Source: Bariatricus sp. (GTDB taxonomy: Bacteria > Bacillota > Clostridia > Lachnospirales > Lachnospiraceae). From it: a stretch of DNA of 64,000 nt. The notes below the pieces were generated by a model, which was not told the origin of the DNA, searched no databases, and worked only from the letters and a program-made list of their open reading frames with translations. Made by a program: the position numbers and the translations under genes. Positions 1-64,000 of this stretch are shown here, in pieces (the first letter of the stretch is position 1; each line of letters opens with the position of its first letter). The stretch spans positions 85,760 to 149,759 of the forward strand of contig JBJENH010000106.1 of NCBI GenBank assembly GCA_051880095.1, in the 5' to 3' direction.

Positions 1-1
1 A

Positions 2-955
2 GGTGTTAACTTTACTGTAGAAGAAGGAGAAACTCTTGCAATAGTAGGAGAATCCGGGTGTGGAAAAACAGTAACAGCCAAGACGATCATGGGACTGATC
101 CAGTCACCTGGTATAGTGAAAGAAGGCAGTGAAATTATTTATGCGGGTAAGAATCTGATAGGGCAGTCCGAAAAAGAATGGGAATCTTATCGTGGTGGAG
201 AATGTGCCATGATTTTTCAGGATGCTTTGGCAGCTTTGAATCCAACCATGTCCGTTGGAAAGCAGATAGCAGAAAATCTTATCATACATAAAAAAATGAA
301 TAAAAAGGATGCGATGAAAAAAGCGGTTGAAATTCTTGGAAAAGTTGGAATCCCAGAGCCTGAAAAGAGAATAAAGCAGTATCCGCATGAATTTTCGGGA
401 GGTATGAGACAACGAGTTATGATAGCAATTGCTCTCGCATGCAGTCCTAAACTGTTAATTGCAGATGAACCAACCACTGCGTTAGATGTGACAATACAGG
501 CACAAATTTTGGAATTGTTGAAAGAATTGCAAAAAGAACTAAAAACATCTATAATATTAATTACGCATGATTTAGGGGTCGTAGCAGATATGGCAGACCA
601 TATTGCTGTAATGTATTCTGGGAAAATTGTTGAAAAGGGACGTGGACGAGATATTTTTTATCATCCGAGACATCCATATACATGGAGTCTTCTAAATGCG
701 GTTCCAAGGCTAGATGGAGATCGAAAGAAGAATCTAGTATCTATTGAGGGCACTCCACCAGATCTTCTTCTTCCGATTAAAGGATGTGCATTTGCAGATA
801 GATGTCCGTACTGTATGAATATCTGTACAAGACAGGAGCCACCGGTATTTCAGTTTGATGGAGATCATAAGGCATCTTGTTGGTTACATCATGAAAAAGT
901 AAATAAAGATTGTCCATTTGAGACGGGAGGCGCATTATGTGTGGAAAAAGTATAA
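2..955 (+). CDS. oppD: Oligopeptide/dipeptide ABC transporter ATP-binding protein (5' end lies before the window)
   Basis: Frame is open from base 2 and includes Walker A GESGCGKT upstream of the track start (89); signature FSGGMRQR, Walker B LLIADEPTTALD and C-terminal GCxFxxRC motif. Confidence 0.92.
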   Translation, partial: GVNFTVEEGETLAIVGESGCGKTVTAKTIMGLIQSPGIVKEGSEIIYAGKNLIGQSEKEWESYRGGECAMIFQDALAALNPTMSVGKQIAENLIIHKKMNKKDAMKKAVEILGKVGIPEPEKRIKQYPHEFSGGMRQRVMIAIALACSPKLLIADEPTTALDVTIQAQILELLKELQKELKTSIILITHDLGVVADMADHIAVMYSGKIVEKGRGRDIFYHPRHPYTWSLLNAVPRLDGDRKKNLVSIEGTPPDLLLPIKGCAFADRCPYCMNICTRQEPPVFQFDGDHKASCWLHHEKVNKDCPFETGGALCVEKV

Positions 956-1923
956 AAATGGAACCAGTCCTTAAAGTATCCCATTTGAAAAAATATTTTC
1001 CTATGGGGAATAATCAGATATTGAAAGCAGTTGATGATGTTTCGTTCGAAATATATCAGGGAAAAACCCTTGGGCTGGTAGGGGAGTCAGGATGTGGAAA
1101 AACAACCTGTGGGCGAACCTGTACAGGTTTATATTCCCGTACCGGAGGACAAGTGTTATTTAAAGGACAGGATGTCCATGAGATGCGTGGGAAAGAAAGG
1201 AAAGATTTTACCAAAAAAGTACAAACAATTTTTCAGGATCCATATGCTTCTCTGGATCCACGCATGAAAGTAAATGACATTATAGCAGAAGGTATACGTA
1301 TTCATCATATAGCTTCCAAAAAAGAAGAACGAGAAATGGTACAGGAATTGTTAAGACAAGTAGGACTTCAAAGTGAGCATGCAAACAGATACATTCATGA
1401 ATTTTCTGGCGGACAGCGTCAAAGAATTGGAATTGCAAGAGCATTGGCAATTCATCCGGAATTTCTGGTATGTGATGAACCTATTTCTGCACTTGATGTT
1501 TCTATTCAGGCACAGATTGTAAATTTACTTCGGGAAATGCAGGATAAAATGGGGCTTACATATTTATTTGTAGCACACGATCTTTCTATGGTGAGACATA
1601 TTTCAGATCAGGTTGCTGTAATGTATCTGGGTAAAATTGTAGAATTAACATCTTCAGATGAATTATACTCACATCCTGTCCATCCATATACACAGGCGCT
1701 TTTGTCTGCAATTCCGATACCTGATCCTGATGTAGAAGCAACACGAGAACGTATTGTTTTAAAAGGCGATGTGCCTAGTCCGATTTCGCCCCCAAAAGGA
1801 TGCCGTTTCCGGGGAAGATGCAAGTATGCAACTGCCAAATGCGGGGAAATCGAACCTGAGATGAAACAGATTGGAACGGGTCATTTTGTGGCCTGCCATT
1901 TGTATAACAAGGAGGATGCATAA
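937..1923 (+). CDS. oppF: Oligopeptide ABC transporter ATP-binding protein
   Basis: GESGCGKTT, FSGGQRQRIGIARAL, LVCDEPISALD, C-terminal GCRFRGRC; SD GGGAGG at 925-930. Confidence 0.92.
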   Translation: MCGKSIKMEPVLKVSHLKKYFPMGNNQILKAVDDVSFEIYQGKTLGLVGESGCGKTTCGRTCTGLYSRTGGQVLFKGQDVHEMRGKERKDFTKKVQTIFQDPYASLDPRMKVNDIIAEGIRIHHIASKKEEREMVQELLRQVGLQSEHANRYIHEFSGGQRQRIGIARALAIHPEFLVCDEPISALDVSIQAQIVNLLREMQDKMGLTYLFVAHDLSMVRHISDQVAVMYLGKIVELTSSDELYSHPVHPYTQALLSAIPIPDPDVEATRERIVLKGDVPSPISPPKGCRFRGRCKYATAKCGEIEPEMKQIGTGHFVACHLYNKEDA

Positions 1924-1925
1924 AA

Positions 1926-3140
1926 ATGAAGTATGATTTTACAACAATTATGGACCGTTTAGGAAAGGATGCCATAGCAGTTGATGTGCCGGAGAAATCC
2001 CCGGCATTCGGACCTCGTGACGAGGAATTTGATTTTATTCCGATGTGGGTAGCGGATATGAATTTCGCAACAGTCCCGACTGTGCAGGAGGCAATCAGCG
2101 AACGTCTTGCACATCCGGCTTTCGGATATTTCGGGACTCGAGATGAGTACTATCAGGCGATCATCAACTGGCAGGAGACACGGAACCATGTCACTGGTCT
2201 CACGAAAGAATGTATCGGATACGAGAATGGTGTACTTGGCGGACTTGTCTCAGCGTTAAATGCATTTGCAGCTCCGGGAGACAGTGTATTGGTACACAGC
2301 CCGACCTATATTGGCTTCACCGGAAGTATTACGAATGCCGGATACAAGATCGTTCTCAGCGAGCTCAAGCGAGATGCAGAAGGAATCTGGCGAATGGACT
2401 ATGACGACATGGATGAGAAGATCAAGAAGAATAAGATCCACGTTGCGGTCTTCTGTAATCCGCATAATCCGACCGGAAGAGTATGGGAGCGAGAAGAGCT
2501 GGAAAAAGCAATGGAAGTATACCGGAAGAATGACTGTATCGTGATTTCAGATGAAATCTGGTCCGATATCATTTTAAATGGAAATCACCATACTCCGCTG
2601 CAGTCGGTCAGTGAGGACGCAAGAAATCGTACAATGGCACTTTACGCGCCGAGCAAGACATTTAATCTTGCGGGACTGATCGGAAGCTACCATATTATTT
2701 ATAATTCCTATCTGCGTGACCGCGTACGCGCCTGCAGCAGTAAGTCCCATTACAATTCCATGAATGTATTGTCCATGTATGCTCTGATGGGAGCTTACAG
2801 ACCGGAAGGCATGGAATGGGTGGAAGAACTGCGGGAAGTATTGTCTGGAAATGTGAATTTCGCATATGATTATATTCTGGAACATTTCGATGGCGTGACG
2901 TTAAGCAAGCCGCAGGGGACTTATATGTTGTTCCTGGATTGTACCGAATGGTGTGAGAAGCATGGCAAGACGATCGATGAACTTCTGAAGGCAGGGTATC
3001 GTGTAGGCGTCGGTTGGCAGGATGGAAGACCGTTCCATGGGGAACATTCAATCCGAATGAACCTGGCGCTTCCGTTTACAAGGGTGCAGGAGGCGTTTGA
3101 ACGACTGGATAAATATGTTTTTAATGATGAGGAGAAATAA
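1926..3140 (+). CDS. MalY/PatB-family PLP-dependent C-S lyase/aminotransferase
   Basis: [25 protein letters not shown] and [10 protein letters not shown] (PLP lysine) motifs. Confidence 0.9.
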
Positions 3141-3142
3141 AG

Positions 3143-4300
3143 ATGAGTGAAGTATATGATTTGCCGGCAAATTTTGATGAGTTTGTTGATGCGCGTAAAC
3201 AGGGATTCCTTCGTGTAAAAGATTTCGTGGAAAATGGTGGACATCTGGTAGGATTTTTGTGTTCTTATACACCGCTTGAAGTCATTGATGCGGCAGGAGT
3301 AGCCAGTGTGGCACTTTGTGGGATGAGTAATGAAACGGTGGCTGATGCAGAGAAAGTTCTGCCAAAGAATCTGTGTCCGCTGATTAAAGGAACATATGGT
3401 TTCGCATACACGCAAAAATGTCCGTATACATATTTCGCAGACATGATCATTGGAGAGACAACCTGTGACGGTAAGAAGAAAATGTATGAACTTTTAAATG
3501 ATCTGAAAGAAACCTATGTGCTTCATTTACCGCAGAGCCAGGAACGCAGTTATGCCGGTGATATCTGGTACGAAGAAGTGAAGCTTCTGAAAGAAAAACT
3601 GGAGGAGAAATATAATGTAGAAATTACAGATGAAAAACTGCGTGAGGCAGCTCATCTCCGAAATGAAATCAGGAAAGTGCAGAAAGAGCTTGCCGAACTC
3701 CAGCTTGCCGAACCGCCTATGATCAAATCGACAGAAGCGATGCTTGCAATGCAGCAGGGAACCTTTACGTTTGATGTACACCAGCAGCTTGCTAACTTTA
3801 AGGCAAAAGTGGAGAAAGCAAAAACAGCATATGCAAACGGAGAGCGTCCGGTGGATATCACAGCGAAGCGAATTCTTCTGACAGGATGTCCGTCAGCCGG
3901 TGTGATCCGGAAAGTAGGAATGGTGATTGAGAATAATGGTGGAGTCATTGTGTGCCAGGATGACTGCGGCGGCGAGAGAACACAGTCTCTTCTGGTCGAT
4001 GAAGAAGCAGATGATATCTTAAGAGCAATCTCCGACCGTTATCTGCAGATTAACTGCTCTGTTATGACCACGAATAACGGACGTCTGGAGCATATGAAGA
4101 AGATGATTGAAAAATATAAAGTGGATGGTGTGATCGATGTTGTTCTTCATGCCTGTCATACGTTCAATGTGGAAGCGGCCAGAGTAGCTGCCATGCTGGA
4201 AGAAGAAGGTGTTCCGTATATGAAGATTGAGACGGATTATTCTGAATCAGACAGTGGACAGATTGAGACGAGGATCGCGGCATTTATTGAGATGCTGTAA
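3143..4300 (+). CDS. 2-hydroxyacyl-CoA dehydratase D-family (double-cubane Fe-S reductase-like) protein
   Basis: [33 protein letters not shown] cysteine motifs typical of the HgdD family. Confidence 0.8.
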
Positions 4301-4399
4301 AAGGAAAATCCGATTGTTTTTCCCCATTCCGCATGGTATAATTTTCTGACAGAAAAGGAAACTTTTCAGACTTTTGATGATAACGATAAAGGAGAATGT

Positions 4400-5575
4400 A
4401 TGGAAAATTTTACATTTTATGCACCAACGTATTTTGCGTTTGGCAAAGACACGGAAAATGAAACGGGAAAATATGTAAAACGTTTCGGGGGAACAAAAGT
4501 ATTGATTCACTACGGCGGCGGTTCCGTCATCCGTTCAGGTCTGCTTGAGCGCGTGAAGAAATCATTGGAAGAAGAGCAGCTTGGTTATGTAGAACTTGGC
4601 GGTGTAAAGCCGAATCCGAGAAGTGGACTCGTATATGAAGGAATCGAACTCTGCCGGAAGGAAGGAGTGGATTTTATTCTTGCCGTGGGCGGTGGAAGTA
4701 CGATTGATTCTGCCAAAGCGATCGCGGCAGGAGTTCCATATGCCGGTGATTTCTGGGACTATTATCAGGGCGGTATTGTAAATGAAGCAGTGCCGATCGG
4801 CACGGTGATCACGATCTCGGCGGCCGGAAGTGAAGGATCTGCGGATTCTGTTATCACGAAAGAAGAGGGAATGTATAAGCGCGCAACGACGGGTGAAGCG
4901 CTGAGACCGAAATTTACGATTATGAATCCTGCTTTGACCCAGACACTGCCGGCCTTCCAGACGGCATGCGGAATTACGGATATTATGGCACATTTGTACG
5001 AGCGTTATATGACGAATACAAAGGAAGTAGAATGCACAGACCGGATGATCGAAGCTCTGCTTCTGACGATGATCCATGAGGGACCGAGAGTGATCGAAGA
5101 TCCGGATAATTATGATGCACGTGCCAATATTATGTGGGCAGGAATGATGGCCCATAATAATTCCTGCGGTGTGGGAAGAAGTCAGGACTGGACGAGCCAC
5201 TGCATTGAGCATGAGCTTTCGGCGATGTATGACTGCGCACATGGTGCAGGGCTTGCCGTGGTTATGCCGGCTGTCTTTACTTATAATCTTCACCATGATG
5301 TCATGCGTTTTGCGCAGATTGCAGTGAGAGTATGGGGATGTCAGATGGATTTCCAGAATCCGGAGAGAACGGCAAAAGAAGGAATCGAAGCTCTCAGAAA
5401 ATTTCTGATTTCAATTGGTATGCCGAAGAACTTTGAAGAACTCGGAGCAAAAGAAGAAGATATTGAGAAGCTTGCATATACCTGTTGCTATGGGGATGTG
5501 GAAAACGGAACGACCGGTGGTTTTGTTACGCTGAATCAGCAGGATGTGGAAAATATTTATCGCCTGATGCTGTAA
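4400..5575 (+). CDS. Iron-containing alcohol dehydrogenase (butanol dehydrogenase-like)
   Basis: GGGSTIDSAK, AAGSE, DIMAH, HCIEHELS, HGAGLA metal-binding motifs. Confidence 0.9.
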   Translation: MENFTFYAPTYFAFGKDTENETGKYVKRFGGTKVLIHYGGGSVIRSGLLERVKKSLEEEQLGYVELGGVKPNPRSGLVYEGIELCRKEGVDFILAVGGGSTIDSAKAIAAGVPYAGDFWDYYQGGIVNEAVPIGTVITISAAGSEGSADSVITKEEGMYKRATTGEALRPKFTIMNPALTQTLPAFQTACGITDIMAHLYERYMTNTKEVECTDRMIEALLLTMIHEGPRVIEDPDNYDARANIMWAGMMAHNNSCGVGRSQDWTSHCIEHELSAMYDCAHGAGLAVVMPAVFTYNLHHDVMRFAQIAVRVWGCQMDFQNPERTAKEGIEALRKFLISIGMPKNFEELGAKEEDIEKLAYTCCYGDVENGTTGGFVTLNQQDVENIYRLML

Positions 5576-5651
5576 AAAATGAGGGACTATAGAACTGATT
5601 TATATGGTATTATAATGTGTTGGAATGTTTATACATTTACAAAGTTACATG

Positions 5652-5680
5652 TTTACAATGTGCTTAATGGGTGGTATATT
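5652..5680 (+). promoter_or_regulatory. Sigma70-type promoter of putative antitoxin RNA
   Basis: TTTACA-17 nt-TATATT with TGn extension. Confidence 0.65.
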
Positions 5681-5686
5681 ATAGAT

Positions 5687-5780
5687 ATAAATAAGGCACT
5701 ACTGATAGTTGGTTAGTCCAAATTTAATAAGTTACAAAAAAGTAACCGTAATCCTTTGGTCCAGGGGCGGTTACTTTTTT
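5687..5780 (+). ncRNA. Putative type I antitoxin antisense RNA
   Basis: Lies between the promoter at 5652-5680 and the bidirectional hairpin AAAAAAGTAACCG...CGGTTACTTTTTT (5736-5780); convergent with and overlapping the 3' end of the small hydrophobic ORF. Confidence 0.6.
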
Positions 5781-5863
5781 GATTGATTTATATACGCTAT
5801 CAGAATCGATACAATAATACTAAGTATCATTAGTACGATGGAGAGCATTTCAAAATCACTCAT
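5771..5863 (-). CDS. 30-aa hydrophobic peptide, putative type I (holin-like) toxin MSDFEMLSIVLMILSIIVSILIAYINQSKK
   Basis: Not in the ORF track; SD GAAAGGAGGG upstream; single TM segment and KK tail; own promoter TTGCCA-17-TGaTACAAT at 6007-5979. Confidence 0.75.
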   Translation of the reverse strand: MSDFEMLSIVLMILSIIVSILIAYINQSKK

Positions 5864-6054
5864 AAGTCAGGCCCTCCTTTCCCAGATTTCCTGCAAGCAA
5901 GATTTCTATGTAATCAGAGGGTTCAGTCCCTCTGTTGAAGGACTAACCGCCTACCATTCTCATGTAGTGCCTTGTCTAATTGTATCAAAGGCATTGTCTT
6001 GTGGCAAGGTAAAAAATTTTAGCTGTAAAAATTTGAGCAGACGTACAAATAGCG

Positions 6055-6253
6055 AAAACCCGCCAACCTTTCGGCTGACGGGTTTCGTTGTTTTTATAGT
6101 TATCTAAAGGAATGAGAGTAAAGTGCGGCAATCGGGTTTCCCCGATTGCGCTACTTTATGAGGGGGGAGATAGTTGTGTTATCAACTATCTGACACTTAG
6201 TATACCCTGAAATTATGTCCAAAATGTGATGAGACCATAAAAGAAATCGAAAA
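6055..6253 (-). ncRNA. Structured repeat copy 1, putative small RNA with terminator
   Basis: 6093-6253 is similar to 8251-8410; hairpins GATAGTTG/CAACTATC and GCAATCGGG/CCCGATTGC; terminator hairpin at 6055-6085. Confidence 0.55.
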
Positions 6254-6348
6254 AATATAAAAAACTTCTTAAGAAAGCTACAAAAAATGTCTTAATTATA
6301 CTCCGCTGTGATAAGATAAAGGCAAATAGCGATGTGGAGGTGCTGCAT

Positions 6349-8199
6349 ATGAGGATTACCAATCTTCGGATCAAAAATTTCAAATCTATCCGTAATATGT
6401 ACATCAAAGAGATTGAAAATGCATTAATTCTGGTGGGAAAGAATAATACCGGGAAGACAGCAGTGCTGGAAGCCGTCTGTGCGGTGGGCGGAACCTATCA
6501 GATCTGTACGGAAGATTTTCAGGAAGACTTCCCGAATATTGAAATTTTTATGACGCTTGAGATAACAGAGGAAGATCTGCATGTACTTCATCAGAACGGA
6601 ATTGTAAGTCAGTACAGAAGATATGATATCTGGTTTCAGGATTTCTGCAAAAAACTGCCTTCTTTTCAAAATGGTGAACTAAGCTTTGAGTTTGTAGCCA
6701 ATCGAGAGGGAAAGACACGTTATAGCGACGGTGTGAAAAAGAATAACTCTTATATTTTACAGGTGTTTCCGAGAATTTATCACGTAGACGCACAGAGAAA
6801 TCTTACGCAGCTTCAGGATGATATTCTCCTTCTTCAGGAGGATGAACTGCTTAAGAAAATGCGTGCGGATTGTTGTATGTTTGACCGTGCCAAGAAGTGT
6901 ACGCATTGCTTTTCGTGCATCGGACTGATCAATCAGAAAACGCCGGAAGAAATGAATGCGTTTGAGGCAGCCAAGCTCCTGGATTATAAGCTTTATCAAC
7001 TGAATCTGGATGCGTTTGCAAGAAAAGTGAATCGGAATTTCCGCAAAAACGGCGGGCAGGCGGAGATCATTTATTCTATGAATCGTGACGTGGAACGTAT
7101 GCTCCAGGTGACTGCCGAGATTCAGGGGAAAACAAAGAATGAAACACGTCCGGCGGAACACATGGGCAAAGGGATGAGAAGTATTTACATGCTTTCCCTT
7201 TTAGAAACAGGACTGGATGATGATAATGCGCTCCCATGCATTGTGATCGTGGAGACGCCGGAAATCTTCCTGCATCCACAGCTCCAGAAAGTAAGCGGAG
7301 ATATATTGTATCGACTGGCAAAACAAAGGCAGGTCATGTTTTCCACACATTCGCCGAATCTGCTTCCCAATTTCAACAATCGTCAGATCCGCCAGATTGT
7401 AGAGGATGCGGATGGATTTTCACAGGTAAAAGAGAAAACAGACATCAGTGCGGTGCTGAATGATCTGGGATACTCGGCAAATGATTTGATGAATGTGGAT
7501 TTTGTATTTATCGTGGAAGGGAAGCAGGACAAAAGCCGTCTGCCGCTTCTTCTCAGAAAATACTATTCTGAGATATATGATGAACAGGGCAAACTGTCCC
7601 GAGTCGCAATTATTACAACGAACAGTTGCACGAATATCAAGACGTATGCGAATTTAAAATATATGAATCAAATTTATCTAAAAGACGCATTTCTGATGAT
7701 CCGTGACGGAGACAGCAAGGACAGTGAAAAGCTGAAACGCAGTTTGTGCCGTTATTATGAAGAACGGAATCTGGAGGATGCAGACGGACTGCCGCGCGTG
7801 ACAGAGAAAAATGTACTGATTTTGAAGTATTACTCTTTTGAAAATTATTTCTTTAATCCCTGTATTATGGCGAAGATCGGGATTGTTGATTCGGAAGAAG
7901 CATTTTATGAAGCGTTCCTCGCAAAATGGAAGGAATATTTGTATCGCCTTTCCAGCGGCAAGAAGCTTCAGGAGATAATCGGGCATGATCTTACATGCGT
8001 ACAGGATGTGAAAGAGCATATGGAAGAGATACGGATCCATATGCGGGGACACAACCTCTACGATATTTTCTATGGAAGGTACAAGGATCAGGAGGAAGAA
8101 ATCCTTGGAAAATATATCGATCTGGCACCAAGAGAGGATTTTGAAGACATTCTTGACGCGATAGACCGATTTATCTATTTTGAAAATCGAAAATGTTAA
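6349..8199 (+). CDS. OLD-family ATP-dependent nuclease-like protein (AAA_15-type ATPase plus TOPRIM)
   Basis: Walker A GKNNTGKT, signature GKGMRS, ETPEIFLHP, STHSP; TOPRIM IVEGKQD and IRDGD; SD GGAGG before ATG 6349. Confidence 0.8.
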   Translation: MRITNLRIKNFKSIRNMYIKEIENALILVGKNNTGKTAVLEAVCAVGGTYQICTEDFQEDFPNIEIFMTLEITEEDLHVLHQNGIVSQYRRYDIWFQDFCKKLPSFQNGELSFEFVANREGKTRYSDGVKKNNSYILQVFPRIYHVDAQRNLTQLQDDILLLQEDELLKKMRADCCMFDRAKKCTHCFSCIGLINQKTPEEMNAFEAAKLLDYKLYQLNLDAFARKVNRNFRKNGGQAEIIYSMNRDVERMLQVTAEIQGKTKNETRPAEHMGKGMRSIYMLSLLETGLDDDNALPCIVIVETPEIFLHPQLQKVSGDILYRLAKQRQVMFSTHSPNLLPNFNNRQIRQIVEDADGFSQVKEKTDISAVLNDLGYSANDLMNVDFVFIVEGKQDKSRLPLLLRKYYSEIYDEQGKLSRVAIITTNSCTNIKTYANLKYMNQIYLKDAFLMIRDGDSKDSEKLKRSLCRYYEERNLEDADGLPRVTEKNVLILKYYSFENYFFNPCIMAKIGIVDSEEAFYEAFLAKWKEYLYRLSSGKKLQEIIGHDLTCVQDVKEHMEEIRIHMRGHNLYDIFYGRYKDQEEEILGKYIDLAPREDFEDILDAIDRFIYFENRKC

Positions 8200-8213
8200 G
8201 ATTTTAAGTTGAT

Positions 8214-8410
8214 AAAGAAAATCCGCCAGTCATGGGGACTGGCGGATTTCTTTATCGTTATCTAAAGGAATGAGAGTAAAGTGTGGCAACCGGTCTCCCG
8301 ATTGCACTTACTTTATGAGGGGGGAGATAGTTGTCTTATCAACTATCTGACTCTAAGTATATACTGAAAATGTGTCCAAAGTATGAGTAGATTCTAAAAG
8401 AAATCGAAAA
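8214..8410 (-). ncRNA. Structured repeat copy 2, putative small RNA with bidirectional terminator
   Basis: Second copy of the 6093-6253 element; inverted repeat AAAGAAATCCGCCAGTC/GACTGGCGGATTTCTTT at 8214-8253 can also terminate the OLD gene. Confidence 0.55.
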
Positions 8411-8414
8411 TTTC

Positions 8415-8429
8415 TTAAATGAAAATTAA
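8415..8429 (+). repeat. attL core TTAAATGAAAATTAA
   Basis: Identical to 49285-49299; marks the host/phage boundary. Confidence 0.85.
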
Positions 8430-8551
8430 TTTTTCGGGATTTTGAAGAATCCTCGGTAATACGGAAAAAATAGCTTGAAACCCAGTAAAATCAAGCATTT
8501 CAAGTATTTATATCATTTCTTATTCACTCATGATAAAACGAGAATAATCAA

Positions 8552-8578
8552 AACGGTTAGTAACACGTTAGTAACAAA
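8552..8578 (+). repeat. Integrase arm-type site (left) AACGGTTAGTAACACGTTAGTAACAAA
   Basis: 26/27 identical to 49223-49249; tandem GTTAGTAAC units with 11-bp period; both copies lie inside the cores. Confidence 0.75.
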
Positions 8579-9712
8579 TCAACTTATCTTAATCTTTTCG
8601 ATTTCCTCCCGAAGATCGTCAAGATCGCGGTGGCCATACACACTGTTTGTAATATCTCCCTTAAACGCATGTCCAAGCATTCGCTTCCGGTCGTTCTCGT
8701 TTACCTTGTACTTTTCGCAGAGACGTGAGAACGTATGTCTGCAATCGTGAGGTGTGTGCTTTTCAACGCCAGCGCGGCTGAGTGCGTCATACATGGACGA
8801 TCTGAATGCATTGGTAGAAATATTCAAAAGCGAACCAGATCGCTTCATTCGGCGTTTTACGAGGTCGTATATTCCAGAATGAATTGGAACAATGCGATCC
8901 CTGCCGGCAGCAGTTTTTACACCGCCCTGGAAATACTTCTTCTTGAGATCTACCTTGATGGATTTGTATGCCCTGATTCTGAATCCTGAATAACACATGA
9001 TCAGAATCATTTCAATAACCTCATCATCTTTGTTGTCCCAGAGAATTTTCAGTTCTTCGTCCGAGAATGGCACTCCGTGCTCATCGTCTTCTTCCTTCTT
9101 GATCTGAAGATGCGCAGAATAATCTTTATCTGCCAGCTCATAGATCTCAGCGAAAGCATACATTTGATGAAACAGTGAAAGAATCAGCTCCAGAGAAGAG
9201 TGCTTCAGATCGCAATCATCCAGGACCTTCTGAAGATCGTCATGCCGAAGTTCTGCAAAGGTGCGTTCATGGATGGAAGAGCAGTTCTTGAATGCAGCTC
9301 TGGTGGAATAGAGCGTTGCTTCAGAGTACTTCTTCCCAGAATCCACATACTTGTAATTGTAGAAACGTTCGTACACCTCTGCGAAGGTCGGGAGATTCTC
9401 GGGCTGTGTTTCTGTATCCTTGCGGAACGCCTGGTTGTAATCTGCCAGAAGAGCATCCGGATTTCCTTTCAAGTGATTCAAGGTCCGCTCGAATCCCGGA
9501 TAGTATGTTCCAGCATGGTATGCAGTCAGCACGGAGAATCCTTTCATGTAATCGTCTACATAACAGATTGCTTTTACTGGTGCATACTGGCCAGGCGCGA
9601 TCAGCTCTGTGGCGGGCGGATACACTGCGAAGGGGTTCCGCCGGTTCCCGGAAAGTTTCTTGATACTGCCATAGCCGTTTGGGAGTTTGGGGTATTTCTT
9701 TGGTCTTGCCAT
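8579..9712 (-). CDS. int: Tyrosine integrase
   Basis: N-terminal KLPNGYGSI; catalytic GFRI, HDCRHTF, MLGH, SVYGH; start set at MARPKK after SD AAAGGAG. Confidence 0.95.
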   Translation of the reverse strand: MARPKKYPKLPNGYGSIKKLSGNRRNPFAVYPPATELIAPGQYAPVKAICYVDDYMKGFSVLTAYHAGTYYPGFERTLNHLKGNPDALLADYNQAFRKDTETQPENLPTFAEVYERFYNYKYVDSGKKYSEATLYSTRAAFKNCSSIHERTFAELRHDDLQKVLDDCDLKHSSLELILSLFHQMYAFAEIYELADKDYSAHLQIKKEEDDEHGVPFSDEELKILWDNKDDEVIEMILIMCYSGFRIRAYKSIKVDLKKKYFQGGVKTAAGRDRIVPIHSGIYDLVKRRMKRSGSLLNISTNAFRSSMYDALSRAGVEKHTPHDCRHTFSRLCEKYKVNENDRKRMLGHAFKGDITNSVYGHRDLDDLREEIEKIKIS

Positions 9713-9730
9713 GTTCATCATCTCCTTTTT

Positions 9731-9746
9731 TGTGCGACGTCGCACA
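9731..9746. promoter_or_regulatory. Perfect 16-bp palindrome TGTGCGACGTCGCACA just upstream of the int RBS
   Basis: Seen directly; identical copy at 46430-46445. Confidence 0.7.
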
Positions 9747-9790
9747 TTTTTGGTATAAAAATAACAGCCCGCGAAGAACATGAGTTCCGC

Positions 9791-9897
9791 TTGCGTGGCT
9801 GACCCGAAGATGATACAATATATTTGCTTAGAGAACTGTATATCTTCGGATATGTAGTTTATATGAACCGTTCCTGTTGGCGCAGGGGCGGTTTTTA
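9791..9897 (+). ncRNA. Promoter plus ~70-nt RNA antisense to the int leader
   Basis: TTGCGT-17-TGaTACAAT at 9791-9819; terminator AACCGTTCCTG/CAGGGGCGGTT plus T-run at 9866-9896, with G-U pairs on the + strand. Confidence 0.55.
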
Positions 9898-9963
9898 ATT
9901 TGCATGAATATTATTTAGTTGTTACCATGCGTCAGATTTGGTATGGAATAAGGAGCGCATGTA

Positions 9964-11310
9964 TCAATTTTCATTTTCTGACTGAATAATATTAAGTGTT
10001 TGGCGATATTCTTCGGCAATCGGAATCTTTGTAAATACAACAGTATTATTAAAATTCTCTATAACGACCTTTTCGATTTCATCAAGGCTTACATGGAAAA
10101 ATTCTTTCTTTAAATTAACACGGTTTACACTATTTTTTTCGAAATGCTTATGCAAGGTGTTTTCGAGCTCTGGAGCATTATCAGAAAAGATCATTGCATG
10201 TACATCAAATTCAAATGGGACAGATGCGCTGCTTAGTTCCTTAATCCTATCCATTGGTTCCAAACGTCGTGTCATACCGATTTTATATATATCTTCGCCG
10301 AATGATCCAATGTTCGAAATAACATAAACATATCCTGCGCGCGCATTTGCTTCTCGTTCCAAAACAGAATTCTTTTCCTCTTCGAGCTGTTTTAATTTAT
10401 CTTCCAACTCTTTGATTTTATCGACATATAATTGCTTCTCCACATCACTGGAAGTTTTTTGCATATATGAAAGAAGTTTTTTTACTTCGTTATTGCATTG
10501 AGCCTGATCCTTTTCGATTTTTGCTTTCTGACGTTCAATTTCACGACGAACCTTTTCTTCTTCTAACATCTGCTCTTTAATCGCCTTTTGCTGCTCACGC
10601 TCTTGCTCCTTTTTGAGCTCATAGGTATAAACCAGATTTAGTTCTTCGAGCTTCATTTCCAACATTTTGCTATTAAACGCAACGCCATCAATGGAGAAGA
10701 TTTTATTTAATGATTCGAAGGATTTAGATACTTTATTTCGAACAGCATCTATGTTTTTGTGTGTTAACCCAAGAAGCAAATTATCGCATTCAGCATTGAA
10801 GCAACGTAAAATTTGTTTCTTGTTATCAGAAATCTCTTTCTTAGAACCAGCGGAAGTAACGATAAATGCAGCATCGGATTTAACAAAATCTTGTTCTTTG
10901 TTTTTTAGTAACGACAATTTGTTTTTGCATTCCTCGGAAGATAAACCATCATAATCTGAAAAGTTGAAATGATCTACTAGGATATTTGATTCCAAGGTTT
11001 TTAATTCGGATTTCAATGAATTTACTTCAGATTTTAAGGATTTAAGTTTGCGGTTGTATTCAGTTTCTAATGAAGATTTTTTGTTTTGATATTCGGTATC
11101 AAGGTTTTGTAGCATAGAAGAAGCCTGATCTTCCTCTCCATACAAATCAAGCAACTTTTTGTTCTCTTTGTTTTGCAAAACTATACAAACTATCCCGAAA
11201 ATCGGAAAGACAAAAAGAAATGGAAGTGCAAATGCTATAATCGTTGGAGTAAAGAGAATAGCAATAACCCAGGTTTTTAAATACCATTTTGAGTGTTCTT
11301 TTGAAATCAT
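9964..11310 (-). CDS. DUF4041 / T5orf172 (GIY-YIG-like) domain protein with N-terminal TM segment
   Basis: GYVYVISNIGSFGEDIYKIGMTRR, ASVPFEFDVHA, KEFF motifs; coiled coil; hydrophobic N-terminus. Confidence 0.8.
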   Translation of the reverse strand: MISKEHSKWYLKTWVIAILFTPTIIAFALPFLFVFPIFGIVCIVLQNKENKKLLDLYGEEDQASSMLQNLDTEYQNKKSSLETEYNRKLKSLKSEVNSLKSELKTLESNILVDHFNFSDYDGLSSEECKNKLSLLKNKEQDFVKSDAAFIVTSAGSKKEISDNKKQILRCFNAECDNLLLGLTHKNIDAVRNKVSKSFESLNKIFSIDGVAFNSKMLEMKLEELNLVYTYELKKEQEREQQKAIKEQMLEEEKVRREIERQKAKIEKDQAQCNNEVKKLLSYMQKTSSDVEKQLYVDKIKELEDKLKQLEEEKNSVLEREANARAGYVYVISNIGSFGEDIYKIGMTRRLEPMDRIKELSSASVPFEFDVHAMIFSDNAPELENTLHKHFEKNSVNRVNLKKEFFHVSLDEIEKVVIENFNNTVVFTKIPIAEEYRQTLNIIQSENEN

Positions 11311-11470
11311 AATAATCTCTCCTTATTACTAAACATAAATTATACAATTGCCGGGTACGATATTTCTGAATCGTAAATGATCATTACAATTAAGCGCACA
11401 TTAAGTTTTGTAACTTTTCATTCGTTTACCTCTTCTTTCCACCTTACATTATATATAATCGCTGTGGCGG

Positions 11471-11938
11471 TTATACCATTTTGAAAATTGCTAGATTTGG
11501 AATAAATATGATGCAGTAATCTCCGACATTAACACTTACTCCATACTTGTCTCGGTAACAGTCTATGCATTCCTGTAGATATTCTTCCGTGACATCGAGA
11601 TATTCTGCGATTTCATATCGGCTCTGGCATCCGTATTCGTATGCTTCAATAAGTTTCATAAGACCAACGAGACGTTTGTACCCGTGGAGCCTTGCCTGTC
11701 GTTCTTGTTTACGATTCTGGATGTCCGACATATCTATTATATTTCCAACAGAAGTATAATGGTGCCCCAGTTCTTCGGCGAGTACACAGACCTTTTCCGA
11801 TGATGTATCGACAGAAGTATTAATAGCAATATTCCCGTCAATATAAAAACCTTTCAGATTTTCTTCGCCAAGATAGTACTTGTAAATTTTTACATTATTG
11901 TCATAAGCTTCTTGTTCTAAAATTTCTAGATTATTCAT
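11471..11938 (-). CDS. ImmA/IrrE-family metallopeptidase (anti-repressor)
   Basis: LAEELGHHYT motif, KQERQA; adjacent to the repressor. Confidence 0.85.
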   Translation of the reverse strand: MNNLEILEQEAYDNNVKIYKYYLGEENLKGFYIDGNIAINTSVDTSSEKVCVLAEELGHHYTSVGNIIDMSDIQNRKQERQARLHGYKRLVGLMKLIEAYEYGCQSRYEIAEYLDVTEEYLQECIDCYRDKYGVSVNVGDYCIIFIPNLAIFKMV

Positions 11939-11989
11939 AATAGTCCCTCCCAGTATTACTATAATGGAATAGATGTCCGATATGTGAGA

Positions 11990-12316
11990 CTACTTGCTAT
12001 CCTCCTGTTTTACAAATTTTGCAAATGATTCTATGCGACTCCATTGCTCTTCAGTAAAGTCTTTTCCATCAAGGTGCGCTGCCATTGTGATGGGAACATC
12101 ATTAATATGAACGATTTCTCCGTCTACAAGCTTCTCTGTGTCCAGTTTTAATTCGCGCGTGATTTTTAACACATTTAAAATATTAGAGTTGGCAATCCCT
12201 CTTTTTAGGATACTGTCCAATGTAGTCCACGGCATATTTATTGTTTCACAAAACTTTTTCATACTTCCGTATTCATTTATAATAAGAGCTTTTAAGTTGG
12301 ACTCCAGTTCATTCAT
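11990..12316 (-). CDS. XRE-family phage repressor (CI/ImmR-like)
   Basis: HTH SMKKFCETINMPWTTLDSILKRG; divergent from cro; SD GGAGA before ATG 12316. Confidence 0.8.
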   Translation of the reverse strand: MNELESNLKALIINEYGSMKKFCETINMPWTTLDSILKRGIANSNILNVLKITRELKLDTEKLVDGEIVHINDVPITMAAHLDGKDFTEEQWSRIESFAKFVKQEDSK

Positions 12317-12428
12317 ACTGCAAGTTCTCCTTTCATTACTATGATTAGATAATACCACCGAAATCTCGAAAAATCAATATAAATGTTAATTGAATACGAT
12401 AAAAATATCTAAAATTCGAGAATATGTA

Positions 12429-12481
12429 TTGACAATCACGAATATTCGTGTATACTAAAACCGTAATCACGAAAAATCGAG
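12429..12481 (+). promoter_or_regulatory. Lytic promoter with operators
   Basis: TTGACA(12429)-16-TATACT(12451) with the palindrome CACGAATATTCGTG in the spacer; related site CACGAAAAATCGAG at 12468-12481. Confidence 0.75.
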
Positions 12482-12496
12482 AAAGGAAGTGATAGG

Positions 12497-12697
12497 GTGT
12501 TCCCGAATTTAGAAGCAGAGATGGCGAGAAACAAAATAACGCAGGCAAAGTTAGCTGGTATCCTCGGAATTACTCCAACTACATTATCATTCAAATTGAA
12601 CGGGAAGAGTAATTTGTCATTAAAGGAATGTGTTGAAATTAAGCGAAACGCATTTCCAGATAAAACATTGGATTATTTGTTTGCAACAGATGAATAA
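12497..12697 (+). CDS. Cro-like HTH protein
   Basis: MFPNLEAEMAR..ITQAKLAGILGITPTTLSFKLNG; GTG start after GAAAGGAAG. Confidence 0.85.
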   Translation: MFPNLEAEMARNKITQAKLAGILGITPTTLSFKLNGKSNLSLKECVEIKRNAFPDKTLDYLFATDE

Positions 12698-12719
12698 AGA
12701 AAGCGAGGTGACATGGATC

Positions 12720-12953
12720 ATGAACATTCAAGAAGCGGTACGACTGGCTATCGAAAGCGATGGATACATAGCCAGACAAGAATACGAAGATGGAAAAGCA
12801 TTCCACAGAACGAGAATTAAGCCTACAAACAGCTATGCGACATGTATTATTTTCACGTTCGATCAGGAAGGAAAAAGGATCACCCACTGTAAGAACTGGA
12901 ATCCTACAGCAGATGATCTGATGGCGGAAGACTGGGAAGTGTTTAAGGAATAA
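12720..12953 (+). CDS. Tad2-like (DUF2829 superfamily) putative anti-defence protein
   Basis: MNIQEA..A....I.R N-terminus and C-terminal WNPTADDLMAEDW motif; SD GAGGTG. Confidence 0.6.
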   Translation: MNIQEAVRLAIESDGYIARQEYEDGKAFHRTRIKPTNSYATCIIFTFDQEGKRITHCKNWNPTADDLMAEDWEVFKE

Positions 12954-13269
12954 ATTTTGAAATAAAGTCTGCGATAGACAATAAAGTTTCTTTCGGAAGC
13001 TCTTCTAATGTGGCTATTGCGTAATCGGAAAGATGGCAGATATAAACTGTATCATCGGCATACGTATTATCCAGATATCCGCAACGACCGAGCTCACGCA
13101 ACGAGTCTTCTACATCTTCCAGTAAACTATCGGGAAAGAAATTTTCATGAATAAATTCTGCAGACACAAAGTTTTTAGAATTCGATTTTGAGAATCCATG
13201 TTTTCGTCTATCGCAATATTCTTTGTACAAAATATACAGTGTTTTTTTCGAATCTTTTGTTAAGGTCAT
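12943..13269 (-). CDS. Hypothetical protein with its own promoter, antisense within the early operon
   Basis: 108-aa ORF; SD GAAAGGAG; promoter TTGCCT-17-TATAAT at 13350-13322. Confidence 0.75.
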   Translation of the reverse strand: MTLTKDSKKTLYILYKEYCDRRKHGFSKSNSKNFVSAEFIHENFFPDSLLEDVEDSLRELGRCGYLDNTYADDTVYICHLSDYAIATLEELPKETLLSIADFISKFIP

Positions 13270-13376
13270 TCAATGCTTACTCCTTTCTTACGTACTCAGC
13301 TCTGACGGAAGCCTGTATGTAAATTATAGGAGAACATGAAACAAAAGGCAATAGATAGAAAGCGAGGTGAATCGCA

Positions 13377-13595
13377 TTGAAAGAAGTATACCTTACAGCA
13401 GGAGAAGCATCGAAAGGGATCGGAGTTCCAGCGAAAACAATAATCTTCATGGCGCAGAAAGGCCTTACTAAGGCGGTGGATGTCATTCCTCCGGGTAAAG
13501 GTGGACGCCAGAGAAGATACATCATTAAAACAAGGAAGTTCTGCGAGGAGCTCGGAATTCCGTTTACACCAGATAAGGAGGGATCTAGATGTTAG
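13377..13595 (+). CDS. Small DNA-binding protein, possible excisionase
   Basis: YLTAGEASKGIGV...RYII pattern of MerR/Xis-like wHTH; SD GAGGTG with TTG start. Confidence 0.5.
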   Translation: MKEVYLTAGEASKGIGVPAKTIIFMAQKGLTKAVDVIPPGKGGRQRRYIIKTRKFCEELGIPFTPDKEGSRC

Positions 13596-13867
13596 GAATA
13601 AATGATAAGGCGGACATCATTATGAAACAGATCAGCGAATCAACCGGAATATGCTCCTGGGGAGAACAGCTTGAAAAGAAGATGCGGGAAGGGATCGAAA
13701 AAGGACTGGAAGAATTCGAAGAGATGGAACCAACCAGAACCTTCCCGCAGATCCAGGGAATCGTGGAAGCGGCAAAAGCAGGAATCCCGGTACAGGTTGG
13801 GTATGCAGAAACGGAAGATATCGGGAGTGAGACAGTAGATGGATATGTAAGGAGGATGTGCTGGTGA
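13589..13867 (+). CDS. Phage hypothetical protein
   Basis: 92-aa ORF in the early operon with SD. Confidence 0.6.
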   Translation: MLGINDKADIIMKQISESTGICSWGEQLEKKMREGIEKGLEEFEEMEPTRTFPQIQGIVEAAKAGIPVQVGYAETEDIGSETVDGYVRRMCW

Positions 13868-14064
13868 AAAAGATAGGAACCGTATTGGCAGCAGTGGGTT
13901 TTATGATGCTGGCGGCAGCAGTCAATACATACAGTGCCGGAGAAATGAATACCATGCAGTTTGTTCTGCAGATGATCGCATCAATAGAAGCATTAATAGC
14001 AAGCTATATATTAGGAGGGACACCGGATGGGAAGAGTGGCAGAAAGCCTGATAGAAGAGATTGA
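13858..14064 (+). CDS. Small membrane hypothetical protein
   Basis: Two hydrophobic segments; SD GGAGG. Confidence 0.45.
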   Translation: MLVKKIGTVLAAVGFMMLAAAVNTYSAGEMNTMQFVLQMIASIEALIASYILGGTPDGKSGRKPDRRD

Positions 14065-14200
14065 AACGGTAGCCAGACTGTCAAATGAAGAACCGGCAGA
14101 CGTGCATAAGGAATGGAAAGCTGCAGAAAAGGAAGGAATGAGCTTCAACTCATTTGTAGTCGGAAAATCCCGGAAGCGGGCGAAAGGAAGAGGAATATGA
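14027..14200 (+). CDS. 57-aa hypothetical protein MGRVAESLIEE... (not in track)
   Basis: SD AGGAGG at 14013-14018; stop overlaps the next ATG (ATGA). Confidence 0.55.
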   Translation: MGRVAESLIEEIETVARLSNEEPADVHKEWKAAEKEGMSFNSFVVGKSRKRAKGRGI

Positions 14201-14439
14201 GGGAAAGACATACAGTGCGCGTCACAGTGGAGCTGACGGAAGCGCAAATGAAAGAAATCAAAGAAATCACGAAAATGAAAAATACGATCGCAGATCAAGA
14301 GAAGAGTGTATTGCACTATAACACGGAAGACGAAGTGATAGGAAGTATCCTGACAGGGTATTTCCTTGCGGGACCGTATCTGGACGATGCGATTAAAAGA
14401 GAAAAGGAATATTTACAAAAAAAGAACGCCTGCAACTGA
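14197..14439 (+). CDS. Phage hypothetical protein
   Basis: Coupled by ATGA overlap; MRERHTVRV start. Confidence 0.55.
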   Translation: MRERHTVRVTVELTEAQMKEIKEITKMKNTIADQEKSVLHYNTEDEVIGSILTGYFLAGPYLDDAIKREKEYLQKKNACN

Positions 14440-14519
14440 ACATTGCAAGCGCCGTTACCGCTATGGTACACGAAATATCTCGACAATATGAGTGTACCAT
14501 AAGCGGGGCGGAAAGTCAA
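14417..14519 (-). ncRNA. Promoter plus ~70-nt antisense RNA upstream of rep
   Basis: TTGACT(14519-14514)-17-TGgTACACT(14496-14491); 10-bp terminator GCGCTTGCAA/TTGCAGGCGT followed by TCTTTTTTT. Confidence 0.6.
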
Positions 14520-14586
14520 GGAATACGGGATTTCCGGCCCGTTTTTATATCTTGATAAGACTATTAAAGTTAGGCAGGGTACACCA

Positions 14587-15486
14587 TTGAGAACGAAAAG
14601 AGTAACGTATGAATTTGACAATATGATAGAACGGGAAGAATACCTCGATGGAAGGTATGGAGCCCCAGGAGAGAAGCGGGCAGAAAAGAAGAAACCGACT
14701 CCCGAACAGGTGGCACAGGTCAATCAGTGGAACAAGGAGCGAAAAGCCAGACACCGGTTGCTGAAGTATTTCGGGAAGAACGACTACTTTATCACACTGA
14801 CCTATCCCAAAGAAGCAAGACCTCCGAACATGGAGGAAGCAAAGAAGGATTTCCGAAGATTTTATCAATATGTGAAGAAAGAATACACCAAACGGAACGA
14901 AGAGCTCCGATGGATCCGAAATATCGAATGTACATCAACGGGAAACTGGCATATTCATGTTGTGCTGAACCGGATCCCGGATACGGACATTATCACATCG
15001 AAGGCGTGGAAGCAGGGAAGAGTAAAGAATACTCAGCTCCTATACGAGAAAGGCGAGTTCAAGAAACTGGCACAGTACATCACCAAGGACGAAAAGACGC
15101 AGGCGAAATACGTGGAAGAAGGAGTCCTGGATCATAAGATTAGCGAGGCGGACTATTCCACATCAAGGAATATGCCTCTCCCGGAGCCGAAGGTAGACCA
15201 TCTGGAAAGATGGCCAAAGGAACCAAGGGCAAAGAAAGGCTGGTACATAGAGAAAGGATCCTGCTATGAGGGAACCAACAAGGCAACCGGATTCCCATAC
15301 CGGCGGTATACAATGATCCGGTTGGAAAGGAGGGAGAGTCATGAAGGTGGAGATCTACACCGAAACAAGCACCGCACTGACAACGGCCAAGAACGGAAAG
15401 TACATCGCACTCATCGTCGTACCGACAAGCAAAGGACCAGCGACAAAAGCAGTCCTGGGCGAAGAAAAAGACACGACAGCAAATAG
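14587..15486 (+). CDS. HUH-family rolling-circle replication-associated protein
   Basis: FITLTY motif 1, WHIHVV HUH motif, LAQYITK catalytic Tyr motif. Confidence 0.75.
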   Translation: MRTKRVTYEFDNMIEREEYLDGRYGAPGEKRAEKKKPTPEQVAQVNQWNKERKARHRLLKYFGKNDYFITLTYPKEARPPNMEEAKKDFRRFYQYVKKEYTKRNEELRWIRNIECTSTGNWHIHVVLNRIPDTDIITSKAWKQGRVKNTQLLYEKGEFKKLAQYITKDEKTQAKYVEEGVLDHKISEADYSTSRNMPLPEPKVDHLERWPKEPRAKKGWYIEKGSCYEGTNKATGFPYRRYTMIRLERRESHEGGDLHRNKHRTDNGQERKVHRTHRRTDKQRTSDKSSPGRRKRHDSK

Positions 15487-15763
15487 AATGGCGCTCCTGG
15501 CCATTCTGAACGGACTGGAAGAGCTGACGATGAAATGCGAAGTTACAGTATATACTCCGAATTCCTTTGTTTACAACATGATCCGGCAGGGAAATGTCGA
15601 AAAGTGGAAACGGGAGGAGTGGAGGCGGCCCCAGAACAAGGAACTGAAGAATAAGGAGCTCTGGAAACGGTTGGATGAAGATTTACAGAAGCAGGATGTA
15701 ACCGTAGTACATACAAGGGAAAACAAATACACGAAGCAAATGAAAAAGTGGTTGGAGGGATAA
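15341..15763 (+). CDS. RNase H-like protein
   Basis: KVEIYT..S, TANRMALLAILNGL, TPNSFV, GNVEKW, KNKELWKRL; acidic catalytic residues look partly degenerate. Confidence 0.7.
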   Translation: MKVEIYTETSTALTTAKNGKYIALIVVPTSKGPATKAVLGEEKDTTANRMALLAILNGLEELTMKCEVTVYTPNSFVYNMIRQGNVEKWKREEWRRPQNKELKNKELWKRLDEDLQKQDVTVVHTRENKYTKQMKKWLEG

Positions 15764-15766
15764 TGG

Positions 15767-16252
15767 ATGTTTGAAAAATTTGGAGAAATGGATTCTTATA
15801 TAGAGATCAACGAACTGGCTGAAAATCTGTTTAACGAAGGAGATTTTGCAAGCCTCAGAGAAATGGCAAAAGAGAACGGGATTACGGAAGATGCAGTGGA
15901 ACTCTATATTGCTGCAGAAATCCCGGAGCTGTGCGACGCCATGGAGGCAGCGATCGGAAAAATCGAGATGGAAGAAAAGGAGTTAAAGCCCAAAGAGATC
16001 ATGAAAGACTGGGCAGAATACCTAAAATGCCAGTGCATGGAGAATAAGGTCCTGTGTCATCAGGTCCGAAAGAAAGGGAAGAGCCTGAAAGGATGCATTG
16101 CAGTGCTCCTGGCGTGGTCGTTCAAGAATCAGCAGACGATTGATAAGGACATTATTAAGGCAGCAGGCGTATCTGCAGGAAGAGTCACGCTGGGGATTCC
16201 GGGAATGGGAAGGGCAAAACGAATCATCACGGACTATTATATGGGAAAGTAG
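15767..16252 (+). CDS. PcfK-like / AcrIIA9-family-like protein
   Basis: VRKKGKSLKGCI motif and position directly upstream of a PcfJ-like gene. Confidence 0.5.
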   Translation: MFEKFGEMDSYIEINELAENLFNEGDFASLREMAKENGITEDAVELYIAAEIPELCDAMEAAIGKIEMEEKELKPKEIMKDWAEYLKCQCMENKVLCHQVRKKGKSLKGCIAVLLAWSFKNQQTIDKDIIKAAGVSAGRVTLGIPGMGRAKRIITDYYMGK

Positions 16253-16262
16253 GCGGAAAAGC

Positions 16263-18393
16263 ATGAAAAAGAAAGCCATTGAAAAAATACCATATTTGAC
16301 GTTGCAGAAAACAAGCAGAAAAAAAGATGTGAAATATATCGGTGTGACGGCCATAAAGATAGTAGACCACGAAAAACATCTATTCGTGGAAATATACAGG
16401 AATAGCAAGGATGCAAAAGAGATCCCGCTGGTACGGATCGTGCTCACAAAAAAAAGATTTTGGAACTTTTTTCCCGGAGTCGGGAGAATGGTCAAGAAAA
16501 AGGATCACGGAAGAATACTATAGGAACTGTCCGGTATGGTATCAGAATGGTGAGAATGGAAGAGAAACATGGGATGAGATGGAGAAAAAGAACATTCTCC
16601 AGAGTGATGAAGATATTGAACGGATAAAAAAATACTGCGGAACAACGATTTGGAATGAGAAACGATGGTGGGAATACATAGAAAGGTTCCAGAGCAATAT
16701 CGCTACAGACGCGAGAAACAAAGCAAGGGAGAGAAAATATCAGAAACGGCAGCAGGAATTGAAGGACCGGATAGAACACACGGAACCACTTCCGGAAAAG
16801 AAAATTCTGGAAATAGCAGACAGAAGATACTTTTTGGAATCCCATTACTTGTATTACAAGAAGCACGGGTGCTGGGCCGCAATTGCATGCAGCAAATGCG
16901 GAGGTGTGACTGACGCCAGGTGGAAAGCGGGAATATCTTATGAGAGCGAGTTCCAGAGGTGGACAGAAGAGCCAAGAGAGGGACATTTTGGGACGTGCCC
17001 CTTGTGCGGAGCGCGAGGAGAGTACAAGTGTCAAGGAAAAGTCAAAGGATCACACAGTAAGACGGTTCATCTGTTTCTAGGGCAAAAATATAAAGATCAT
17101 GGAATGGTAATGCGATATGTTGAAATCAGCAAAACATGGAGACTGGAACTGATTTGCGGAGAGGAAGGCCCGGAGATGTTCAATGCTAGCGAGGAATTAT
17201 CCGGAGTCGAAATTGCAAGAGCCTATTTTGAACCGGGAAAGAAAAATCAGATTGATTATCACAAACACAATTATTATAGCGGAGAGGATTTTTGGGATGA
17301 CTGCAACCTATGCGGATTGGCCAACATAACGATAAAAAGTGCTCCGATCTTGGCGGAAACATACGAGGAAATGAAGGGAACGATGTTCCAGTACAGTGCA
17401 CTTCAGGAGTATGTAAAAGAGGTAGGAGAAGTAAACCCGATCGATTACTTCGAGCGATATCAGCAGACACCGCAGATAGAAATGCTTGTCAAATTGGGAT
17501 TAATTGGTATTGTAGGGGAACTTGTCAAATGCCGTTATGGCATTGTGGCTTGTGAGACTGCAAAAAGCCCGGACCAGTTCTTGGGAATCCGGAAAGAAAG
17601 AGTAAAACAGTTGATTGCAATGAGAGGGGATGTGGATCTGCTGGAAACAATGAAGATGGAGTGCCGCATGAATCAAGTATGGACGGATGAGCAGATACAA
17701 GATGTAGCAGAGACAAGACTCCGAAGAGGGCAGATCGAAATGGCAACCGAATATATGACTCTGCAGAAATTGTTAAACCGGATAAAGAAATACGCAGGAT
17801 GCGAATACGGTACCGGATGTACTTCGGTAACTGAGAGAATCCGACAGACCGCCGTACTCTATGTAGACTATTTAAATATGAGAAAGGATTTGGGGTACGA
17901 TCTCAGAAACACGGTATACCAGCAGCCACGAAGCCTGAGGGATGCGCACGGGAAAATGGTTATGGAGAGCAGCAAAGGTGAGATGGACAAACGCCTGCAG
18001 GAAGTTAAAGCCAAGTTTCAGAATATCCGCAGGAACTATAGACGATTTAGAAAACAATATTTCTACGAGGATGATAGATATCTCATCAGACCGGCCAGAT
18101 CAGCAGAGGAAATCGTCATGGAGGGGAGAATCTTACACCATTGTGTGGGAGGAGATGGCTACCTGAAAAAGCACAACGAAGGGAAGACATACATTCTGAT
18201 GCTGAGAGATAAGAGAGACAAGGAAGTGCCTTTCATCACGGTAGAGATTGATGGGGAACGAAATCGAATCATTCAGTGGTACGGATCACACGACAAAAAG
18301 CCAGACTCTAAAAACATGCAGAAGTGGCTGGACGAGTATGTGATGAGATTAAACAGCGAAGCCGTGGAGGAGCAGAAGATAGCAATAGCATAA
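16263..18393 (+). pseudogene. PcfJ-like protein split by a +1 frameshift in an A8 tract (16448-16455)
   Basis: 5' part MKKKAIEK (16263) and 3' part (track 16411-18393) join if the run is A7 (L-T-K-K-D-F-G); C-terminal PARSAEEIVMEGRILHHCVG..Y..K PcfJ motif. Confidence 0.75.
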
Positions 18394-18408
18394 GTGAGGA
18401 GGTAAGAG

Positions 18409-19773
18409 ATGGAATATACACAGATGACATTAGACCAGTGGGTTATATTAAAAGACTCACTCAAACAGGACATCATCGATGCGAAAGAGAAATTCGATGG
18501 AATCAAGCGAGATTTTGTAAGGATCGGATATAAACTCAGGAAGATCGAGGAATTAAAGCTTTACGAAAAGGACGGATACAAAACCATTACGGAATTTGCC
18601 GAAGCAGAGTGCAAGCTGACAAAGACAGATGTATCCAGATTTATCAGCATCAACGAACGGTATTCGGTTGGCGGATATTCGGAAGAGCTTCGGGAAGAGT
18701 TTCTGGAATACGGCAGCAGTAAGCTCGCAGAGATGCTTACACTTCCGGATCATGATATGCAGATGATCCAACCAGAAGCCAGCAGGGAAGGAATCCGGGA
18801 AGTGAAGCGGTTCAATAAAACCGGACCCGAAGCCGGAGAAGCCGATACAATCCGGGAACTAATCGAGAAGTTTTTCCAGGACAACAAAGAAACACTCAAT
18901 ACCTTATTCGCGGATCCGGCGATGCAGGAGTACGAACAGAACATCAAACACCTGGTAGAGATCGTGAATCCTTCCGGAAACCGCACGATGAGAAAAGGGA
19001 GATTCTTCCTCATGATGTATGAGAGCAAGATTATGATCAAACAGTTCGGGGAAGAACCTCAGGATATGCAGTGGAGCGAATTCTTACGCATCACGCAGGA
19101 AATCTTCGGGGAAGCTGCAGGAGAAGATACCTGGGAAGCCTATTTCACGGAAGAAGCGGCACCGATAGGAAATACTTCGGCGGAGGAAGCCGAAGCAGAA
19201 ACACAGATAAAAGAAGAAAAGGTAGAAGAGGAGAAAGAAGATGAAGAACGAAAGAACCGAGTTCCCGGAACTGTTAATACAAGCAATGAGAGCACTGGAG
19301 GAGGACGAGAAGAAGAGGAAAGCGTGGAAGGAGACGATCGGACAGAAGAACAGAACAAAGAAAACGAGGGCAGCAGCCAGGCCGTATCCATCACTCCGAC
19401 AGAACCGGAAAATGAGAAAATTGCGCCGGCGCAAAAAGTAGCGCAAGCCCCAGTACGTACAAGGGAAGAAGGGGGTTCAAAAGAACCAAAAACGAAATCC
19501 GAAACCGCACCAACGAACCAGCCAGAGGAGCAGATTCCGGGACAAATGGAAGTCACAGACTATCCAGAGATCCTTCCAGAGCCGGAAACCGCATTTGGAA
19601 ACCGGAAACAATATCTGGATACCTTAACGGAATACGGGGCAGCAGTCTATTTTGCAGAATGCTGCAGAACCGGAAAGATGCCAGTCGACCGATTACTGCC
19701 AAGTGCATGGGAAAACTGGTTTAATCAGGAAGTAGATGACAAAGGCAGAGAAATTGAAAGCGTAGAAGATTAG
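18409..19773 (+). CDS. Phage hypothetical protein with conserved N-terminal domain and long acidic linker
   Basis: 454-aa ORF, SD GGAGG; IGYKLRKI..LY..DGY..FAE pattern. Confidence 0.75.
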   Translation: MEYTQMTLDQWVILKDSLKQDIIDAKEKFDGIKRDFVRIGYKLRKIEELKLYEKDGYKTITEFAEAECKLTKTDVSRFISINERYSVGGYSEELREEFLEYGSSKLAEMLTLPDHDMQMIQPEASREGIREVKRFNKTGPEAGEADTIRELIEKFFQDNKETLNTLFADPAMQEYEQNIKHLVEIVNPSGNRTMRKGRFFLMMYESKIMIKQFGEEPQDMQWSEFLRITQEIFGEAAGEDTWEAYFTEEAAPIGNTSAEEAEAETQIKEEKVEEEKEDEERKNRVPGTVNTSNESTGGGREEEESVEGDDRTEEQNKENEGSSQAVSITPTEPENEKIAPAQKVAQAPVRTREEGGSKEPKTKSETAPTNQPEEQIPGQMEVTDYPEILPEPETAFGNRKQYLDTLTEYGAAVYFAECCRTGKMPVDRLLPSAWENWFNQEVDDKGREIESVED

Positions 19774-19780
19774 GAGGAAC

Positions 19781-20332
19781 GTGGAAATGAAGAATAAGAA
19801 AATGATTTTAATTATTGTAGCGGGAGTTTTAGCAGTGCTTCTTATGGCATTTACAATAATCATGTCAATTAGAAACAAGGCGATCTCATTAGAAGAAGCA
19901 ATAGAGACGGCAGAATCGGACATTGAAGTGCAGGAAAAGAAGAGAGTAGATCTAGTTTACAATTTGGCAGATTGTGTGAAGGAATACGATGAGCATGAAG
20001 CAAAAATATTAGAGGAGATTGCTGAAAGCAGAAAGCAGGATGCAGAAATGGAGAATGTTTCCACGTCGATCAAGGCGGTTGCAGAAGCATACCCAGAGCT
20101 GAAAAGTAATGAACAGTATAAAAACTTGATGAACGAGTTGATAATACTGGAAAACGAAATAGCGCAGTATAGAACAGCATATAACAAGTTGGTAGAAAAA
20201 TACAAAAGATACGTAAGAAAGTATCCGCAGGAATTATTCCTGGAATGGATGGGGTACGAAATCCAGGAATACAAGCGCTTGGAGTATGACGCTCCGGAAG
20301 ATGCGCCACAAGATCTATTTGGAGAGGAATAA
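19781..20332 (+). CDS. LemA-family protein
   Basis: N-terminal TM then KRVDLVYNL, AVAEAYPELKSNE..LM.EL..EN.IA..R..YN. Confidence 0.85.
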   Translation: MEMKNKKMILIIVAGVLAVLLMAFTIIMSIRNKAISLEEAIETAESDIEVQEKKRVDLVYNLADCVKEYDEHEAKILEEIAESRKQDAEMENVSTSIKAVAEAYPELKSNEQYKNLMNELIILENEIAQYRTAYNKLVEKYKRYVRKYPQELFLEWMGYEIQEYKRLEYDAPEDAPQDLFGEE

Positions 20333-20335
20333 AAA

Positions 20336-21070
20336 ATGGAGATTACGAAAAGGGAAGTCGCAGCAAGCATAACAATTATAGCATTGTGGATAGCGATCGG
20401 AATTGCGATAAGTGGAAAAATTGATGAATGGCATCAGGATAAAACAGAAGAGTATGACAGAGCGGCAAGGATTACGGAGCAGGAGCTATTCGAACACGGA
20501 ATGGCAACGAATCTTGGAAATGCCTTTGTATATGGAGAACTAAAAGCCAAAGATCCCGTATCGTATCCTGAGATAAAAGGTGAATATAGCTACATAAAGA
20601 AGGTGAAAGAGCAATACACGAAGCACACACGAACGGTAACGAGAACAAAAGTAAATGAAAAAGGGGAGACGGAAACATATGAGGAAGAAGAGGAGTACTG
20701 GACGTGGGATGAGGTTGACGAAGAAAACAAAAAGGCGAAAGAGTTTACCTTTTTGGGAAACGTGTTCAGCGAGGAGAAGTTTACATTACCATCAGCGACA
20801 TATATCGAGACAATAAAGGAGTCGGATGATATCAGATACAAATATTATACGATACCGGGAATAATGGAGGGAACGATATATACAGAACTGAAGGATGGAA
20901 CGATAAAGGATAGTTCGATATTTTACAAAGGGGAAACCATAGAAGAGGTAACGAAAAGGCTAGAGATAAATGGTGGAGCAATCTTATTTTGGTTAGCTTG
21001 GATTATCGCAATGGTATGGGCTGTATATAAATTCTTTGAACTAGAAAATGAATGGCTAAATAAAGGGTGA
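20336..21070 (+). CDS. Membrane protein with two terminal TM segments, partner of LemA
   Basis: Hydrophobic N- and C-terminal helices around a soluble domain; directly downstream of lemA. Confidence 0.7.
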   Translation: MEITKREVAASITIIALWIAIGIAISGKIDEWHQDKTEEYDRAARITEQELFEHGMATNLGNAFVYGELKAKDPVSYPEIKGEYSYIKKVKEQYTKHTRTVTRTKVNEKGETETYEEEEEYWTWDEVDEENKKAKEFTFLGNVFSEEKFTLPSATYIETIKESDDIRYKYYTIPGIMEGTIYTELKDGTIKDSSIFYKGETIEEVTKRLEINGGAILFWLAWIIAMVWAVYKFFELENEWLNKG

Positions 21071-21086
21071 TGCGGAGGAATGATGG

Positions 21087-21194
21087 ATGAAGGAAATAAT
21101 AGACAACTTTATGCTGGTTGAATATTTGACAATAGCTGTCGTAGCTGTGTTCACATTTTATGATTTCTGGAAACGAGGTAATGACAATGATTGA
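21087..21194 (+). CDS. 35-aa single-TM peptide (not in track)
   Basis: MKEIIDNFMLVEYLTIAVVAVFTFYDFWKRGNDND; SD GGAGG 8 nt upstream; overlaps next start. Confidence 0.5.
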   Translation: MKEIIDNFMLVEYLTIAVVAVFTFYDFWKRGNDND

Positions 21195-21588
21195 TGAGAA
21201 GAAGCTGATTGAAGAATTTAACATAAAAAGCATAAAGTATGATGATATGTGCGGAGATGCAATCGAGGAAAATGATTGCGGAATGCAAATGATATACGCA
21301 GGGAAAGGCTTAGCTTATGTGGAAGCAATAAAAATCGTTGAAAAACAGCCGAAAGTCGGTGAGTGGATTCCGGTATCGGAGCGGTTGCCAGAAGACAGGA
21401 AAGAAAAAATTGTTTATTTATCGTCAAATCGAATAACGATTGCATGTTACAACGAACACGTTTTACCACATACCGGTTTCCAAATTGGGTGGGGATACAT
21501 ACTTAAAAATGGATATATTGATTTTGAAAAAGAAAATGTTATCGCCTGGATGCCACTGCCGGAACTATACCGGCCAGAAAAGGAGTAA
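21187..21588 (+). CDS. DUF551-type phage protein
   Basis: EWIPVSERLPE and VIAWMPLPELY motifs. Confidence 0.75.
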   Translation: MIDEKKLIEEFNIKSIKYDDMCGDAIEENDCGMQMIYAGKGLAYVEAIKIVEKQPKVGEWIPVSERLPEDRKEKIVYLSSNRITIACYNEHVLPHTGFQIGWGYILKNGYIDFEKENVIAWMPLPELYRPEKE

Positions 21589-21595
21589 AAGCGAT

Positions 21596-21712
21596 ATGCT
21601 AAGATTTACGAAATCAGAATGGGCGAGATGGCATTTTAAAAGGACGCCATACAAGCGCGCCGATGTGAGGAGAATACTGAAAAAAAGCAAATATAAGGGA
21701 AGGGGAAAATGA
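21596..21712 (+). CDS. 38-aa basic hypothetical protein
   Basis: SD AAGGAG; fills the gap and overlaps the next ATGA. Confidence 0.45.
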   Translation: MLRFTKSEWARWHFKRTPYKRADVRRILKKSKYKGRGK

Positions 21713-21948
21713 AGAGATTAACGAAGAGAAATAAAAACGGATGCGCATATTTCCCTCAATGCTTCGAAGAACCGTGTTGCGGATTCGGATGTCGGATAGA
21801 ACCGTGTGAATTCTTGCATCTGGTATGCGAGAAACTGGCAACCTATGAGGACGTGGAAGAAAGGGGAGAACAAAATGGCAAAGAGGGCAGCAGTCAGCGG
21901 ACTGTTATTCCCAAAACCAGGGAAGACCAAAAAGCGGAAGAGACATAA
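21709..21948 (+). CDS. Cys-rich phage hypothetical protein
   Basis: MKRLT...C...C..C...KLATYED pattern. Confidence 0.6.
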   Translation: MKRLTKRNKNGCAYFPQCFEEPCCGFGCRIEPCEFLHLVCEKLATYEDVEERGEQNGKEGSSQRTVIPKTREDQKAEET

Positions 21949-22249
21949 GAAAAGTATCATGCAGCCCAAGGAAGACCGGAGATGCTACCTGTGCATGCTG
22001 CTGGATGATGATTTCACGGAGAAGCAATGCCTGCATGAACACCATGTTATGTTCGGGAACGACCATGCATTTGCAGAAGCCGAAGGGCTGAAAGTAAATC
22101 TCTGCAGAAAGCACCACCAGGACGGGCCGACAGCAGTACACAACAACCAGGAGAATGCCGAGATCCTGATGGCAAAAGCCCAGGAAGCATATGAACGAAC
22201 TCATTCCAGAGAAGAATGGATGAGAAACGGGAGAAAGAATTACTTATAG
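21875..22249 (+). CDS. Zn-binding HNH-like phage protein
   Basis: CYLC, HEHHVMFG, LCRKHH..G..AVH. Confidence 0.65.
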   Translation: MAKRAAVSGLLFPKPGKTKKRKRHKKSIMQPKEDRRCYLCMLLDDDFTEKQCLHEHHVMFGNDHAFAEAEGLKVNLCRKHHQDGPTAVHNNQENAEILMAKAQEAYERTHSREEWMRNGRKNYL

Positions 22250-22327
22250 CACAACCCAAATGGGATAGTATATCACAAAATACAGCAGGCGGTTCCGAAA
22301 GTGCCGGAGCCGCCGGAAAGGAGCAGT

Positions 22328-23386
22328 ATGAAACGCCGAGAATTAAACGAAATAAAAAAACAGTTCACGCCTGCCGGCTGCACGATCGACCGGATCGCAG
22401 GATGCATCGCAAACGATGAGGGAGAAGCCGTATACGAAATCAAGGAGAATTTCCTTTCTCTTCCGGAAGAAATGATGTTCAAATTCTTTGAGATATTCAG
22501 AAAAGGGTTATCGGGAAGAAAAGGAAAGAACATCTACAGCCTGGAATTCAAAGAGGATTCCGGAGCAAAAGCATCCTTGCAGCACATCAGGCAGACAGGT
22601 CTGAAGGACGAGGAAACCAACGAAATTCTGTTTGAGAATATCATCGACTATTGTTCGATCAAGGGATACTCCGCAATATTTGTAATCCATGGAATATATG
22701 ATATCGCGGGAAAGGGAACCGATAACGAGGACATGGAAGATGCCTCAGAAGAAGTCTATGAATACATAATGACTGTAATTTGTCCGGTCACATTATCAAA
22801 ACCGGGATTAAGCTGGAACCGGGAAGAGGGTACCATGGGAGAAGCAAATCGGCAGTGGATGATCCAAATGCCAAGCACCGCATTTTTATATCCAGCTTTC
22901 ACGAACAGAAGTCAGGACTTAGACCATGTATGGTTTTATACAAAGAATGCCAACGATCCGGAGAAGGGATTGATCGATCAGGTATTAGGATGCAAAATGT
23001 TTGACACGCCATCCGAACAAAAAGAAGAGTTTAACCGAACCGTAAAAGGAGGAGAACGCTGTACGTACAGCATGGAGCAGGTAAAAGACCTCTATCGGGA
23101 GCTGCAGACTCTGGCGGAAAATCAGAAAGACTCCGAAGAACCCATCACGGCAGACCAGATTGCGAAGATCGTTAGAAAATACGGAATTGAAAGTGAAGGG
23201 ACCGAAACGGAAATCTCGTTGCAGAATGTGATCAATCTAAGCACCATGGAAATCGGAACACCGGATGCCCATATAACCGTATCGACAGGATGGGAGGATA
23301 TGGTTGATATCAAGGAGGCAGAAGGAGAACGCTACATTACCGTGCGAGCAGGCGGAACTATAACAGTGAACGGAATCGAGGTATAA
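22328..23386 (+). CDS. DUF4317-family protein
   Basis: EIKKQF...TI.RIAGC, FLSLPEE..FKFFEIF.K.LSG, FLYPAF..R..D; SD GAAAGGAG. Confidence 0.75.
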   Translation: MKRRELNEIKKQFTPAGCTIDRIAGCIANDEGEAVYEIKENFLSLPEEMMFKFFEIFRKGLSGRKGKNIYSLEFKEDSGAKASLQHIRQTGLKDEETNEILFENIIDYCSIKGYSAIFVIHGIYDIAGKGTDNEDMEDASEEVYEYIMTVICPVTLSKPGLSWNREEGTMGEANRQWMIQMPSTAFLYPAFTNRSQDLDHVWFYTKNANDPEKGLIDQVLGCKMFDTPSEQKEEFNRTVKGGERCTYSMEQVKDLYRELQTLAENQKDSEEPITADQIAKIVRKYGIESEGTETEISLQNVINLSTMEIGTPDAHITVSTGWEDMVDIKEAEGERYITVRAGGTITVNGIEV

Positions 23387-23388
23387 CG

Positions 23389-23595
23389 ATGGAACTGATC
23401 GAAGGAAAAGAATATACATTCAGAAGATTACGGAGCAGAAATGATGGGAACAATGCGCCGCAGATCGTAAAGAAACGGATGAGACTGATTAGAAAATATC
23501 CGCATCATGCACAGTTTGAGGATGAGTTTGGAATTCGGATCAGTTACCGGTATTTTGATATTCAGAAAATGTTAGACGGGGAGCTGATCTTATGA
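23389..23595 (+). CDS. Phage hypothetical protein
   Basis: 68-aa ORF with SD GAGGT. Confidence 0.6.
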   Translation: MELIEGKEYTFRRLRSRNDGNNAPQIVKKRMRLIRKYPHHAQFEDEFGIRISYRYFDIQKMLDGELIL

Positions 23596-23768
23596 AGAAC
23601 CAGGAAGGATATCAGGATCCGACTGCAGGGAAGGCCATACACAATGCAGAGAAAATGCCGAAGCACATTGAAGAGGTATATGATGCGCTGAATAACGTAG
23701 CGAGCCTGCACGGACTGAAGATCGTGGAAATCAGAGATAAAAAGACAAAGAAACGATGGAGAAAATAG
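23592..23768 (+). CDS. 58-aa phage hypothetical protein MKNQEGYQDPTAGKAI (not in track)
   Basis: ATGA overlap with the upstream gene; N.EGY.DPTA..AI pattern. Confidence 0.6.
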   Translation: MKNQEGYQDPTAGKAIHNAEKMPKHIEEVYDALNNVASLHGLKIVEIRDKKTKKRWRK

Positions 23769-24158
23769 ATGGAAAAATATGAGACATGTAAACATGCGGA
23801 AAGCGTGGGACAGATAGCTGTTTATGTAACGCCAGGATGCAAAAAGGCATCGATGGTGAGAGGAAATTTAGTCAGCAGCAAAAAAAGATGTATGGAATGT
23901 GAATACTACGAAGAAAGGAAGGAAAAGCGTGACAAAGATAAGGGACCCGAAGAAATACAACATCAGCAAGAACCGGTTCCGGGAAGTGTATTACCATTGC
24001 CTACAGTACAACGAATGGAAAGCGGAGCTGGAGGGAAAGGCGGACACGGTAAAGGCAAGAACGATAACCGGGTTGCCGGGGGCAGCAGTCACAGGAAGCG
24101 CAACCGAGGCCCTGGCAATGCGAAGAGAAGAACTCCGAAAGAAGATGGAGGTCATTGA
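23769..24158 (+). CDS. Small Cys-containing hypothetical protein; C-terminus overlaps next gene
   Basis: C..A...C...C..C in the first 50 aa; the tail looks like shadow sequence. Confidence 0.45.
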   Translation: MEKYETCKHAESVGQIAVYVTPGCKKASMVRGNLVSSKKRCMECEYYEERKEKRDKDKGPEEIQHQQEPVPGSVLPLPTVQRMESGAGGKGGHGKGKNDNRVAGGSSHRKRNRGPGNAKRRTPKEDGGH

Positions 24159-24330
24159 ACAGACTGCGATCGAAGCGGATCCAGACCTGTATCAATACAT
24201 ATTGACGGCAGTGACGAATGAATGGGCGACATACTGGTATCTAAAGCAGAGCATGAATATGCCGTGCGGACAGACAAAGTATTATGAAACAAGAAAGAAG
24301 TTTTATTATTTAATAGCAAAAAAAATATAA
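23929..24330 (+). CDS. Late-gene transcriptional activator (ArpU/RinA-like)
   Basis: Last gene of the early operon; Y.ISK.R..E..Y.CLQY.EW and C-terminal HTH (MPCGQTKYYETRKKFY). Confidence 0.65.
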   Translation: MTKIRDPKKYNISKNRFREVYYHCLQYNEWKAELEGKADTVKARTITGLPGAAVTGSATEALAMRREELRKKMEVIEQTAIEADPDLYQYILTAVTNEWATYWYLKQSMNMPCGQTKYYETRKKFYYLIAKKI

Positions 24331-24383
24331 ATTTCTAAAAGTGCGTTAATCAGGGGACGTTTTTATGTGCTATTATGCTATCA

Positions 24384-24497
24384 TCGAGAAACGGAAGAGA
24401 TGAGATGAGCTCTTCTCGGATCGATGCATTAACACCTCCTTTCGGAAATTGGATTATTTAGCAGAGACACCCTATCTATTGTAGATGGGGTGTTTTT
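24384..24497 (+). ncRNA. Putative short RNA with anti-SD segment and terminator
   Basis: TGcTATTAT box at 24368-24376; GAAGAG/CTCTTC hairpin; ACACCTCCTTTC at 24432-24443; 12-bp terminator at 24467-24493 plus T-run. Confidence 0.4.
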
Positions 24498-24738
24498 GTA
24501 TGATTATAAAATAAAAGCGTTGAATGCATCAATAAGTGTCAAAAAGAATACGAAAATGGTAGAAAGTAGTTGAATTTGAACAAAAAAGAGGTTATTATAC
24601 AAGTACAAATAATGAAAACAATACACAATATGACAGAAAACAATACTATCTATTTGGTACCATATGGTTGATGATAGGAGGTATATGTCAGCAATAGTTA
24701 TTTACCTCAAATAGCACTTGCTGAAAGGATGGGATACT

Positions 24739-24921
24739 ATGAAAAGAATAAGTAATGCTTTTTTACGTGGGTACGAGAGAGCGTTGGATTTATCCGGTTC
24801 AAAAAAGTGGCCAGACATTACAAATGACAGAACAAAAGATTATGAAGCGTTAAGGAGCGATTGGGAGAATGTCGGAAGAGAAATCCGGAAAGGAACAAGA
24901 AAAATCGAAAGAGTTCATTGA
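24739..24921 (+). CDS. 60-aa hypothetical protein paired with the DUF2335 gene
   Basis: FLRGY...LDL...DYEALRSDWENVG; SD GAAAGGA. Confidence 0.65.
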   Translation: MKRISNAFLRGYERALDLSGSKKWPDITNDRTKDYEALRSDWENVGREIRKGTRKIERVH

Positions 24922-25369
24922 TGAAGAATTAGTGCAAGAAATCATGCAAGTAAACCAAAGTGAAGTAAAGAAGGTGGTAGCGGAAGTGATTCAGGGCGAA
25001 TTTAGCGGACCGATTCCACCACCAAGCATCATCGAAGGATATGAAAGGGTAGTACCTGGATCTGCTGACAGAATCATTAAGATGGCGGAGCGACAATCTC
25101 TGCATAGACAGCAAATGGAAGAAAAAATGATAGATGCTGAATCTAGGGACAGCTTGCTTGGAGTTATATTTGCTTTTGTTTTAGGAATTTCATGCATAAT
25201 CGCAGCAGTGATTATGGTATATCTAGTTCCGCAGAATGCAGGAGCAATTGCGGGTGCGCTTCTTGGTGTGACTGGAATAGGTTCAATTACAAGTAGTTTT
25301 ATCACTAGTACAAGGAGAAGTGGTGGTAAAAAAAATAAGGAACAAAAAGAAGATTCCAAAAATGAATAG
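24869..25369 (+). CDS. DUF2335-family membrane protein
   Basis: FSGPIPPP..IEGYE.VVPGSADRII.MAE....HR followed by two TM helices. Confidence 0.8.
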   Translation: MSEEKSGKEQEKSKEFIDEELVQEIMQVNQSEVKKVVAEVIQGEFSGPIPPPSIIEGYERVVPGSADRIIKMAERQSLHRQQMEEKMIDAESRDSLLGVIFAFVLGISCIIAAVIMVYLVPQNAGAIAGALLGVTGIGSITSSFITSTRRSGGKKNKEQKEDSKNE

Positions 25370-25480
25370 AAATAATGGTACGTTTTGTGAATATTCAAAA
25401 TAGCGAAATGACGAAAAAGCACTTGGCAAGGGGCTGATCAATGCCAGGTGCTTTTTCTAATGCAATAAAATAGACCAGAA

Positions 25481-25831
25481 TTGAAGGTGGTGAAGTGGGT
25501 GTTTACAGAAGAACAGATAAGCATAGGCGAGTGGGTACGCAAGATTACCGCAGACTCATACCGTGGATGGAAAGCCTTTTACCACACAACAAAGTGGAAA
25601 CATAAACGCAAGGCCATATTAAAGCGTGATCACAACGCTTGCCAGATGTGCCGGCAAAAGGGAAAGTACAGACGTGCTACTACTGTACATCACATCAAAC
25701 ACCTGAGAGATACACCTGAGCTGGCACTGACGGATAGCAACCTAATCAGCTTGTGTGATGAGTGCCATGAGGCAATGCATCCAGAGAAACATAAGAGAAA
25801 ACCTGGCTATAGGAATGCGGAACGCTGGTGA
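25481..25831 (+). CDS. HNH endonuclease (packaging-associated)
   Basis: CQMC, VHHIKH, NLISLCDECHEAMH; directly upstream of terS. Confidence 0.9.
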   Translation: MKVVKWVFTEEQISIGEWVRKITADSYRGWKAFYHTTKWKHKRKAILKRDHNACQMCRQKGKYRRATTVHHIKHLRDTPELALTDSNLISLCDECHEAMHPEKHKRKPGYRNAERW

Positions 25832-25935
25832 CTCCCCCGGTCAAAAGAAATGAAAAACTCCTGGCCTACAGGAGACCGGCGCCCACCCCATCCTAGCGAG
25901 TTTTCGGTTGTTACGCGTGAAAAGTATGAAAAGCA
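25832..25935. other. Probable cos/packaging-site region
   Basis: GC-rich intergenic gap (CTCCCCCGGTC...) between HNH and terS; based on position only. Confidence 0.35.
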
Positions 25936-25953
25936 GTGGAAGAAGGTGGTGGA

Positions 25954-26289
25954 TTGGCAAAGAAGAAGCGCGAAACCCTGCGAAAAGAGGTTGAAAAATC
26001 GTTGAAAGAACAGCTGACAGCAAAGGGCGCGGACATTGATCTGTTCAATGACCAGATCCAGGATTACATGACAATGTGGGATTTGAAGGAAATGTTAAAA
26101 GACGATATCCAGGAAAACGGTCTGCGGTTGAATTATACTACAGCAAATGGTGGATTCGCTGAAAAAGACAATCCGTCAGTGAAGCAAATACCGCTGATCA
26201 ATAAGCAGATGCTGATGCTATTAAAGCAGCTGGACATTTCAACGGATAAGGTTGTAAAGGACGGTGTTGATTTAGATGACGATCTATGA
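25954..26289 (+). CDS. terS: Terminase small subunit (P27-like)
   Basis: DQIQDYMTMW, I.E.G, K.NPSVKQI..INKQML.LL.QL; position. Confidence 0.8.
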   Translation: MAKKKRETLRKEVEKSLKEQLTAKGADIDLFNDQIQDYMTMWDLKEMLKDDIQENGLRLNYTTANGGFAEKDNPSVKQIPLINKQMLMLLKQLDISTDKVVKDGVDLDDDL

Positions 26290-27961
26290 GCCCAATATCG
26301 ATGAGTGGATATATCTGATAAAGGGCAATCATATTGAGCACTGCAAAGAGCAGGAGCTTGCGATTGACAATAATATCATCCCGGTTTTAGAACGTAAGGA
26401 TGTATTTGTGGATGCGGATCGGATTGCGAAAGGCCTAAGCTTGCAAAAATATTTTCCGTATCAGCTACTTCCTTGGGAGAAGTATCAGTTTGCGATCATT
26501 GCAGGAGTGTTTCTCCGGCAGCCGGGAATCGAAGACGATATTTACTTCCACGAGATTCGGGATATCCTTGGGAGAGGTTCCGGGAAGAATGGTTTTATTG
26601 ATTTCTTGGCATTGTATTTCATTTCTCCGTTACACGGGGTGCCGGGATACAACGTGGATCTGATCGCGAACGGAGAAGATCAGGCAATGACATCGATCAA
26701 AGATGTTGGTGATCTGATCCGATACCCGGTAGATTCGCGCTTCGAAAGGGCGCTGAATGCAAACTTCAAAGCTTATGGGGAGAAGATAGTTGGGAAGAAG
26801 ATGAATGCCGAATTCCGGCTAAATACTTCCAGCACGAAGAATAAGGATTCGAAGCGTACCGGGTGCGTGATCTACGATGAGAAACATCAGTACCGTGACA
26901 CCAGGAACATGAATACACTGCAGTCTGGTCTCGGAAAAATGAAGTGGTCCAGGGAGATCACAATCACAACAGACGGACATGAGCGTGGAGGAGTTCTGGA
27001 TGATGAGAAAGAACAGAATACAGTTATCTTGAGGGAATATAATCCGGATAATCGTGTTTTCGTAAACTGGTTCCGAATTGAGGAAGAAGAGGAATGGAAA
27101 GATATTAACAAAATTGTAAAGGCGAATCCATCACTGGTGGATCCGTCTTTTTCTACGCTCCGGCAAAGGATTCAGCAGGAAATTGTGAAGATGCCATTCA
27201 CTCCGGACTATTATCCGGAATTTCTGGCGAAAAGATGTAACTATCCGGTATCTGATCCGCAGATGGCCGTAGCGGAATGGGATGACATTGTAGAATGTAC
27301 GAAATATCCGTATTTTGAAATCACGCCCGGCATGAATTGCGTGGGAGGAGTGGACTATACAAAGACCAACGATTTCTGCGGATGCATCCTGACATTCCGG
27401 AAAGGAAAGAAATACGTGAATCTACATCATTCCTTTATTTGTAAAAAATCAAAGGATCTTCCAAACATACATGCTCCAATCCAGAAATGGGTGGAGCAGG
27501 GAATCTGCACAATCGTCGATGATGTGGAAATACCTCCGGAAATCCCAGTACAATGGTTTGCTGATCAAGCCCTGAAATATAACATCATGATGATTGGAAT
27601 GGATTATTACCGGTACACCTGGTTGAATAAAGAATTCAAAAAAATTGGATTTGATGCATTCGATAAGGACAATAAGAAAATTTATCTGGTACGTCCTTCT
27701 GATATCGCACAGGCAAGTCCAATTATCAACAGTGCATTCCTTCAGCATGCAATATCAGGATGGGACAGGATGATGTGCTGGTATACCAATAACAGCAAGA
27801 AGATTCTTGACAACAAAGGAAATATATCATTTGGGAAGATTGAACCAAAGCTAAGAAAGACGGACGGATTTATGGCGTGGGTGGCATCTATGTGCTGCAT
27901 CGATGTTCTTCCGGAAGAAAGTGAATTCCCAGATATTAATTTAAGCGTAGCAACATATTGA
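26276..27961 (+). CDS. terL: Terminase large subunit
   Basis: GRGSGKN Walker A, VIYDEKH Walker B, GGVDYTKTND nuclease motif, KTDGFMA. Confidence 0.92.
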   Translation: MTIYEPNIDEWIYLIKGNHIEHCKEQELAIDNNIIPVLERKDVFVDADRIAKGLSLQKYFPYQLLPWEKYQFAIIAGVFLRQPGIEDDIYFHEIRDILGRGSGKNGFIDFLALYFISPLHGVPGYNVDLIANGEDQAMTSIKDVGDLIRYPVDSRFERALNANFKAYGEKIVGKKMNAEFRLNTSSTKNKDSKRTGCVIYDEKHQYRDTRNMNTLQSGLGKMKWSREITITTDGHERGGVLDDEKEQNTVILREYNPDNRVFVNWFRIEEEEEWKDINKIVKANPSLVDPSFSTLRQRIQQEIVKMPFTPDYYPEFLAKRCNYPVSDPQMAVAEWDDIVECTKYPYFEITPGMNCVGGVDYTKTNDFCGCILTFRKGKKYVNLHHSFICKKSKDLPNIHAPIQKWVEQGICTIVDDVEIPPEIPVQWFADQALKYNIMMIGMDYYRYTWLNKEFKKIGFDAFDKDNKKIYLVRPSDIAQASPIINSAFLQHAISGWDRMMCWYTNNSKKILDNKGNISFGKIEPKLRKTDGFMAWVASMCCIDVLPEESEFPDINLSVATY

Positions 27962-27971
27962 GGTGTAAGAA

Positions 27972-29273
27972 ATGTCAACTTTTACAGATTTTTGGAAATT
28001 TATACAGGGAAAGCTCATGGGAGGGAAAACATATAATGTGACCTCAAAAGACATAACGGAATTTATAGATAAGCATGAATGGAATCGGTTAGCTCTGTAT
28101 GATTTTGCATTGCATTCCGGGATTAACATCATTGCAAATGCATTATCCGCCTGCGAGGTGAGAACATTTGAAAAGTGGGAAGAGGTTCAGAAAGACCAAT
28201 ATTACAAGTGGAATTTTGAACCAAACATCAACATGAATGCTGCGCAGTTCAAGCAGAAGCTGGTCTGGTCATTGATTTATAAAAATGAATGTCTGGTGAT
28301 TCAGACGGCGAAAGGAGATTTCCTGATTGCAGACAGTTATGAGCATGATCGCTACGCCTTGTACCAGGATGTTTTCCGGAATGTAACAGTATGCGCGGAT
28401 GATGGGAATGGTATTTATCATCCATATACGTTTAAAAAGACGTTTCGGATGGAGGATGTATTGTTTTATCGTCTGTCAAACCGGAACATCAGAGCGTTAC
28501 TGGACCAGCTCATTGAAGAGTATAACCAACTTCTCCAATCGGCCATTCAGAAGTTTTATAAATCCGGCGGAGAACGCGGTGTATTGGTTATTGATGCAAA
28601 TGCTCCAACTGCAAATTATGGAGTCAAAGCAGATGGGACACCTCGTAATTTCAACGATGTGTATACGGAGTTGATTAATAAGCAGTTTGCAACGTATTTT
28701 AAATCACCCAATGCCGTACTCCCGTTGTTCAAGGGATTTAATTACGAAACTAAAGGCGGGGAGGCTTCGAAGAAGTCAACGTCCGAGATAAAAGATGTCA
28801 CCGATATTACGAAGGAAGTGTATGACAAAGTTGGGAACGCCTTGCAGATACCACCTGCGCTATTAAGGGGTGATGTGGCAGATGTAGGAGCTATCACCAA
28901 AAACCTTATTACTTTTGCAATTGATCCGATTGCATCTGTGATCGAGACCGAGAACAATCGTAAGCTCTATCAAAAAGAAGTCCTTAATGGGACATACCAG
29001 ATGGTTGATACATCAACGATTATGCACATGACGGCAGCTGAGCTTGCGACAGCATCAGATAAAATGATTTCCTGCGGCGGGTGGAACATCGATGAAATTC
29101 GGAAGAAGGCAGGAGACGCACCGCTCAATACACCGTGGTCGAAAAAGCATTTCCTCACGAAAAATTATGATCAGATGAATGCATTGGAAGATAAGGGTGT
29201 CAATCCGCCAGACGATGGCGGCGACATAAATAATAAAAATAAAGGAGGACAAGATGGAAACAGTGAAACATAA
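27972..29273 (+). CDS. Portal protein (HK97-like)
   Basis: INIIANALS, PN.NMNA.QF, VG.ALQIPP.LL, WNIDEIR...G..P. Confidence 0.9.
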   Translation: MSTFTDFWKFIQGKLMGGKTYNVTSKDITEFIDKHEWNRLALYDFALHSGINIIANALSACEVRTFEKWEEVQKDQYYKWNFEPNINMNAAQFKQKLVWSLIYKNECLVIQTAKGDFLIADSYEHDRYALYQDVFRNVTVCADDGNGIYHPYTFKKTFRMEDVLFYRLSNRNIRALLDQLIEEYNQLLQSAIQKFYKSGGERGVLVIDANAPTANYGVKADGTPRNFNDVYTELINKQFATYFKSPNAVLPLFKGFNYETKGGEASKKSTSEIKDVTDITKEVYDKVGNALQIPPALLRGDVADVGAITKNLITFAIDPIASVIETENNRKLYQKEVLNGTYQMVDTSTIMHMTAAELATASDKMISCGGWNIDEIRKKAGDAPLNTPWSKKHFLTKNYDQMNALEDKGVNPPDDGGDINNKNKGGQDGNSET

Positions 29274-30042
29274 AACAAAGTACCGCTTCGAACAGCTGGC
29301 AGGAAATTCTTCAGCAGCACATAAATTGTATATCTACGATGAAGTCCGGGCACAAGGACCTTTCAACTGGGATACATGGAACTACGAAGAATCGGAAACT
29401 TCAGCAAAATATTTTCGAGATCAGTTAGATTCTATCCCGGACGGATCAACGATTGAACTGCACGTGAACAGCGTCGGCGGAGAAGTGGGCGAAGGTGTTA
29501 CAATCTACAATCTGTTGAGGCAGAAAGCGGAAGCAGGAAGCAAGCTGATCGGGTATGTGGATGGAATGGCTTACAGTGTTGCGATGGATATCATCATGGC
29601 CTGTGATGAGATTCACATGGGTCTTGGAACATCCATGTTCCTCCATAACCCGTGGACAAGAGCACAGGGCAATGCAAATCAGCTCCGGTCTATGGCAGAT
29701 CAGCTGGATGCGCTTACTGACGCATCGGTCCAGCTGTACATGTCAAGGTCAAAGAATCTGACAGAGGAATCTCTGCGTCAGATGATGGAAAAAGAAACCA
29801 TGCTTGCTCCGGACACTTGTCTTGGGTATGGATTCTGTGATTATGTTGGAGAACAGAAAACTTGTGAACCCGACGACGATCTGGATGATCCAGACGACCC
29901 GGACGAGGATTGCAAAAAGCAGATCAAAGAACTGCAGCAGCAGTTGTTTCAGCAGAAACAGATTAACCAGATGCTTCAGAGGGTGAACAAGCCTTCTATG
30001 CAGAATACATTTTTAGAAACTTTAAAACAGTTGTCAGAATAA
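29254..30042 (+). CDS. ClpP-type prohead protease
   Basis: VNSVGGEV, DGMAYS, MFLHNPW, MEKETML..GFCD. Confidence 0.9.
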   Translation: METVKHKTKYRFEQLAGNSSAAHKLYIYDEVRAQGPFNWDTWNYEESETSAKYFRDQLDSIPDGSTIELHVNSVGGEVGEGVTIYNLLRQKAEAGSKLIGYVDGMAYSVAMDIIMACDEIHMGLGTSMFLHNPWTRAQGNANQLRSMADQLDALTDASVQLYMSRSKNLTEESLRQMMEKETMLAPDTCLGYGFCDYVGEQKTCEPDDDLDDPDDPDEDCKKQIKELQQQLFQQKQINQMLQRVNKPSMQNTFLETLKQLSE

Positions 30043-30054
30043 GGAGAATCAGAG

Positions 30055-31263
30055 ATGGCGATGAAAAACAACGATTTAGTAAATCAGGAATCAAAGAAAT
30101 TTATGCAGAAGATGGTAGAAGCGTTGCAGAACAATGATGCGGAAGCGGCAGCGAAAGCAATGCAGGAAATGCAGAACGGAATCTGCGGTATTATTGAGCA
30201 GGAATTTGAACAGTACAAAGGAGTCGGCGACATGGAAGTGCTGCAGAGTCGTGGGCTTCGCAAGCTGACATCCGAGGAAACAGACTGGTATCAGAAATTC
30301 ATCGGTGCAGTAAAGACTGGTGCGAAACAGGAGATTACCAACCTTACAGCAGCAATGCCGGTTACGATTATTGACCGTGTAATCGATGATATGAAAAAGA
30401 ATCATCCGTTACTGAATGCGATCAATATCCAGGATGCGGCAGGTGCTATTAAGCTCGTAATGAACGGAGTACAGATGGCATCCAAGCTTGGCGGTTGGGG
30501 AAAGATCACCAGCGAAATCAGCAAGGAACTGAAAGGCCAGATCAAGATCATCGATGTGACCATTGCGAAATATACAGCATACTTCATTATCCCGAAAGAT
30601 TTTGTGAAATTTAACTTTACATTTGCACCGATGTGGGTTGACCAGTATATCCGTATCATCCTGTCAGAGTCAATCGCGTTCGGTCTGGAAAAGACGATCA
30701 TTTCCGGAGACGGATCTGATCAGTTTATCGGAATGACGATGGATCTTAGCTCAAACCAGGAAGGCGTATACTCTGCGAAGGAGCCGACGAAAATTACGAA
30801 CTTCGATGAAGACTATGCTGCAGTTGTTGCAAAGCTTGCAAAAGATCCTGATGGCGATGACAGAATGGTTCCGGAAGTGTTGCTTGTAGTAAATCCACAG
30901 GATTATATTAAAAAGATCCGCAGAATTCAGAATACATTAATTTACGGCACCGGAGCGATCGATCTGATCAATAACACATATCCGACAAAAGTGGTTCAGT
31001 CTTCTATGATGCCGGAAGGAAAAGCGTCCGCAGGAATTGCTAGAAACTACTTCGCCGCAATCAATGGTGGTACATCAGGAATCATTGAGTTTGATGATTC
31101 TAATCAGTTCCTGGAAGACAATCGTATCTATACAACACGTGTATACGGAAACGGTAGACCGACTGATAATACAAGCTTTGTATATCTTGATATCTCAGAA
31201 GTAGAAGCACCGGCGCTTCCGGTTCTTATTAAGGGTGGAAGTGTTACTACGAAGACTGCTTAA
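30055..31263 (+). CDS. Major capsid protein (HK97 fold)
   Basis: Coiled-coil N-terminus, MPVTIIDRVIDD, I.SGDG..Q..G, GNGRP.DN; follows the protease. Confidence 0.88.
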   Translation: MAMKNNDLVNQESKKFMQKMVEALQNNDAEAAAKAMQEMQNGICGIIEQEFEQYKGVGDMEVLQSRGLRKLTSEETDWYQKFIGAVKTGAKQEITNLTAAMPVTIIDRVIDDMKKNHPLLNAINIQDAAGAIKLVMNGVQMASKLGGWGKITSEISKELKGQIKIIDVTIAKYTAYFIIPKDFVKFNFTFAPMWVDQYIRIILSESIAFGLEKTIISGDGSDQFIGMTMDLSSNQEGVYSAKEPTKITNFDEDYAAVVAKLAKDPDGDDRMVPEVLLVVNPQDYIKKIRRIQNTLIYGTGAIDLINNTYPTKVVQSSMMPEGKASAGIARNYFAAINGGTSGIIEFDDSNQFLEDNRIYTTRVYGNGRPTDNTSFVYLDISEVEAPALPVLIKGGSVTTKTA

Positions 31264-31291
31264 TTTGATCAGGAAAGGATGATGTGAGAGT

Positions 31292-31603
31292 ATGCAAAAT
31301 GTAGCAGATGATGTATATCAGATGATTCTTGATAATTTGCATATTACCTACATTCCAGACAATTCAACGGAAAGACGGCTGAGAAATGAGATATTAGCAG
31401 GGATTGCATACATTCAAAAGTATTGCGATCCCTCTGCTGATTGTAGGCCAGGGACCGCATCGGGGCAGTTGTTATGTGAGTATGTCCTTCGCGCAGAGTC
31501 CGGAGACTTAGAGACTTTCAAAAACGATTTTTCGGATGAGATTACCGGAGCGAAAATAACGCTTGACACAGATCGATATGCGGAGGCGATGGGATATGCT
31601 TAA
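31292..31603 (+). CDS. Head-tail connector/adaptor
   Basis: ~100-aa ORF after capsid; LL.EYV pattern. Confidence 0.65.
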   Translation: MQNVADDVYQMILDNLHITYIPDNSTERRLRNEILAGIAYIQKYCDPSADCRPGTASGQLLCEYVLRAESGDLETFKNDFSDEITGAKITLDTDRYAEAMGYA

Positions 31604-31934
31604 AAGAAAGAAAAGTAAACATCAGACATATCAGGATGGATGGGGAACTTCATGGATCACAGCCGATCGAAGGCTGGTGTCTATAAGGCAGAATATCGTA
31701 CACTTTCAGGAGCAGACTGTTGGAGAAAGAAGATACTGGGATGCTTATGTTGCAGGAACAGAAATTAAACGTGCGGTAAAAGTGCCGTATGAGTCCGCTG
31801 TAGAACAGGGGGATATCTTTGTTATCGAAGGAAAACAGTATGTTGTAGAGCAAATGGATTTGAAAGATGATAAGCTCCCTGTTTCATGGCTGCTGTCACT
31901 TTCTGCGAACCCGATCGAATACAGAAAGAAGTGA
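31596..31934 (+). CDS. Head closure protein
   Basis: Synteny; beta-rich 112-aa ORF. Confidence 0.6.
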   Translation: MLKRKKSKHQTYQDGWGTSWITADRRLVSIRQNIVHFQEQTVGERRYWDAYVAGTEIKRAVKVPYESAVEQGDIFVIEGKQYVVEQMDLKDDKLPVSWLLSLSANPIEYRKK

Positions 31935-31938
31935 GAAT

Positions 31939-32325
31939 GTGGCAAGTAATCAAGTAAAAGTCAGCATTGATGGATTTGGTGATGCAATACGCAACGCTCT
32001 GGACGAGACTAAAAAACTTACAGAGGATGCGCTTATTGAATCATCTGATAAAACCGCAAAAGAAACTGTAAAGAAAATAAAGGGAGCTGCCCCGTCTAAA
32101 ACCGGAAAATATGGAAAAGGTTGGACGTCAAAAGTAACGACGCAGGCGGGACGCGGAAGATACGGAAGAACCGTATACAATAGGACGAGGTATATGCTTG
32201 CGCATTTGCTTCAGAACGGACATGGAGGGCCGCGGCCGGCCGGAGCGCATCCGCATATTCCGTCCGATGAAGAGACAGAGGCACTCTTTGAAAAGAATCT
32301 GGAAAGTGAGATGAATAAAGGATGA
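31939..32325 (+). CDS. HK97 gp10-like tail completion/neck protein
   Basis: AP..TGKY.KGW, Y.LAHLL.NGH, A.PHI. Confidence 0.75.
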   Translation: MASNQVKVSIDGFGDAIRNALDETKKLTEDALIESSDKTAKETVKKIKGAAPSKTGKYGKGWTSKVTTQAGRGRYGRTVYNRTRYMLAHLLQNGHGGPRPAGAHPHIPSDEETEALFEKNLESEMNKG

Positions 32326-32651
32326 CAAGTGAAGAAGTAAAAAATATGTGTAGAAAAATGAGAATTCCGTTTGATGAGAATCACCCCGATCATATTTCTA
32401 CAGATAAATTAAGCACGTTATCGCCGCCATTCATGGAATACATCCTGACAAATAATCCAGTATACGCCGATGGAGTCAGATATATCGATATCAAGGATTT
32501 GTCTATTCGCATCTATTCTGACACAGAAGTATCGGAATTCGAGGCAGATGTGCAGCGAGTTTTGGAAGAAGAGGATATTAGATGGAAGCGGTCATCGGAG
32601 TTCGTCGAGGATATTATGATGTGGGCGATAGTGTATAAGATGGAGGTATAA
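32322..32651 (+). CDS. Tail terminator-like protein
   Basis: Synteny before the major tail protein; PPFMEY..ADG. Confidence 0.6.
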   Translation: MTSEEVKNMCRKMRIPFDENHPDHISTDKLSTLSPPFMEYILTNNPVYADGVRYIDIKDLSIRIYSDTEVSEFEADVQRVLEEEDIRWKRSSEFVEDIMMWAIVYKMEV

Positions 32652-32654
32652 GCA

Positions 32655-33260
32655 ATGAAAAAAAATAAATATCATTATGACGTAAAGAACTGCCATTATT
32701 GTCCGGGAACGCGGAATGATGATGGTTCAGTTACATTTGAAAGTACAGTAAAACCGCTTTATGGATTGCAGTCTATGGAAATGAGTGCAGAAGGAGATAC
32801 ATCAAAGATTCGTGCAGATGGACTTGATTATATCGTTATTACATCTAATAACGGATACGGCGGAGCATTTAAATTTGTGAAGGTAGATGATCAGTTTAAA
32901 GTGGACTGTCTGAGTGAAGTAGTAGATGAAATAACTGGCATCCAGTACGAAGATGCAGATGCGGATCCAAGACCGTTTGCTGTAATGGGAGAATTCAAAG
33001 GAGATATGGAAGGAATCCGATGGATCTACTATAACTGTGTTGCTTCAAGACCGAAACAGGCAGGAGATAATAAGGATAATCAGAAAGAGCCGGATACAGA
33101 AGAACTGTCAGTTACAGCATCGCCACTTCCGGTAGAGATTAACGGAGAAGACAAAAATATTGTGCGTGGCGGCATCACGAAGAGTATGGATGAAACTACT
33201 TATGCAGAATGGTTTAAACAGGTATGCATCCCTGGAAAACAGATTTCTGCAAGCGCGTAG
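32655..33260 (+). CDS. Major tail protein (phi13-like)
   Basis: Y.VKN.HY, ADG..Y..SNNGY.G, FA.MGEF.GD, YNC.ASRP. Confidence 0.88.
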   Translation: MKKNKYHYDVKNCHYCPGTRNDDGSVTFESTVKPLYGLQSMEMSAEGDTSKIRADGLDYIVITSNNGYGGAFKFVKVDDQFKVDCLSEVVDEITGIQYEDADADPRPFAVMGEFKGDMEGIRWIYYNCVASRPKQAGDNKDNQKEPDTEELSVTASPLPVEINGEDKNIVRGGITKSMDETTYAEWFKQVCIPGKQISASA

Positions 33261-33270
33261 GAGGTAAGTA

Positions 33271-33848
33271 ATGGAAAAGATCATAGAAGTTGAGGAAGAC
33301 AGAAGTCTTAATTTTAAGGCATCTGCCTTTTCTCCTATCATGTACAATCGTCTCTTTCCGGGACGTGATTATTTAAAGGATATGGAGGCGCTGAAGTGTG
33401 CGAATGATAAAGAGGAAAAAACCTTTGAGATGTCAGACTATGAGCATTTCACACGAATCGCATACTTATTTGCGTACCAGGGGCTTGCCCCGTCACCGAG
33501 AACGACTCCGGAGCAGAAAGCATTTTTAGAGAAGTATCCGAGTGCATGGGACTGGATTGATTCTTTCAATACATTTTCCATCTATGAAATTCTTCCGGAA
33601 ATCATGGAACTCTGGTACCAGAATGAGAAAAAGGTATCCGAGGGAAAAAATCCGGTACCCGCACCACCCGTGAAGTAAATGCAATGACCTATTTGCTGAG
33701 ATGCAAACAGCTGGGATTGTCTCTTGATGAATTGGATTATCTCAGCTGTGGGATGGTGTGGGACATGCTGACAGAGCGAGAAAATGATAACTATGATTAT
33801 CCGATCGTTGCGAGTCAGGAACAGTTTAATGAGTTTTTAGGATTATAG
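33271..33848 (+). CDS. Tail assembly chaperone (33271-33678) with -1 frameshift extension to 33848
   Basis: Slippery G GGA AAA at 33642-33648; -1 frame stays open (LRCKQLGLSLDELDYLSCGMVWDML...) to TAG at 33846-33848. Confidence 0.75.
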
Positions 33849-33864
33849 GGGGGAGGTGACAGCG

Positions 33865-36573
33865 ATGGCGAATGGACGTATCAAGGGAATTACGATTGAA
33901 ATTGATGGAAGCACTACAGGTCTTGACAAGGCACTGAAATCTACGGAATCGAATATTTCAAGCGTTCAGCGTTCTCTGAAAGATGTGAATCGTCTTCTGA
34001 AAATAGATCCTTCTAACACAGAACTGTTATCTCAGAAGCAGAAGCTCTTATCGCATGCCGTTGAGGAAACGAAGCAGAAGCTTGAAATGGAAAAAGAAGC
34101 GCTCAGACAGGCCGCAGAGCAGAACGTTCCCTCCGACAAAATGGATGCTTTGAAGAGGGAAGTCATCGCAACTACTCAGGAGTTGAAGGAACTAGAAAAA
34201 CAAGCAAAAAATGCAAGTTCCGTTCTTGGTACACAACTGCAAGAGGCTGGTAAAAAAATATCAAAAGTAGGCGAAGAGGTTACGAGTGCGGGAAAAAAAC
34301 TACTACCTGTTACGGCGGCAGTTACTGGCATCGGAACGGCAGCAGTAAAAACGGCAGCAGATTTCGAGAGTTCAATGTCGCAAGTGCAAGCTACGATGGG
34401 AATTACGAAGGACTCTATGTCTAGTGTTGATGGCCAGACTGTAAACACAATGGATACATTGTCGGCACTTGCAAAAAAGATGGGAGAAGAAACTGCATTT
34501 TCTGCAAGCGAGTGCGCGGAGGCTTTAAATTATCTTGCCCTTGCCGGATATGATACACAGCAAATGTGCGATACCCTTCCAACAGTACTTAACTTGGCGG
34601 CAGCTGGAGGAATAGATCTCGCATCGGCATCGGATATGGTAACAGACGCAATGTCTGCATTAGGAATGGGGGTCAATGAATCTGAGAAGATGGTAGATCA
34701 GATGTCTAAAACCGCATCTACTACCAATACATCTGTGGCTCAGCTTGGAGAAGGAATTCTAACGATTGGAGCAACGGCAAAATCCATTAAAGGAGGAACG
34801 GCTGAATTAAATACAGCGCTTGGAATTCTGGCAAACAATGGAATCAAAGGCGCAGAGGGTGGAACGCACCTTCGAAATGTAATATTGTCACTGCAAAATC
34901 CGACTGACACCGCGGCTGGGTGCTTAGAAAAATTAGGTGTATCCGTATATGATTCCGAAGGAAACATGAGATCTCTCAACGACATACTCGGAGATCTTAA
35001 TGCAAGCATGGATGGCATGACATCGGAAGAAAAGTCAAACATCATAGGAAAAATATTCAACAAAACAGATTTATCTTCTGTGAATGCTTTGCTCGCAAAC
35101 ACAGGAGAAACGTGGGACAACCTGCAAGGATCTATTGAAAACAGTGCTGGTGCTGCACAACAGATGGCGGATACGCAGCTTGATAATTTGAATGGTCAAA
35201 TTACAATTCTTAAGTCTGCCGTAGAAGGTGCTGCTATTTCTATTGGAGAGGTATTAGTGCCAATTATAAAAGAAATCGTTCAGAAAGTTCAAGAATGGAC
35301 GGATAAATTCAATGGATTAAGTGATGAGCAGAAAAGAATTATAGTTATCATTGGAGCTGTTGCGGCTGCGATCGGCCCAATTCTTATAGTGATAGGAACA
35401 TTGATATCGGCTATTGGAACTATAACAAGCGCAACCGGATTACTTATGTCATCGGGACTATTGCCAATTATTGGAGTGGTGGCCGGAGTGGTGGCCGCAG
35501 GCGTTCTTCTGTATAAGAACTGGGATACCATCAAAGAAAAGGCTGGTCAGTTGAAGGAAAACGTTATCAATAAATTCAGTGAACTGAAACAAGGTGCGTC
35601 AGAAAAATTAGAGTCTATGAAAGCAGACGCGAACGAAAAATGGGACAGCATGACAAATACTGTGACAGAAAAGCTTTCCAGCATGAAACAGAGCGCGGCT
35701 TCGAAATATTCTGAAATAAAGCAGAAAGCAAAAGATTCATGGAGCGGAATGAAACAGGATATGTCGGCTAAACTTTCAGAGATGAAGGCAAGCTACGATA
35801 CGCATGGTGGAGGACTTAAAGGTGCTGTATCAGCGACACTCACCGGAATCCACGGTCTGTATTCCGCGAAATATAATGCAATTGACACATTGACTGGTGG
35901 AAAGCTATCTGCAATTTCATCCAAATTTTCAACTAATATGCAAAACGCAAAGGCTTCTGTATCGAGTATGTTAGCCAATATTAGTAGCTCGTTTAATAGC
36001 GGATTATCCGGTGCGCTTTCAACGGCGTCCAGCAAACTTGGAAGTATCGGAAATAAATTTACTTCCACAATGTCAAATGCAAGAAAAGCGGTTTCCGATG
36101 CGATCAGCAATATCCGGAGTAAATTTAATTTCTCATGGAGCCTTCCGAAGCTGAAACTCCCGCATATTTCAATTAGTGGAAAATTCAGCATAAACCCTCC
36201 GTCGGTTCCAAAATTCGGAATCAGCTGGTACAAAAAAGCAATGGAATCTGCAATGATCATGACAGGTCCGACAGCGTTTGGATATGACGCAAAGACAAAC
36301 AGTTTATTAGCTGGAGGAGAAGCGGGAAATGAAGTACTGACAGGAGAGGGGCATCTTGTAGATTTGATTGATAACGCTGTTGGAAACTGGTATTCAAGAA
36401 TCGGATATCAGCTCGACATCCTCAGCTCGATTGTGCAGCAATATTTTCCGCGTGTACTCGAAAACATGGATCGGGATATCGTGCTTGATGACGGAACGTT
36501 AGTGGGAAAGATGGCACATAGAATGGATACAGAACTGGGGATCATTGCCAGTCACAAAGGAAGGGGGAATTGA
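33865..36573 (+). CDS. Tape measure protein (TP901 family)
   Basis: IKGITIEIDG N-terminus, ADFESSMSQV, T.FSA.E.AEA..YLALAG, GI.G.E.GT.LRN. Confidence 0.92.
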   Translation: MANGRIKGITIEIDGSTTGLDKALKSTESNISSVQRSLKDVNRLLKIDPSNTELLSQKQKLLSHAVEETKQKLEMEKEALRQAAEQNVPSDKMDALKREVIATTQELKELEKQAKNASSVLGTQLQEAGKKISKVGEEVTSAGKKLLPVTAAVTGIGTAAVKTAADFESSMSQVQATMGITKDSMSSVDGQTVNTMDTLSALAKKMGEETAFSASECAEALNYLALAGYDTQQMCDTLPTVLNLAAAGGIDLASASDMVTDAMSALGMGVNESEKMVDQMSKTASTTNTSVAQLGEGILTIGATAKSIKGGTAELNTALGILANNGIKGAEGGTHLRNVILSLQNPTDTAAGCLEKLGVSVYDSEGNMRSLNDILGDLNASMDGMTSEEKSNIIGKIFNKTDLSSVNALLANTGETWDNLQGSIENSAGAAQQMADTQLDNLNGQITILKSAVEGAAISIGEVLVPIIKEIVQKVQEWTDKFNGLSDEQKRIIVIIGAVAAAIGPILIVIGTLISAIGTITSATGLLMSSGLLPIIGVVAGVVAAGVLLYKNWDTIKEKAGQLKENVINKFSELKQGASEKLESMKADANEKWDSMTNTVTEKLSSMKQSAASKYSEIKQKAKDSWSGMKQDMSAKLSEMKASYDTHGGGLKGAVSATLTGIHGLYSAKYNAIDTLTGGKLSAISSKFSTNMQNAKASVSSMLANISSSFNSGLSGALSTASSKLGSIGNKFTSTMSNARKAVSDAISNIRSKFNFSWSLPKLKLPHISISGKFSINPPSVPKFGISWYKKAMESAMIMTGPTAFGYDAKTNSLLAGGEAGNEVLTGEGHLVDLIDNAVGNWYSRIGYQLDILSSIVQQYFPRVLENMDRDIVLDDGTLVGKMAHRMDTELGIIASHKGRGN

Positions 36574-36576
36574 TAA

Positions 36577-37290
36577 ATGGTCTACGGAGTAACATTCGGA
36601 GATAAACATTCGTTTAATGATTGGAAATTGTTATTGAATGAAAGACCTAAAATCAGTCCTCCCGTCCCAAAGACGAACTACTTCGATATTCCCGGAGGAG
36701 ATGGGCATTTGGATTTCACGGAATCGTTGACAGGAGAAGTGAAATACGAAGCAAGAGAGATGGAATTTGTTTTCGTGACGCTGAAAGCAAGGAAGCAGTG
36801 GACAGACTTGTATTCGGACATTCTTGATTATCTACATGGACAGGAAATGAAGATTATTCTCGATGAAAACCCGGATTATTACTATATCGGAAGGGTGTCT
36901 GTAAATGAATGGAAATCATCAGAAAAGTATTCTACGATTGTGATCAATGCAAAAGTAGATCCATACAAATACGAATTGTTTAGTTCTCTGGATGATTGGG
37001 AGTGGGATAAATTCAATTTTGAATCAGGAGTAATCAGAGAATATCAAGATATCAGAGTAGATGAAAGTTTAGATTTCACGATAAATGGCACAAGAAAATC
37101 TGTTGTTCCGACTTTCATCGTGAAGTCAGATGACGGAACGGGGATGAATGTTGAATTTGAAGACGTTGTTTATGAGATGAGCGATGGAGAAAATAGAATT
37201 CTGTATATCATCATTAAAGATGGAGAAAACACCTTGCATTTTGTTGGAAATGGAACGGTGTCGATTGATTACAGAGGGGGAAGACTTTAG
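36577..37290 (+). CDS. Distal tail protein (Dit-like)
   Basis: Follows TMP; FGDKHS..DW, IPG.DG.LD. Confidence 0.75.
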   Translation: MVYGVTFGDKHSFNDWKLLLNERPKISPPVPKTNYFDIPGGDGHLDFTESLTGEVKYEAREMEFVFVTLKARKQWTDLYSDILDYLHGQEMKIILDENPDYYYIGRVSVNEWKSSEKYSTIVINAKVDPYKYELFSSLDDWEWDKFNFESGVIREYQDIRVDESLDFTINGTRKSVVPTFIVKSDDGTGMNVEFEDVVYEMSDGENRILYIIIKDGENTLHFVGNGTVSIDYRGGRL

Positions 37291-38730
37291 ATGTACACGG
37301 TATATATTGATGATAAAGTAGCGTATTCACCGCTTCTTGCAAATGAAGGTTATTCGATAATGGCCGGGAAGGTAATTACCGAATTAAACAAATCCGGGTC
37401 ATTTGAGTTTTCATTCCCACCTGACAATGTAATGTACGATGATGTTCAGAAATTGAAGTCCATAGTAAGAGTTGTAAGTAGTGACAAGCCTGCGTATGTC
37501 CTGAAAAACGCGGAGAAGACATATGAAACATCGAAAACATCTATCCCGACAACTGTCATATATAGGACAGCGGTAATAGATGATGAAACAGGGGAAATCA
37601 CTCTGGATGATGCATTGAATGCTGATGGTACAAGCACATACGAAATTTACAGTAATTATAAAACATATAGTTACTTTTACGGTGATCGCGCAGATGGAAA
37701 ACAGGATAATAAGGTATATAAGTTCACAAGTATTTCAAGGACGACATCTGGATCATCGGGTGGTATTACAATTGCTTTTTACAGTTACACTTATTATCTA
37801 CAGGAGGCAGAGAAAGTCGCACTGGAATCTGAAATATTCATGGGCAGAGTGCTGCATGATAAAAAAGGCTTCTATAAAAGCAAAGAAGTTTATTGCGAGG
37901 GGCAGCTGGCGTTTCTTCTGGATTCCGTGCAAAGGCCATATTTGTTTCAAGGAGATGTGCCCGAATTGTTCTCACAGTTCATTAGTAATCACAATGATCA
38001 AGTTGATTCATGGAAACAGTTTCGAGTTGGGAATGTCACTGTAACTGATCCAAATGATTATATTAATCGCGAATCATCGCAGTACCCAAATACTTTTGAT
38101 GAGATGCAGGCGAAGTTAGTAGATCTGCTTGGGGGATACATAGTACCCAGACTACAAAATGGTGTCAGATATATTGATTACCTAGAGGAGCCAGGCAAAA
38201 GAAATTCACAGGTTATTGAATTTGGAAAGAATTTGCTCGATATAACAGAATATATCACAGCAGAGGATGTATTCACTGTCTTAATTCCACTCGGAGCGAA
38301 AATAAAAGATGAAGAAGGGAACGAGACTGGAAGACTGACCATAGAGTCCGTGAATGACGGGAAGGATTACATTGAGAGCGAACTTGGGATATCGCTCTTC
38401 GGAAGAATTGTAAGAACAAAGGAATGGGATGATATAACGATTGCCGACAATCTACTGAGAGCGGGAAATGCACATCTGGAATCTGCTATTGAAATGGCTG
38501 TAAGTATAGTGATAAAAGCTTATGACTTGCATATTGCAGATGTTGAAGCGGAGCTTATTTGCGTGGGTGATGATGTAAGAGTTATATCACCTCCGCACGG
38601 AATTGATGCGTTCTTTCGATGCACCCGGATTGAGCTTGACTTGTTGGAACCAGGAAATTCGGTGTATACGTTCGGATTCTCATTTACGACACTTACAGAG
38701 CAATTGCACAAAGCATTAAAGAGAGGATGA
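37291..38730 (+). CDS. Tail-associated/baseplate hub protein (Tal-like) with an inserted domain
   Basis: ELNKSGSF.F, F.GRV, CEG.LAFL.DS, I.FGKNLLD; ~110-aa extra segment near the N-terminus. Confidence 0.75.
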   Translation: MYTVYIDDKVAYSPLLANEGYSIMAGKVITELNKSGSFEFSFPPDNVMYDDVQKLKSIVRVVSSDKPAYVLKNAEKTYETSKTSIPTTVIYRTAVIDDETGEITLDDALNADGTSTYEIYSNYKTYSYFYGDRADGKQDNKVYKFTSISRTTSGSSGGITIAFYSYTYYLQEAEKVALESEIFMGRVLHDKKGFYKSKEVYCEGQLAFLLDSVQRPYLFQGDVPELFSQFISNHNDQVDSWKQFRVGNVTVTDPNDYINRESSQYPNTFDEMQAKLVDLLGGYIVPRLQNGVRYIDYLEEPGKRNSQVIEFGKNLLDITEYITAEDVFTVLIPLGAKIKDEEGNETGRLTIESVNDGKDYIESELGISLFGRIVRTKEWDDITIADNLLRAGNAHLESAIEMAVSIVIKAYDLHIADVEAELICVGDDVRVISPPHGIDAFFRCTRIELDLLEPGNSVYTFGFSFTTLTEQLHKALKRG

Positions 38731-38735
38731 TATAG

Positions 38736-39548
38736 ATGGCAGACATCAGTGATTATTTAAAGAAAATTCTGAGTGCCGTGTACGGAAGGGATGTCCGGCA
38801 GGCAATTCGTGATGCAATATATCAGTGCTATAAAGACGGGAAGGCGGGATCTATTGATGTTATAGCAAGAGAGAGAATTGATAATATTGTAGCGCAGAGC
38901 GGATCAACGGAAGGGAACAGTGAACTTACAGATATCAGAGTTGGTGCGGATGGCAAGACTTACTCAACCGCAGGTACGGCAGTTCGAGAACAGTTCACTG
39001 CAATGACAAATGAACTTGAAGCAATGCCGGACAATATATTAAACATTCATGTTTGGGAAAAGTTTAGCCCTGACATGACAATCAATCTTGCTGAAGCTGA
39101 GGAAATCAACATTGTCAGCTGGCTTGCTGATATAACAGGCGCATATGGAAGTATCACAGTTAAGTATGGCGATTCTGTTGGCATGAGTAATGGCAATGTA
39201 ACTGTGGCAGAACCATACTCATCAGTAAGTTACAATTCAAAAAATGATTCAACATCAAAACTTGATGTAATTAAAGGGAAATATGCGGTCATCAAAGATG
39301 TGTGCTACAAAGTAGGAGACAGCGCAACTATTTCCAAAATAAAGGATACAAGTGGTACACTAGCAAGCTATATAGTTAAGTGCAGCAATGCACAGAAAAT
39401 TGAATCTATTGAATATGGAGCAACGTATGGCCATGTTACAGCAAGTGACAAAGGTACATATCCAAGCGTTGGATTGTCTGGTGACTATAGATACGAATAC
39501 AAAGGAACACCTGGACAAGCCATGTCAAAAATAGAAGCAATGAAATAG
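38736..39548 (+). CDS. Tail/baseplate-associated protein
   Basis: A.YG.DVRQAI.D, ELTDIRVGADG..Y.TAG.AVR.Q. Confidence 0.65.
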   Translation: MADISDYLKKILSAVYGRDVRQAIRDAIYQCYKDGKAGSIDVIARERIDNIVAQSGSTEGNSELTDIRVGADGKTYSTAGTAVREQFTAMTNELEAMPDNILNIHVWEKFSPDMTINLAEAEEINIVSWLADITGAYGSITVKYGDSVGMSNGNVTVAEPYSSVSYNSKNDSTSKLDVIKGKYAVIKDVCYKVGDSATISKIKDTSGTLASYIVKCSNAQKIESIEYGATYGHVTASDKGTYPSVGLSGDYRYEYKGTPGQAMSKIEAMK

Positions 39549-39560
39549 GAGGATGCAATC

Positions 39561-40067
39561 ATGAAAAAGAAAAGAAGAATCGTAGCGTTGGTATTAACAT
39601 TATTATTTGTCTGCTCTATGAGCGTGCAGGCAGGATTTACGCCGAAATATTCGGTAGATATGCCAGAGATTCCGGAGATCCATGTGGAATTATCAGATGA
39701 GATGAAAGAGGCAGTCAACCAGGCGGCACAGAAGCAGATTGAAAAGATGATCCTGGACAAGCCGGTGATTATCAATGCTACATGCTGGCACTGTAGGTAT
39801 TTCTACCCGTACAAAAATAAGCTCATCATTTCATGGGAAGAAGTGGAAGGTGCAACATCATATAAGGTAGAGATTACAGATGCATCTGGAACACGCACGA
39901 AAGAGGTCGCGACAACTTATTTGATTCTGACAGAGGGCAGTGATGAGATTTACCCGGCATGTATGGATACAGAGGAGCTGCATCCGACTGTAAGAGTTCG
40001 GGCCTATGGCGAGGATGAAACGTACAGTATGTGGTCGGACGCGGTTGAGATTGGCTGTTATAAGTAG
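39561..40067 (+). CDS. Signal-peptide protein with FN3-like C-terminal domain
   Basis: MKKKRR + hydrophobic core + VQA; ISWEEVEGATSY and VRVRAY...S.WS FN3 pattern. Confidence 0.6.
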   Translation: MKKKRRIVALVLTLLFVCSMSVQAGFTPKYSVDMPEIPEIHVELSDEMKEAVNQAAQKQIEKMILDKPVIINATCWHCRYFYPYKNKLIISWEEVEGATSYKVEITDASGTRTKEVATTYLILTEGSDEIYPACMDTEELHPTVRVRAYGEDETYSMWSDAVEIGCYK

Positions 40068-40075
40068 GTGATAGA

Positions 40076-40744
40076 ATGGAAAATAGAATTAACATAGCGT
40101 GCTTCCAGCCAGACTCCGAAGTGGCGAAAGTCGACGACATCTGGCAGTGGGATTATGGCCAGATCCTTCGGATTCAGGGGCTTAACCTTCCGACAGCGGT
40201 AGAAATTCACTTTTCCTTGGACGAGTATGGCGGCGAAGCTGTCAGAAGAATTGGAATGACTCAAGATGGCGTTACCGATGTTGTGATTCCAGATTCAATG
40301 GTTGAAAATGAGTCGGCATATGGTGATAGCTATTACTTCTTCGCATATATCTATCTGTCAGACGAGGAATCGGGAAACACGGAATACAAAATTCGGGCAA
40401 AGGTTACTACCAGATCAAAGCCCGAAGCTTTTGACCGGCCGGAAGACGCGGAACTCTTCCGGCAAGCGATCAAGGCGGTTAATGAATCCGCTGATCGGGC
40501 AGAGAATGCTGAGAAGTCTGCAGAAAGCTGGGCACATGGCCATGAAGAGTATCCAGATCGCGACGAAGACAATGCAAGGTATTACGCGAAGCAGGCAAAG
40601 GAATCAGCAGATCACGCAGAACAGGCTGCTGCAGAAAGCGGGTATATAAATTTTAACATCGAGGACGGGAGACTGGTCGAAACCAGAACAGACAATGTAG
40701 ATGTTGAATTCGCTATGATAGAAGGGAGGCTGTGCATCGTATGA
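40076..40744 (+). CDS. Baseplate upper-like protein
   Basis: WQWDYGQIL.I.GL.LP..VE.HF, IPD. Confidence 0.6.
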   Translation: MENRINIACFQPDSEVAKVDDIWQWDYGQILRIQGLNLPTAVEIHFSLDEYGGEAVRRIGMTQDGVTDVVIPDSMVENESAYGDSYYFFAYIYLSDEESGNTEYKIRAKVTTRSKPEAFDRPEDAELFRQAIKAVNESADRAENAEKSAESWAHGHEEYPDRDEDNARYYAKQAKESADHAEQAAAESGYINFNIEDGRLVETRTDNVDVEFAMIEGRLCIV

Positions 40745-42495
40745 CAGCAAAGAAAATGGATTTAGGCGCGGTATCCGCCTACGCCCTTGCGGTAGAACAA
40801 GGATATCATGGAACAGAAGAAGAATTCGCGACTATATTAGCGAACGCGGCGAATTATGCATCAGAAAGCAAGAATGCGAAAGAGGATGCAGCAAAATCCG
40901 CTGTAGAAGCAGAGGGATATAAGAAAAGTGCGGAAAAAATTCTCGAAGATGTCGGAGCGGCTGGATTAGAGCAGGTAGAAGCAATAAATGTCGCTGCAAC
41001 GAAACAGATTAATGCCGCAAACGAAGCGATTGAAAAAAAAGGTTCCGAAACGCTTGAAAGCATACCAGATGATTACACGGAGCTGCAGGAAGATATTACA
41101 GGGCTAAAGAGTGATATAGATCAGATAAAACAGAGCGGTGGAGTTGGTTCGGAAACAGGTAGTGGAGCAACCACAGCGCAGGCAAATAGTTTGTGGTCAA
41201 TTATCCAAAAGACAGCATTTTCAGAAGTGTTGACAGACGAAGAAATTAACGATTTCAAAACCGCATGGGGAATTACCACAGAAACTATTCCAGCTACAGG
41301 TATTTCGCTTGATAAAACAACATTATCATTTACAAACTCAGCAACTCAGATTTTGATAGCTACAGTAGAGCCTTCAAACAGTACCGATAAAATAACATGG
41401 AAAACAGATGACGAAGGAATTGCGACTGTAGCAAATGGTGTTGTGACGCCTGTTTCAAATGGTTCCTGCATGATTATAGCAAAAGCTGGTAATTATTCTG
41501 CGTCCTGTGAAGTAACAGTAGCAGTAGAGTCTGAAATAGTGACATATACAATCACGAATAACTTGACTAATGTGTCAACTGATAATCCTGTAACCACTAT
41601 CACAGAAAATAGCGGATATACCGCAAATTTGACTGCAGATACTGGCTATACCATTGATACCGTAACGATAACAATGGGCGGTATCGATGTCACGTCGGAC
41701 GTGTACGTGGACGGAACAGTTATTATTTCCGCAGTTACTGGTAATGTTGTTATTAACGCAAGTGCAGTACAGGCAGGAGAAATCGAAGAAGAAATCACGT
41801 TACTTAAGTGGATTGCAACAGACGAAGATTCTTATATAGATACAGGAGTAATACCTGAAAAAGCAAGTTATAAATATGTGATTGGTATGCAGTATCCAGT
41901 GAACCTGTCGGAATTAGGAGACACTTATAATAATGCGTATATCGGTGGGGTAAGCCAAAAAGATAATACAAACCCAGCTCTTTGCAATTATTGGGACTTT
42001 ATAATAAAAACTAACAGTAATAGCACTTGTTCGGCACGTGCTGAAATAGAAGCCAATGGTATAACAATGTATGATAATTACAACTCGTTTGTAGACATGC
42101 CTGTATATTTTTCATTTACTGATGGCGAACAAGGGTTATATGCAGACGAAGAACTTACAACATTAACACATTCGGATAATAGCATGGCAAATACTTATGA
42201 TACATTATTATATTCAAATAGCTCTACATTTGATGAGTCAAAGCACTCGATTTATCCAATCTGGCTTGGAAAGGTTAATCACAACTCTGGCACATTAAAC
42301 GCAACAAGAAATGATTATCGAGCGATAGGTATTAAGTTCTATTGTTTCAAGGTATTTGATGAAAACGAAAACCTTATTGTGAACTTGAGACCAGCAAAAC
42401 AAGGTTCTAAGATTGGTATGTACGACACTGTGACTGGTAAGTTTCATGAAAATCAGGGATCTGGGGAATTCAGTTACGAGGAGGTATCGGAATAA
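40741..42495 (+). CDS. Tail fibre/receptor-binding protein with Ig-like (Big_2) domain
   Basis: IPATGISLDKTTLSF...ATVEP.N.TD.I.W...ATV.NG.VT; YIDTG and GMYD.V.G.F motifs. Confidence 0.75.
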   Translation: MTAKKMDLGAVSAYALAVEQGYHGTEEEFATILANAANYASESKNAKEDAAKSAVEAEGYKKSAEKILEDVGAAGLEQVEAINVAATKQINAANEAIEKKGSETLESIPDDYTELQEDITGLKSDIDQIKQSGGVGSETGSGATTAQANSLWSIIQKTAFSEVLTDEEINDFKTAWGITTETIPATGISLDKTTLSFTNSATQILIATVEPSNSTDKITWKTDDEGIATVANGVVTPVSNGSCMIIAKAGNYSASCEVTVAVESEIVTYTITNNLTNVSTDNPVTTITENSGYTANLTADTGYTIDTVTITMGGIDVTSDVYVDGTVIISAVTGNVVINASAVQAGEIEEEITLLKWIATDEDSYIDTGVIPEKASYKYVIGMQYPVNLSELGDTYNNAYIGGVSQKDNTNPALCNYWDFIIKTNSNSTCSARAEIEANGITMYDNYNSFVDMPVYFSFTDGEQGLYADEELTTLTHSDNSMANTYDTLLYSNSSTFDESKHSIYPIWLGKVNHNSGTLNATRNDYRAIGIKFYCFKVFDENENLIVNLRPAKQGSKIGMYDTVTGKFHENQGSGEFSYEEVSE

Positions 42496-43283
42496 TGAGT
42501 TTGTATGATATTAATGGAAATGAGATTTTATTTGACAGCGAATCATCTCCTTCCGGTTCCTCTGTTTCCGAATTGCAACGTAAATTCAAAGGTAAAAATA
42601 TTGTTTGGCTAGGTGATTCCATTCATGCGTATAGTCAACCGGATGGCGTGACAATACCATATTTGTTTGAGTACCACAGTGGGGCAAAGTGCTATAACTG
42701 GTGCCAGGGTGGTACTACAATGGCAAAAATGGGAGTTGCCAACTATGATCCATTCAGTGGTGTTGGAATGATTGATGCTTTGGTAACTGGCGCGTTTACG
42801 GATCAGGAGACATATCAAGAAGACAGAAATTTTAGTTCTCAGGTATCTGAAATGAAATCTTTTGACATGTCAACTGCGGATTATGTAATCATCGAATTTG
42901 GAACCAATGATACTTTGAAAGATATAACATTGGATAATTCTGAAAATACATTTGACACCACTACGACTGGAGGCTCATTGCGATACATGATCAAAACATT
43001 ACAGACCGTATATCCGAAACTTGGGATTGCGGTTTGTAATGTGCAGAAAATGACTGGGTGGCTGGATTCAGAGCATACGAAGTCTTACAATAGCAAAAAT
43101 CAAACAGATTTAATTAACCTGGTCTGTAGCGACCTATGTATCCCGATAATTGATATATACAATCTGATAGGCTTAAACGATTATACATCTGAAACATTAT
43201 TGAGTGACAATCTTCACCGGTCGCACGCAGGAAAATTAAAACAGGTACAGGTTATAGAGAATAGAATGGTAGATTTTTATTAA
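42495..43283 (+). CDS. SGNH/GDSL hydrolase
   Basis: Blocks WLGDSI, QGGT, FGTND, DNLH. Confidence 0.88.
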   Translation: MSLYDINGNEILFDSESSPSGSSVSELQRKFKGKNIVWLGDSIHAYSQPDGVTIPYLFEYHSGAKCYNWCQGGTTMAKMGVANYDPFSGVGMIDALVTGAFTDQETYQEDRNFSSQVSEMKSFDMSTADYVIIEFGTNDTLKDITLDNSENTFDTTTTGGSLRYMIKTLQTVYPKLGIAVCNVQKMTGWLDSEHTKSYNSKNQTDLINLVCSDLCIPIIDIYNLIGLNDYTSETLLSDNLHRSHAGKLKQVQVIENRMVDFY

Positions 43284-43345
43284 TTAGAACGCATTCTATT
43301 ATCCGATACAATATAAGTGTGTATGCATCAAAATAAAATAGATAT

Positions 43346-44362
43346 TTATTTTTTAAAATTGCCCAATAATATTACAACATTGCTTCTGATATAATCTATA
43401 GCCAAACCAAATATAAAAATCGCAAGTATTGATATGGCAAAACGAATGGTAAACATAAGCGGATCATGGGAGACACTATCTAAACAAATAATGTTATCCC
43501 ATAAAATACTGCGTAATGCTCCATGCTCATGAAATAAATAAACTGCAAAGGTAAGAGATGATATCTTACTTATCACTGTATTTGTATTACTATGATTACT
43601 AAAAAAAATAAATAACATAACTGATGAAATCGTTACTGCGACTGAATTATATATAAAAAGTAGATTGGAAAATACAGCCAACAACGGAATGAAGTCAGAC
43701 AATATTTTTGCTAATAATAAAATAATGGAGCAAGCAATATATATAAGTCCGGGGTGCGCCAAATTAATAGGATAGTTTCTGATATATGCTGATATAAGAT
43801 AAAGCACAATAAACCACGAAAAACTAAATCCGTTGTTCACCCCAAAAGTATTTCCGAATATGCTAATTGTCGGAACGACGGAAAATAGCAGAAGCAAAAT
43901 CATTAATACTTTTTTGTACTGTTCTTGGGTAAGTGAATTTATAAAATGATTTATTATTGGAGAGAGTATAATGAGTATTATGTACTGGGTGAAAAACCAG
44001 TACTGATTTGTAAGCAATGGTAATGCATACTTAACTAAATCTTTTACGTTGAAAGTAATATTCGTAGATGGAATTATACAGAGCACTAGATAAATTCCAA
44101 CGGAATATAGTTCGACTTGAAGCCACAATTTGAATATTTTTTTAAATGTAACAGTTTGTCTGCATAGGAAATAACCACTAATCAATATAAAAACATTTAC
44201 CGCTACAATAGAAAATGAGCGGGATATATTGGTAATAAAATATGGTACACTAAGTGGGATTATGTTAGCATTAGCAATTCCATAATGTGTAGCATGAAGA
44301 ATGACAACCATAAACATAGATATGGTTTTTAATAAGTCAATAGATGCATTTCTTTCTTTCAC
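43346..44362 (-). CDS. Acyltransferase-3 family membrane O-acyltransferase (moron)
   Basis: RN.SIDLLK.ISMF.VV.LH, VN.F.LISGYF, WF...Y, FAVYLFH; promoter TTCCAA-17-TGaTACAAT; GTG start after GGAGGGAGG. Confidence 0.88.
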   Translation of the reverse strand: MKERNASIDLLKTISMFMVVILHATHYGIANANIIPLSVPYFITNISRSFSIVAVNVFILISGYFLCRQTVTFKKIFKLWLQVELYSVGIYLVLCIIPSTNITFNVKDLVKYALPLLTNQYWFFTQYIILIILSPIINHFINSLTQEQYKKVLMILLLLFSVVPTISIFGNTFGVNNGFSFSWFIVLYLISAYIRNYPINLAHPGLIYIACSIILLLAKILSDFIPLLAVFSNLLFIYNSVAVTISSVMLFIFFSNHSNTNTVISKISSLTFAVYLFHEHGALRSILWDNIICLDSVSHDPLMFTIRFAISILAIFIFGLAIDYIRSNVVILLGNFKK

Positions 44363-44593
44363 AGTAATTCCTCCCTCCATTTAGAGGAATTGTATCATAA
44401 AATGAAAGATTTTGGAAGAAGATGTTATTTAATGCATAAACTAAAGCAGACTTTAATTCAGTAGCTAAGAGCCGTAAATCCGAAAGGAACGGCTCTTTTT
44501 ATCTGAATAATGTAAACTAGCGATCTCGGAGATTGAATGTTGGTGGACAGAGTAGTATAATTTATTGCATAAACAAAAGATGGAGGGGATAAT

Positions 44594-45088
44594 ATGTGGT
44601 GGATTATATTATCTTGCTTTATAATAATTTTTATAATTATTATAATAATAAAAGCATTTTGGTATTTTTACAAAAGGAGAAATATAGGAAAAGACTTTTT
44701 TGCAGAGAGCGAAAAACCGTTTGGGAAGAAAGCTCCTGAAATGTATTATGATAAGCAAATGATGTTTAGAAAATGCTATGGTTTTTTTATTGGCGTTCAT
44801 TATCTGCTAGTTATAATGTCAATTTCGTTAACCACGATAACTATTTATATGGTTATAGATACGGAACTTAATAATATAGCAAGGCTTACAGTCAGTGTGT
44901 TGGCGGCTATATCGACAAATTTACAAATTGTATTGCGATTTGATAAAGTTGCAGAGGGATATATAAGTGCAATGAGAGTATTAGAGCAGGCCATTTTAGA
45001 ATACGAGGAGAGACAGAACGAGAGCTTGGAAATTTTATTGCAAGCAAATATGCGAGCGGAAGAAATAATACATAATATGCATCATTAA
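44594..45088 (+). CDS. SLATT/DUF4231-like membrane protein (moron)
   Basis: N-terminal TM, then paired TM helices followed by F.K.A.GY..A.R.LE helix; promoter TTGAAT-17-TATAAT and terminator at 45095-45125. Confidence 0.55.
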   Translation: MWWIILSCFIIIFIIIIIIKAFWYFYKRRNIGKDFFAESEKPFGKKAPEMYYDKQMMFRKCYGFFIGVHYLLVIMSISLTTITIYMVIDTELNNIARLTVSVLAAISTNLQIVLRFDKVAEGYISAMRVLEQAILEYEERQNESLEILLQANMRAEEIIHNMHH

Positions 45089-45197
45089 AATTCTACCAAC
45101 CATCAACTCGGTGGTTGGTATTTTTATGCAATCACGGACAGTACTTGGAAAAATTCTCCTTTTGTCGTATAATGACGGTGGAAGGGAGAGTTGTTAT

Positions 45198-45806
45198 ATG
45201 GGTGGTATGAATGTATATGACTGGAAAGAAATTACGGAAGCCAGAAATGTTGGATCCACGTATTTAACGCATTTAATTCGCGGATGCGATCGAGAAGCAT
45301 ATGAAACTCTTGTAAAAATATTACAGAGCGGCATTCTTGAATCATGTAAGTCAAAACGGAATAATTATGATACCGTCGAAGGAAACAAGAAAGTCGTTTG
45401 TTTTCAGGACGCATCTTTTGATTCGATGAATGAAATAATGACCGGAGAAGAATGGTGCGATATGAATACGAGATACTCAAAATTTGGTATTCAATTGGAT
45501 AAAATAGCATTGTTTGAATCTGGAGCAAGGCCTGTCATATATGATAAAAAGAGCGAAATTTTAAATGTCATTGATGAAGATATGAAATGGAGAGTCGTGA
45601 ATTTAGATTTGGGATATATATCGTGTATTGATTGGACTCATGAGCGCGAATGGAGAATACCAAAAGATGTGAAAATATATCAATTTCCCATGAAAATTAT
45701 TGTGAAATCAGAGTGGTATAAGAAGAAACTTCTTAGTGATAAACGGCTATCAGAAAGAGTGGAAAACGAACAATTTGATGAAAAAGATATTATAGTTTTT
45801 GAATAG
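45198..45806 (+). CDS. AbiGi-like / ADP-ribosyltransferase-fold protein (moron)
   Basis: YLTHL, VCFQD, YSKFGI, GARPVIY, DWTHEREWR; promoter TTGGAA-17-TATAAT and terminator at 45802-45834. Confidence 0.65.
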   Translation: MGGMNVYDWKEITEARNVGSTYLTHLIRGCDREAYETLVKILQSGILESCKSKRNNYDTVEGNKKVVCFQDASFDSMNEIMTGEEWCDMNTRYSKFGIQLDKIALFESGARPVIYDKKSEILNVIDEDMKWRVVNLDLGYISCIDWTHEREWRIPKDVKIYQFPMKIIVKSEWYKKKLLSDKRLSERVENEQFDEKDIIVFE

Positions 45807-45855
45807 TCACTGTTCAGGCAGTGGCTATTTTTATGCCCAGAAAGAAGGTGATAAC

Positions 45856-45906
45856 ATGGCATGCAAAGGCAAAGGAAAAGGCGGTAAGAAAGGAAAAGGT
45901 AAATAA
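45856..45906 (+). CDS. 16-aa Lys/Gly micropeptide MACKGKGKGGKKGKGK
   Basis: SD GAAGGTG upstream; codons vary for K and G; not in track. Confidence 0.5.
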   Translation: MACKGKGKGGKKGKGK

Positions 45907-45988
45907 GGAGAGCGATATGAGAGAGACCAGAGCGAGACCGTAGAGGTCTTATTTTTATGCGAAAAATTACAGAAAGAGAGTGAGGTAT

Positions 45989-46408
45989 ATGAAGAAAATG
46001 GAAAAGTTATTTAACTGGATCAGCATTGTATTTGGATTTGTTGGAGGGTTATTTTCATACTGGCTTGGAGGATGGGACATTCTGCTTAAAACGATTGTTT
46101 TTCTTGCAGTGGTGGACTATATAACGGGACTCATCAAAGCAGTATATCTGAAACAGTTATCTTCCGAGATCGGGTTCAAAGGCCTGCTGAAAAAGATTGT
46201 GATGTTTATCGTGATTGCAGTTGCTTTCGTGATTCAGCAGCTGATCGGCGGCACGGTACCGCTCCGGGAAGTGGTCATTATGTTTTATATTGCGAATGAA
46301 GCATTGAGCTTACTGGAAAATGCAGCAATCTTTATTCCGATTCCAGACAAGCTCAGAGACGTATTGCTACAGTTGAGAGATAAAGATACGGATTCAGAGG
46401 GCGAGTAA
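45989..46408 (+). CDS. Phage holin (holin_4-like)
   Basis: LGGWD.LL...DYITG, LSS.IG.KGL.KK, FYIANE.LS.LEN, IP..L...L.QL. Confidence 0.9.
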   Translation: MKKMEKLFNWISIVFGFVGGLFSYWLGGWDILLKTIVFLAVVDYITGLIKAVYLKQLSSEIGFKGLLKKIVMFIVIAVAFVIQQLIGGTVPLREVVIMFYIANEALSLLENAAIFIPIPDKLRDVLLQLRDKDTDSEGE

Positions 46409-46429
46409 CATCGTCCTCTTTTTAGGTTA

Positions 46430-46445
46430 TGTGCGACGTCGCACA
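46430..46445. promoter_or_regulatory. Second copy of palindrome TGTGCGACGTCGCACA, upstream of the endolysin RBS
   Basis: Seen directly; followed by GAAAGGAGAT...ATGGCA as at int. Confidence 0.7.
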
Positions 46446-46460
46446 GAAAGGAGATAGAGT

Positions 46461-47426
46461 ATGGCACATGTATTTTTAATTTGCGGACACGGAGCAGGAG
46501 ATTCGGGAGCAGTAGGAAACGGATATCAGGAGCAGGAACGTGTAAGGGCTCTGGGGGCCAGAATCAAGGCTCTCGGCGGTGATTACGTTACACTGGCAGA
46601 TACCTCGCAGAACTGGTACAAGACTGCAGGAATCAACACACTGACGATCCCGAAGGATTGGCAGATCTTGGAGCTTCACATGGATTCCGGAGCAGCATCA
46701 GCACATGGCGGGCATGTGATTATCAAGCAGGGTTACACTGCTGACAAGTATGACAATGCACTTGCTGCCATGTTAAAAGAGATCCTTCCTGGTCGGTCTA
46801 GTATGATTGTCGGCCGGAGCAATCTGGCCAACGTCAACAGAGCAGCGGCGAAAGGATACGGATACCGGCTTGTTGAATTCGGATTTATTTCCAATGCAAA
46901 TGATGTTAAGATTTTCAACTCACGCATGGATGAGATCGCCGAGGGAGTTCTTCAGGCGTTTGATATTCCGACAAATAAGGTCAAACAGATTCCGGGCACA
47001 GCGAAGAATGACAATCAGCTCTGGTACCGCGCACACTGTCAGAATCTTGGTTGGCTTGATCCGGTTCATGATGGCCAGACTTCCGGAACGACCGGATTTT
47101 CAAAGAGACTGGAAGCGCTGCTGATCGATCTCAGAACAATTCGTAAGAAATATCCGGATGCGAAGCTTGCAGGTGATTTTCATATCCAGGACATTGGATG
47201 GATTCATATTGATGATATTGAGCATGATACCATTCTTGGAACGATCGGAAAGGCCCTGAGACTGGAAGCCTTCCGGCTGTATTTAACCGGTGTGCCTGAC
47301 AAGACGCTCTACTACGAAGCTCATGTTCAGGGCATCGGCTGGCAGGGCGTCAGAAAAGACGGTGAGATGGCCGGAACGACCGGACAGTCAAAGAGGGTTG
47401 AAGCGGTAAGGATCTGGATCGAATAA
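46461..47426 (+). CDS. Endolysin: Amidase_3 plus ChW repeats
   Basis: ICGHGAGDSGA, ELHMDS, LVEFGFI; three Y..H.Q..GW...DG..AGTTG..R.EA repeats. Confidence 0.9.
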   Translation: MAHVFLICGHGAGDSGAVGNGYQEQERVRALGARIKALGGDYVTLADTSQNWYKTAGINTLTIPKDWQILELHMDSGAASAHGGHVIIKQGYTADKYDNALAAMLKEILPGRSSMIVGRSNLANVNRAAAKGYGYRLVEFGFISNANDVKIFNSRMDEIAEGVLQAFDIPTNKVKQIPGTAKNDNQLWYRAHCQNLGWLDPVHDGQTSGTTGFSKRLEALLIDLRTIRKKYPDAKLAGDFHIQDIGWIHIDDIEHDTILGTIGKALRLEAFRLYLTGVPDKTLYYEAHVQGIGWQGVRKDGEMAGTTGQSKRVEAVRIWIE

Positions 47427-47508
47427 AAAATGCCCGGAAATGTACATTGACATTTCCGGGCATTGCAATGTATTAACGAATTGAATGAAACAAATTTATA
47501 AAAACTGG

Positions 47509-47569
47509 TTGACAAATTAACCAAAATAAGTTAAATTTATTATGTAAAGAGTGAAAACTTATTTGTCAA
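47509..47569 (+). promoter_or_regulatory. Promoter/operator of the XRE-IrrE cassette
   Basis: TTGACA-17-TAAATT; inverted pairs TTGACAAAT/ATTTGTCAA and AAATAAGTT/AACTTATTT. Confidence 0.55.
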
Positions 47570-47585
47570 TGAAAGGGAGAGGAAC

Positions 47586-47945
47586 ATGAACAGGAGCAAA
47601 TTAAGCAGGTTTGGCATATTTTGCAGAAAGCTAAGATTGGATAATGGAGAATTATTATATGATATGGCTAAAAAATTGGGTGTCTCTTCCGCGTTTTTGT
47701 CCAAAGTAGAAAACGGAAACGGAAAGCCGCCAGCTGAATGGAGAGATATGATAATATCTATGTATCGTTTAGATGACGAAAGTATTGCGGAGTTAGATGA
47801 CGCTTTATTTGAGGCAAATAATATGAAGAGCATTGATATAAGACATTTCTCAAATGAAGATAAAGAACTGATGTGGTCTTTCGCTCGAAAACTGGATTCT
47901 GTTGATAAAGAAAAAATAAGAAAACTTTTAAACAATAAGGAGTGA
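47586..47945 (+). CDS. XRE-family HTH regulator
   Basis: FG.F.RKLR.D.GE.L.DMA.KLGVSSAFLS.VENG. Confidence 0.88.
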   Translation: MNRSKLSRFGIFCRKLRLDNGELLYDMAKKLGVSSAFLSKVENGNGKPPAEWRDMIISMYRLDDESIAELDDALFEANNMKSIDIRHFSNEDKELMWSFARKLDSVDKEKIRKLLNNKE

Positions 47946-47952
47946 TGATATT

Positions 47953-48462
47953 TTGAATATTGCTGCAACAGGTATGTCAAGAAAAACAATAAGAGAAATT
48001 GCTGGTATTGTTAGAAAATCGTGTGGATGTGATGATAAACCATATTTCCCGATTGCACAGTTTATCGAATTTGTTTTGGGAAATCCTGACAATCCGGAAT
48101 TCAATTATGAAATAGTTGATCCGAACGAGATGGAAGATATGTATGGGAATACAAATACCGGAACAAATACCATGAGGATTCGAAGTGATGTATATGAGAG
48201 AGCGGTAAAGGGCGTTCCACGGGATAGATTTACGCTATGTCATGAGTTGGGTCATTATCTATTACATCGACCGGAAATGATGTCATATGCAAGGGGAGAA
48301 GTTCCGAGATACTGTAATCCAGAATGGCAGGCGAACACTTTTGCGGGAGAACTAATGGCGCCATACAATTTAACCAAAAATATGAGCGTCGATGAAATAA
48401 TGAAAAGATGTGGTATGTCCAGACAAGCAGCAACAATTCAATATGGTGAATATCATAAGTGA
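47953..48462 (+). CDS. ImmA/IrrE-family metallopeptidase
   Basis: RDRFTLCHELGHYLLH (HEXXH), EWQANTFAGELMAP. Confidence 0.88.
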   Translation: MNIAATGMSRKTIREIAGIVRKSCGCDDKPYFPIAQFIEFVLGNPDNPEFNYEIVDPNEMEDMYGNTNTGTNTMRIRSDVYERAVKGVPRDRFTLCHELGHYLLHRPEMMSYARGEVPRYCNPEWQANTFAGELMAPYNLTKNMSVDEIMKRCGMSRQAATIQYGEYHK

Positions 48463-48489
48463 TGTAATCGGCAGAAATGTCTTACATAG

Positions 48490-48602
48490 AAAAAACCAAG
48501 CGCACGAGACGCTTGGCGCTTACCGATTGGAACTAGTCCGTACGGTCAGTTTTACTTTTTCCTAGACAGTTAAAGTATAGCACGGATAATTCCTTTTGGC
48601 AA
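48490..48602 (-). ncRNA. Promoter plus ~80-nt antisense RNA between irrE and the micropeptides
   Basis: TTGCCA(48602-48597)-17-TGcTATACT(48579-48574); terminator CCAAGCG/CGCTTGG followed by T6. Confidence 0.6.
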
Positions 48603-48630
48603 GTGAAAAACCGAAAGGAGGAGTAGGTGC

Positions 48631-48765
48631 ATGTATATCATAAGAGCTTCTATAACATTGAAAGATGGAACGAAAATTTATGCGCGTGATTACGGCAAAA
48701 GAGGATTCCCTATCTGGATTGGTCCAGGGCCGGAACCGATTAAAGTAAAACATGTGCATTGTTAA
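48631..48765 (+). CDS. 44-aa micropeptide MYIIRASITLKDGTKIYARDYGKRGFPIWIGPGPEPIKVKHVHC
   Basis: SD GAAAGGAGG; not in track. Confidence 0.65.
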   Translation: MYIIRASITLKDGTKIYARDYGKRGFPIWIGPGPEPIKVKHVHC

Positions 48766-48830
48766 TTTTAAGAGTATATGTAACTGACCCATATACTTTC
48801 CAGACGAAAAAAGGAAGGAGAGTATTGGAT

Positions 48831-48950
48831 ATGGCAAAAACAAAGTCAAGCACACGCGGTGTACAGAATAAAAAAATTGTTGTAGTCAAAGGGTATACCA
48901 GAAGCGATGGAACACATGTGAAAAACCATAGAAGATCAACACCAAATTAA
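48831..48950 (+). CDS. 39-aa basic micropeptide MAKTKSSTRGVQNKKIVVVKGYTRSDGTHVKNHRRSTPN
   Basis: SD AAGGAG; V.GYTR.DGT.V..H.RS.PN motif; followed by terminator at 48959-48998. Confidence 0.7.
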   Translation: MAKTKSSTRGVQNKKIVVVKGYTRSDGTHVKNHRRSTPN

Positions 48951-48954
48951 TTAA

Positions 48955-49116
48955 AACCAAAACGGTCTCTAATCTATACGAGGATGAGACCGTTTTTTGT
49001 TTTAAAATATGTGAATAAACGGAGGAAGGGGAGCATGTGTGAATGCTCCCCTAACTCCAATCATCATCTCTTAAGTTTAGCATGCAACAAATTTATGTTG
49101 CAAATGTAGTGTAGCA
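48955..49116 (-). ncRNA. Putative small RNA near attR
   Basis: Extended -10 TGcTACACT (49116-49108); hairpins at 49083-49102 and 49028-49051; TTCCTCC segment; shares the bidirectional terminator. Confidence 0.4.
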
Positions 49117-49222
49117 CAAATGTTGCGGTGTGTGACATTTTCGATAAAAATAGATGTTTTTCGATAAATTTCGATGTTTCATATTGCATCATCTTTGGTT
49201 GAATTGCTTCTTATTTAATTGT

Positions 49223-49249
49223 AACGGTTAGTAACACGTTAGTGACAAA
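49223..49249 (+). repeat. Integrase arm-type site (right)
   Basis: AACGGTTAGTAACACGTTAGTGACAAA, one mismatch to 8552-8578. Confidence 0.75.
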
Positions 49250-49284
49250 AATGCCGAAAAACCGCGAAAAATCAGCAAAAAAAT

Positions 49285-49299
49285 TTAAATGAAAATTAA
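49285..49299 (+). repeat. attR core TTAAATGAAAATTAA
   Basis: Identical to 8415-8429. Confidence 0.85.
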
Positions 49300-49365
49300 G
49301 AAAACTCCCCGCATGCTCTTAAAAAATCTCTGGTAATCTTGTATACTGTAGAGGAGGTGATGAAG

Positions 49366-50061
49366 ATGTCTACAATTTTAGTTTGTGACGATGATAAAGA
49401 TATCGTAGATGCGATTGATATTTACCTGACCCAGGAGGGATATCGGGTGTTAAAAGCTTATAATGGAGAAGAAGCAATCAAAGTTTTGAAGGAGAATGAA
49501 GTGGATCTTCTGATCATAGATGTCATGATGCCCCGCCTTGACGGAATCAGGGCGACCTTGAAGATTCGGGAAGAGATGAGTCTGCCGATCATCATTCTAT
49601 CGGCGAAATCAGAAGACGCAGATAAGATTCTGGGGCTGAATATCGGTGCGGACGACTATATGACGAAACCGTTTAATCCGCTTGAATTGGTGGCAAGAGT
49701 GAAATCTCAGCTACGCCGCTATACCCAGCTTGGAAGTACTTCAAAAGAAGACAGCAAATATGAGTTTAAAACCGGAGGTCTGGTCATCAGGGATGATTTG
49801 AAACTGGTGACAGTAGATGGCGAGACGGTCAAACTGACTCCGATTGAGTATAATATTTTGCTTTTGCTGGTCAAAAATCAGGGAAAAGTATTCTCGATCA
49901 ATCAGATTTATGAAAACATCTGGAATGAGGAGGCAATCGGCGCAGATAACACGGTTGCGGTACATATCCGGCATATTCGTGAAAAGATAGAGATCAATCC
50001 AAAGGAACCTCGCTATCTTAAAGTTGTCTGGGGGGTAGGCTATAAAGTAGAGAAACTATAA
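49366..50061 (+). CDS. OmpR-family response regulator
   Basis: ILVCDDD, LIIDVMMP, LSAK, DDYMTKPF, wHTH VWGVGYK; SD GGAGG. Confidence 0.93.
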   Translation: MSTILVCDDDKDIVDAIDIYLTQEGYRVLKAYNGEEAIKVLKENEVDLLIIDVMMPRLDGIRATLKIREEMSLPIIILSAKSEDADKILGLNIGADDYMTKPFNPLELVARVKSQLRRYTQLGSTSKEDSKYEFKTGGLVIRDDLKLVTVDGETVKLTPIEYNILLLLVKNQGKVFSINQIYENIWNEEAIGADNTVAVHIRHIREKIEINPKEPRYLKVVWGVGYKVEKL

Positions 50062-50076
50062 TCAGGAGGCGGCAGT

Positions 50077-52680
50077 ATGAATAAATGGTATAAGAGTGCG
50101 CCATGTAAAGGAGTTCTTCTTGTGCTGGAACATCTGATGGCGTCAACTGCGGCGGTCTGTCTCGTGTGGCTGCTGACCTGCTATATGAATGGCGGTATGG
50201 CGGCAATTTTGGATAAACCGGAGCAGGAATACGAAAACTCCAAAGCTTTTGAAGAACAGCTTCAGGGAGTTGCAATGGACATAATCTGGGCCGAACCCAG
50301 AATGGAGGAATTTGAAACAGAAGGCGTCTATGATGAGAATAAGACGGTAGACATCCGAGAATATCTGGACGATGGGACGATCTCCGGTGAGAATCAAAGC
50401 GGACTGGCGTACAGACTTGGCGATCTGTATGAATGGGGAATAACCGGGATATATGGAAATTATGGAGCATCTGAGGACATTGATAAGAAAATCATAGTCT
50501 GCAAGCGGGAAGACGGAACATATCAGTATTTTTATCAGGATGATTTTCAGAAAATGCTCGAGGAAGGTTCGCTGAGATTTTCTACGATGGAAGAGGCAGA
50601 GAAATCTTTTGGATTAGGGTCGCAGGAAGACGTGCTTTGGGCATTGTTAAATGGAGAAAGAGGTTTTGAGAGTCTGTTTAAAAACCTTCTGGACAGTGAA
50701 GGGAGAATTGCATTTACCAGTTTCTGGTTGTATGACGGTTATATGGTGGAAGAAACATATCAACCGCTGGGAGTTGCGAATCTGGTGGAGCTGGTGAACA
50801 CGGACCCGAGATGGAATGGCAAGCTGAACGAAGCGATGGATGCGATCACACAAGCAGTGGACCAGATTAATCATGAAGTCGATAACTGCCGGACGATCCT
50901 GAATGAGTGGTCGGAAGGAAATTCGAATCTTTATTATATCCTGGTGGACAGAAAAACCGGGAAAATCTATTCCAACCGCGCAGAAATCCTGAAAATGTCA
51001 GATTGGGAATCGGGAATCGAGTACACCAAGAAATATGGAAAGTATGTGGTAGTTACCCCGAAACTTGCCGAATTTGATAGTAATATGAAGAAAACGGCAA
51101 CGGTATGGAAAAATGTGATTTCTTCTTTTATATGGACCAATGACTATGTTTGCGCATTTGCAGTTGATACCACATATCCGGTTCAGGATCAGTTTTATCA
51201 GGAAAATGAAGTATATAGTGAATATGCGCCAATGTACAGAACGGTGTTTGGAATCGGATTAACGTCGGGGATTCTGTTTTTGATCTGCATGACGTGGCTT
51301 ACGATCATATCCGGTCGTTCTAACCGTGAAGAGGGAATCTGCCTGCTTGCGATCGACAGGATGAAAACAGAAATATTCATCGTAATTGCAGGAGGTGCAT
51401 GTGCTCTGGCCGTTGCGGCTGTTGCTTCGGTATGTTATTCGATCTTCGGCCAGGGATATTATCATTATACGACATCGACAACCACCAGTTCGACATCCTA
51501 CGCAATTTCCAACGGATATATTTTGTGGACGTGGGATAGTATCATATTGTTGGGCATGGCTTTTATGCTGCTCTGCGCGGCAGCTTCGATCTTGTGGTTT
51601 GGAATGACAAGAAGAATCAAAGCACATACGATCTGGAAAAACAGCCTTTTCTGCTGGATATGCAGGTTCATAAAAATGATGTTTTCCAATATCAATGTAT
51701 TATGGGGGACATTGGCCGGATTTGGAGTGTTTATTTTGATTCACTGGTTTGCCATCGGCTGGTCGTGGAGAGGACCTTTCTGGTTCTTCGTTATGCTGGC
51801 GGCGGAAGCAGTGGCGCTTGTTGTAGTGGTTCGCTCTGCACTCGGGCGCAGCAGGATCAGAAAAGGAGTTTCTGCGATAGCCGAGGGACAGGTTGATTAT
51901 CAGATTCCGCTGAATGGGCTGAACGGTGAGCAGCGGGAAGTGGCGGAACAGATCAACAAGATTGGAGACGGATTGGACCGTGCGCTGGAAGCAAGTATGA
52001 AAAATGAGCGGATGAAAACAGATTTGATCACCAATGTTTCACATGACATCAAGACTCCGCTGACTTCTATCATCAATTATGTGGAACTTCTGAAACGAGA
52101 GAATTTTGAGGATCCGAAGATACAGAATTATCTCCAGATCCTGGAAGAAAAGGCATTCCGCCTGAAAACACTGACGGAAGATGTGGTGGAAGCTTCAAAG
52201 GTCAGCAGCGGCAATATTAAACTGGAGAAAATGAATCTGAATCTGGTAGAACTGGTCAATCAGACCTATGCGGAACTGGAAGAAAAATTTACAGACAGGA
52301 ATCTTCATCTGGTTATAAATCTTCCGGAGGAACCGGCAGTCATATTTGCTGACGGCAGAAGAATGTGGCGCGTATTGTTCAATGTATTTAATAATGCGGC
52401 GAAATATGCGATGGAGGGTACCAGAGTGTACGTTGATCTGATGACCGTGGGACAGGAGGTTCGTTTTACTCTGAAAAATGTGTCGGAACAGCCTTTGAAC
52501 ATTTCCGCGGATGAATTGACAGAACGTTTTATCCGGGGAGATGTATCGCGGAGTACGGAAGGCAGTGGCCTGGGATTGTCGATCGCAAAGAACCTTACCG
52601 AATTGCAGGGAGGTACATTTGAATTATATCTGGATGGAGATTTATTTAAGGTATTGATCTGTTTCCCGAAAGCTGAATAG
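50077..52680 (+). CDS. Membrane sensor histidine kinase
   Basis: Multiple TMs, NVSHDIKTPL, FNNAAKY, GSGLGLSIA. Confidence 0.92.
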   Translation: MNKWYKSAPCKGVLLVLEHLMASTAAVCLVWLLTCYMNGGMAAILDKPEQEYENSKAFEEQLQGVAMDIIWAEPRMEEFETEGVYDENKTVDIREYLDDGTISGENQSGLAYRLGDLYEWGITGIYGNYGASEDIDKKIIVCKREDGTYQYFYQDDFQKMLEEGSLRFSTMEEAEKSFGLGSQEDVLWALLNGERGFESLFKNLLDSEGRIAFTSFWLYDGYMVEETYQPLGVANLVELVNTDPRWNGKLNEAMDAITQAVDQINHEVDNCRTILNEWSEGNSNLYYILVDRKTGKIYSNRAEILKMSDWESGIEYTKKYGKYVVVTPKLAEFDSNMKKTATVWKNVISSFIWTNDYVCAFAVDTTYPVQDQFYQENEVYSEYAPMYRTVFGIGLTSGILFLICMTWLTIISGRSNREEGICLLAIDRMKTEIFIVIAGGACALAVAAVASVCYSIFGQGYYHYTTSTTTSSTSYAISNGYILWTWDSIILLGMAFMLLCAAASILWFGMTRRIKAHTIWKNSLFCWICRFIKMMFSNINVLWGTLAGFGVFILIHWFAIGWSWRGPFWFFVMLAAEAVALVVVVRSALGRSRIRKGVSAIAEGQVDYQIPLNGLNGEQREVAEQINKIGDGLDRALEASMKNERMKTDLITNVSHDIKTPLTSIINYVELLKRENFEDPKIQNYLQILEEKAFRLKTLTEDVVEASKVSSGNIKLEKMNLNLVELVNQTYAELEEKFTDRNLHLVINLPEEPAVIFADGRRMWRVLFNVFNNAAKYAMEGTRVYVDLMTVGQEVRFTLKNVSEQPLNISADELTERFIRGDVSRSTEGSGLGLSIAKNLTELQGGTFELYLDGDLFKVLICFPKAE

Positions 52681-52820
52681 ATCGGGAGATGAGAAACCTT
52701 TCAAAGAGCGGGAGTCCGGCGTAAGCCGGGCTCCTTATTCATGTGAAAACCCCTTGCGTTTCCCACGTTTCCGTTTTACAATATTAAGGTATCTTTGATC
52801 ATGATTCAGAGGAGTATTAT

Positions 52821-53972
52821 ATGGATACGTTAAAATCAGTTTTGGATAAAAGTTTTAATATAGATTTTATTTCAGCGGTTCTCAGTAATCCGCGTGAAAA
52901 GGACGGAACGGTAAAGGTTAAAATCCGCCCGGTCATGAAGCAGGACAGACTGCTTTTTCAATGTGAAGAATACAGGAATAATCAGGCATTTCACCTGAAT
53001 CTGGAGGCAGAAGCGGCTTCGGAATATGTGGAAAACCAGATGAATCATTTTAAACAGATGCAGATGGAAACAAGGCAGTTCCGTTATCAGGTACTTGTCA
53101 GTAAGAAGGGGAAGATGACGATACAGAAGAGGTTGCAGACTGCTGAGGTGAAAGAAGTGAATTACTCGCATAATCGTGCGAAGCACTATATTCTGGAAGA
53201 AGGAAAAGTGGTTCCTTTTCTTCAGGACCTGGGAGTTATGACGAAGACGGGAGAGATTGTGCGGACGAAGTTTGATAAGTTCCGCCAGATCAACCGTTTT
53301 TTGGAGTTTATTGAAGATATCCTGCCCCAGCTTCCAAGGGACAGGGAACTTACGATCCTGGATTTCGGCTGTGGGAAATCCTATCTGACTTTTGCGATGT
53401 ATTATTATTTACATGAGCTGAATGGATATGATATTCGAATCATCGGACTGGATCTGAAAACCGATGTAATTGAAGCCTGCAATCAGCTTGCAAAGAAGTA
53501 TGGATACAGGAAACTGAAGTTTCTGGAAGGAAATATTGCAGATTACACCGGAAGCGATGAGGTGGATATGGTTGTAACGCTCCATGCCTGTGACACAGCC
53601 ACGGATTTTGCGCTCGCGAAAGCTGTTGGATGGAAGGCAAAAGTGATTCTTTCGGTTCCGTGCTGTCAGCATGAGCTCAACGGACAGATGGAAAATGAGG
53701 TGCTCGCTCCGCTGTTTTCCTATGGCCTGATCAAAGAGCGGATGGCCGCCCTTGTGACGGATTCGCTCCGTGCGGAGTATTTAAAAAGAGAAGGTTATGA
53801 TACACAGATTCTGGAATTTATCGATATGGAACATACGCCGAAGAATATTTTGATACGGGCGGTATATACGGGAAAACGGGGAGACAATGATGAGGCGATC
53901 CGTGCATGCGAGGAGCTGCTGCATGTTCAGCCTACGTTGGGTAAATTATTGAAGGGTGAAGTATATGATTAA
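52821..53972 (+). CDS. SAM-dependent methyltransferase
   Basis: ILDFGCGKSYL, LHACDTATD, VPCCQHEL, TPKN. Confidence 0.85.
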   Translation: MDTLKSVLDKSFNIDFISAVLSNPREKDGTVKVKIRPVMKQDRLLFQCEEYRNNQAFHLNLEAEAASEYVENQMNHFKQMQMETRQFRYQVLVSKKGKMTIQKRLQTAEVKEVNYSHNRAKHYILEEGKVVPFLQDLGVMTKTGEIVRTKFDKFRQINRFLEFIEDILPQLPRDRELTILDFGCGKSYLTFAMYYYLHELNGYDIRIIGLDLKTDVIEACNQLAKKYGYRKLKFLEGNIADYTGSDEVDMVVTLHACDTATDFALAKAVGWKAKVILSVPCCQHELNGQMENEVLAPLFSYGLIKERMAALVTDSLRAEYLKREGYDTQILEFIDMEHTPKNILIRAVYTGKRGDNDEAIRACEELLHVQPTLGKLLKGEVYD

Positions 53973-56475
53973 AAAAATAGCGGTACGTGCAGGTGTTCTC
54001 ACTGCAGTGTTTATCACAGCGGTGATTGTGTTCAGTTATCTGACTAATCGCGGGAATACGGATATGAGTGCGGATATGGATGGCGCTACATTACCGAGAA
54101 TTTCTTTTGTGACGGAAGGATATGAGATCAATTCCATTCCGGGGTACAAAAACGATATGGAGATTCCGTCAATGCGTGATACAATAACCCCGGTGAAGAA
54201 TCGTGAGATCGAGCTGCATCTTGAACGATATGACACTAAGGTTCAGAAGCTGACATGGCAGGTTTTTACGCTGGACGGAGAAAAATGCCTTCAGCAGGAG
54301 ACCTTAAAAGAAGTCGGTGACAAGGAAACGCTCAAATTAAAAGGCGATGGCATTCTGGATGAGGAACGAGTGCTCCGCCTTACACTCCATCTGGAGAATG
54401 AGGATATATATTATTATACAAGAATCCGGAATCAGGAAGAGTGTAATTATAAAACATGTCTGGATTTCGCAGGTACTTTTCATGAACGGGCTATGAAGAA
54501 GGAACAGACAGATGAGCTTGAATCCTATCTGGAGACAACATCGGACGGTATGGTTTCTTCTTACCAAACGGTTACCATTCATTCGGATCTGAATCATGTG
54601 ATCTGGGGAGAACTGAGACCTCAGCTTGCGGGAGATGTGTTGTGGGAAGTGAAGGAGTGCAATGAGACTTACACATCGATCTTACTTTCCTATCGTGTGA
54701 GGTGTGCCGGGGTCAGTGATAATCCGGAGGCGTTGTATACGGTGAAAGAATTTTTCCGTGTCAGAGTCGTGGGAGATAAGCAGTACTTAATGGATTACAA
54801 CCGGACAATGACTCAGAATTTTGACGGAACAACGAAGGCACTCGGCAGTAAGGGAATCCTGCTGGGAATTGCACCTGCGGGTCTGGAATACCAGATTAAT
54901 TCAGAGGGCACAATTGTATCTTTCGTGCAGAATAATGAACTGTGGAATTATGACAAAGATGCAGATGAGATGTCTCTGGTGTTCAGCTTTGCCGATGCTG
55001 AAAATGTGGATATCCGCAACTTTTATGACCGTCATGAAATTCATATTGTTTCGGTGGATCAGACAGGAAATACAACATTTACCGTTTCGGGATATATGAA
55101 CCGGGGTACACATGAAGGAGAAACCGGAGTTGCAGTATATTATTTTGACAGTGAGAAGAACTCCGTGGCAGAGAAAGCATTTGTACCAAGCAGCAAAGGC
55201 TATTATGTCATGAAAGAGGAGCTTGGGAAATATGTGTATTACAGCAACAAAAGCGAAATGCTTTATGTGATGATGGATGGGACGCTTTACAGTGTCGATA
55301 TGGAAGAAGATACAAGAGAAGTTCTTGTGAGAGGGCTTGAAGCCGGTCAGTATACGGCTTCGGAAGATGGTCATCTGCTTGCATATCAGGCAACCGGAGG
55401 AAAAGAAAATGAATCGAACAAGATCACGGTTCTGAATCTTCAGACGGGGGATTCTTTTGACATTACCTCGGGAAATGGTGAATATCTTAAGCCGGTAGGG
55501 TTTATTAAGGATGATTTTGCATATGGAACGCTTAGGCCAAATGACGCAGGGCAGACACTTGCAGGACAGTCCGTGTACCCGATGTATAAACTCCAGATCA
55601 TGAATCAGAAGCAGGAAATTGTGAAGACATATGAAGTGGCAGATGTGTATCTGCTGGATGGTTATATCAACGAGAATATGCTTCAGTTGAATCGTGTCAC
55701 GAAAAACGGAAATATTTATACAGCGATAACGCCGGATTATATTACGAATAATGAGGAACAGGCAGAGAGCAACATCAAACTGGAGGCATACACGGAAGAT
55801 GTGCGTCAGCGGGTAATGCGTCTGACCTATGAGGACGGAATCAAGGACAACAATGCCAAACTTCTGAAGCCTAAACAGGTATTGTTCGATAAACCGATGA
55901 CGATCCGGTTCGATGAGTCAAAGATGAGTGGGAAATACTATGTATATGCGCTCGGAGAACTGCAGGGAGTCTATGAACGTGCAAGTTATGCTGTGATAAA
56001 AGCCAATGAAGTGAACGGAGTCGCGGTTTCTTCCAGTCAGGCGTATATCTGGGAAAGAGGCAACTGGCCCACTGTGTACGAGGTGGAAAATATGGAAGAA
56101 TTCCAGGCGGGAGAAGGAGAGAGCACGATGGCTGCCTGCCTGCGGAAAATGCTTCAAAAAGAGGGTAAAACCGCGGATGTGGTGAAAGAGCTGAATGACG
56201 GCAATTCCCCGGAAAACATTCTCAGTACGTATATCGGAGGAGAAGGACTGGATCTGACCGGATGTACAACAGAAGAAATCCTGTATACGATCAGCCGCGA
56301 GACGCCGGTCATCGCGGTATTGGAGAACGGTCATGCGGTGCTGATCATCGGATATAATAAAACGAATATCGCATATCTGGATCCGGCGGATGGGAAGCGA
56401 TACTCGGTTACTTTTGCTGAAATGGAAACCAGAGTCGGAGCAAGTGGAAATACATTTATCGGTTATGTGAAATAG
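53965..56475 (+). CDS. Large membrane-anchored extracellular protein with a C-terminal C39-peptidase-like region
   Basis: N-terminal TM; C-terminal PVIA...HAVLIIGY...YLDP; no obvious catalytic Cys seen. Confidence 0.6.
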   Translation: MIKKIAVRAGVLTAVFITAVIVFSYLTNRGNTDMSADMDGATLPRISFVTEGYEINSIPGYKNDMEIPSMRDTITPVKNREIELHLERYDTKVQKLTWQVFTLDGEKCLQQETLKEVGDKETLKLKGDGILDEERVLRLTLHLENEDIYYYTRIRNQEECNYKTCLDFAGTFHERAMKKEQTDELESYLETTSDGMVSSYQTVTIHSDLNHVIWGELRPQLAGDVLWEVKECNETYTSILLSYRVRCAGVSDNPEALYTVKEFFRVRVVGDKQYLMDYNRTMTQNFDGTTKALGSKGILLGIAPAGLEYQINSEGTIVSFVQNNELWNYDKDADEMSLVFSFADAENVDIRNFYDRHEIHIVSVDQTGNTTFTVSGYMNRGTHEGETGVAVYYFDSEKNSVAEKAFVPSSKGYYVMKEELGKYVYYSNKSEMLYVMMDGTLYSVDMEEDTREVLVRGLEAGQYTASEDGHLLAYQATGGKENESNKITVLNLQTGDSFDITSGNGEYLKPVGFIKDDFAYGTLRPNDAGQTLAGQSVYPMYKLQIMNQKQEIVKTYEVADVYLLDGYINENMLQLNRVTKNGNIYTAITPDYITNNEEQAESNIKLEAYTEDVRQRVMRLTYEDGIKDNNAKLLKPKQVLFDKPMTIRFDESKMSGKYYVYALGELQGVYERASYAVIKANEVNGVAVSSSQAYIWERGNWPTVYEVENMEEFQAGEGESTMAACLRKMLQKEGKTADVVKELNDGNSPENILSTYIGGEGLDLTGCTTEEILYTISRETPVIAVLENGHAVLIIGYNKTNIAYLDPADGKRYSVTFAEMETRVGASGNTFIGYVK

Positions 56476-56502
56476 TAAAAAATAAGAAAGTCAGGTAATA
56501 AT

Positions 56503-57375
56503 ATGAATCATATGGAACGTAATGAATTATGCTGGTGCGGAAGCGGAAAGAAATATAAAAAATGTCATCTTGCCATGGAGGAACGAATTGCATATCACGA
56601 GGAAAAGGGTGAGATTGTGCCGACTCGTGATATTCTGAAAACGATTCCACAGATCGAAGGAATTAAAAAGAGTGCCAGACTGAATACTGCAGTTCTGGAT
56701 CATGTGGCAAAGCACATCCATGCGGGGATGAGCACCGAAGAGATTGACCGTCTTGTTTATGACTTTACCGTGTCACATGGAGGAATTCCGGCGCCGCTTC
56801 ACTATCAGGGATTCCCCAAGAGTGTCTGCACTTCTATCAACAATGAGGTGTGCCATGGGATTCCGGATGAATCCATCATCCTGGAAGAAGGAGATATCAT
56901 TAATGTCGATGTGTCGACGATTCTGGACGGTTATTTTTCAGATGCTTCCAGAATGTTCATGATAGGAAATGTCAGTGACCGTGCAAGAAAACTGGTTGAG
57001 GTTACGAAGGAATGTGTAGAACTGGGACTTGCGCAGGCAAAGCCGTGGAATCATCTCGGCGATATTGCCGATGCGATCAATACACACGCGAAAGCCAATG
57101 GCTATTCGGTGGTGGAAGATATCGGCGGCCATGGAATCGGGCTGGAATTCCATGAAGATCCATGGGTAAGTTATGTGACCCCGAAGGGAAGTGAGATGCT
57201 TCTGGTGCCGGGAATGATCTTCACGATTGAGCCGATGATCAATGAGGGAAGTCCGGATTTCTTTGTCGATGAGGAGAACGAGTGGACGGTTTATACGGAG
57301 GATGACGGCCTTTCCGCACAAGTGGAGTACATGGTGCTGATCACGGAAGACGGAGCAGAGGTCCTTACAAAATAA
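56503..57375 (+). CDS. map: Methionine aminopeptidase with N-terminal SEC-C motif
   Basis: CWCGSGKKYKKCH; HGIPD, DVSTILDGYFSD, GHGIG, FTIEPM. Confidence 0.93.
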   Translation: MNHMERNELCWCGSGKKYKKCHLAMEERIAYHEEKGEIVPTRDILKTIPQIEGIKKSARLNTAVLDHVAKHIHAGMSTEEIDRLVYDFTVSHGGIPAPLHYQGFPKSVCTSINNEVCHGIPDESIILEEGDIINVDVSTILDGYFSDASRMFMIGNVSDRARKLVEVTKECVELGLAQAKPWNHLGDIADAINTHAKANGYSVVEDIGGHGIGLEFHEDPWVSYVTPKGSEMLLVPGMIFTIEPMINEGSPDFFVDEENEWTVYTEDDGLSAQVEYMVLITEDGAEVLTK

Positions 57376-57493
57376 TTCCAAAGAGTCCGCTATTGTTTCT
57401 GGAGAAAGAATCAGTTATAATAAGAGTAATGTGGGCGACGCGAATCGGTATATATCTGTGGTCGCTCAAAAATGACAGAAAGGATGAGGAGCA

Positions 57494-58570
57494 ATGTTAA
57501 GAATAGGAATGTTGACCAGCGGCGGAGACTGCCAGGCACTGAATGCGGCGATGAGAGGTGTGGTAAAAGCAATTTTCTCAAGACGTGATGATGTGGAGAT
57601 TTATGGATTTCAGGAAGGATATAAGGGCCTGATCTACTCCAATTTTAAAATGCTGACTTCCAGAGATTTTTCGGGAATTCTGACAGTCGGCGGAACAATT
57701 CTCGGAACATCCCGTCAGCCGTTCAAGCTGATGAGAGTACCCGGACCGGACGGAATTGATAAAGTGGAAGCTATGAAGCATACGTACCACAAGCTGAATC
57801 TGAACTGTCTTGTTGTACTCGGCGGAAACGGAACCCATAAGACGGCGAATCTTCTGAGGGAAGAGGGGCTGAACGTGATCACGTTGCCGAAGACGATTGA
57901 CAATGACCTCTGGGGAACCGATATGACGTTTGGATTCCAGAGTGCAGTTGATATCGCAACGGACACGATTGACAGAATTCATACAACAGCAACATCACAC
58001 AGCCGTGTATTTATCGTGGAAGTCATGGGCCATAAAGTAGGATATGTAACCCTGCATGCCGGCATTGCGGGCGGCGCAGACATTATCCTTCTTCCGGAGA
58101 TCCCGTATAAATTGGATACGATTATCAATGCAATCAATGCCCGTGCAAAGGCAGGCAAACGATTTACGATTATTGCGGTGGCAGAAGGTGCAATCTCAGA
58201 AGAAGATGCAGCACTTCCGAAGAAGAAACTGAAAGAAAAACAGGCAAAGAAGAAATATCCTTCTGTTGCATATGAACTGGCTGAAAAGATTCAGAACCGT
58301 ACCGATCAGGAAGTACGTATCACTGTACCGGGCCATACACAGAGAGGTGGAACACCATGTCCGTACGACCGGGTACTTGCAACCCGTCTGGGAGCAGCTG
58401 CTGCGGAACTGATTCTGAAAGAAGATTATGGCTATATGGTAGCAATCAAGAACGGACAGATCAAGAAAGTGCCGCTTGCTGAGGTGGCCGGAAAGCTGAA
58501 GATGGTAGATCCGAACTCTGATATTGTCAAAGAAGCAAGGATGACCGGTATCAGCTTTGGAAATGAATAG
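57494..58570 (+). CDS. pfkA: 6-phosphofructokinase
   Basis: TSGGDC.ALN, GGTILGTSR, PKTIDND, EVMG, GHTQRGG. Confidence 0.9.
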   Translation: MLRIGMLTSGGDCQALNAAMRGVVKAIFSRRDDVEIYGFQEGYKGLIYSNFKMLTSRDFSGILTVGGTILGTSRQPFKLMRVPGPDGIDKVEAMKHTYHKLNLNCLVVLGGNGTHKTANLLREEGLNVITLPKTIDNDLWGTDMTFGFQSAVDIATDTIDRIHTTATSHSRVFIVEVMGHKVGYVTLHAGIAGGADIILLPEIPYKLDTIINAINARAKAGKRFTIIAVAEGAISEEDAALPKKKLKEKQAKKKYPSVAYELAEKIQNRTDQEVRITVPGHTQRGGTPCPYDRVLATRLGAAAAELILKEDYGYMVAIKNGQIKKVPLAEVAGKLKMVDPNSDIVKEARMTGISFGNE

Positions 58571-58590
58571 AAACTGAGGAGTAAAAGAAC

Positions 58591-60156
58591 ATGTCATATA
58601 CTGCCTTATACCGCAAGTTCCGGCCGACGGAATTTGAGGATGTGAAGGGACAAGATCATATTATTACAACATTAAAGAATCAGATAAAGGCAGAGAGAAT
58701 CGGACATGCCTATTTATTCTGCGGAACAAGAGGAACCGGAAAAACGACTGTGGCAAAGATATTTGCCAAGGCAGTGAATTGTGAGCATCCGGTGGACGGA
58801 AGTCCATGTGGGGAGTGCCCGATGTGCAGAAGTATTGCGGCGGGCACTTCCATGAATGTGATTGAAATTGATGCGGCCTCCAATAATGGCGTGGATAACA
58901 TCCGGGAGATCCGGGAAGAGGTCTCCTACCGCCCGACAGAAGGCCGTTTTAAAGTCTATATTATTGATGAGGTGCATATGCTTTCTATCGGGGCGTTCAA
59001 TGCACTTCTTAAAACTCTGGAGGAACCTCCGGAGTATGTTATTTTTATTTTGGCAACAACAGAAGCCCATAAGATACCGATTACGATTCTGTCACGCTGT
59101 CAGCGTTATGATTTTAAAAGGATTACAATCGATACCATTGCTGCGCGTCTGACGGATCTGATGAAAAAAGAACAGGTGGATGTGGAAGAAAAGGCCATCC
59201 GGTATGTGGCGAAAGCGGCGGACGGTTCTATGCGTGATGCCCTTAGTCTTCTGGATCAGTGCATTGCCTTTTACTTGGGGCAGAAACTGACCTATGATCA
59301 TGTGCTGGAGGTTCTGGGAGCTGTGGATACGGAGGTGTTCAGCCGTCTCCTCAGAGAGATTATTTCCCAGAATGTGTCTGCAGTTTTGAAAACCGTGGAT
59401 GAACTGGTCATGCAGGGCAGGGAACTCTCGCAGCTTGCTGCGGATTTTACCTGGTATCTGAGGAATCTTCTTCTGGTAAAGAGTTCTGATAATATGGAAG
59501 ATGTGCTGGATGTATCAACAGAGAATCTGGTGCAGCTTAAAGAAGAGGCGCAGATGATAGAAGATGAAGTGCTTCTGCGATATATCCGTATTTTTTCGGA
59601 ACTTACGAACCAATTGAAATACGCGACCCAGAAGAGAGTTCTTCTGGAAGTGACACTGATCAAGCTGTGCAGACCGCAGATGGAAACGACCCGGGACAGT
59701 TTGCTGGACCGTATCCGTGCGCTGGAAAAGCAGGTGGAAGAAGGCATCACAGCAGCACCGGTAGGAGAACGGGTGGTGTATGTGAATGGAGAAGCGCCGG
59801 CGGAAGTGCCGAAACCGAAGCTCCCGAAGGCAATAGCGGAGGATGTAAAACAAGTAGTGTCTAATTTCCGCGGGATTGCGAATGAAGCATCCGGTATGCT
59901 GCGAACGTATTTAAAGCAGGCAAGACTGAGTGTGGGAGCGCAGGATCAGCTTCTGATCGTACTGCCGGATGAAATCAGCGCAAGCGTGGTGGGAAGCGAT
60001 TCGCATAAGCAGGAGCTTCAGGAACTGATAGAGAAGAAAATCGGCAAAACGGTTGATATAGAAGTCCGTCAGGTAGAGAGCGGGCGGCATTTTGAAGACA
60101 GTTTTGTAGATATAGAAAAAATGATTCATATGGATATTACCATTGAAGATGAATAA
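58591..60156 (+). CDS. dnaX: DNA polymerase III subunit gamma/tau
   Basis: [36 protein letters not shown]. Confidence 0.95.
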
Positions 60157-60212
60157 GACCGGCATCTGTAATGCCGGGGAAGAGATTTCAGAATTCAAGG
60201 AGGATTAGAATT

Positions 60213-60566
60213 ATGGCAAAACGTGGAGGATTCCCGGGCGGAGGAATGCCGGGAAATATGGCGAATCTGATGAAACAGGCGCAGAAGATGCAGCGTCAGA
60301 TGGAAGAACAGGCGAAAGAGATGGAGACAAAGGAATTTACTGCAACTGCCGGAGGCGGAGCGGTAGAGGTTACGGTAAGTGGTAAAAGAGAAGTACTCAA
60401 GGTAAAGCTTCAGGAAGAAGTAGTAGATCCGGATGATATTGAGATGCTGGAAGATCTGATCGTAGCAGCAACGAATGAGGCACTGCGGCAGGTGGAAGAC
60501 GCGAATGCATCCGCTATGAGTAAACTGACAGGCGGTATGGGCGGAGGAATGCCGGGAATGTTCTAA
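60213..60566 (+). CDS. ybaB: YbaB/EbfC nucleoid-associated protein
   Basis: [23 protein letters not shown]; located between dnaX and recR. Confidence 0.92.
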
Positions 60567-60590
60567 CAGAACGCGCAAGGAGAGAAAATT

Positions 60591-61187
60591 ATGGATTATT
60601 ACAGCAGTCAGATAAGCAAATTGATCGAAGAACTGTCGAGACTGCCTGGTATCGGAAATAAGTCAGCCGCAAGGCTGGCTTTTCATATGATAAATATGCC
60701 GAAAGAACAGGTGGAACAGCTTGCCAATACGATGGTTGAAGCAAGAAATAATGTGCGGTATTGTAAAGAATGCTGCACACTCACGGATCAGGAACTTTGC
60801 CCGATCTGTGCGAGCGCGCAAAGAGATCATCAGACGATCATGGTGGTGGAAAATACAAGGGATATGGGGGCATATGAGAAAACCGGAAAATATAACGGTG
60901 TCTATCATGTGCTTCACGGAGCGATATCTCCGATGCTCGGAATCGGTCCGGGAGACATCAGGCTGAAGGAACTTATGGCACGCCTTCAGGGAGATGTAAA
61001 AGAAGTGATCATCGCAACCAATTCCAGTCTGGAAGGGGAAACAACGGCGATGTATATCAGTAAACTGATTAAACCAACCGGAATCAAGGTAAGCCGGATT
61101 GCCAGCGGAGTTCCGGTAGGCGGAGACCTGGAGTACATTGATGAGGTAACACTTTTGCGTGCCCTGGAAGGCCGTACGGAATTGTAG
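60591..61187 (+). CDS. recR: Recombination mediator RecR
   Basis: [37 protein letters not shown]. Confidence 0.95.
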
Positions 61188-61242
61188 AAACAGCGAGAAT
61201 GACCAGAAATGGTGTTTGGGGAGGATTCCGGAAAGGAGTTTC

Positions 61243-62379
61243 ATGGGAAAGAGAAAAGTCACGTCTTCCGATGTCGCGAAAGCGGCCGGTGTTTCGCAGG
61301 CTACAGTATCTATGGTACTGAACAGAAAATATAATGTTTCTTTTTCGAAGGAAACGATACAAAAAGTGGAGCAGGCAGCAGAGGAGATGGGATATGAGAT
61401 CCCAAAAAGAAAGAAACGCAAAGATAGCCGAAAGGAGAAGCTGATTGTTGTGTTCTGTCCTAATTTGACGAACCCATATTATGTGATGCTTCTTCAGGGG
61501 ATAGAAATGCGCGCGAAAGAACAGGGGTTTGGACTGTTCATATGCAATACACAGCGCGAACTGAAAATGGAAGAGCGCTATCTGAAAATGATGTGGGAAC
61601 TGAAGCCGTTGGGGATAATTTATACATGCAATCCGAGCAGATGTTTTATGGAACTTGTGGAGGAATTGGCGGAACACATACCGATCGTGGTTGTCAACAA
61701 TCAGAATGAACGACTGAATGTGGATGCGGTAGAACTGGACAATTCCAAACTGGGCCGCCTGATGGCACGTCATCTCCTGGAACTGGGGCATCGTAAAGTC
61801 GCATATGTCGCGCCGCCGCTCACGACCCGGCAGAAACAACGGTCAAAACGTGTGGAAGGATTTTTGAAAGAATTTGAAGCGAAAGGGCTCAAACAGAATG
61901 TGATCATCAAAGCAGCGGATGAGAAAATCGACATGAGTGTTCAAAATATCGATTCGGAGTACAAGATCGGATATGATCTGACAAAAGAGCTGCTGCGGGA
62001 ACAGAACGACATTACGGCTATCGTGGGACTGAATGATATGATTGCATTCGGTATTCTGGATGCACTGCAGTCGGAAAAATACAAAGTGCCGGGGGATATT
62101 TCGGTCATGGGATGTGATAACACATTGTTCGCGAGGATGCACAAAGTATCGCTCACAACGATTGAACATTTTGTGGTCTTTAAAGGCAGAGATGCCTGCG
62201 ACATCATTATGAAAAAGATTGCTTCACAGAACAGCAAAATTTCGGAATTTCAGCCGATCAGCACCTACCATGTCGAATATGAACCCAAGCTGATCGTGCG
62301 TGGAACAACTTCATATGCAAAAACTAAAATTAGTTCAAAACAGAAAAATATTAGTAATAAATCAAAAGATAAATCGTGA
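61243..62379 (+). CDS. LacI-family transcriptional regulator
   Basis: TSSDVAKAAGVSQATVSMVLN; GHRK; NDMIAFG; SD GAAAGGAG. Confidence 0.9.
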   Translation: MGKRKVTSSDVAKAAGVSQATVSMVLNRKYNVSFSKETIQKVEQAAEEMGYEIPKRKKRKDSRKEKLIVVFCPNLTNPYYVMLLQGIEMRAKEQGFGLFICNTQRELKMEERYLKMMWELKPLGIIYTCNPSRCFMELVEELAEHIPIVVVNNQNERLNVDAVELDNSKLGRLMARHLLELGHRKVAYVAPPLTTRQKQRSKRVEGFLKEFEAKGLKQNVIIKAADEKIDMSVQNIDSEYKIGYDLTKELLREQNDITAIVGLNDMIAFGILDALQSEKYKVPGDISVMGCDNTLFARMHKVSLTTIEHFVVFKGRDACDIIMKKIASQNSKISEFQPISTYHVEYEPKLIVRGTTSYAKTKISSKQKNISNKSKDKS

Positions 62380-62596
62380 AAATGGCGGTTAAATAGTAGG
62401 TTGATGGATGTGAAAAGATAAAAATGCAATTTATAAAACGATATTATTAATAAAATAAATTATTAATAAAAATACAAGGCTATTGACCAACTTCTCCTGA
62501 ATGAGATATAATTTAAATAAATCGGGCGGCAGTAAAAAATGAATCAGGCTGTCGGATTACGGAAAAGATTTCTTATATTTTAAGGAGGAGAAAAAG

Positions 62597-63253
62597 ATGA
62601 AATTTTTCATTGACACAGCGAATGTTGAAGACATCAGAAAAGCAAATGACATGGGTGTTATCTGCGGAGTAACAACCAATCCATCACTGATCGCAAAAGA
62701 AGGACGTGTATTTTCAGAAGTTATCGCAGAGATCGCTTCTATTGTAGACGGACCGATCAGCGGAGAAGTAAAAGCTACAACAGTAGATGCTGAAGGAATG
62801 ATCGCAGAAGGAAGAGAAATCGCTAAGATTCATCCGAATATGGTTGTAAAGATTCCTATGACCGTAGAAGGTCTGAAGGCTTGTAAAGCTTTAAGTGCAG
62901 AAGGAATTAAGACAAATGTTACACTGATCTTTACTGCAAACCAGGCACTTCTTGCAGCAAGAGCAGGAGCTACATATGTTTCTCCGTTCCTTGGACGTCT
63001 GGATGATATTTCCGTACGCGGAACAGATCTTATCAGCGAGATCGCAGAAATCTTTGCAGTAGCAGGTGATATCGATACACAGATCATTGCAGCAAGTGTA
63101 CGTAATCCGATCCATGTAACTGACTGTGCACTTGCAGGTGCAGATATCGCAACTGTACCATATAAAGTAATCGAACAGATGACACATCATCCGCTTACAG
63201 ATGCCGGAATCGCAAAATTCCAGGCTGATTACAAGGCTGTTTTCGGTGAATAG
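62597..63253 (+). CDS. Transaldolase / fructose-6-phosphate aldolase
   Basis: FFIDTAN, GVTTNPS, VKIP, NVTL.F, YVSPF.GR, AAS.R. Confidence 0.92.
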
Positions 63254-63306
63254 GCATTAACAGTCAAGATAACATCATATAATCATTCCATCAGGAGGCA
63301 AATTTC

Positions 63307-64000
63307 ATGGACAAGTTAGCACTTATGAAGACTGCAAATGAAATCCGCAAAAGCATCGTGACTGCAGTGCACGCTGCAAAGTCAGGACATCCGGGCGGAT
63401 CTTTATCTGCAGCAGATATTTATACATATTTATATTTTGAAGAAATGAACGTGGATCCTGCAGATCCGAAGAAAGCAGACCGTGACCGTTTTGTATTATC
63501 AAAAGGACATACTGCTCCGGGATATTATTCTGCACTGGCTCATAAGGGATTTTTCCCGGTTGAGGATTTGACTACACTTCGTCATACCGGTTCTTACCTT
63601 CAGGGACATCCGGATATGAAGCACATTCCGGGCGTTGATATGTCAAGCGGATCTTTGGGACAGGGAATCTCTGCAGCTGTTGGTATGGCGATTTCCGCAA
63701 AACTTTCCGGAGATGACTATCGTGTGTATACACTTCTTGGTGACGGCGAGATTCAGGAAGGCCAGGTATGGGAAGCTTCCATGCTGGCAGGCTTCAAAAA
63801 ACTGGATAACCTGGTAGTGATCGTAGATAACAACAACCTTCAGATCGACGGACGTATTGATGAAGTAAACTCACCATACCCGATTGATAAGAAGTTTGAA
63901 GCATTTAACTTCCATGTAATCAATATTGACGGACATAATTTTGATGAAATTGATGCTGCATTCAAAGAGGCAAGAGCTACAAAGGGAATGCCGACAGCAA
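63307..64000 (+). CDS. Transketolase N-terminal subunit (runs off the window)
   Basis: Read manually: SGHPGGSLS, DRFVLSKGH, LQGHP, GSLGQG, GDGEIQEG; not in track. Confidence 0.92.
   Translation, partial: MDKLALMKTANEIRKSIVTAVHAAKSGHPGGSLSAADIYTYLYFEEMNVDPADPKKADRDRFVLSKGHTAPGYYSALAHKGFFPVEDLTTLRHTGSYLQGHPDMKHIPGVDMSSGSLGQGISAAVGMAISAKLSGDDYRVYTLLGDGEIQEGQVWEASMLAGFKKLDNLVVIVDNNNLQIDGRIDEVNSPYPIDKKFEAFNFHVINIDGHNFDEIDAAFKEARATKGMPTA

Follow-up and report, generated by a model that had tools for sequence, protein, structure and literature searches.

How does a tailed prophage with a single recognizable replication gene copy its genome, and what is the role of the small antisense RNA gene predicted beside its candidate origin? 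The window analyzed here (the whole stretch of 64,000 nucleotides from a Bariatricus sp. contig) includes a ~39-kb complete tailed prophage of a gut Lachnospiraceae bacterium, and the cassette considered below is the replication module of this temperate siphovirus-type prophage. The explanation that we develop, a rolling-circle cassette under cis-antisense control, has in our judgment about an even chance of being right when taken as a whole statement.

Gene content of the replication module

The rep gene is the sole recognizable replication gene of the prophage, at the usual replication-module place (Table 1). Neither a helicase, primase, SSB, loader nor recombinase was detected between 12.4 and 25.9 kb with Pfam, PHROGs or NCBIfam, which bears out the original prediction, where no DnaC loader, helicase, primase, SSB or recombinase had been recognized.

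Table 1. Features of the rep cassette, in window coordinates.
Feature	Position	Strand	Detail
Predicted antisense RNA (~70 nt)	~14484 to ~14415	-	Promoter and terminator prediction
Predicted antisense RNA terminator	Stem 14453-14425, U-run 14423-14417	-	Sequence prediction
Imperfect inverted repeat	Arms 14453-14472 and 14492-14512		Window z -3.8; 0/200 shuffles fold equally well
Predicted small-RNA promoter, sigma-70 type	14491-14519	-	-35 TTGACT 14519-14514, 17-nt spacer, TGG and -10 TACACT 14496-14491
Candidate origin hairpin (ACGGG-loop-CCCGT), then T-run	14525-14547 (hairpin 14525-14542)	+	Stem covariation
Candidate nick-site motif CTTGATAAGACTATTAA	14551-14567	+	20 nt upstream of rep
rep, HUH rolling-circle initiator	14587-15486	+	299-aa ORF, TTG start
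Predicted Rep catalytic Tyr164 codon	15076-15078	+	Motif LAQY164ITK167
RNase H-like protein without catalytic tetrad	15341-15763	+	Pfam PF00075, 2.4e-16
Three genes after Rep and the RNase H-like gene	15767-19773	+	161-aa uncharacterized, 660-aa PcfJ-like, 454-aa uncharacterized (phrog_15077)

A close point of comparison is the Clostridium phage phiCs5676-1 (OR574845), a cultured temperate siphovirus of C. scindens described in a paper without replication analysis (PMC8005731). Its gene order is identical (Rep, “Rnase H”, unknown, PcfJ-like, unknown), so that the three genes at the end of Table 1 also follow Rep and the RNase H-like gene there, and its Rep is 54% identical to the one studied here. 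The two loci also share the hairpin, the nick box, the antisense promoter (TTGACT-17-TATATT in phiCs5676-1) and a predicted terminated RNA of ~70 nt, whereas the Rep and RNase H-like genes overlap in the window and not in phiCs5676-1. In the phiCs5676-1 record, a 36-codon ORF is annotated over the RNA region. For the three downstream genes of the window, PcfK-like and DUF3102-like assignments are further tentative leads.

Rep as a predicted HUH initiator

The conserved core of Rep comprises residues 1–253, as the homology of its relatives stops near residue 253 (position 15345), and the last ~46 residues form a non-conserved extension read across the downstream gene. Rep matched PF23343 in Pfam (REP_ORF2-G2P, 5.6e-16, 59.1 bits for a cut-off of 27.8) and phrog_3584 in PHROGs (“replication initiation protein”, 8.9e-50, 252 of 265 profile positions), and includes three motifs in HUH order: motif I (ITLTY73), the HUH motif (H122-I-H124) and LAQY164ITK167 (Yxx(K)). 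All three motifs, residues H122, H124, Y164 and K167 included, are unchanged across 12 homologues, down to 27% identity. The AF2 model (pLDDT 84.8) has a predicted HUH fold, for which the best structural match by VIA-align was the SIRV1 ORF119 HUH nuclease (2x3g; Z 9.4, 113 residues aligned, rmsd 3.7). The next VIA-align matches (parvovirus NS1, RepB, Vientovirus Rep and Helitron) had Z-scores of 6–6.8, a range in which unrelated folds of ribosomal and designed proteins were mixed in, Foldseek returned HUH matches that were all weak, and a PDB sequence search with the Rep profile yielded no match. The HUH/Tyr Rep originally proposed is thus confirmed by the Pfam and PHROGs families, the three motifs and the predicted fold, and as judged from its sequence this protein would be a site-specific HUH nickase forming a covalent 5′-phosphotyrosine link.

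Replication had also been described as “P2-gpA-style”. This remains apt for the presumed mechanism, since P2/186 gpA and phiX174 gpA are likewise HUH nickases that start rolling-circle replication of a phage genome, but not for the family: Rep has no Pfam match to Phage_GPA (PF05840) at E ≤ 0.1, its motif III holds one invariant Tyr where Phage_GPA has two catalytic ones (YxxxY), and its nick core matches the one of pC194/Rep_1 plasmids. P2 has its origin within gene A and supplies a helicase loader. The phiX174 origin also reads CTTG/ATA.

The plasmids pC194 and pUB110 likewise combine an HUH initiator (Rep_1, PF01446), an origin just upstream of rep and a CTTGATA nick core (PMC10378824), as well as an antisense RNA tied to rep (PMC5703833). 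Rep itself had no Pfam match to Rep_1 at E ≤ 0.1. In addition, the catalytic Glu210 of pC194, four residues before Tyr214 (PMC5703833), is not conserved here, the position four before Y164 being occupied by K, D or E in different lineages. The antisense RNA of pC194/pUB110 lies over the rep translation start whereas the one predicted here lies upstream of the origin, and these replicons are plasmids while the present one is a tailed prophage.

A candidate double-strand origin upstream of rep

The double-strand origin (dso) would consist of a GC hairpin and, behind it, an AT-rich CTTGATAAGAnTATTAA box, located just ahead of rep. Among six aligned relatives, CTTGATAAGACTATTAA is unchanged except at its one N position, and the motif precedes rep in relatives down to ~28% identity, lying 35–85 nt upstream of it down to ~33% protein identity. 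Within IMG/VR, 41 of its 112 occurrences have a Rep homologue beginning just downstream on the same strand, and it is found as a single copy in the 3.2-Mb genome. The hairpin stem is preserved via compensatory changes in all lineages. More distant (Arawn-like) relatives retain the hairpin without the T-run. The CTTGATA core at 14551–14557 is kept in relatives and corresponds to the site, itself conserved, at which the dso of Rep_1 replicons is nicked (PMC10378824). Two plasmids of 1.5 and 2.5 kb with distant Rep homologues displayed no recognizable comparable origin or RNA unit.

By analogy with pC194 and phiX174, we take the plus-strand nick to fall between G14554 and A14555. The original proposal of 14520–14580 as a candidate nick origin is strongly backed by the motif conservation, the hairpin covariation and the linkage to Rep, and we consider it very probable that Rep and the origin are together as assigned. 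In the model that we prefer, Rep would recognize this origin, nick the plus strand within CTTG/ATA via Tyr164 and stay on the 5′ end, while host enzymes would extend the 3′-OH. As the phage has no helicase, primase or SSB of its own, a PcrA-type helicase and PolC are presumed to serve, and the concatemers formed in this way would be well matched to the HNH/terminase packaging genes.

Could Rep instead be a strand-transfer enzyme, for example in mobilization, with vegetative replication left to an unrecognized protein? Several conserved neighbors are without known function and some are of the PcfJ type, PcfJ being named after a conjugative-plasmid protein. Nevertheless, this seems very unlikely for the only recognizable replication gene at the usual module place of a complete tailed prophage, with relatives in cultured phages and an origin-like site adjoining the gene.

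A predicted antisense RNA gene beside the origin

The region immediately upstream of the origin carries a promoter on the opposite strand, which matches the consensus at 9 of 12 hexamer positions and includes an extended -10 TG. The promoter first noted there is therefore present and conserved, but calling it “consensus” slightly overstated the match. When 11 lineages were aligned on this promoter, TTGAC reached 2 bits per position, the T, A and final T of the -10 box 1.6–2 bits, and the spacer was variable; the distance from the -35 box to the nick motif was 27–32 nt in 16 sequences. Of 36 genomes of different genera, 22 carried a complete promoter–RNA unit upstream of rep, against 0/36 in each of three controls, and a detectable unit is absent from the remaining 14. 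Lone promoter or terminator matches are not enriched in the window, and it is their combination that keeps its position in relatives.

The RNA is predicted to start with a single-stranded 5′ tail of ~12 nt, followed by a small stem-loop and a strong terminator stem-loop (MFE -22.1 kcal/mol, z -2.6), and an equivalent architecture of 62–71 nt is predicted, among lineages in which a terminator was located, in 13 more sequences that differ from it. The RNA sequence drifts freely while promoter and terminator are retained. No consensus structure emerged when 14 RNAs were aligned with MAFFT and folded with RNAalifold, because these sequences are too diverged for alignment, and conclusions on structure are based on per-sequence folds instead. 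No Rfam family was found for this RNA, the search returning two sub-threshold chance matches. Overall, the conserved promoter, the terminator and the contrast with the controls uphold the gene for a terminated ~70-nt RNA suggested by the original prediction, and this sequence evidence makes us confident that the antisense RNA gene is real.

The predicted RNA exactly occupies the space left between the stop codon of the upstream gene and the origin; its overlap with the upstream coding region ranges from -6 to +25 nt across 10 lineages, and in the window it covers the last 25 nt of ORF 14113–14439. A short terminated antisense RNA between early genes and a replication gene is reminiscent of the oop RNA of lambda, and this overlap could let it pair with the 3′ end of the gene preceding rep and down-regulate that gene. 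We regard such a role as highly improbable: the overlap is at most short across lineages, the upstream genes differ among them, and it is with the origin and rep, rather than with the upstream gene, that the unit travels.

Possible cis-antisense control of rep

The RNA region appears to lie inside the early operon. No recognizable promoter was found between the origin hairpin and rep, and in a scan of 12300–16300, a stretch which includes the early operon up to rep, the origin hairpin, taken as RNA, is the first and only terminator-like site on the plus strand. In the preferred model, rep would be reached by early-operon read-through across the hairpin and T-run. The opposite-facing promoter immediately upstream of the origin would make a terminated RNA of ~70 nt, complementary over its whole length to the part of the early transcript that is left untranslated between the preceding gene and the origin. 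This RNA would then act as a cis-antisense regulator and, scaling with the number of templates, would determine what share of the rep message is preserved or gets past the hairpin, i.e., a plasmid-like copy control without the classical pre-emptor/terminator switch. The layout (an RNA filling the gap, a hairpin before rep and a rep with no recognizable promoter) fits antisense control. The analysis shows the genes, their motifs and folds, and how the DNA elements are conserved and linked; from these we infer nicking and the nick position, expression of the RNA, and the direction and mechanism of regulation. The cis-antisense role is our preferred reading, to be held tentatively as its chances fall somewhat short of even.

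Similar arrangements are known from plasmids of the pT181/pIP501 type. The pIP501-like replicons have a leader antisense promoter and an inverted repeat with poly-T just 5′ of rep, and RNAI of pSK41, in which two stem-loops accompany an 18-nt tail, is built in a similar way (PMC5703833). The locus studied here likewise includes a (predicted) antisense RNA gene in the region that would be transcribed ahead of rep, an RNA with a 5′ tail and two stem-loops, and a hairpin with poly-T just 5′ of the rep start, which is kept in closer relatives. However, the pT181/pIP501 pre-emptor is missing, as the RNA target shows no complementarity to the arms of the terminator; the hairpin here also belongs to the origin, and distant relatives retain it without a T-run, unlike in pT181/pIP501; and the Rep families of these plasmids (Rep_trans, PriCT_1) are unrelated to the present Rep.

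A classical pre-emptor was rejected. For a pT181-type pre-emptor switch, duplexes between the RNA target and the hairpin were not in excess over shuffles in 11 lineages (z -0.8 to +0.9). In equilibrium folds the hairpin already forms in the unbound state, and in about half of the lineages it forms with or without the RNA. The lack of target–hairpin complementarity and this indifference to the RNA leave such a switch unsupported. As an alternative, the promoter spacer may pair with the 3′ arm of the hairpin; this pairing was significant only in 4–5 related lineages sharing GGGGCGGAAAG, where it predicts activation, the opposite of repression, and this restriction to a few related lineages led us to discard it as a general mechanism. 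As for an antisense acting in trans on the rep start, the rep ribosome site lies outside the RNA span, and no complementarity of the RNA to the rep start region was found beyond shuffles, with the exception of one lineage (L016), where it stems from a duplicated nick-like box.

The idea of rolling-circle phage replication under antisense control therefore stands as to the HUH Rep, the origin and the conserved RNA gene, but the RNA is placed upstream of the origin instead of covering the rep start, and lacks pre-emptor pairing; since this pairing was not found, ctRNA copy control becomes one of several live readings.

An inverted repeat around the promoter and possible functions at the DNA level

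The right arm of an imperfect inverted repeat corresponds to the -10 box and spacer of the antisense promoter, and its loop contains the RNA start. Such a repeat occurs, in differing sequence, in most lineages though not all: single-strand folding of this region reached z ≤ -3.8 in 6 of 11 lineages, was weaker or absent in the others, and gave z < -2.5 in ~10 of 23 further genomes. No strand asymmetry was seen in the repeat, as judged from G-T wobbles. A plain ctRNA model leaves this promoter-embracing repeat unaccounted for.

Rolling-circle plasmids are primed by RNA polymerase at their single-strand origin (sso) elements, and Ff phages at a minus-strand origin beside the plus origin, with primers of ~20 nt at ssoA and the Ff minus origin. 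By the same logic, the promoter–RNA unit might be a lagging-strand sso, at which host RNA polymerase would make a ~70-nt RNA primer on the displaced plus strand. The geometry required of an sso is a position upstream of the dso and an RNA complementary to the displaced strand (PMC5703833), and the unit has both, immediately upstream of the dso. As at ssoA/ssoU and the Ff minus origin, it thus lies beside the plus origin with promoter features in foldable DNA. Moreover, Rep falls in an inovirus G2P-related Pfam family, the phage encodes no primase, and the plus strand of many lineages folds into a long hairpin in which the spacer and the -35 or -10 box are double-stranded and the start site is in the loop. 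This hairpin, however, is absent or weak in several lineages (L004, L003 and about half of the 23 further genomes), rebuilds differing promoter parts across lineages and has no strand bias, and the pattern of conservation is typical of an ordinary duplex promoter. The CS-6 box (TAGCGT/A) of ssoA-type origins is absent from both strands in 11 lineages, and an RNA of 62–71 nt with an intrinsic terminator exceeds the length of the primers mentioned above. We therefore consider a single-strand origin rather unlikely, at roughly one chance in a handful.

Another possibility is that the unit acts as DNA: a divergent promoter 6–8 bp from the hairpin could supply negative supercoils to the origin or position RNA polymerase there, aiding extrusion of the hairpin or melting of the AT-rich nick box for Rep, and the short RNA with its strong terminator would merely keep polymerase out of the early genes in antisense. 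HUH enzymes need a single-stranded substrate, which agrees with such a role, as do the rigid spacing between the -35 box and the nick motif and the free evolution of the RNA sequence between a retained promoter and terminator. Yet a by-product would have no need of the conserved RNA length and two-hairpin build, and we judge this proposal improbable.

A catalytically altered RNase H-fold neighbor

The RNase H-like ORF overlaps the rep ORF by 146 nt, and its product is predicted with high confidence (AF2 pLDDT 93.9) to adopt the fold of RNase H1 (3h08, Foldseek TM 0.84). The overlapping RNase H-like gene of the original prediction holds as to fold and overlap; the catalytic DEDD tetrad, however, is absent both here, with E8, A51, Pro and Lys aligned to D10, E48, D70 and D134, and in the 27 rep-linked homologues examined (9 + 18), none of which retains the complete tetrad or carries an Asp at residue 10. 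Similarly, the fold including the basic protrusion is shared with bacterial RNase HI, but the catalytic carboxylates of the latter are replaced in the rep-linked members examined, and the protein studied here scores under the NCBIfam RNase HI cut-off (82.8 bits, cut-off 160). Because the tetrad is missing, the protein is probably not a nuclease, and is probably a nucleic-acid binder; in the preferred model it would be a non-catalytic accessory.

The gene accompanies rep in about half of the relatives and is thus dispensable in many of them. Its presence was not linked to that of the RNA unit (unit at 12/18 loci with the gene vs. 10/18 loci without it), which weakens the case for the two working together. 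In a further reading, the RNA would be origin machinery of tailed-phage rolling-circle replication in place of a copy-control countertranscript, with the promoter in the hairpin next to the nick site used by host RNA polymerase for lagging-strand priming or origin opening once per genome unit and the dead RNase H serving as an accessory that binds RNA:DNA hybrids. We judge this doubtful, although if true it would represent an undescribed way for a dsDNA phage to dispense with primase, helicase loader and SSB. That a catalytically dead RNase H keeps recurring is itself a minor puzzle.

Distribution and implications for gut Lachnospiraceae phages

The initiator type is already catalogued, and descriptions of the origin and of the antisense RNA were not found. 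Our literature searches returned nothing specific on an HUH Rep in Caudoviricetes or on Arawn replication, nor an experimental description of this Rep-based replication. A Rep homologue was detected in 50 of 300 sampled genus-level genomes of Lachnospiraceae (~1 in 6), which suggests a common replication strategy among gut Lachnospiraceae prophages. The locus defines an origin region of ~170 bp made up of the nick box, the hairpin and the small RNA gene, for which phiCs5676-1 on C. scindens offers a cultured model. It poses a clean question, the role of a conserved antisense RNA beside a rolling-circle origin, and this region could become a replicon for genetic tools in anaerobes that are hard to manipulate.

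A rolling-circle initiator within a prophage early operon

A complete siphovirus-type prophage lies within the window. On the minus strand it encodes an integrase, an ImmA-like protease and a repressor; a strong promoter marks the start of the rightward early operon, and to the right of that operon are genes for an HNH endonuclease, both terminase subunits (small and large), portal, protease, capsid, tape measure, tail and endolysin. The Rep/origin/antisense-RNA module sits inside the early operon, and searches of 12.4-25.9 kb with Pfam, PHROGs and NCBIfam detected neither a helicase, primase or SSB nor a loader or recombinase. The HNH gene directly precedes that of the small terminase subunit, the typical arrangement of HNH-assisted cos packaging; because such packaging requires concatemers, this fits rolling-circle replication. 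A gene of lower GC (0.345) separates the integrase from the ImmA/repressor pair; it encodes a 448-aa DUF4041 and T5orf172/MUG113 (GIY-YIG-like) protein and may be a defence or moron gene carried by the prophage.

Features of the prophage and its replication module (window coordinates)
Feature	Position	Strand	Basis
Prophage	~8.6-47.4 kb		
DUF4041 + T5orf172/MUG113 gene	9964-11310	minus	
Early operon promoter	12429-12456		
Predicted antisense RNA (~70 nt)	~14484-14415	minus	
Antisense 12-bp terminator	14453-14425	minus	consensus scan
Antisense promoter, TTGACT-17-TACACT with TG extension	14519-14491	minus	consensus scan
Promoter-spacer segment CGGGGCGGAAAG	14504-14516		
Origin hairpin	14525-14542		
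Hairpin loop and 3' arm ATTTCCGGCCCG	14530-14541		
Nick box	14551-14567	plus	
rep	14587-15486	plus	
rep overlap with next gene	15341-15486		
RNase H-like gene	15341-15763	plus	
161-aa, 660-aa, 454-aa protein genes	15767-19773		
HNH endonuclease, 5' of small terminase	25481-26289		

The rep ORF matches Pfam PF23343 (REP_ORF2-G2P; 59.1 bits, cut-off 27.8) and phrog_3584 (8.9e-50), and twelve homologues of down to 27% identity all keep motif I, H122-I-H124 and Y164-ITK167 unchanged. Its AlphaFold model (pLDDT 84.8) is structurally closest to the SIRV1 ORF119 HUH nuclease (Z 9.4), followed at Z 6-6.8 by parvovirus NS1, RepB, Vientovirus Rep and Helitron nucleases, with unrelated folds interspersed at equal Z. 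By sequence and predicted fold, the ORF is an HUH rolling-circle initiator, lying outside both the Rep_1 and Phage_GPA families (Pfam; motif III comparison of homologues).

The TTG start of rep is supported by conserved first residues. Rep relatives stop at about residue 250; the window ORF lacks a stop codon there and extends 46 residues beyond, running 146 nt in another frame into the RNase H-like gene. In the lineage of relative L112, rep overlaps by 86 nt and the 28-residue counterpart bears no sequence similarity to the window tail, which therefore looks like unselected read-on. Among the remaining relatives, rep and the RNase H-like gene abut, or another gene comes after rep.

A candidate nick box linked to Rep

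Upstream of rep, CTTGATAAGAnTATTAA is invariant among the window, four IMG/VR contigs and phage phiCs5676-1, and the arms of the GC hairpin 5' of the nick box vary in compensatory fashion in the same alignment. Written as CTTG[AT]TAA[AG]AnTATTAA, the box lies 35-85 nt 5' of rep in every fetched relative, including Butyrivibrio phage Arawn (33% identity), and degenerate versions (e.g., CTCGATAAAGATATTAA) accompany more distant Rep homologues. It is single-copy in the 3.2-Mb host genome, at the rep locus. A blind scan of IMG/VR with the 17-mer returned 112 stretches, 41 of which have a same-strand Rep homologue (28-76% identical) beginning just downstream.

In analogy with pC194 and phiX174, we infer a candidate nick between G14554 and A14555. 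Rep_1 (pC194-type) replicons have CTTGATA as their conserved dso nick site (PMC10378824); the module here shares the nick box with these plasmids, but its Rep is not a Rep_1 protein. In mechanism the module would be a rolling-circle replicon.

Two scaffolds of Lachnospiraceae bacterium 50-23 (L016:2858-2924 and L017) carry a second near-perfect nick box (CCTGATAAGAATATTAAC) in the 5' part of the small-RNA gene, ~100 nt 5' of the genuine box; recombination may have left it there, or Rep may use it as a secondary site. Decayed copies occupy the corresponding place in relative L101 and in L001, the phiCs5676-1 record. Arawn-like relatives (L002, L015, L030, L043, L085, L100) keep the hairpin and nick box, lack the T-run, and have a conserved box, ACTACATATATATAAGG, ~15 nt upstream of the hairpin, where closer relatives carry the antisense promoter.

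A conserved predicted antisense RNA gene

In a -35-anchored alignment of 11 lineages, information content is 2 bits at each position of TTGAC and 1.6-2 bits at three -10 positions (T, A and final T), while the spacer and transcribed part drift; 27-32 nt separate the -35 from the nick box. The predicted RNA measures 62-71 nt in 14 of 16 sequences (those with a clear terminator by script) and begins with a 5' tail, followed by a small stem-loop and then by the strong stem-loop of the terminator, with fold z-scores of -2.6 to -5.4 in 10 of 11 lineages. No Rfam family corresponds to it.

We then used an independent sample of 36 full-length Rep loci (one genome per genus) and a strict detector (TTGAC[AT], 16-18 nt, TAnnnT, followed by a hairpin and T-run 35-85 nt past the predicted start). 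The unit was found on the minus strand upstream of rep at 22 loci, and at 0/36 both on the plus strand of that region and, whichever strand was scanned, in the first 300 nt of rep. The predicted antisense RNA gene is therefore a genuine partner, conserved alongside this family of Reps. In the phiCs5676-1 GenBank record, a 36-codon hypothetical CDS (CS5676_0051) annotated over the apparent small-RNA gene and promoter (L001:5850-5960) is probably a mis-annotation.

Most lineages carry an imperfect inverted repeat with one arm just past the RNA start and the other in the promoter's own spacer, the loop containing the start site (z <= -3.8 in six of 11 lineages and -2.6 to -2.8 in three; < -2.5 in ~10/23 of the independent set). 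This recalls an sso-like element, in which part of the promoter would become double-stranded when the DNA is single-stranded: the fold resembles sso elements and the Ff minus-strand origin, which adjoins the plus origin, and Rep belongs to a G2P-related Pfam family. However, the repeat is not found in every lineage, the promoter parts that it rebuilds differ from lineage to lineage, it shows no strand bias, and the CS-6 box is absent from all 11 lineages.

Possible roles of the RNA

Whichever gene precedes, the antisense RNA spans the gap from its stop codon to the origin (overlap -6 to +25 nt), and therefore appears to belong to the origin-rep cassette rather than to the upstream gene, which opposes a lambda oop-like role. 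No promoter of rep's own was recognisable, and the origin hairpin with its T-run is the sole plus-strand terminator-like site within 12300-16300, so that sense transcripts reaching rep would carry the RNA complement and pass the hairpin. An antisense RNA gene and hairpin/poly-T before rep form the layout used to recognise pIP501-type attenuation, and the RNA's build resembles pSK41 RNAI (PMC5703833).

Of the original reading of countertranscript copy control, the conserved, terminated antisense RNA gene is supported. A pre-emptor, the segment inside the RNA target whose pairing with a terminator arm defines pT181/pIP501-type attenuation, was not found: complementarity between target and origin hairpin did not exceed shuffled controls in any of 11 lineages. 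Trans complementarity of the RNA to the rep start region was not found.

In equilibrium folds, the hairpin forms without the RNA in about half of the lineages, and masking the target frees a promoter-spacer segment for pairing with the hairpin 3' arm in 5/9, which would raise read-through; this pairing is significant only among related lineages sharing GGGGCGGAAAG. In the window, CGGGGCGGAAAG is complementary to ATTTCCGGCCCG at 10/12 positions, with similar pairs in four relatives (L001, L012, L016, L101), a possible antiterminator in some lineages only.

Loss of catalytic residues in the RNase H-like gene

The gene after rep encodes a protein with an RNase H fold (Pfam 2.4e-16; model pLDDT 93.9, TM 0.84 to Chlorobium RNase H1). 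The protein scores under the NCBIfam RNase HI cut-off (82.8 vs. 160 bits), and in alignment with E. coli RNase HI its residues E, A, P and K stand opposite D10, E48, D70 and D134. Asp10 and the full tetrad are absent in all rep-linked homologues examined (9 from phage contigs, 18 from independent genomes); as far as these residues tell, catalytic decay is general among such genes. A gene of this kind follows rep in 18/36 independent genomes, showing no excess co-occurrence with the antisense RNA unit (12/18 vs. 10/18 loci).

Three proteins encoded after it, in the same order as in phiCs5676-1, are candidates for the putative missing replication accessories: one of 161 aa (PcfK-like Atlas lead, 11% share), one of 660 aa (PcfJ domain, CxxC pairs) and one of 454 aa (phrog_15077; weak DUF3102 and partition-protein leads).

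Distribution and significance

A Rep homologue occurs in 50 of 300 sampled Lachnospiraceae genomes, and tailed phages with this Rep, annotated "replication initiation protein" in databases, include phiCs5676-1, Butyrivibrio Arawn and Idris, and phiSM101. Phage phiCs5676-1 has the same five-gene module, origin and antisense RNA unit; its paper contains no analysis of replication (PMC8005731). Our analysis adds the failure of the pre-emptor test, figures for how closely nick box and RNA unit are linked to Rep, the inverted repeat that embraces the promoter, and the generality of catalytic decay among rep-linked RNase H-like genes.

Follow-up and report, generated by a model that had tools for sequence, protein, structure and literature searches.

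A prophage repressor/peptidase locus with a small RNA gene, a structured leader and two micro-protein genes resembles a type I toxin-antitoxin locus

Pairs of an XRE-family repressor and a metallopeptidase are known to control excision, DNA repair and CBASS immunity genes. At the locus studied here, such a pair appears to gate only two micro-proteins, and between pair and cargo lies an RNA layer resembling that of type I toxin-antitoxin systems. We analyzed a 64,000-nucleotide stretch of a Bariatricus sp. contig (hereafter, the window), in which this module sits at the right-hand end of a prophage of a gut Firmicute. The xre and peptidase genes come after the lysin gene, and attR (49216–49249, identified from the att repeat) lies beyond the module terminator. 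All features that an initial annotation of the sequence had listed lie where it had placed them and are kept in relatives. They are collected in Table 1, together with features found here.

Table 1. Features of the module, with positions in the window and the evidence for each
Feature	Position	Strand	Evidence
Sensor-operon promoter and operator	47509..47569	+	Promoter scan, sequence, palindrome comparison with relatives
XRE-family HTH repressor, 119 aa	47586..47945	+	HTH_31, HTH_3 and capH matches; upstream of peptidase in relatives
ImmA/IrrE-family (M78) Zn-metallopeptidase, 169 aa, TTG start	47953..48462	+	PF06114, capP
Hairpin hp1 (ATGTAA...TTACAT)	48462..48487	+	Conservation, covariation, strand bias
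Small RNA gene, ~80-nt RNA	48487..48602	-	Conserved promoter, terminator, covariation
Long imperfect leader hairpin	48526..48594	+	Duplex energy, folding in relatives
SD-sequestering hairpin of sORF1	48592..48624	+	Covariation, strand bias
sORF1, 44 aa	48631..48765	+	Conserved family, coding selection
Hairpin 3' of sORF1	48773..48797	+	Loop complementarity kept across variants
sORF2, 39 aa	48831..48950	+	Conserved family, coding selection, phrog_21154
Module terminator: AAAACGGTCTC...GAGACCGTTTT then T-run	48959..49000	+	Inverted repeat I17, 11/11

The repressor/peptidase pair and its operator

The first two genes had been described as a second HTH/HEXXH pair besides the immunity pair. This was borne out, as the primary immunity pair lies at 11471–12358 and is distinct from the XRE/M78 pair of the module. 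The peptidase matched PF06114 above the cut-off (E = 3.9e-10) and the PADLOC capP profile (E = 7.8e-16), although the match to this 242-position profile was confined to positions 35–154. Its HELGH motif falls at residues 97–101 (48241–48255); 449 peptidase homologues were retrieved, and H97, E98 and H101 were invariant in 27 homologues. The XRE ORF matched HTH_31 (E = 4.9e-5) and HTH_3 (E = 1e-3), both under the Pfam gathering score, and PADLOC capH (E = 1e-3). Of the 90 loci examined, nearly all have an XRE homologue immediately 5' of the peptidase; two distant loci from MAGs and a single truncated contig depart from this order.

The promoter scan placed the sensor-operon promoter at TTGACA-17-TAAATT (-35, 47509–47514; -10, 47532–47537). 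An 18-bp palindrome, TTAACC-N6-AGTTAA (47517–47534), overlaps the -10 of this XRE promoter, and an outer inverted repeat flanks the operator (TTGACAAAT, 47509–47517; ATTTGTCAA, 47561–47569). Relatives with an XRE protein about 50–73% identical carry the palindrome as TTAACC-N6-GGTTAA, and more distant XRE clades have ATCAACA-N5-TGTTGAT in its place. The suggestion that the pair has its own palindromic operator thus held up, since the palindrome is kept in relatives and swaps with the XRE clade. This operator, the M78/HELGH signature and the adjoining XRE gene place the pair with the ImmR/ImmA, DdrO/IrrE and CapH/CapP type, as had been proposed.

The peptidase is ImmA-size (169 aa); it lacks a GAF domain and has no room for one. 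The GAF domain is the presumed route of regulation in IrrE and CapP.

Two micro-protein families on a portable cassette

Both micro-ORFs, noted earlier for their good SDs, belong to conserved families and show the selection pattern of coding sequence. At codon positions 1/2/3, nucleotide diversity was 0.20/0.19/0.51 for sORF1 and 0.18/0.15/0.50 for sORF2. With diversity of about 0.5 at the third position and about 0.19 at the first two, codon-position selection identifies both as genuine protein genes. The sORF1 family comprises 556 clusters at 50% identity; sORF2 has at least 102 clusters, almost all of exactly 39 aa. sORF1 is basic (pI 9.8) without a membrane segment, with a conserved core of ~30 aa (YIxRASITxKDGTKIYARDYGKRGFPIWIG), and its AlphaFold2 model is beta-rich (pLDDT 85). 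sORF2 is very basic (pI 11.6; consensus MAKTKSSVRGxQxKKIVVVKxYxRxDGTxVxxHRRSTPN) and matches phrog_21154 (E = 2.7e-5), of unknown function in PHROGs. A hydrophobic segment is absent from both (maximum mean Kyte-Doolittle value over 15 aa: 0.31 for sORF1, 0.13 for sORF2).

Searches of Pfam, NCBIfam, PADLOC and PHROGs returned nothing meaningful for sORF1. For sORF2, searches of Pfam, NCBIfam and PADLOC gave only a negligible ZorB match (E = 0.014), and beyond this match PADLOC found no effector in the module cargo. A PDB sequence-profile search with sORF1 yielded chance matches only (E ≥ 0.15), and Foldseek found no PDB match under E = 2 and, in BFVD, uncharacterised family members only. Searching the literature for the peptide motifs gave nothing relevant, and no name or paper was found for either family. 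A match to a 728-aa 'repeat protein' (P0269) was rejected as a low-complexity translation artefact. The x-DGT-x-[IV] turn said to be shared by the two peptides is indeed present in both, but common descent is not supported: profile-profile comparison with hhalign gave a probability of 5% over 12 columns, and homology between sORF1 and sORF2 was rejected.

We then examined how closely these genes are linked to the pair. The neighbourhood analysis of the XRE-IrrE clade that the initial annotation had suggested revealed sORF1 downstream of the peptidase in 58 of 66 distinct peptidase-anchored loci, at a near-constant distance, and in all 29 loci in which the peptidase was at least 55% identical. 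The linkage extends beyond this clade. The cassette of leader, sRNA gene and sORF1, with or without sORF2, was also located downstream of a second type of XRE/M78 pair (peptidase ~30% identical) and of an unrelated 153-aa protein that has no peptidase near it. It is always co-directional with the regulator gene and follows it directly, starting from that gene's stop codon. The portable unit, ~500 nt in all, consists of the ~170-nt leader, the sRNA gene, sORF1 and the 3' hairpin. sORF1 keeps 70–90% identity across phages that differ in regulators, lysins and integrases; at one locus (L001), sORF1 is 82% identical and the peptidase only 43%. sORF2 is also found as a stand-alone gene in Lacticaseibacillus phages.

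These patterns bear on the earlier suggestion that the peptides act as activators or inhibitors of the adjoining M78 peptidase, forming a three-protein switch. Although the close and frequent linkage to this peptidase clade fits such a role, and small beta-rich proteins, as modelled, could dock by strand addition, we consider it very unlikely. The cassette occurs behind a peptidase of another clade and where there is no peptidase at all, and sORF2 stands alone in other phages, which also speaks against sORF2 as a peptidase cofactor. In addition, sORF1 is far better conserved than the peptidase, the opposite of what co-evolving partners would show, and the antisense and SD-sequestration locks described below would be superfluous.

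A small RNA gene within a structured leader

The gap between the peptidase gene and sORF1 contains a gene on the minus strand, for which the initial annotation had proposed an antisense RNA of about 80 nt. Its -35 (TTGCCA, 48602–48597) lies 17 nt from an extended -10 (TGcTATACT, 48582–48574). The predicted RNA starts at about 48567 with a ~20-nt single-stranded 5' end, followed by hairpin A (about 48549–48522) and a terminator with its stem at 48517–48495 and U-run at 48494–48489. Promoter motifs in the window were not over chance (10, against 7.4 ± 3.2 in shuffles), so support for the sRNA rests on conservation and covariation across 32 loci. Invariant alignment columns coincide exactly with T1, A2, A4 and T6 of the minus-strand -10, the TG motif is also kept, and the ~20-nt 5' end is conserved with an almost invariant box. 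The region folds better as the minus strand in 32/32 loci, and the terminator includes 19 G·U and 20 U·G combinations that are G·U pairs on the minus strand only. In the structure-pair counts, 84.9% of cells were paired and 12 of 19 pairs were compensatory, a result matched by none of 500 shuffles. By these comparative criteria, the minus-strand small RNA is real. Across the whole window, no Rfam model reached its gathering threshold, and within 47400–49350 only chance-level hits (E ≥ 0.68) were returned. The conserved promoter and terminator support this part of the earlier proposal, but the RNA is antisense to the leader only, not to the coding sequence or the SD. As predicted (about 48567–48487), it ends ~48 nt short of the SD (48615–48624) and so cannot directly block the ribosome.

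Besides the sRNA gene, the gap contains a structured plus-strand leader, with SD sequestration and 5'–3' loop pairing, that the initial annotation had missed. As RNAalifold on plain MAFFT alignments caught the most conserved stems only, RNA structures were tested by per-sequence folds, by duplex energies with between-locus controls and by structure-pair counts. The first hairpin, hp1, starts inside the upstream gene's stop codon and forms the left boundary of the portable cassette. It was found behind all three kinds of upstream gene, with a conserved outer stem and a covarying inner stem, and it is more stable as the plus strand in 26/31 (G·U pairs, 19 versus 4). The SD hairpin shows the same bias more strongly (30/31 loci; G·U pairs, 50 versus 7). 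In it, CCTTTTGG (48592–48599) pairs with CCGAAAGG (48611–48618), covering part of the SD AAAGGAGGAG; alignment positions 170–176 and 192–197 covary, with many U·G pairs. Farther downstream, the loop of the sORF1 3' hairpin (ACTGACC, 48783–48789) is complementary to GGTCAGT in the leader (48544–48550), and this complementarity persists across at least 10 sequence variants, including loci without sORF2. SD sequestration and 5'–3' pairing give the locus the look of a type I toxin-antitoxin system.

The long leader hairpin formed in 31/31 loci, and its duplex energy was -10.0 kcal/mol within the locus compared with -5.2 ± 2.5 kcal/mol between loci. Its lower stem covaries, its upper stem contains the sRNA -10 box, and its apical loop carries a conserved box (UAGACAG, 48563–48569; YUAGACAAU in relatives). 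Because this hairpin overlaps the sRNA promoter and has no strand bias, the conservation ascribed to the promoter could belong partly to the RNA stem, or the reverse. We also considered an XRE operator within the leader but rejected it: the TxGACAAT box is kept with all three kinds of regulator and is therefore not regulator-specific. A plus-strand sORF1 promoter inside the gap was likewise rejected. The window has a weak proximal promoter-like site (TAGACA-16-GATAAT), the -10 of which is not conserved in relatives.

Proposed mechanism, alternatives and known systems

We propose that a repressor/peptidase pair gates this locus, that its architecture follows that of a type I toxin-antitoxin system and that the micro-proteins are the presumably toxic output; in our judgement, this reading has about an even chance of being correct. 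XRE would bind the palindrome over its own promoter and hold the xre-peptidase operon low, as suggested by the operator position and its co-variation with the XRE clade. On a stress signal, e.g. DNA damage, the co-transcribed ImmA-size peptidase may cleave XRE, by analogy with ImmR/ImmA, DdrO/IrrE and CapH/CapP. Transcription from the XRE promoter probably crosses the structured leader of ~170 nt, continues over sORF1 and sORF2 and stops at 48996. No plus-strand terminator was predicted within 47537–48959, the module terminator is the first downstream of the XRE promoter, and no conserved plus-strand promoter occurs in the peptidase–sORF1 gap; the lack of both before sORF1 makes read-through probable. 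Metatranscriptome contigs from cattle and pig gut, which are unstranded, span xre, peptidase, leader plus sORF1, and sORF2 of a relative (L015), giving weak support for transcription of that locus. Overlap of sRNA and mRNA would require a plus-strand transcript that starts upstream of 48487, and the plus-strand structure constraints and the strandless contigs are consistent with one.

In the leader, the strong minus-strand promoter, which looks constitutive, would produce the ~80-nt RNA, perfectly complementary to the leader. The leader's upstream anti-SD would pair with the sORF1 ribosome-binding site, and the leader would also pair with the 3'-hairpin loop. Excess antisense RNA and SD sequestration may together silence leaky transcripts. 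Repressor cleavage would then cause a burst of transcription, and only then would sORF1 be made; the burst would outnumber the sRNA and, being convergent, would also interfere with the sRNA promoter. The outputs, two soluble, basic beta-hairpin micro-proteins, are most likely growth-arresting or host-takeover effectors that would have to be kept off in the lysogen, with toxicity and targets inferred here. The earlier idea of a regulated output, placed here behind several locks, fits this locus anatomy. A broader proposal, which we advance tentatively, is that this is an undescribed portable output cassette of gut-Firmicute phages that plugs in behind any autorepressor operon, be it one of two XRE/M78 clades or the 153-aa protein. 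On this view, sORF1 might be the first member of a new class of micro-effectors (toxin or antirepressor) that are soluble, basic and beta-rich and are controlled by hok-like mRNA folding and antisense RNA, and sORF2 might be a second, independently mobile 39-aa effector.

The pair shares with ImmR/ImmA (ICEBs1, phage phi105), DdrO/IrrE (Deinococcus) and CapH/CapP (CBASS) the adjoining XRE and M78 HExxH peptidase genes and a palindromic operator at the controlled promoter. With ImmR/ImmA it also shares the size of the peptidase, and proteolytic derepression after stress would be expected by analogy. It differs from all three in its cargo, two micro-proteins in place of excision, repair or CBASS genes, and in the RNA layer between regulator and cargo. 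Like tisB/istR-1 and symE/symR, the locus has a small ORF behind a repressor-controlled promoter, suggesting a similar damage-inducible logic, but here a private XRE/peptidase pair takes the place of LexA. As in type I loci, the predicted cis-encoded RNA of ~80 nt has a strong promoter and a terminator of its own and would pair with the 5' leader of the mRNA, and the sequestered ribosome-binding site and covarying long-distance 5'–3' pairing are as in hok/sok and aapA1/IsoA1. To our knowledge, nearly all known type I toxins carry a hydrophobic segment, whereas the products here are soluble, basic and without a membrane helix. Further differences from type I loci are that the mRNA is apparently a read-through of the regulator operon and that the sRNA does not reach the SD.

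A comparable arrangement of two small ORFs is the two-toxin type I locus yonT/yoyJ/SR6 of the SPbeta prophage in Bacillus subtilis, which likewise has a prophage polycistronic mRNA with two tandem small ORFs and one antisense RNA (PMC5848175). SR6 overlaps the yonT 3' end and the yoyJ 5' end, whereas the sRNA here is upstream of both ORFs, and there is no sequence similarity between the loci. The repressor/protease mechanisms of CapH/CapP and ImmR/ImmA have been described (bioRxiv 10.1101/2022.04.27.489752). Our literature search on COG2856/Xre, CapH/CapP and type I toxin-antitoxin systems returned known systems only, in agreement with the initial annotation, which knew of no named system with this layout.

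The anatomy would suit any product kept off in the lysogen, and a rather unlikely alternative is a second immunity region like P22 immI (mnt, arc, sar RNA, ant), in which sORF1 and/or sORF2 acts by inactivating the main prophage repressor or by switching on the prophage's ImmA-like peptidase. The tight gating would in that case serve to preserve lysogeny and not to contain a toxin. Both regions lie away from the main immunity, the module being apart from its primary pair and at the prophage late end as P22 immI is, and both have upstream repressor gene(s), an antisense RNA from the gap and a downstream product that has to be kept silent during lysogeny. Upstream of the cassette there is in every case a gene for a likely autorepressor; three kinds occur, among them the 153-aa protein in some relatives. 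P22 Ant, however, belongs to a known family and is ~300 aa long, and the ribosome-binding site of ant is covered by sar, whereas sORF1 matched neither an Ant, Bro or KilAC domain nor any other family and the sRNA is clear of the SD. The conservation of sORF1 across varied phages suggests that its target is itself conserved and probably belongs to the host, which would not fit a fast-evolving phage repressor, and sORF2 is found in phages without this module. We find it improbable that the sRNA is the main product, as a trans-acting regulator or transcriptional insulator, with sORF1 driven by its own promoter independently of XRE/peptidase. The conserved, single-stranded 5' end of the RNA with its almost invariant box, the proximal plus-strand promoter-like site and the movement of the cassette among different upstream genes would agree with this. 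Nevertheless, the -10 of that site is not conserved, the plus-strand constraints (hp1, long hairpin and anti-SD) lie upstream of any such promoter, and the cassette is always co-directional and straight behind a regulator gene. Comparative genomics has predicted Xre-COG2856 pairs to be type II toxin-antitoxin systems (PMC2701414), here with the peptidase as toxin, XRE as antitoxin and the small ORFs as passengers. This is highly improbable: COG2856 proteins were non-toxic in Streptococcus pneumoniae and E. coli tests (PMC4257102), characterised members are repressor/protease switches, and the conserved cassette would be left unexplained.

Under the type I-like reading that we prefer, the module links two regulatory principles so far studied apart and, if the micro-proteins are toxic, would broaden the type I toxins to more than membrane peptides. 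The small size of the cassette and its exact covarying base pairs make the model directly testable by mutation. The sORF1 and sORF2 families are large, phage-borne, common in gut metagenomes, wholly unannotated and often missed by gene calling, and assigning a function to them would annotate hundreds of prophages. A blastn search of the module DNA against 50,697 phage records gave no match, and neither did a tblastn search with sORF1. The peptidase scan of genome contigs yielded 6 loci only, and IMG/VR scans were far richer. The window sequence itself was present in one pig-gut DNA run.

Micro-protein genes and their portability

The initial annotation had described an XRE/M78 peptidase pair with a palindromic operator, signals for an antisense RNA and two small ORFs, and all of these features were present in the sequence. 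The two micro-ORFs, sORF1 (44 aa) and sORF2 (39 aa), belong to large families. A full profile search placed sORF1 in 556 clusters at 50% identity (41 at 90%), nearly all of 35–60 aa, with a core of ~30 aa (YIFRASITxKDGxxIYAKDYGKKAFxIWV). The sORF2 family comprised at least 102 clusters, nearly all of exactly 39 aa (MAKTKSSVRGxQxKKIVVVKxYxRxDGTxVxxHRRSTPN). Nucleotide diversity at codon positions 1/2/3 was 0.20/0.19/0.51 for sORF1 and 0.18/0.15/0.50 for sORF2, and synonymous single-base codon changes exceeded non-synonymous ones 4.7-fold and 6.0-fold, respectively, indicating that both are genes under coding selection.

Features of the window and of one Lacticaseibacillus phage (window positions unless an accession is given)
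Feature	Position	Strand	Remarks
att direct repeat	8545-8578 and 49216-49249		AACGGTTAGTAACACGTTAGT
Integrase	8579-9781		
448-aa protein	9964-11310	-	T5orf172/MUG113 and DUF4041 domains; between integrase and primary M78/HTH pair
Primary immunity M78 peptidase	11471-11938		Prophage left end
Primary immunity HTH protein	11990-12358		Prophage left end
Tad2-like gene	12630-12953	+	Thoeris anti-defence 2, PF11195, E=7e-11; directly right of primary immunity pair
Acyl_transf_3 O-acetyltransferase	43346-44380	-	Between tail genes and holin
ORF with weak SLATT/DUF4231-like matches	44594-45088		Between tail genes and holin
ORF without assigned role	45111-45806		Between tail genes and holin
Holin	45980-46408		Prophage right end
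Amidase_3/ChW lysin	46461-47426		Prophage right end
XRE	47586-47945	+	Weak HTH matches: HTH_31 E=4.9e-5, capH E=1e-3
M78 peptidase	47953-48462	+	169 aa, TTG start; PF06114 E=3.9e-10, PADLOC capP E=7.8e-16
sRNA terminator	48517-48489	-	GC-rich hairpin and U-run; faces sRNA promoter
sRNA promoter	48602-48574	-	TTGCCA-17-TGcTATACT; promoter scan
sORF1	48631-48765	+	Good SD upstream
sORF2	48831-48950	+	Good SD upstream
Stand-alone sORF2	OP807345.1 34167-34283 (L200 2501-2617)		TG-extended promoter and terminator

Neither micro-protein has a membrane segment. Both are basic (pI 9.8 for sORF1 and 11.6 for sORF2), and their AlphaFold2 models were beta-rich (pLDDT 85 and 72). Pfam, NCBIfam, PDB and Foldseek gave no lead for either, no mention of their motifs was found in the literature, and the sole match of sORF2 was phrog_21154, a family without known function. 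The DGT turn pointed out earlier is common to both peptides as letters, but profile–profile comparison gave a probability of only 5%.

The annotation had also suggested a neighbourhood check. Downstream sequence sufficed in 66 distinct peptidase-anchored loci, and 58 of these had an sORF1-family ORF 125–220 nt past the peptidase. Where the peptidase was at least 55% identical, sORF1 followed in 29/29 loci and sORF2 as well in 19/29; in a Lachnospiraceae MAG (L001), peptidase and sORF1 were 43% and 82% identical. Reading frames resembling sORF1, e.g. LIYVAYITIKGVRRYASQYGKKAFPIWVDA, were also seen at about the usual spacing behind distant M78 peptidases (30–38% identical) in Desulfuromonadales/Geobacteraceae MAGs (L004-L006), and the association may extend beyond Firmicutes.

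Loci were also gathered by searching from sORF1 and from sORF2. The same sORF1, with or without sORF2, occurred behind a different XRE and a 182–188-aa M78 peptidase of ~30% identity (e.g. L095, L101, L119, L125-L131), and behind an unrelated 153-aa protein (L097, L117, L164, L193); the latter matched no Pfam family, and its N-terminus resembles a ribbon-helix-helix by eye. In roughly a third of the 75 loci with sORF2, no sORF1 was detected. Four deposited Lacticaseibacillus phage genomes carried sORF2 alone and unannotated (69–74% identical) with its own promoter and terminator, checked in detail in OP807345.1; in OP807345.1 and OP869850.1 it lay on the strand opposite the surrounding early operon. 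Judged by these contexts, the micro-proteins are therefore linked to no single peptidase, which argues against the suggestion that they activate or inhibit it. A cofactor role is thus unlikely, while the other proposal, that they are a regulated output, stands.

The XRE/M78 pair and its operator

We detected 449 homologues of the peptidase, chiefly from gut metagenomes and Lachnospiraceae, and its zinc site (H97/E98/H101) was invariant across 27 of them. The 90 peptidase-anchored loci came from genomes (6) and IMG/VR viral contigs (84); nearly all had an XRE homologue directly upstream, and only one truncated contig and two distant MAG loci did not. The relatives' promoter, TTGACA-AA-TTAACC-N6-GGTTAAtAT, contains an 18-bp palindrome overlapping the -10. 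This palindrome was kept where XRE was ~50–73% identical to that of the window, with a second copy further upstream in several loci, whereas XRE clades at ~45% identity had another, ATCAACA-N5-TGTTGAT. Because the palindrome changes together with the repressor clade, the operator noted at the outset argues for autoregulation of the xre operon.

The peptidase resembles ImmA in size and matched the capP profile (242 positions) at 35–154 only; it therefore lacks the GAF domain carried by the IrrE/CapP subgroup, outside which it falls. The sensor shares every feature testable here with ImmR/ImmA-type pairs. Xre-COG2856 pairs were once predicted to be type II toxin-antitoxin systems; this is not favoured, since COG2856 proteins proved non-toxic in Streptococcus pneumoniae and E. 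coli (PMC4257102).

A minus-strand small RNA and a folded leader

Promoter-like sites in the window alone were not above chance (10 vs 7.4 ± 3.2), so the evidence for the small RNA comes from related loci. A stretch of ~170 nt before sORF1 was conserved behind each of the three types of upstream gene; it begins in the upstream gene's stop codon (TGATGTAA) and evidently belongs to sORF1. In the alignment, the invariant columns of a TATAxCAC box coincided exactly with T1, A2, A4 and T6 of a -10 hexamer on the minus strand, with TG before it and a TTGCAA -35 at 17 nt. Strand-resolved stability tests used 27–31 distinct sequences. The minus strand was more stable for the GC hairpin (48495-48517) in 25/27 (G·U pairs 45 vs 1) and for hairpin A, within the predicted sRNA (~48522-48549), in 24/31. 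The predicted build of a ~20-nt free 5′ end, hairpin A, terminator and U-run was the same in 32/32 loci, in all of which the sRNA folded more stably than its complement. Paired cells made up 84.9% of the minus-strand alignment, against 78.3 ± 0.7% after shuffling (reached by 0/500 shuffles) and 32–49% with partners slid, and 12/19 pairs showed compensatory changes. From the promoter columns, uniform build, strand bias and compensatory pairs, we conclude that the small RNA gene, first recognized by its promoter and terminator, is real and conserved; no Rfam family matched it.

Other structures favoured the plus strand. This was the case for hp1, the hairpin starting in the stop codon (48462-48487; 26/31, G·U pairs 19 vs 4), and for the pairing of CCTTTTGG (48592-48599) with the SD region at 48611-48618 (30/31; G·U pairs 50 on plus vs 7 on minus). 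A ~70-nt imperfect hairpin (48526-48594) folded in 31/31 distinct sequences, and its lower stem covaried (within-locus duplex -10.0 vs -5.2 ± 2.5 kcal/mol between loci). It had no strand bias; since it spans the sRNA promoter, it could form only in RNA of the plus strand or in an extended minus-strand transcript, and no promoter was seen for the latter. A hairpin directly 3′ of sORF1 has the loop ACTGACC (48783-48789), the complement of leader GGTCAGT (48544-48550). The two segments stayed complementary through at least 10 sequence variants, including CGGCCAG/CTGGCCG, CCAACTAG/CTAGTTGG and TCAACAGGT/ACCTGTTGG, and did so in loci without sORF2 as well. Together, these patterns indicate SD sequestration and long-range pairing in the leader. 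Comparable 5′–3′ locks are known from hok and aapA1 mRNAs. The spacer preceding sORF2 (48797-48830) contains a second, overlapping hairpin pair; in relatives its sequence is, e.g., CTCTGG...CCAGAG on either side of the SD, and sORF2 may therefore have a translational lock of its own.

The alignment of relatives showed no conserved plus-strand promoter in the peptidase–sORF1 gap, and no plus-strand terminator was predicted between the XRE promoter and 48959; a read-through xre-peptidase-leader-sORF1-sORF2 mRNA is therefore the simplest reading. Unstranded cattle and pig gut metatranscriptome contigs covering xre, the peptidase gene, the leader with sORF1, and sORF2 in a relative (L015) lend it weak support.

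Proposed working and prophage setting

By analogy with CapH/CapP and ImmR/ImmA (bioRxiv 10.1101/2022.04.27.489752), a stress signal would lead the peptidase to cleave XRE, and transcription would then run into the portable cassette of leader, sRNA gene, sORF1 and 3′ hairpin, with or without sORF2. The closed leader, together with plentiful antisense RNA, would silence leaky transcripts, while a convergent transcription burst could exceed the sRNA and disturb its promoter, producing a threshold switch. Both basic micro-proteins would be effectors that the lysogen must keep off. We consider this model, a protease-gated repressor with RNA-locked effectors, about evenly balanced between right and wrong. 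Within it, growth-arresting effectors are favoured over an antirepressor output, in which the sORFs would act on the repressor, because conservation of sORF1 far exceeds that of every phage protein around it, and toxic products are typically under triple locking.

In its predicted working, the cassette resembles type I toxin-antitoxin loci, most closely the damage-inducible tisB/istR-1 and symE/symR; hok/sok and aapA1/IsoA1 share the control by mRNA folding. However, neither micro-protein is of the hydrophobic kind typical of type I toxins. The yonT/yoyJ/SR6 locus is a prophage precedent with two ORFs and one sRNA (PMC5848175). The immI region of P22 has a similar layout, but it includes an Ant-type protein, which the module lacks, and its sRNA covers the ribosome-binding site, which the predicted sRNA leaves uncovered. 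The component kinds are already known; what is new is that a putatively protease-gated repressor is coupled to a type I-like RNA lock controlling a pair of micro-proteins that are unnamed and widespread among phages.

The module lies in a ~40.7-kb prophage flanked by the direct repeat. The right-end order is holin, lysin, module, attR and host two-component system; the module, between lysis genes and attachment site, therefore occupies an accessory ("moron") position. Cassettes behind the other upstream genes were likewise placed next to a lysin, on its downstream side, in L095, L097, L101, L117 and L119, the loci with examined flanks. The genes at 43346-45806 may be further accessory cargo. 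A perfect 15-bp hairpin 3′ of the lysin (47429-47464) has a T-run on the minus strand only and may stop antisense better than late transcription, which could then enter the XRE module. Outside the prophage, a ~170-nt stretch without an Rfam match is duplicated at 84–93% identity. One copy (6093-6262) lies upstream of a 621-aa gene (6334-8199); the other (8251-8419) lies shortly left of attL and therefore was upstream of the response-regulator/kinase operon before phage integration.
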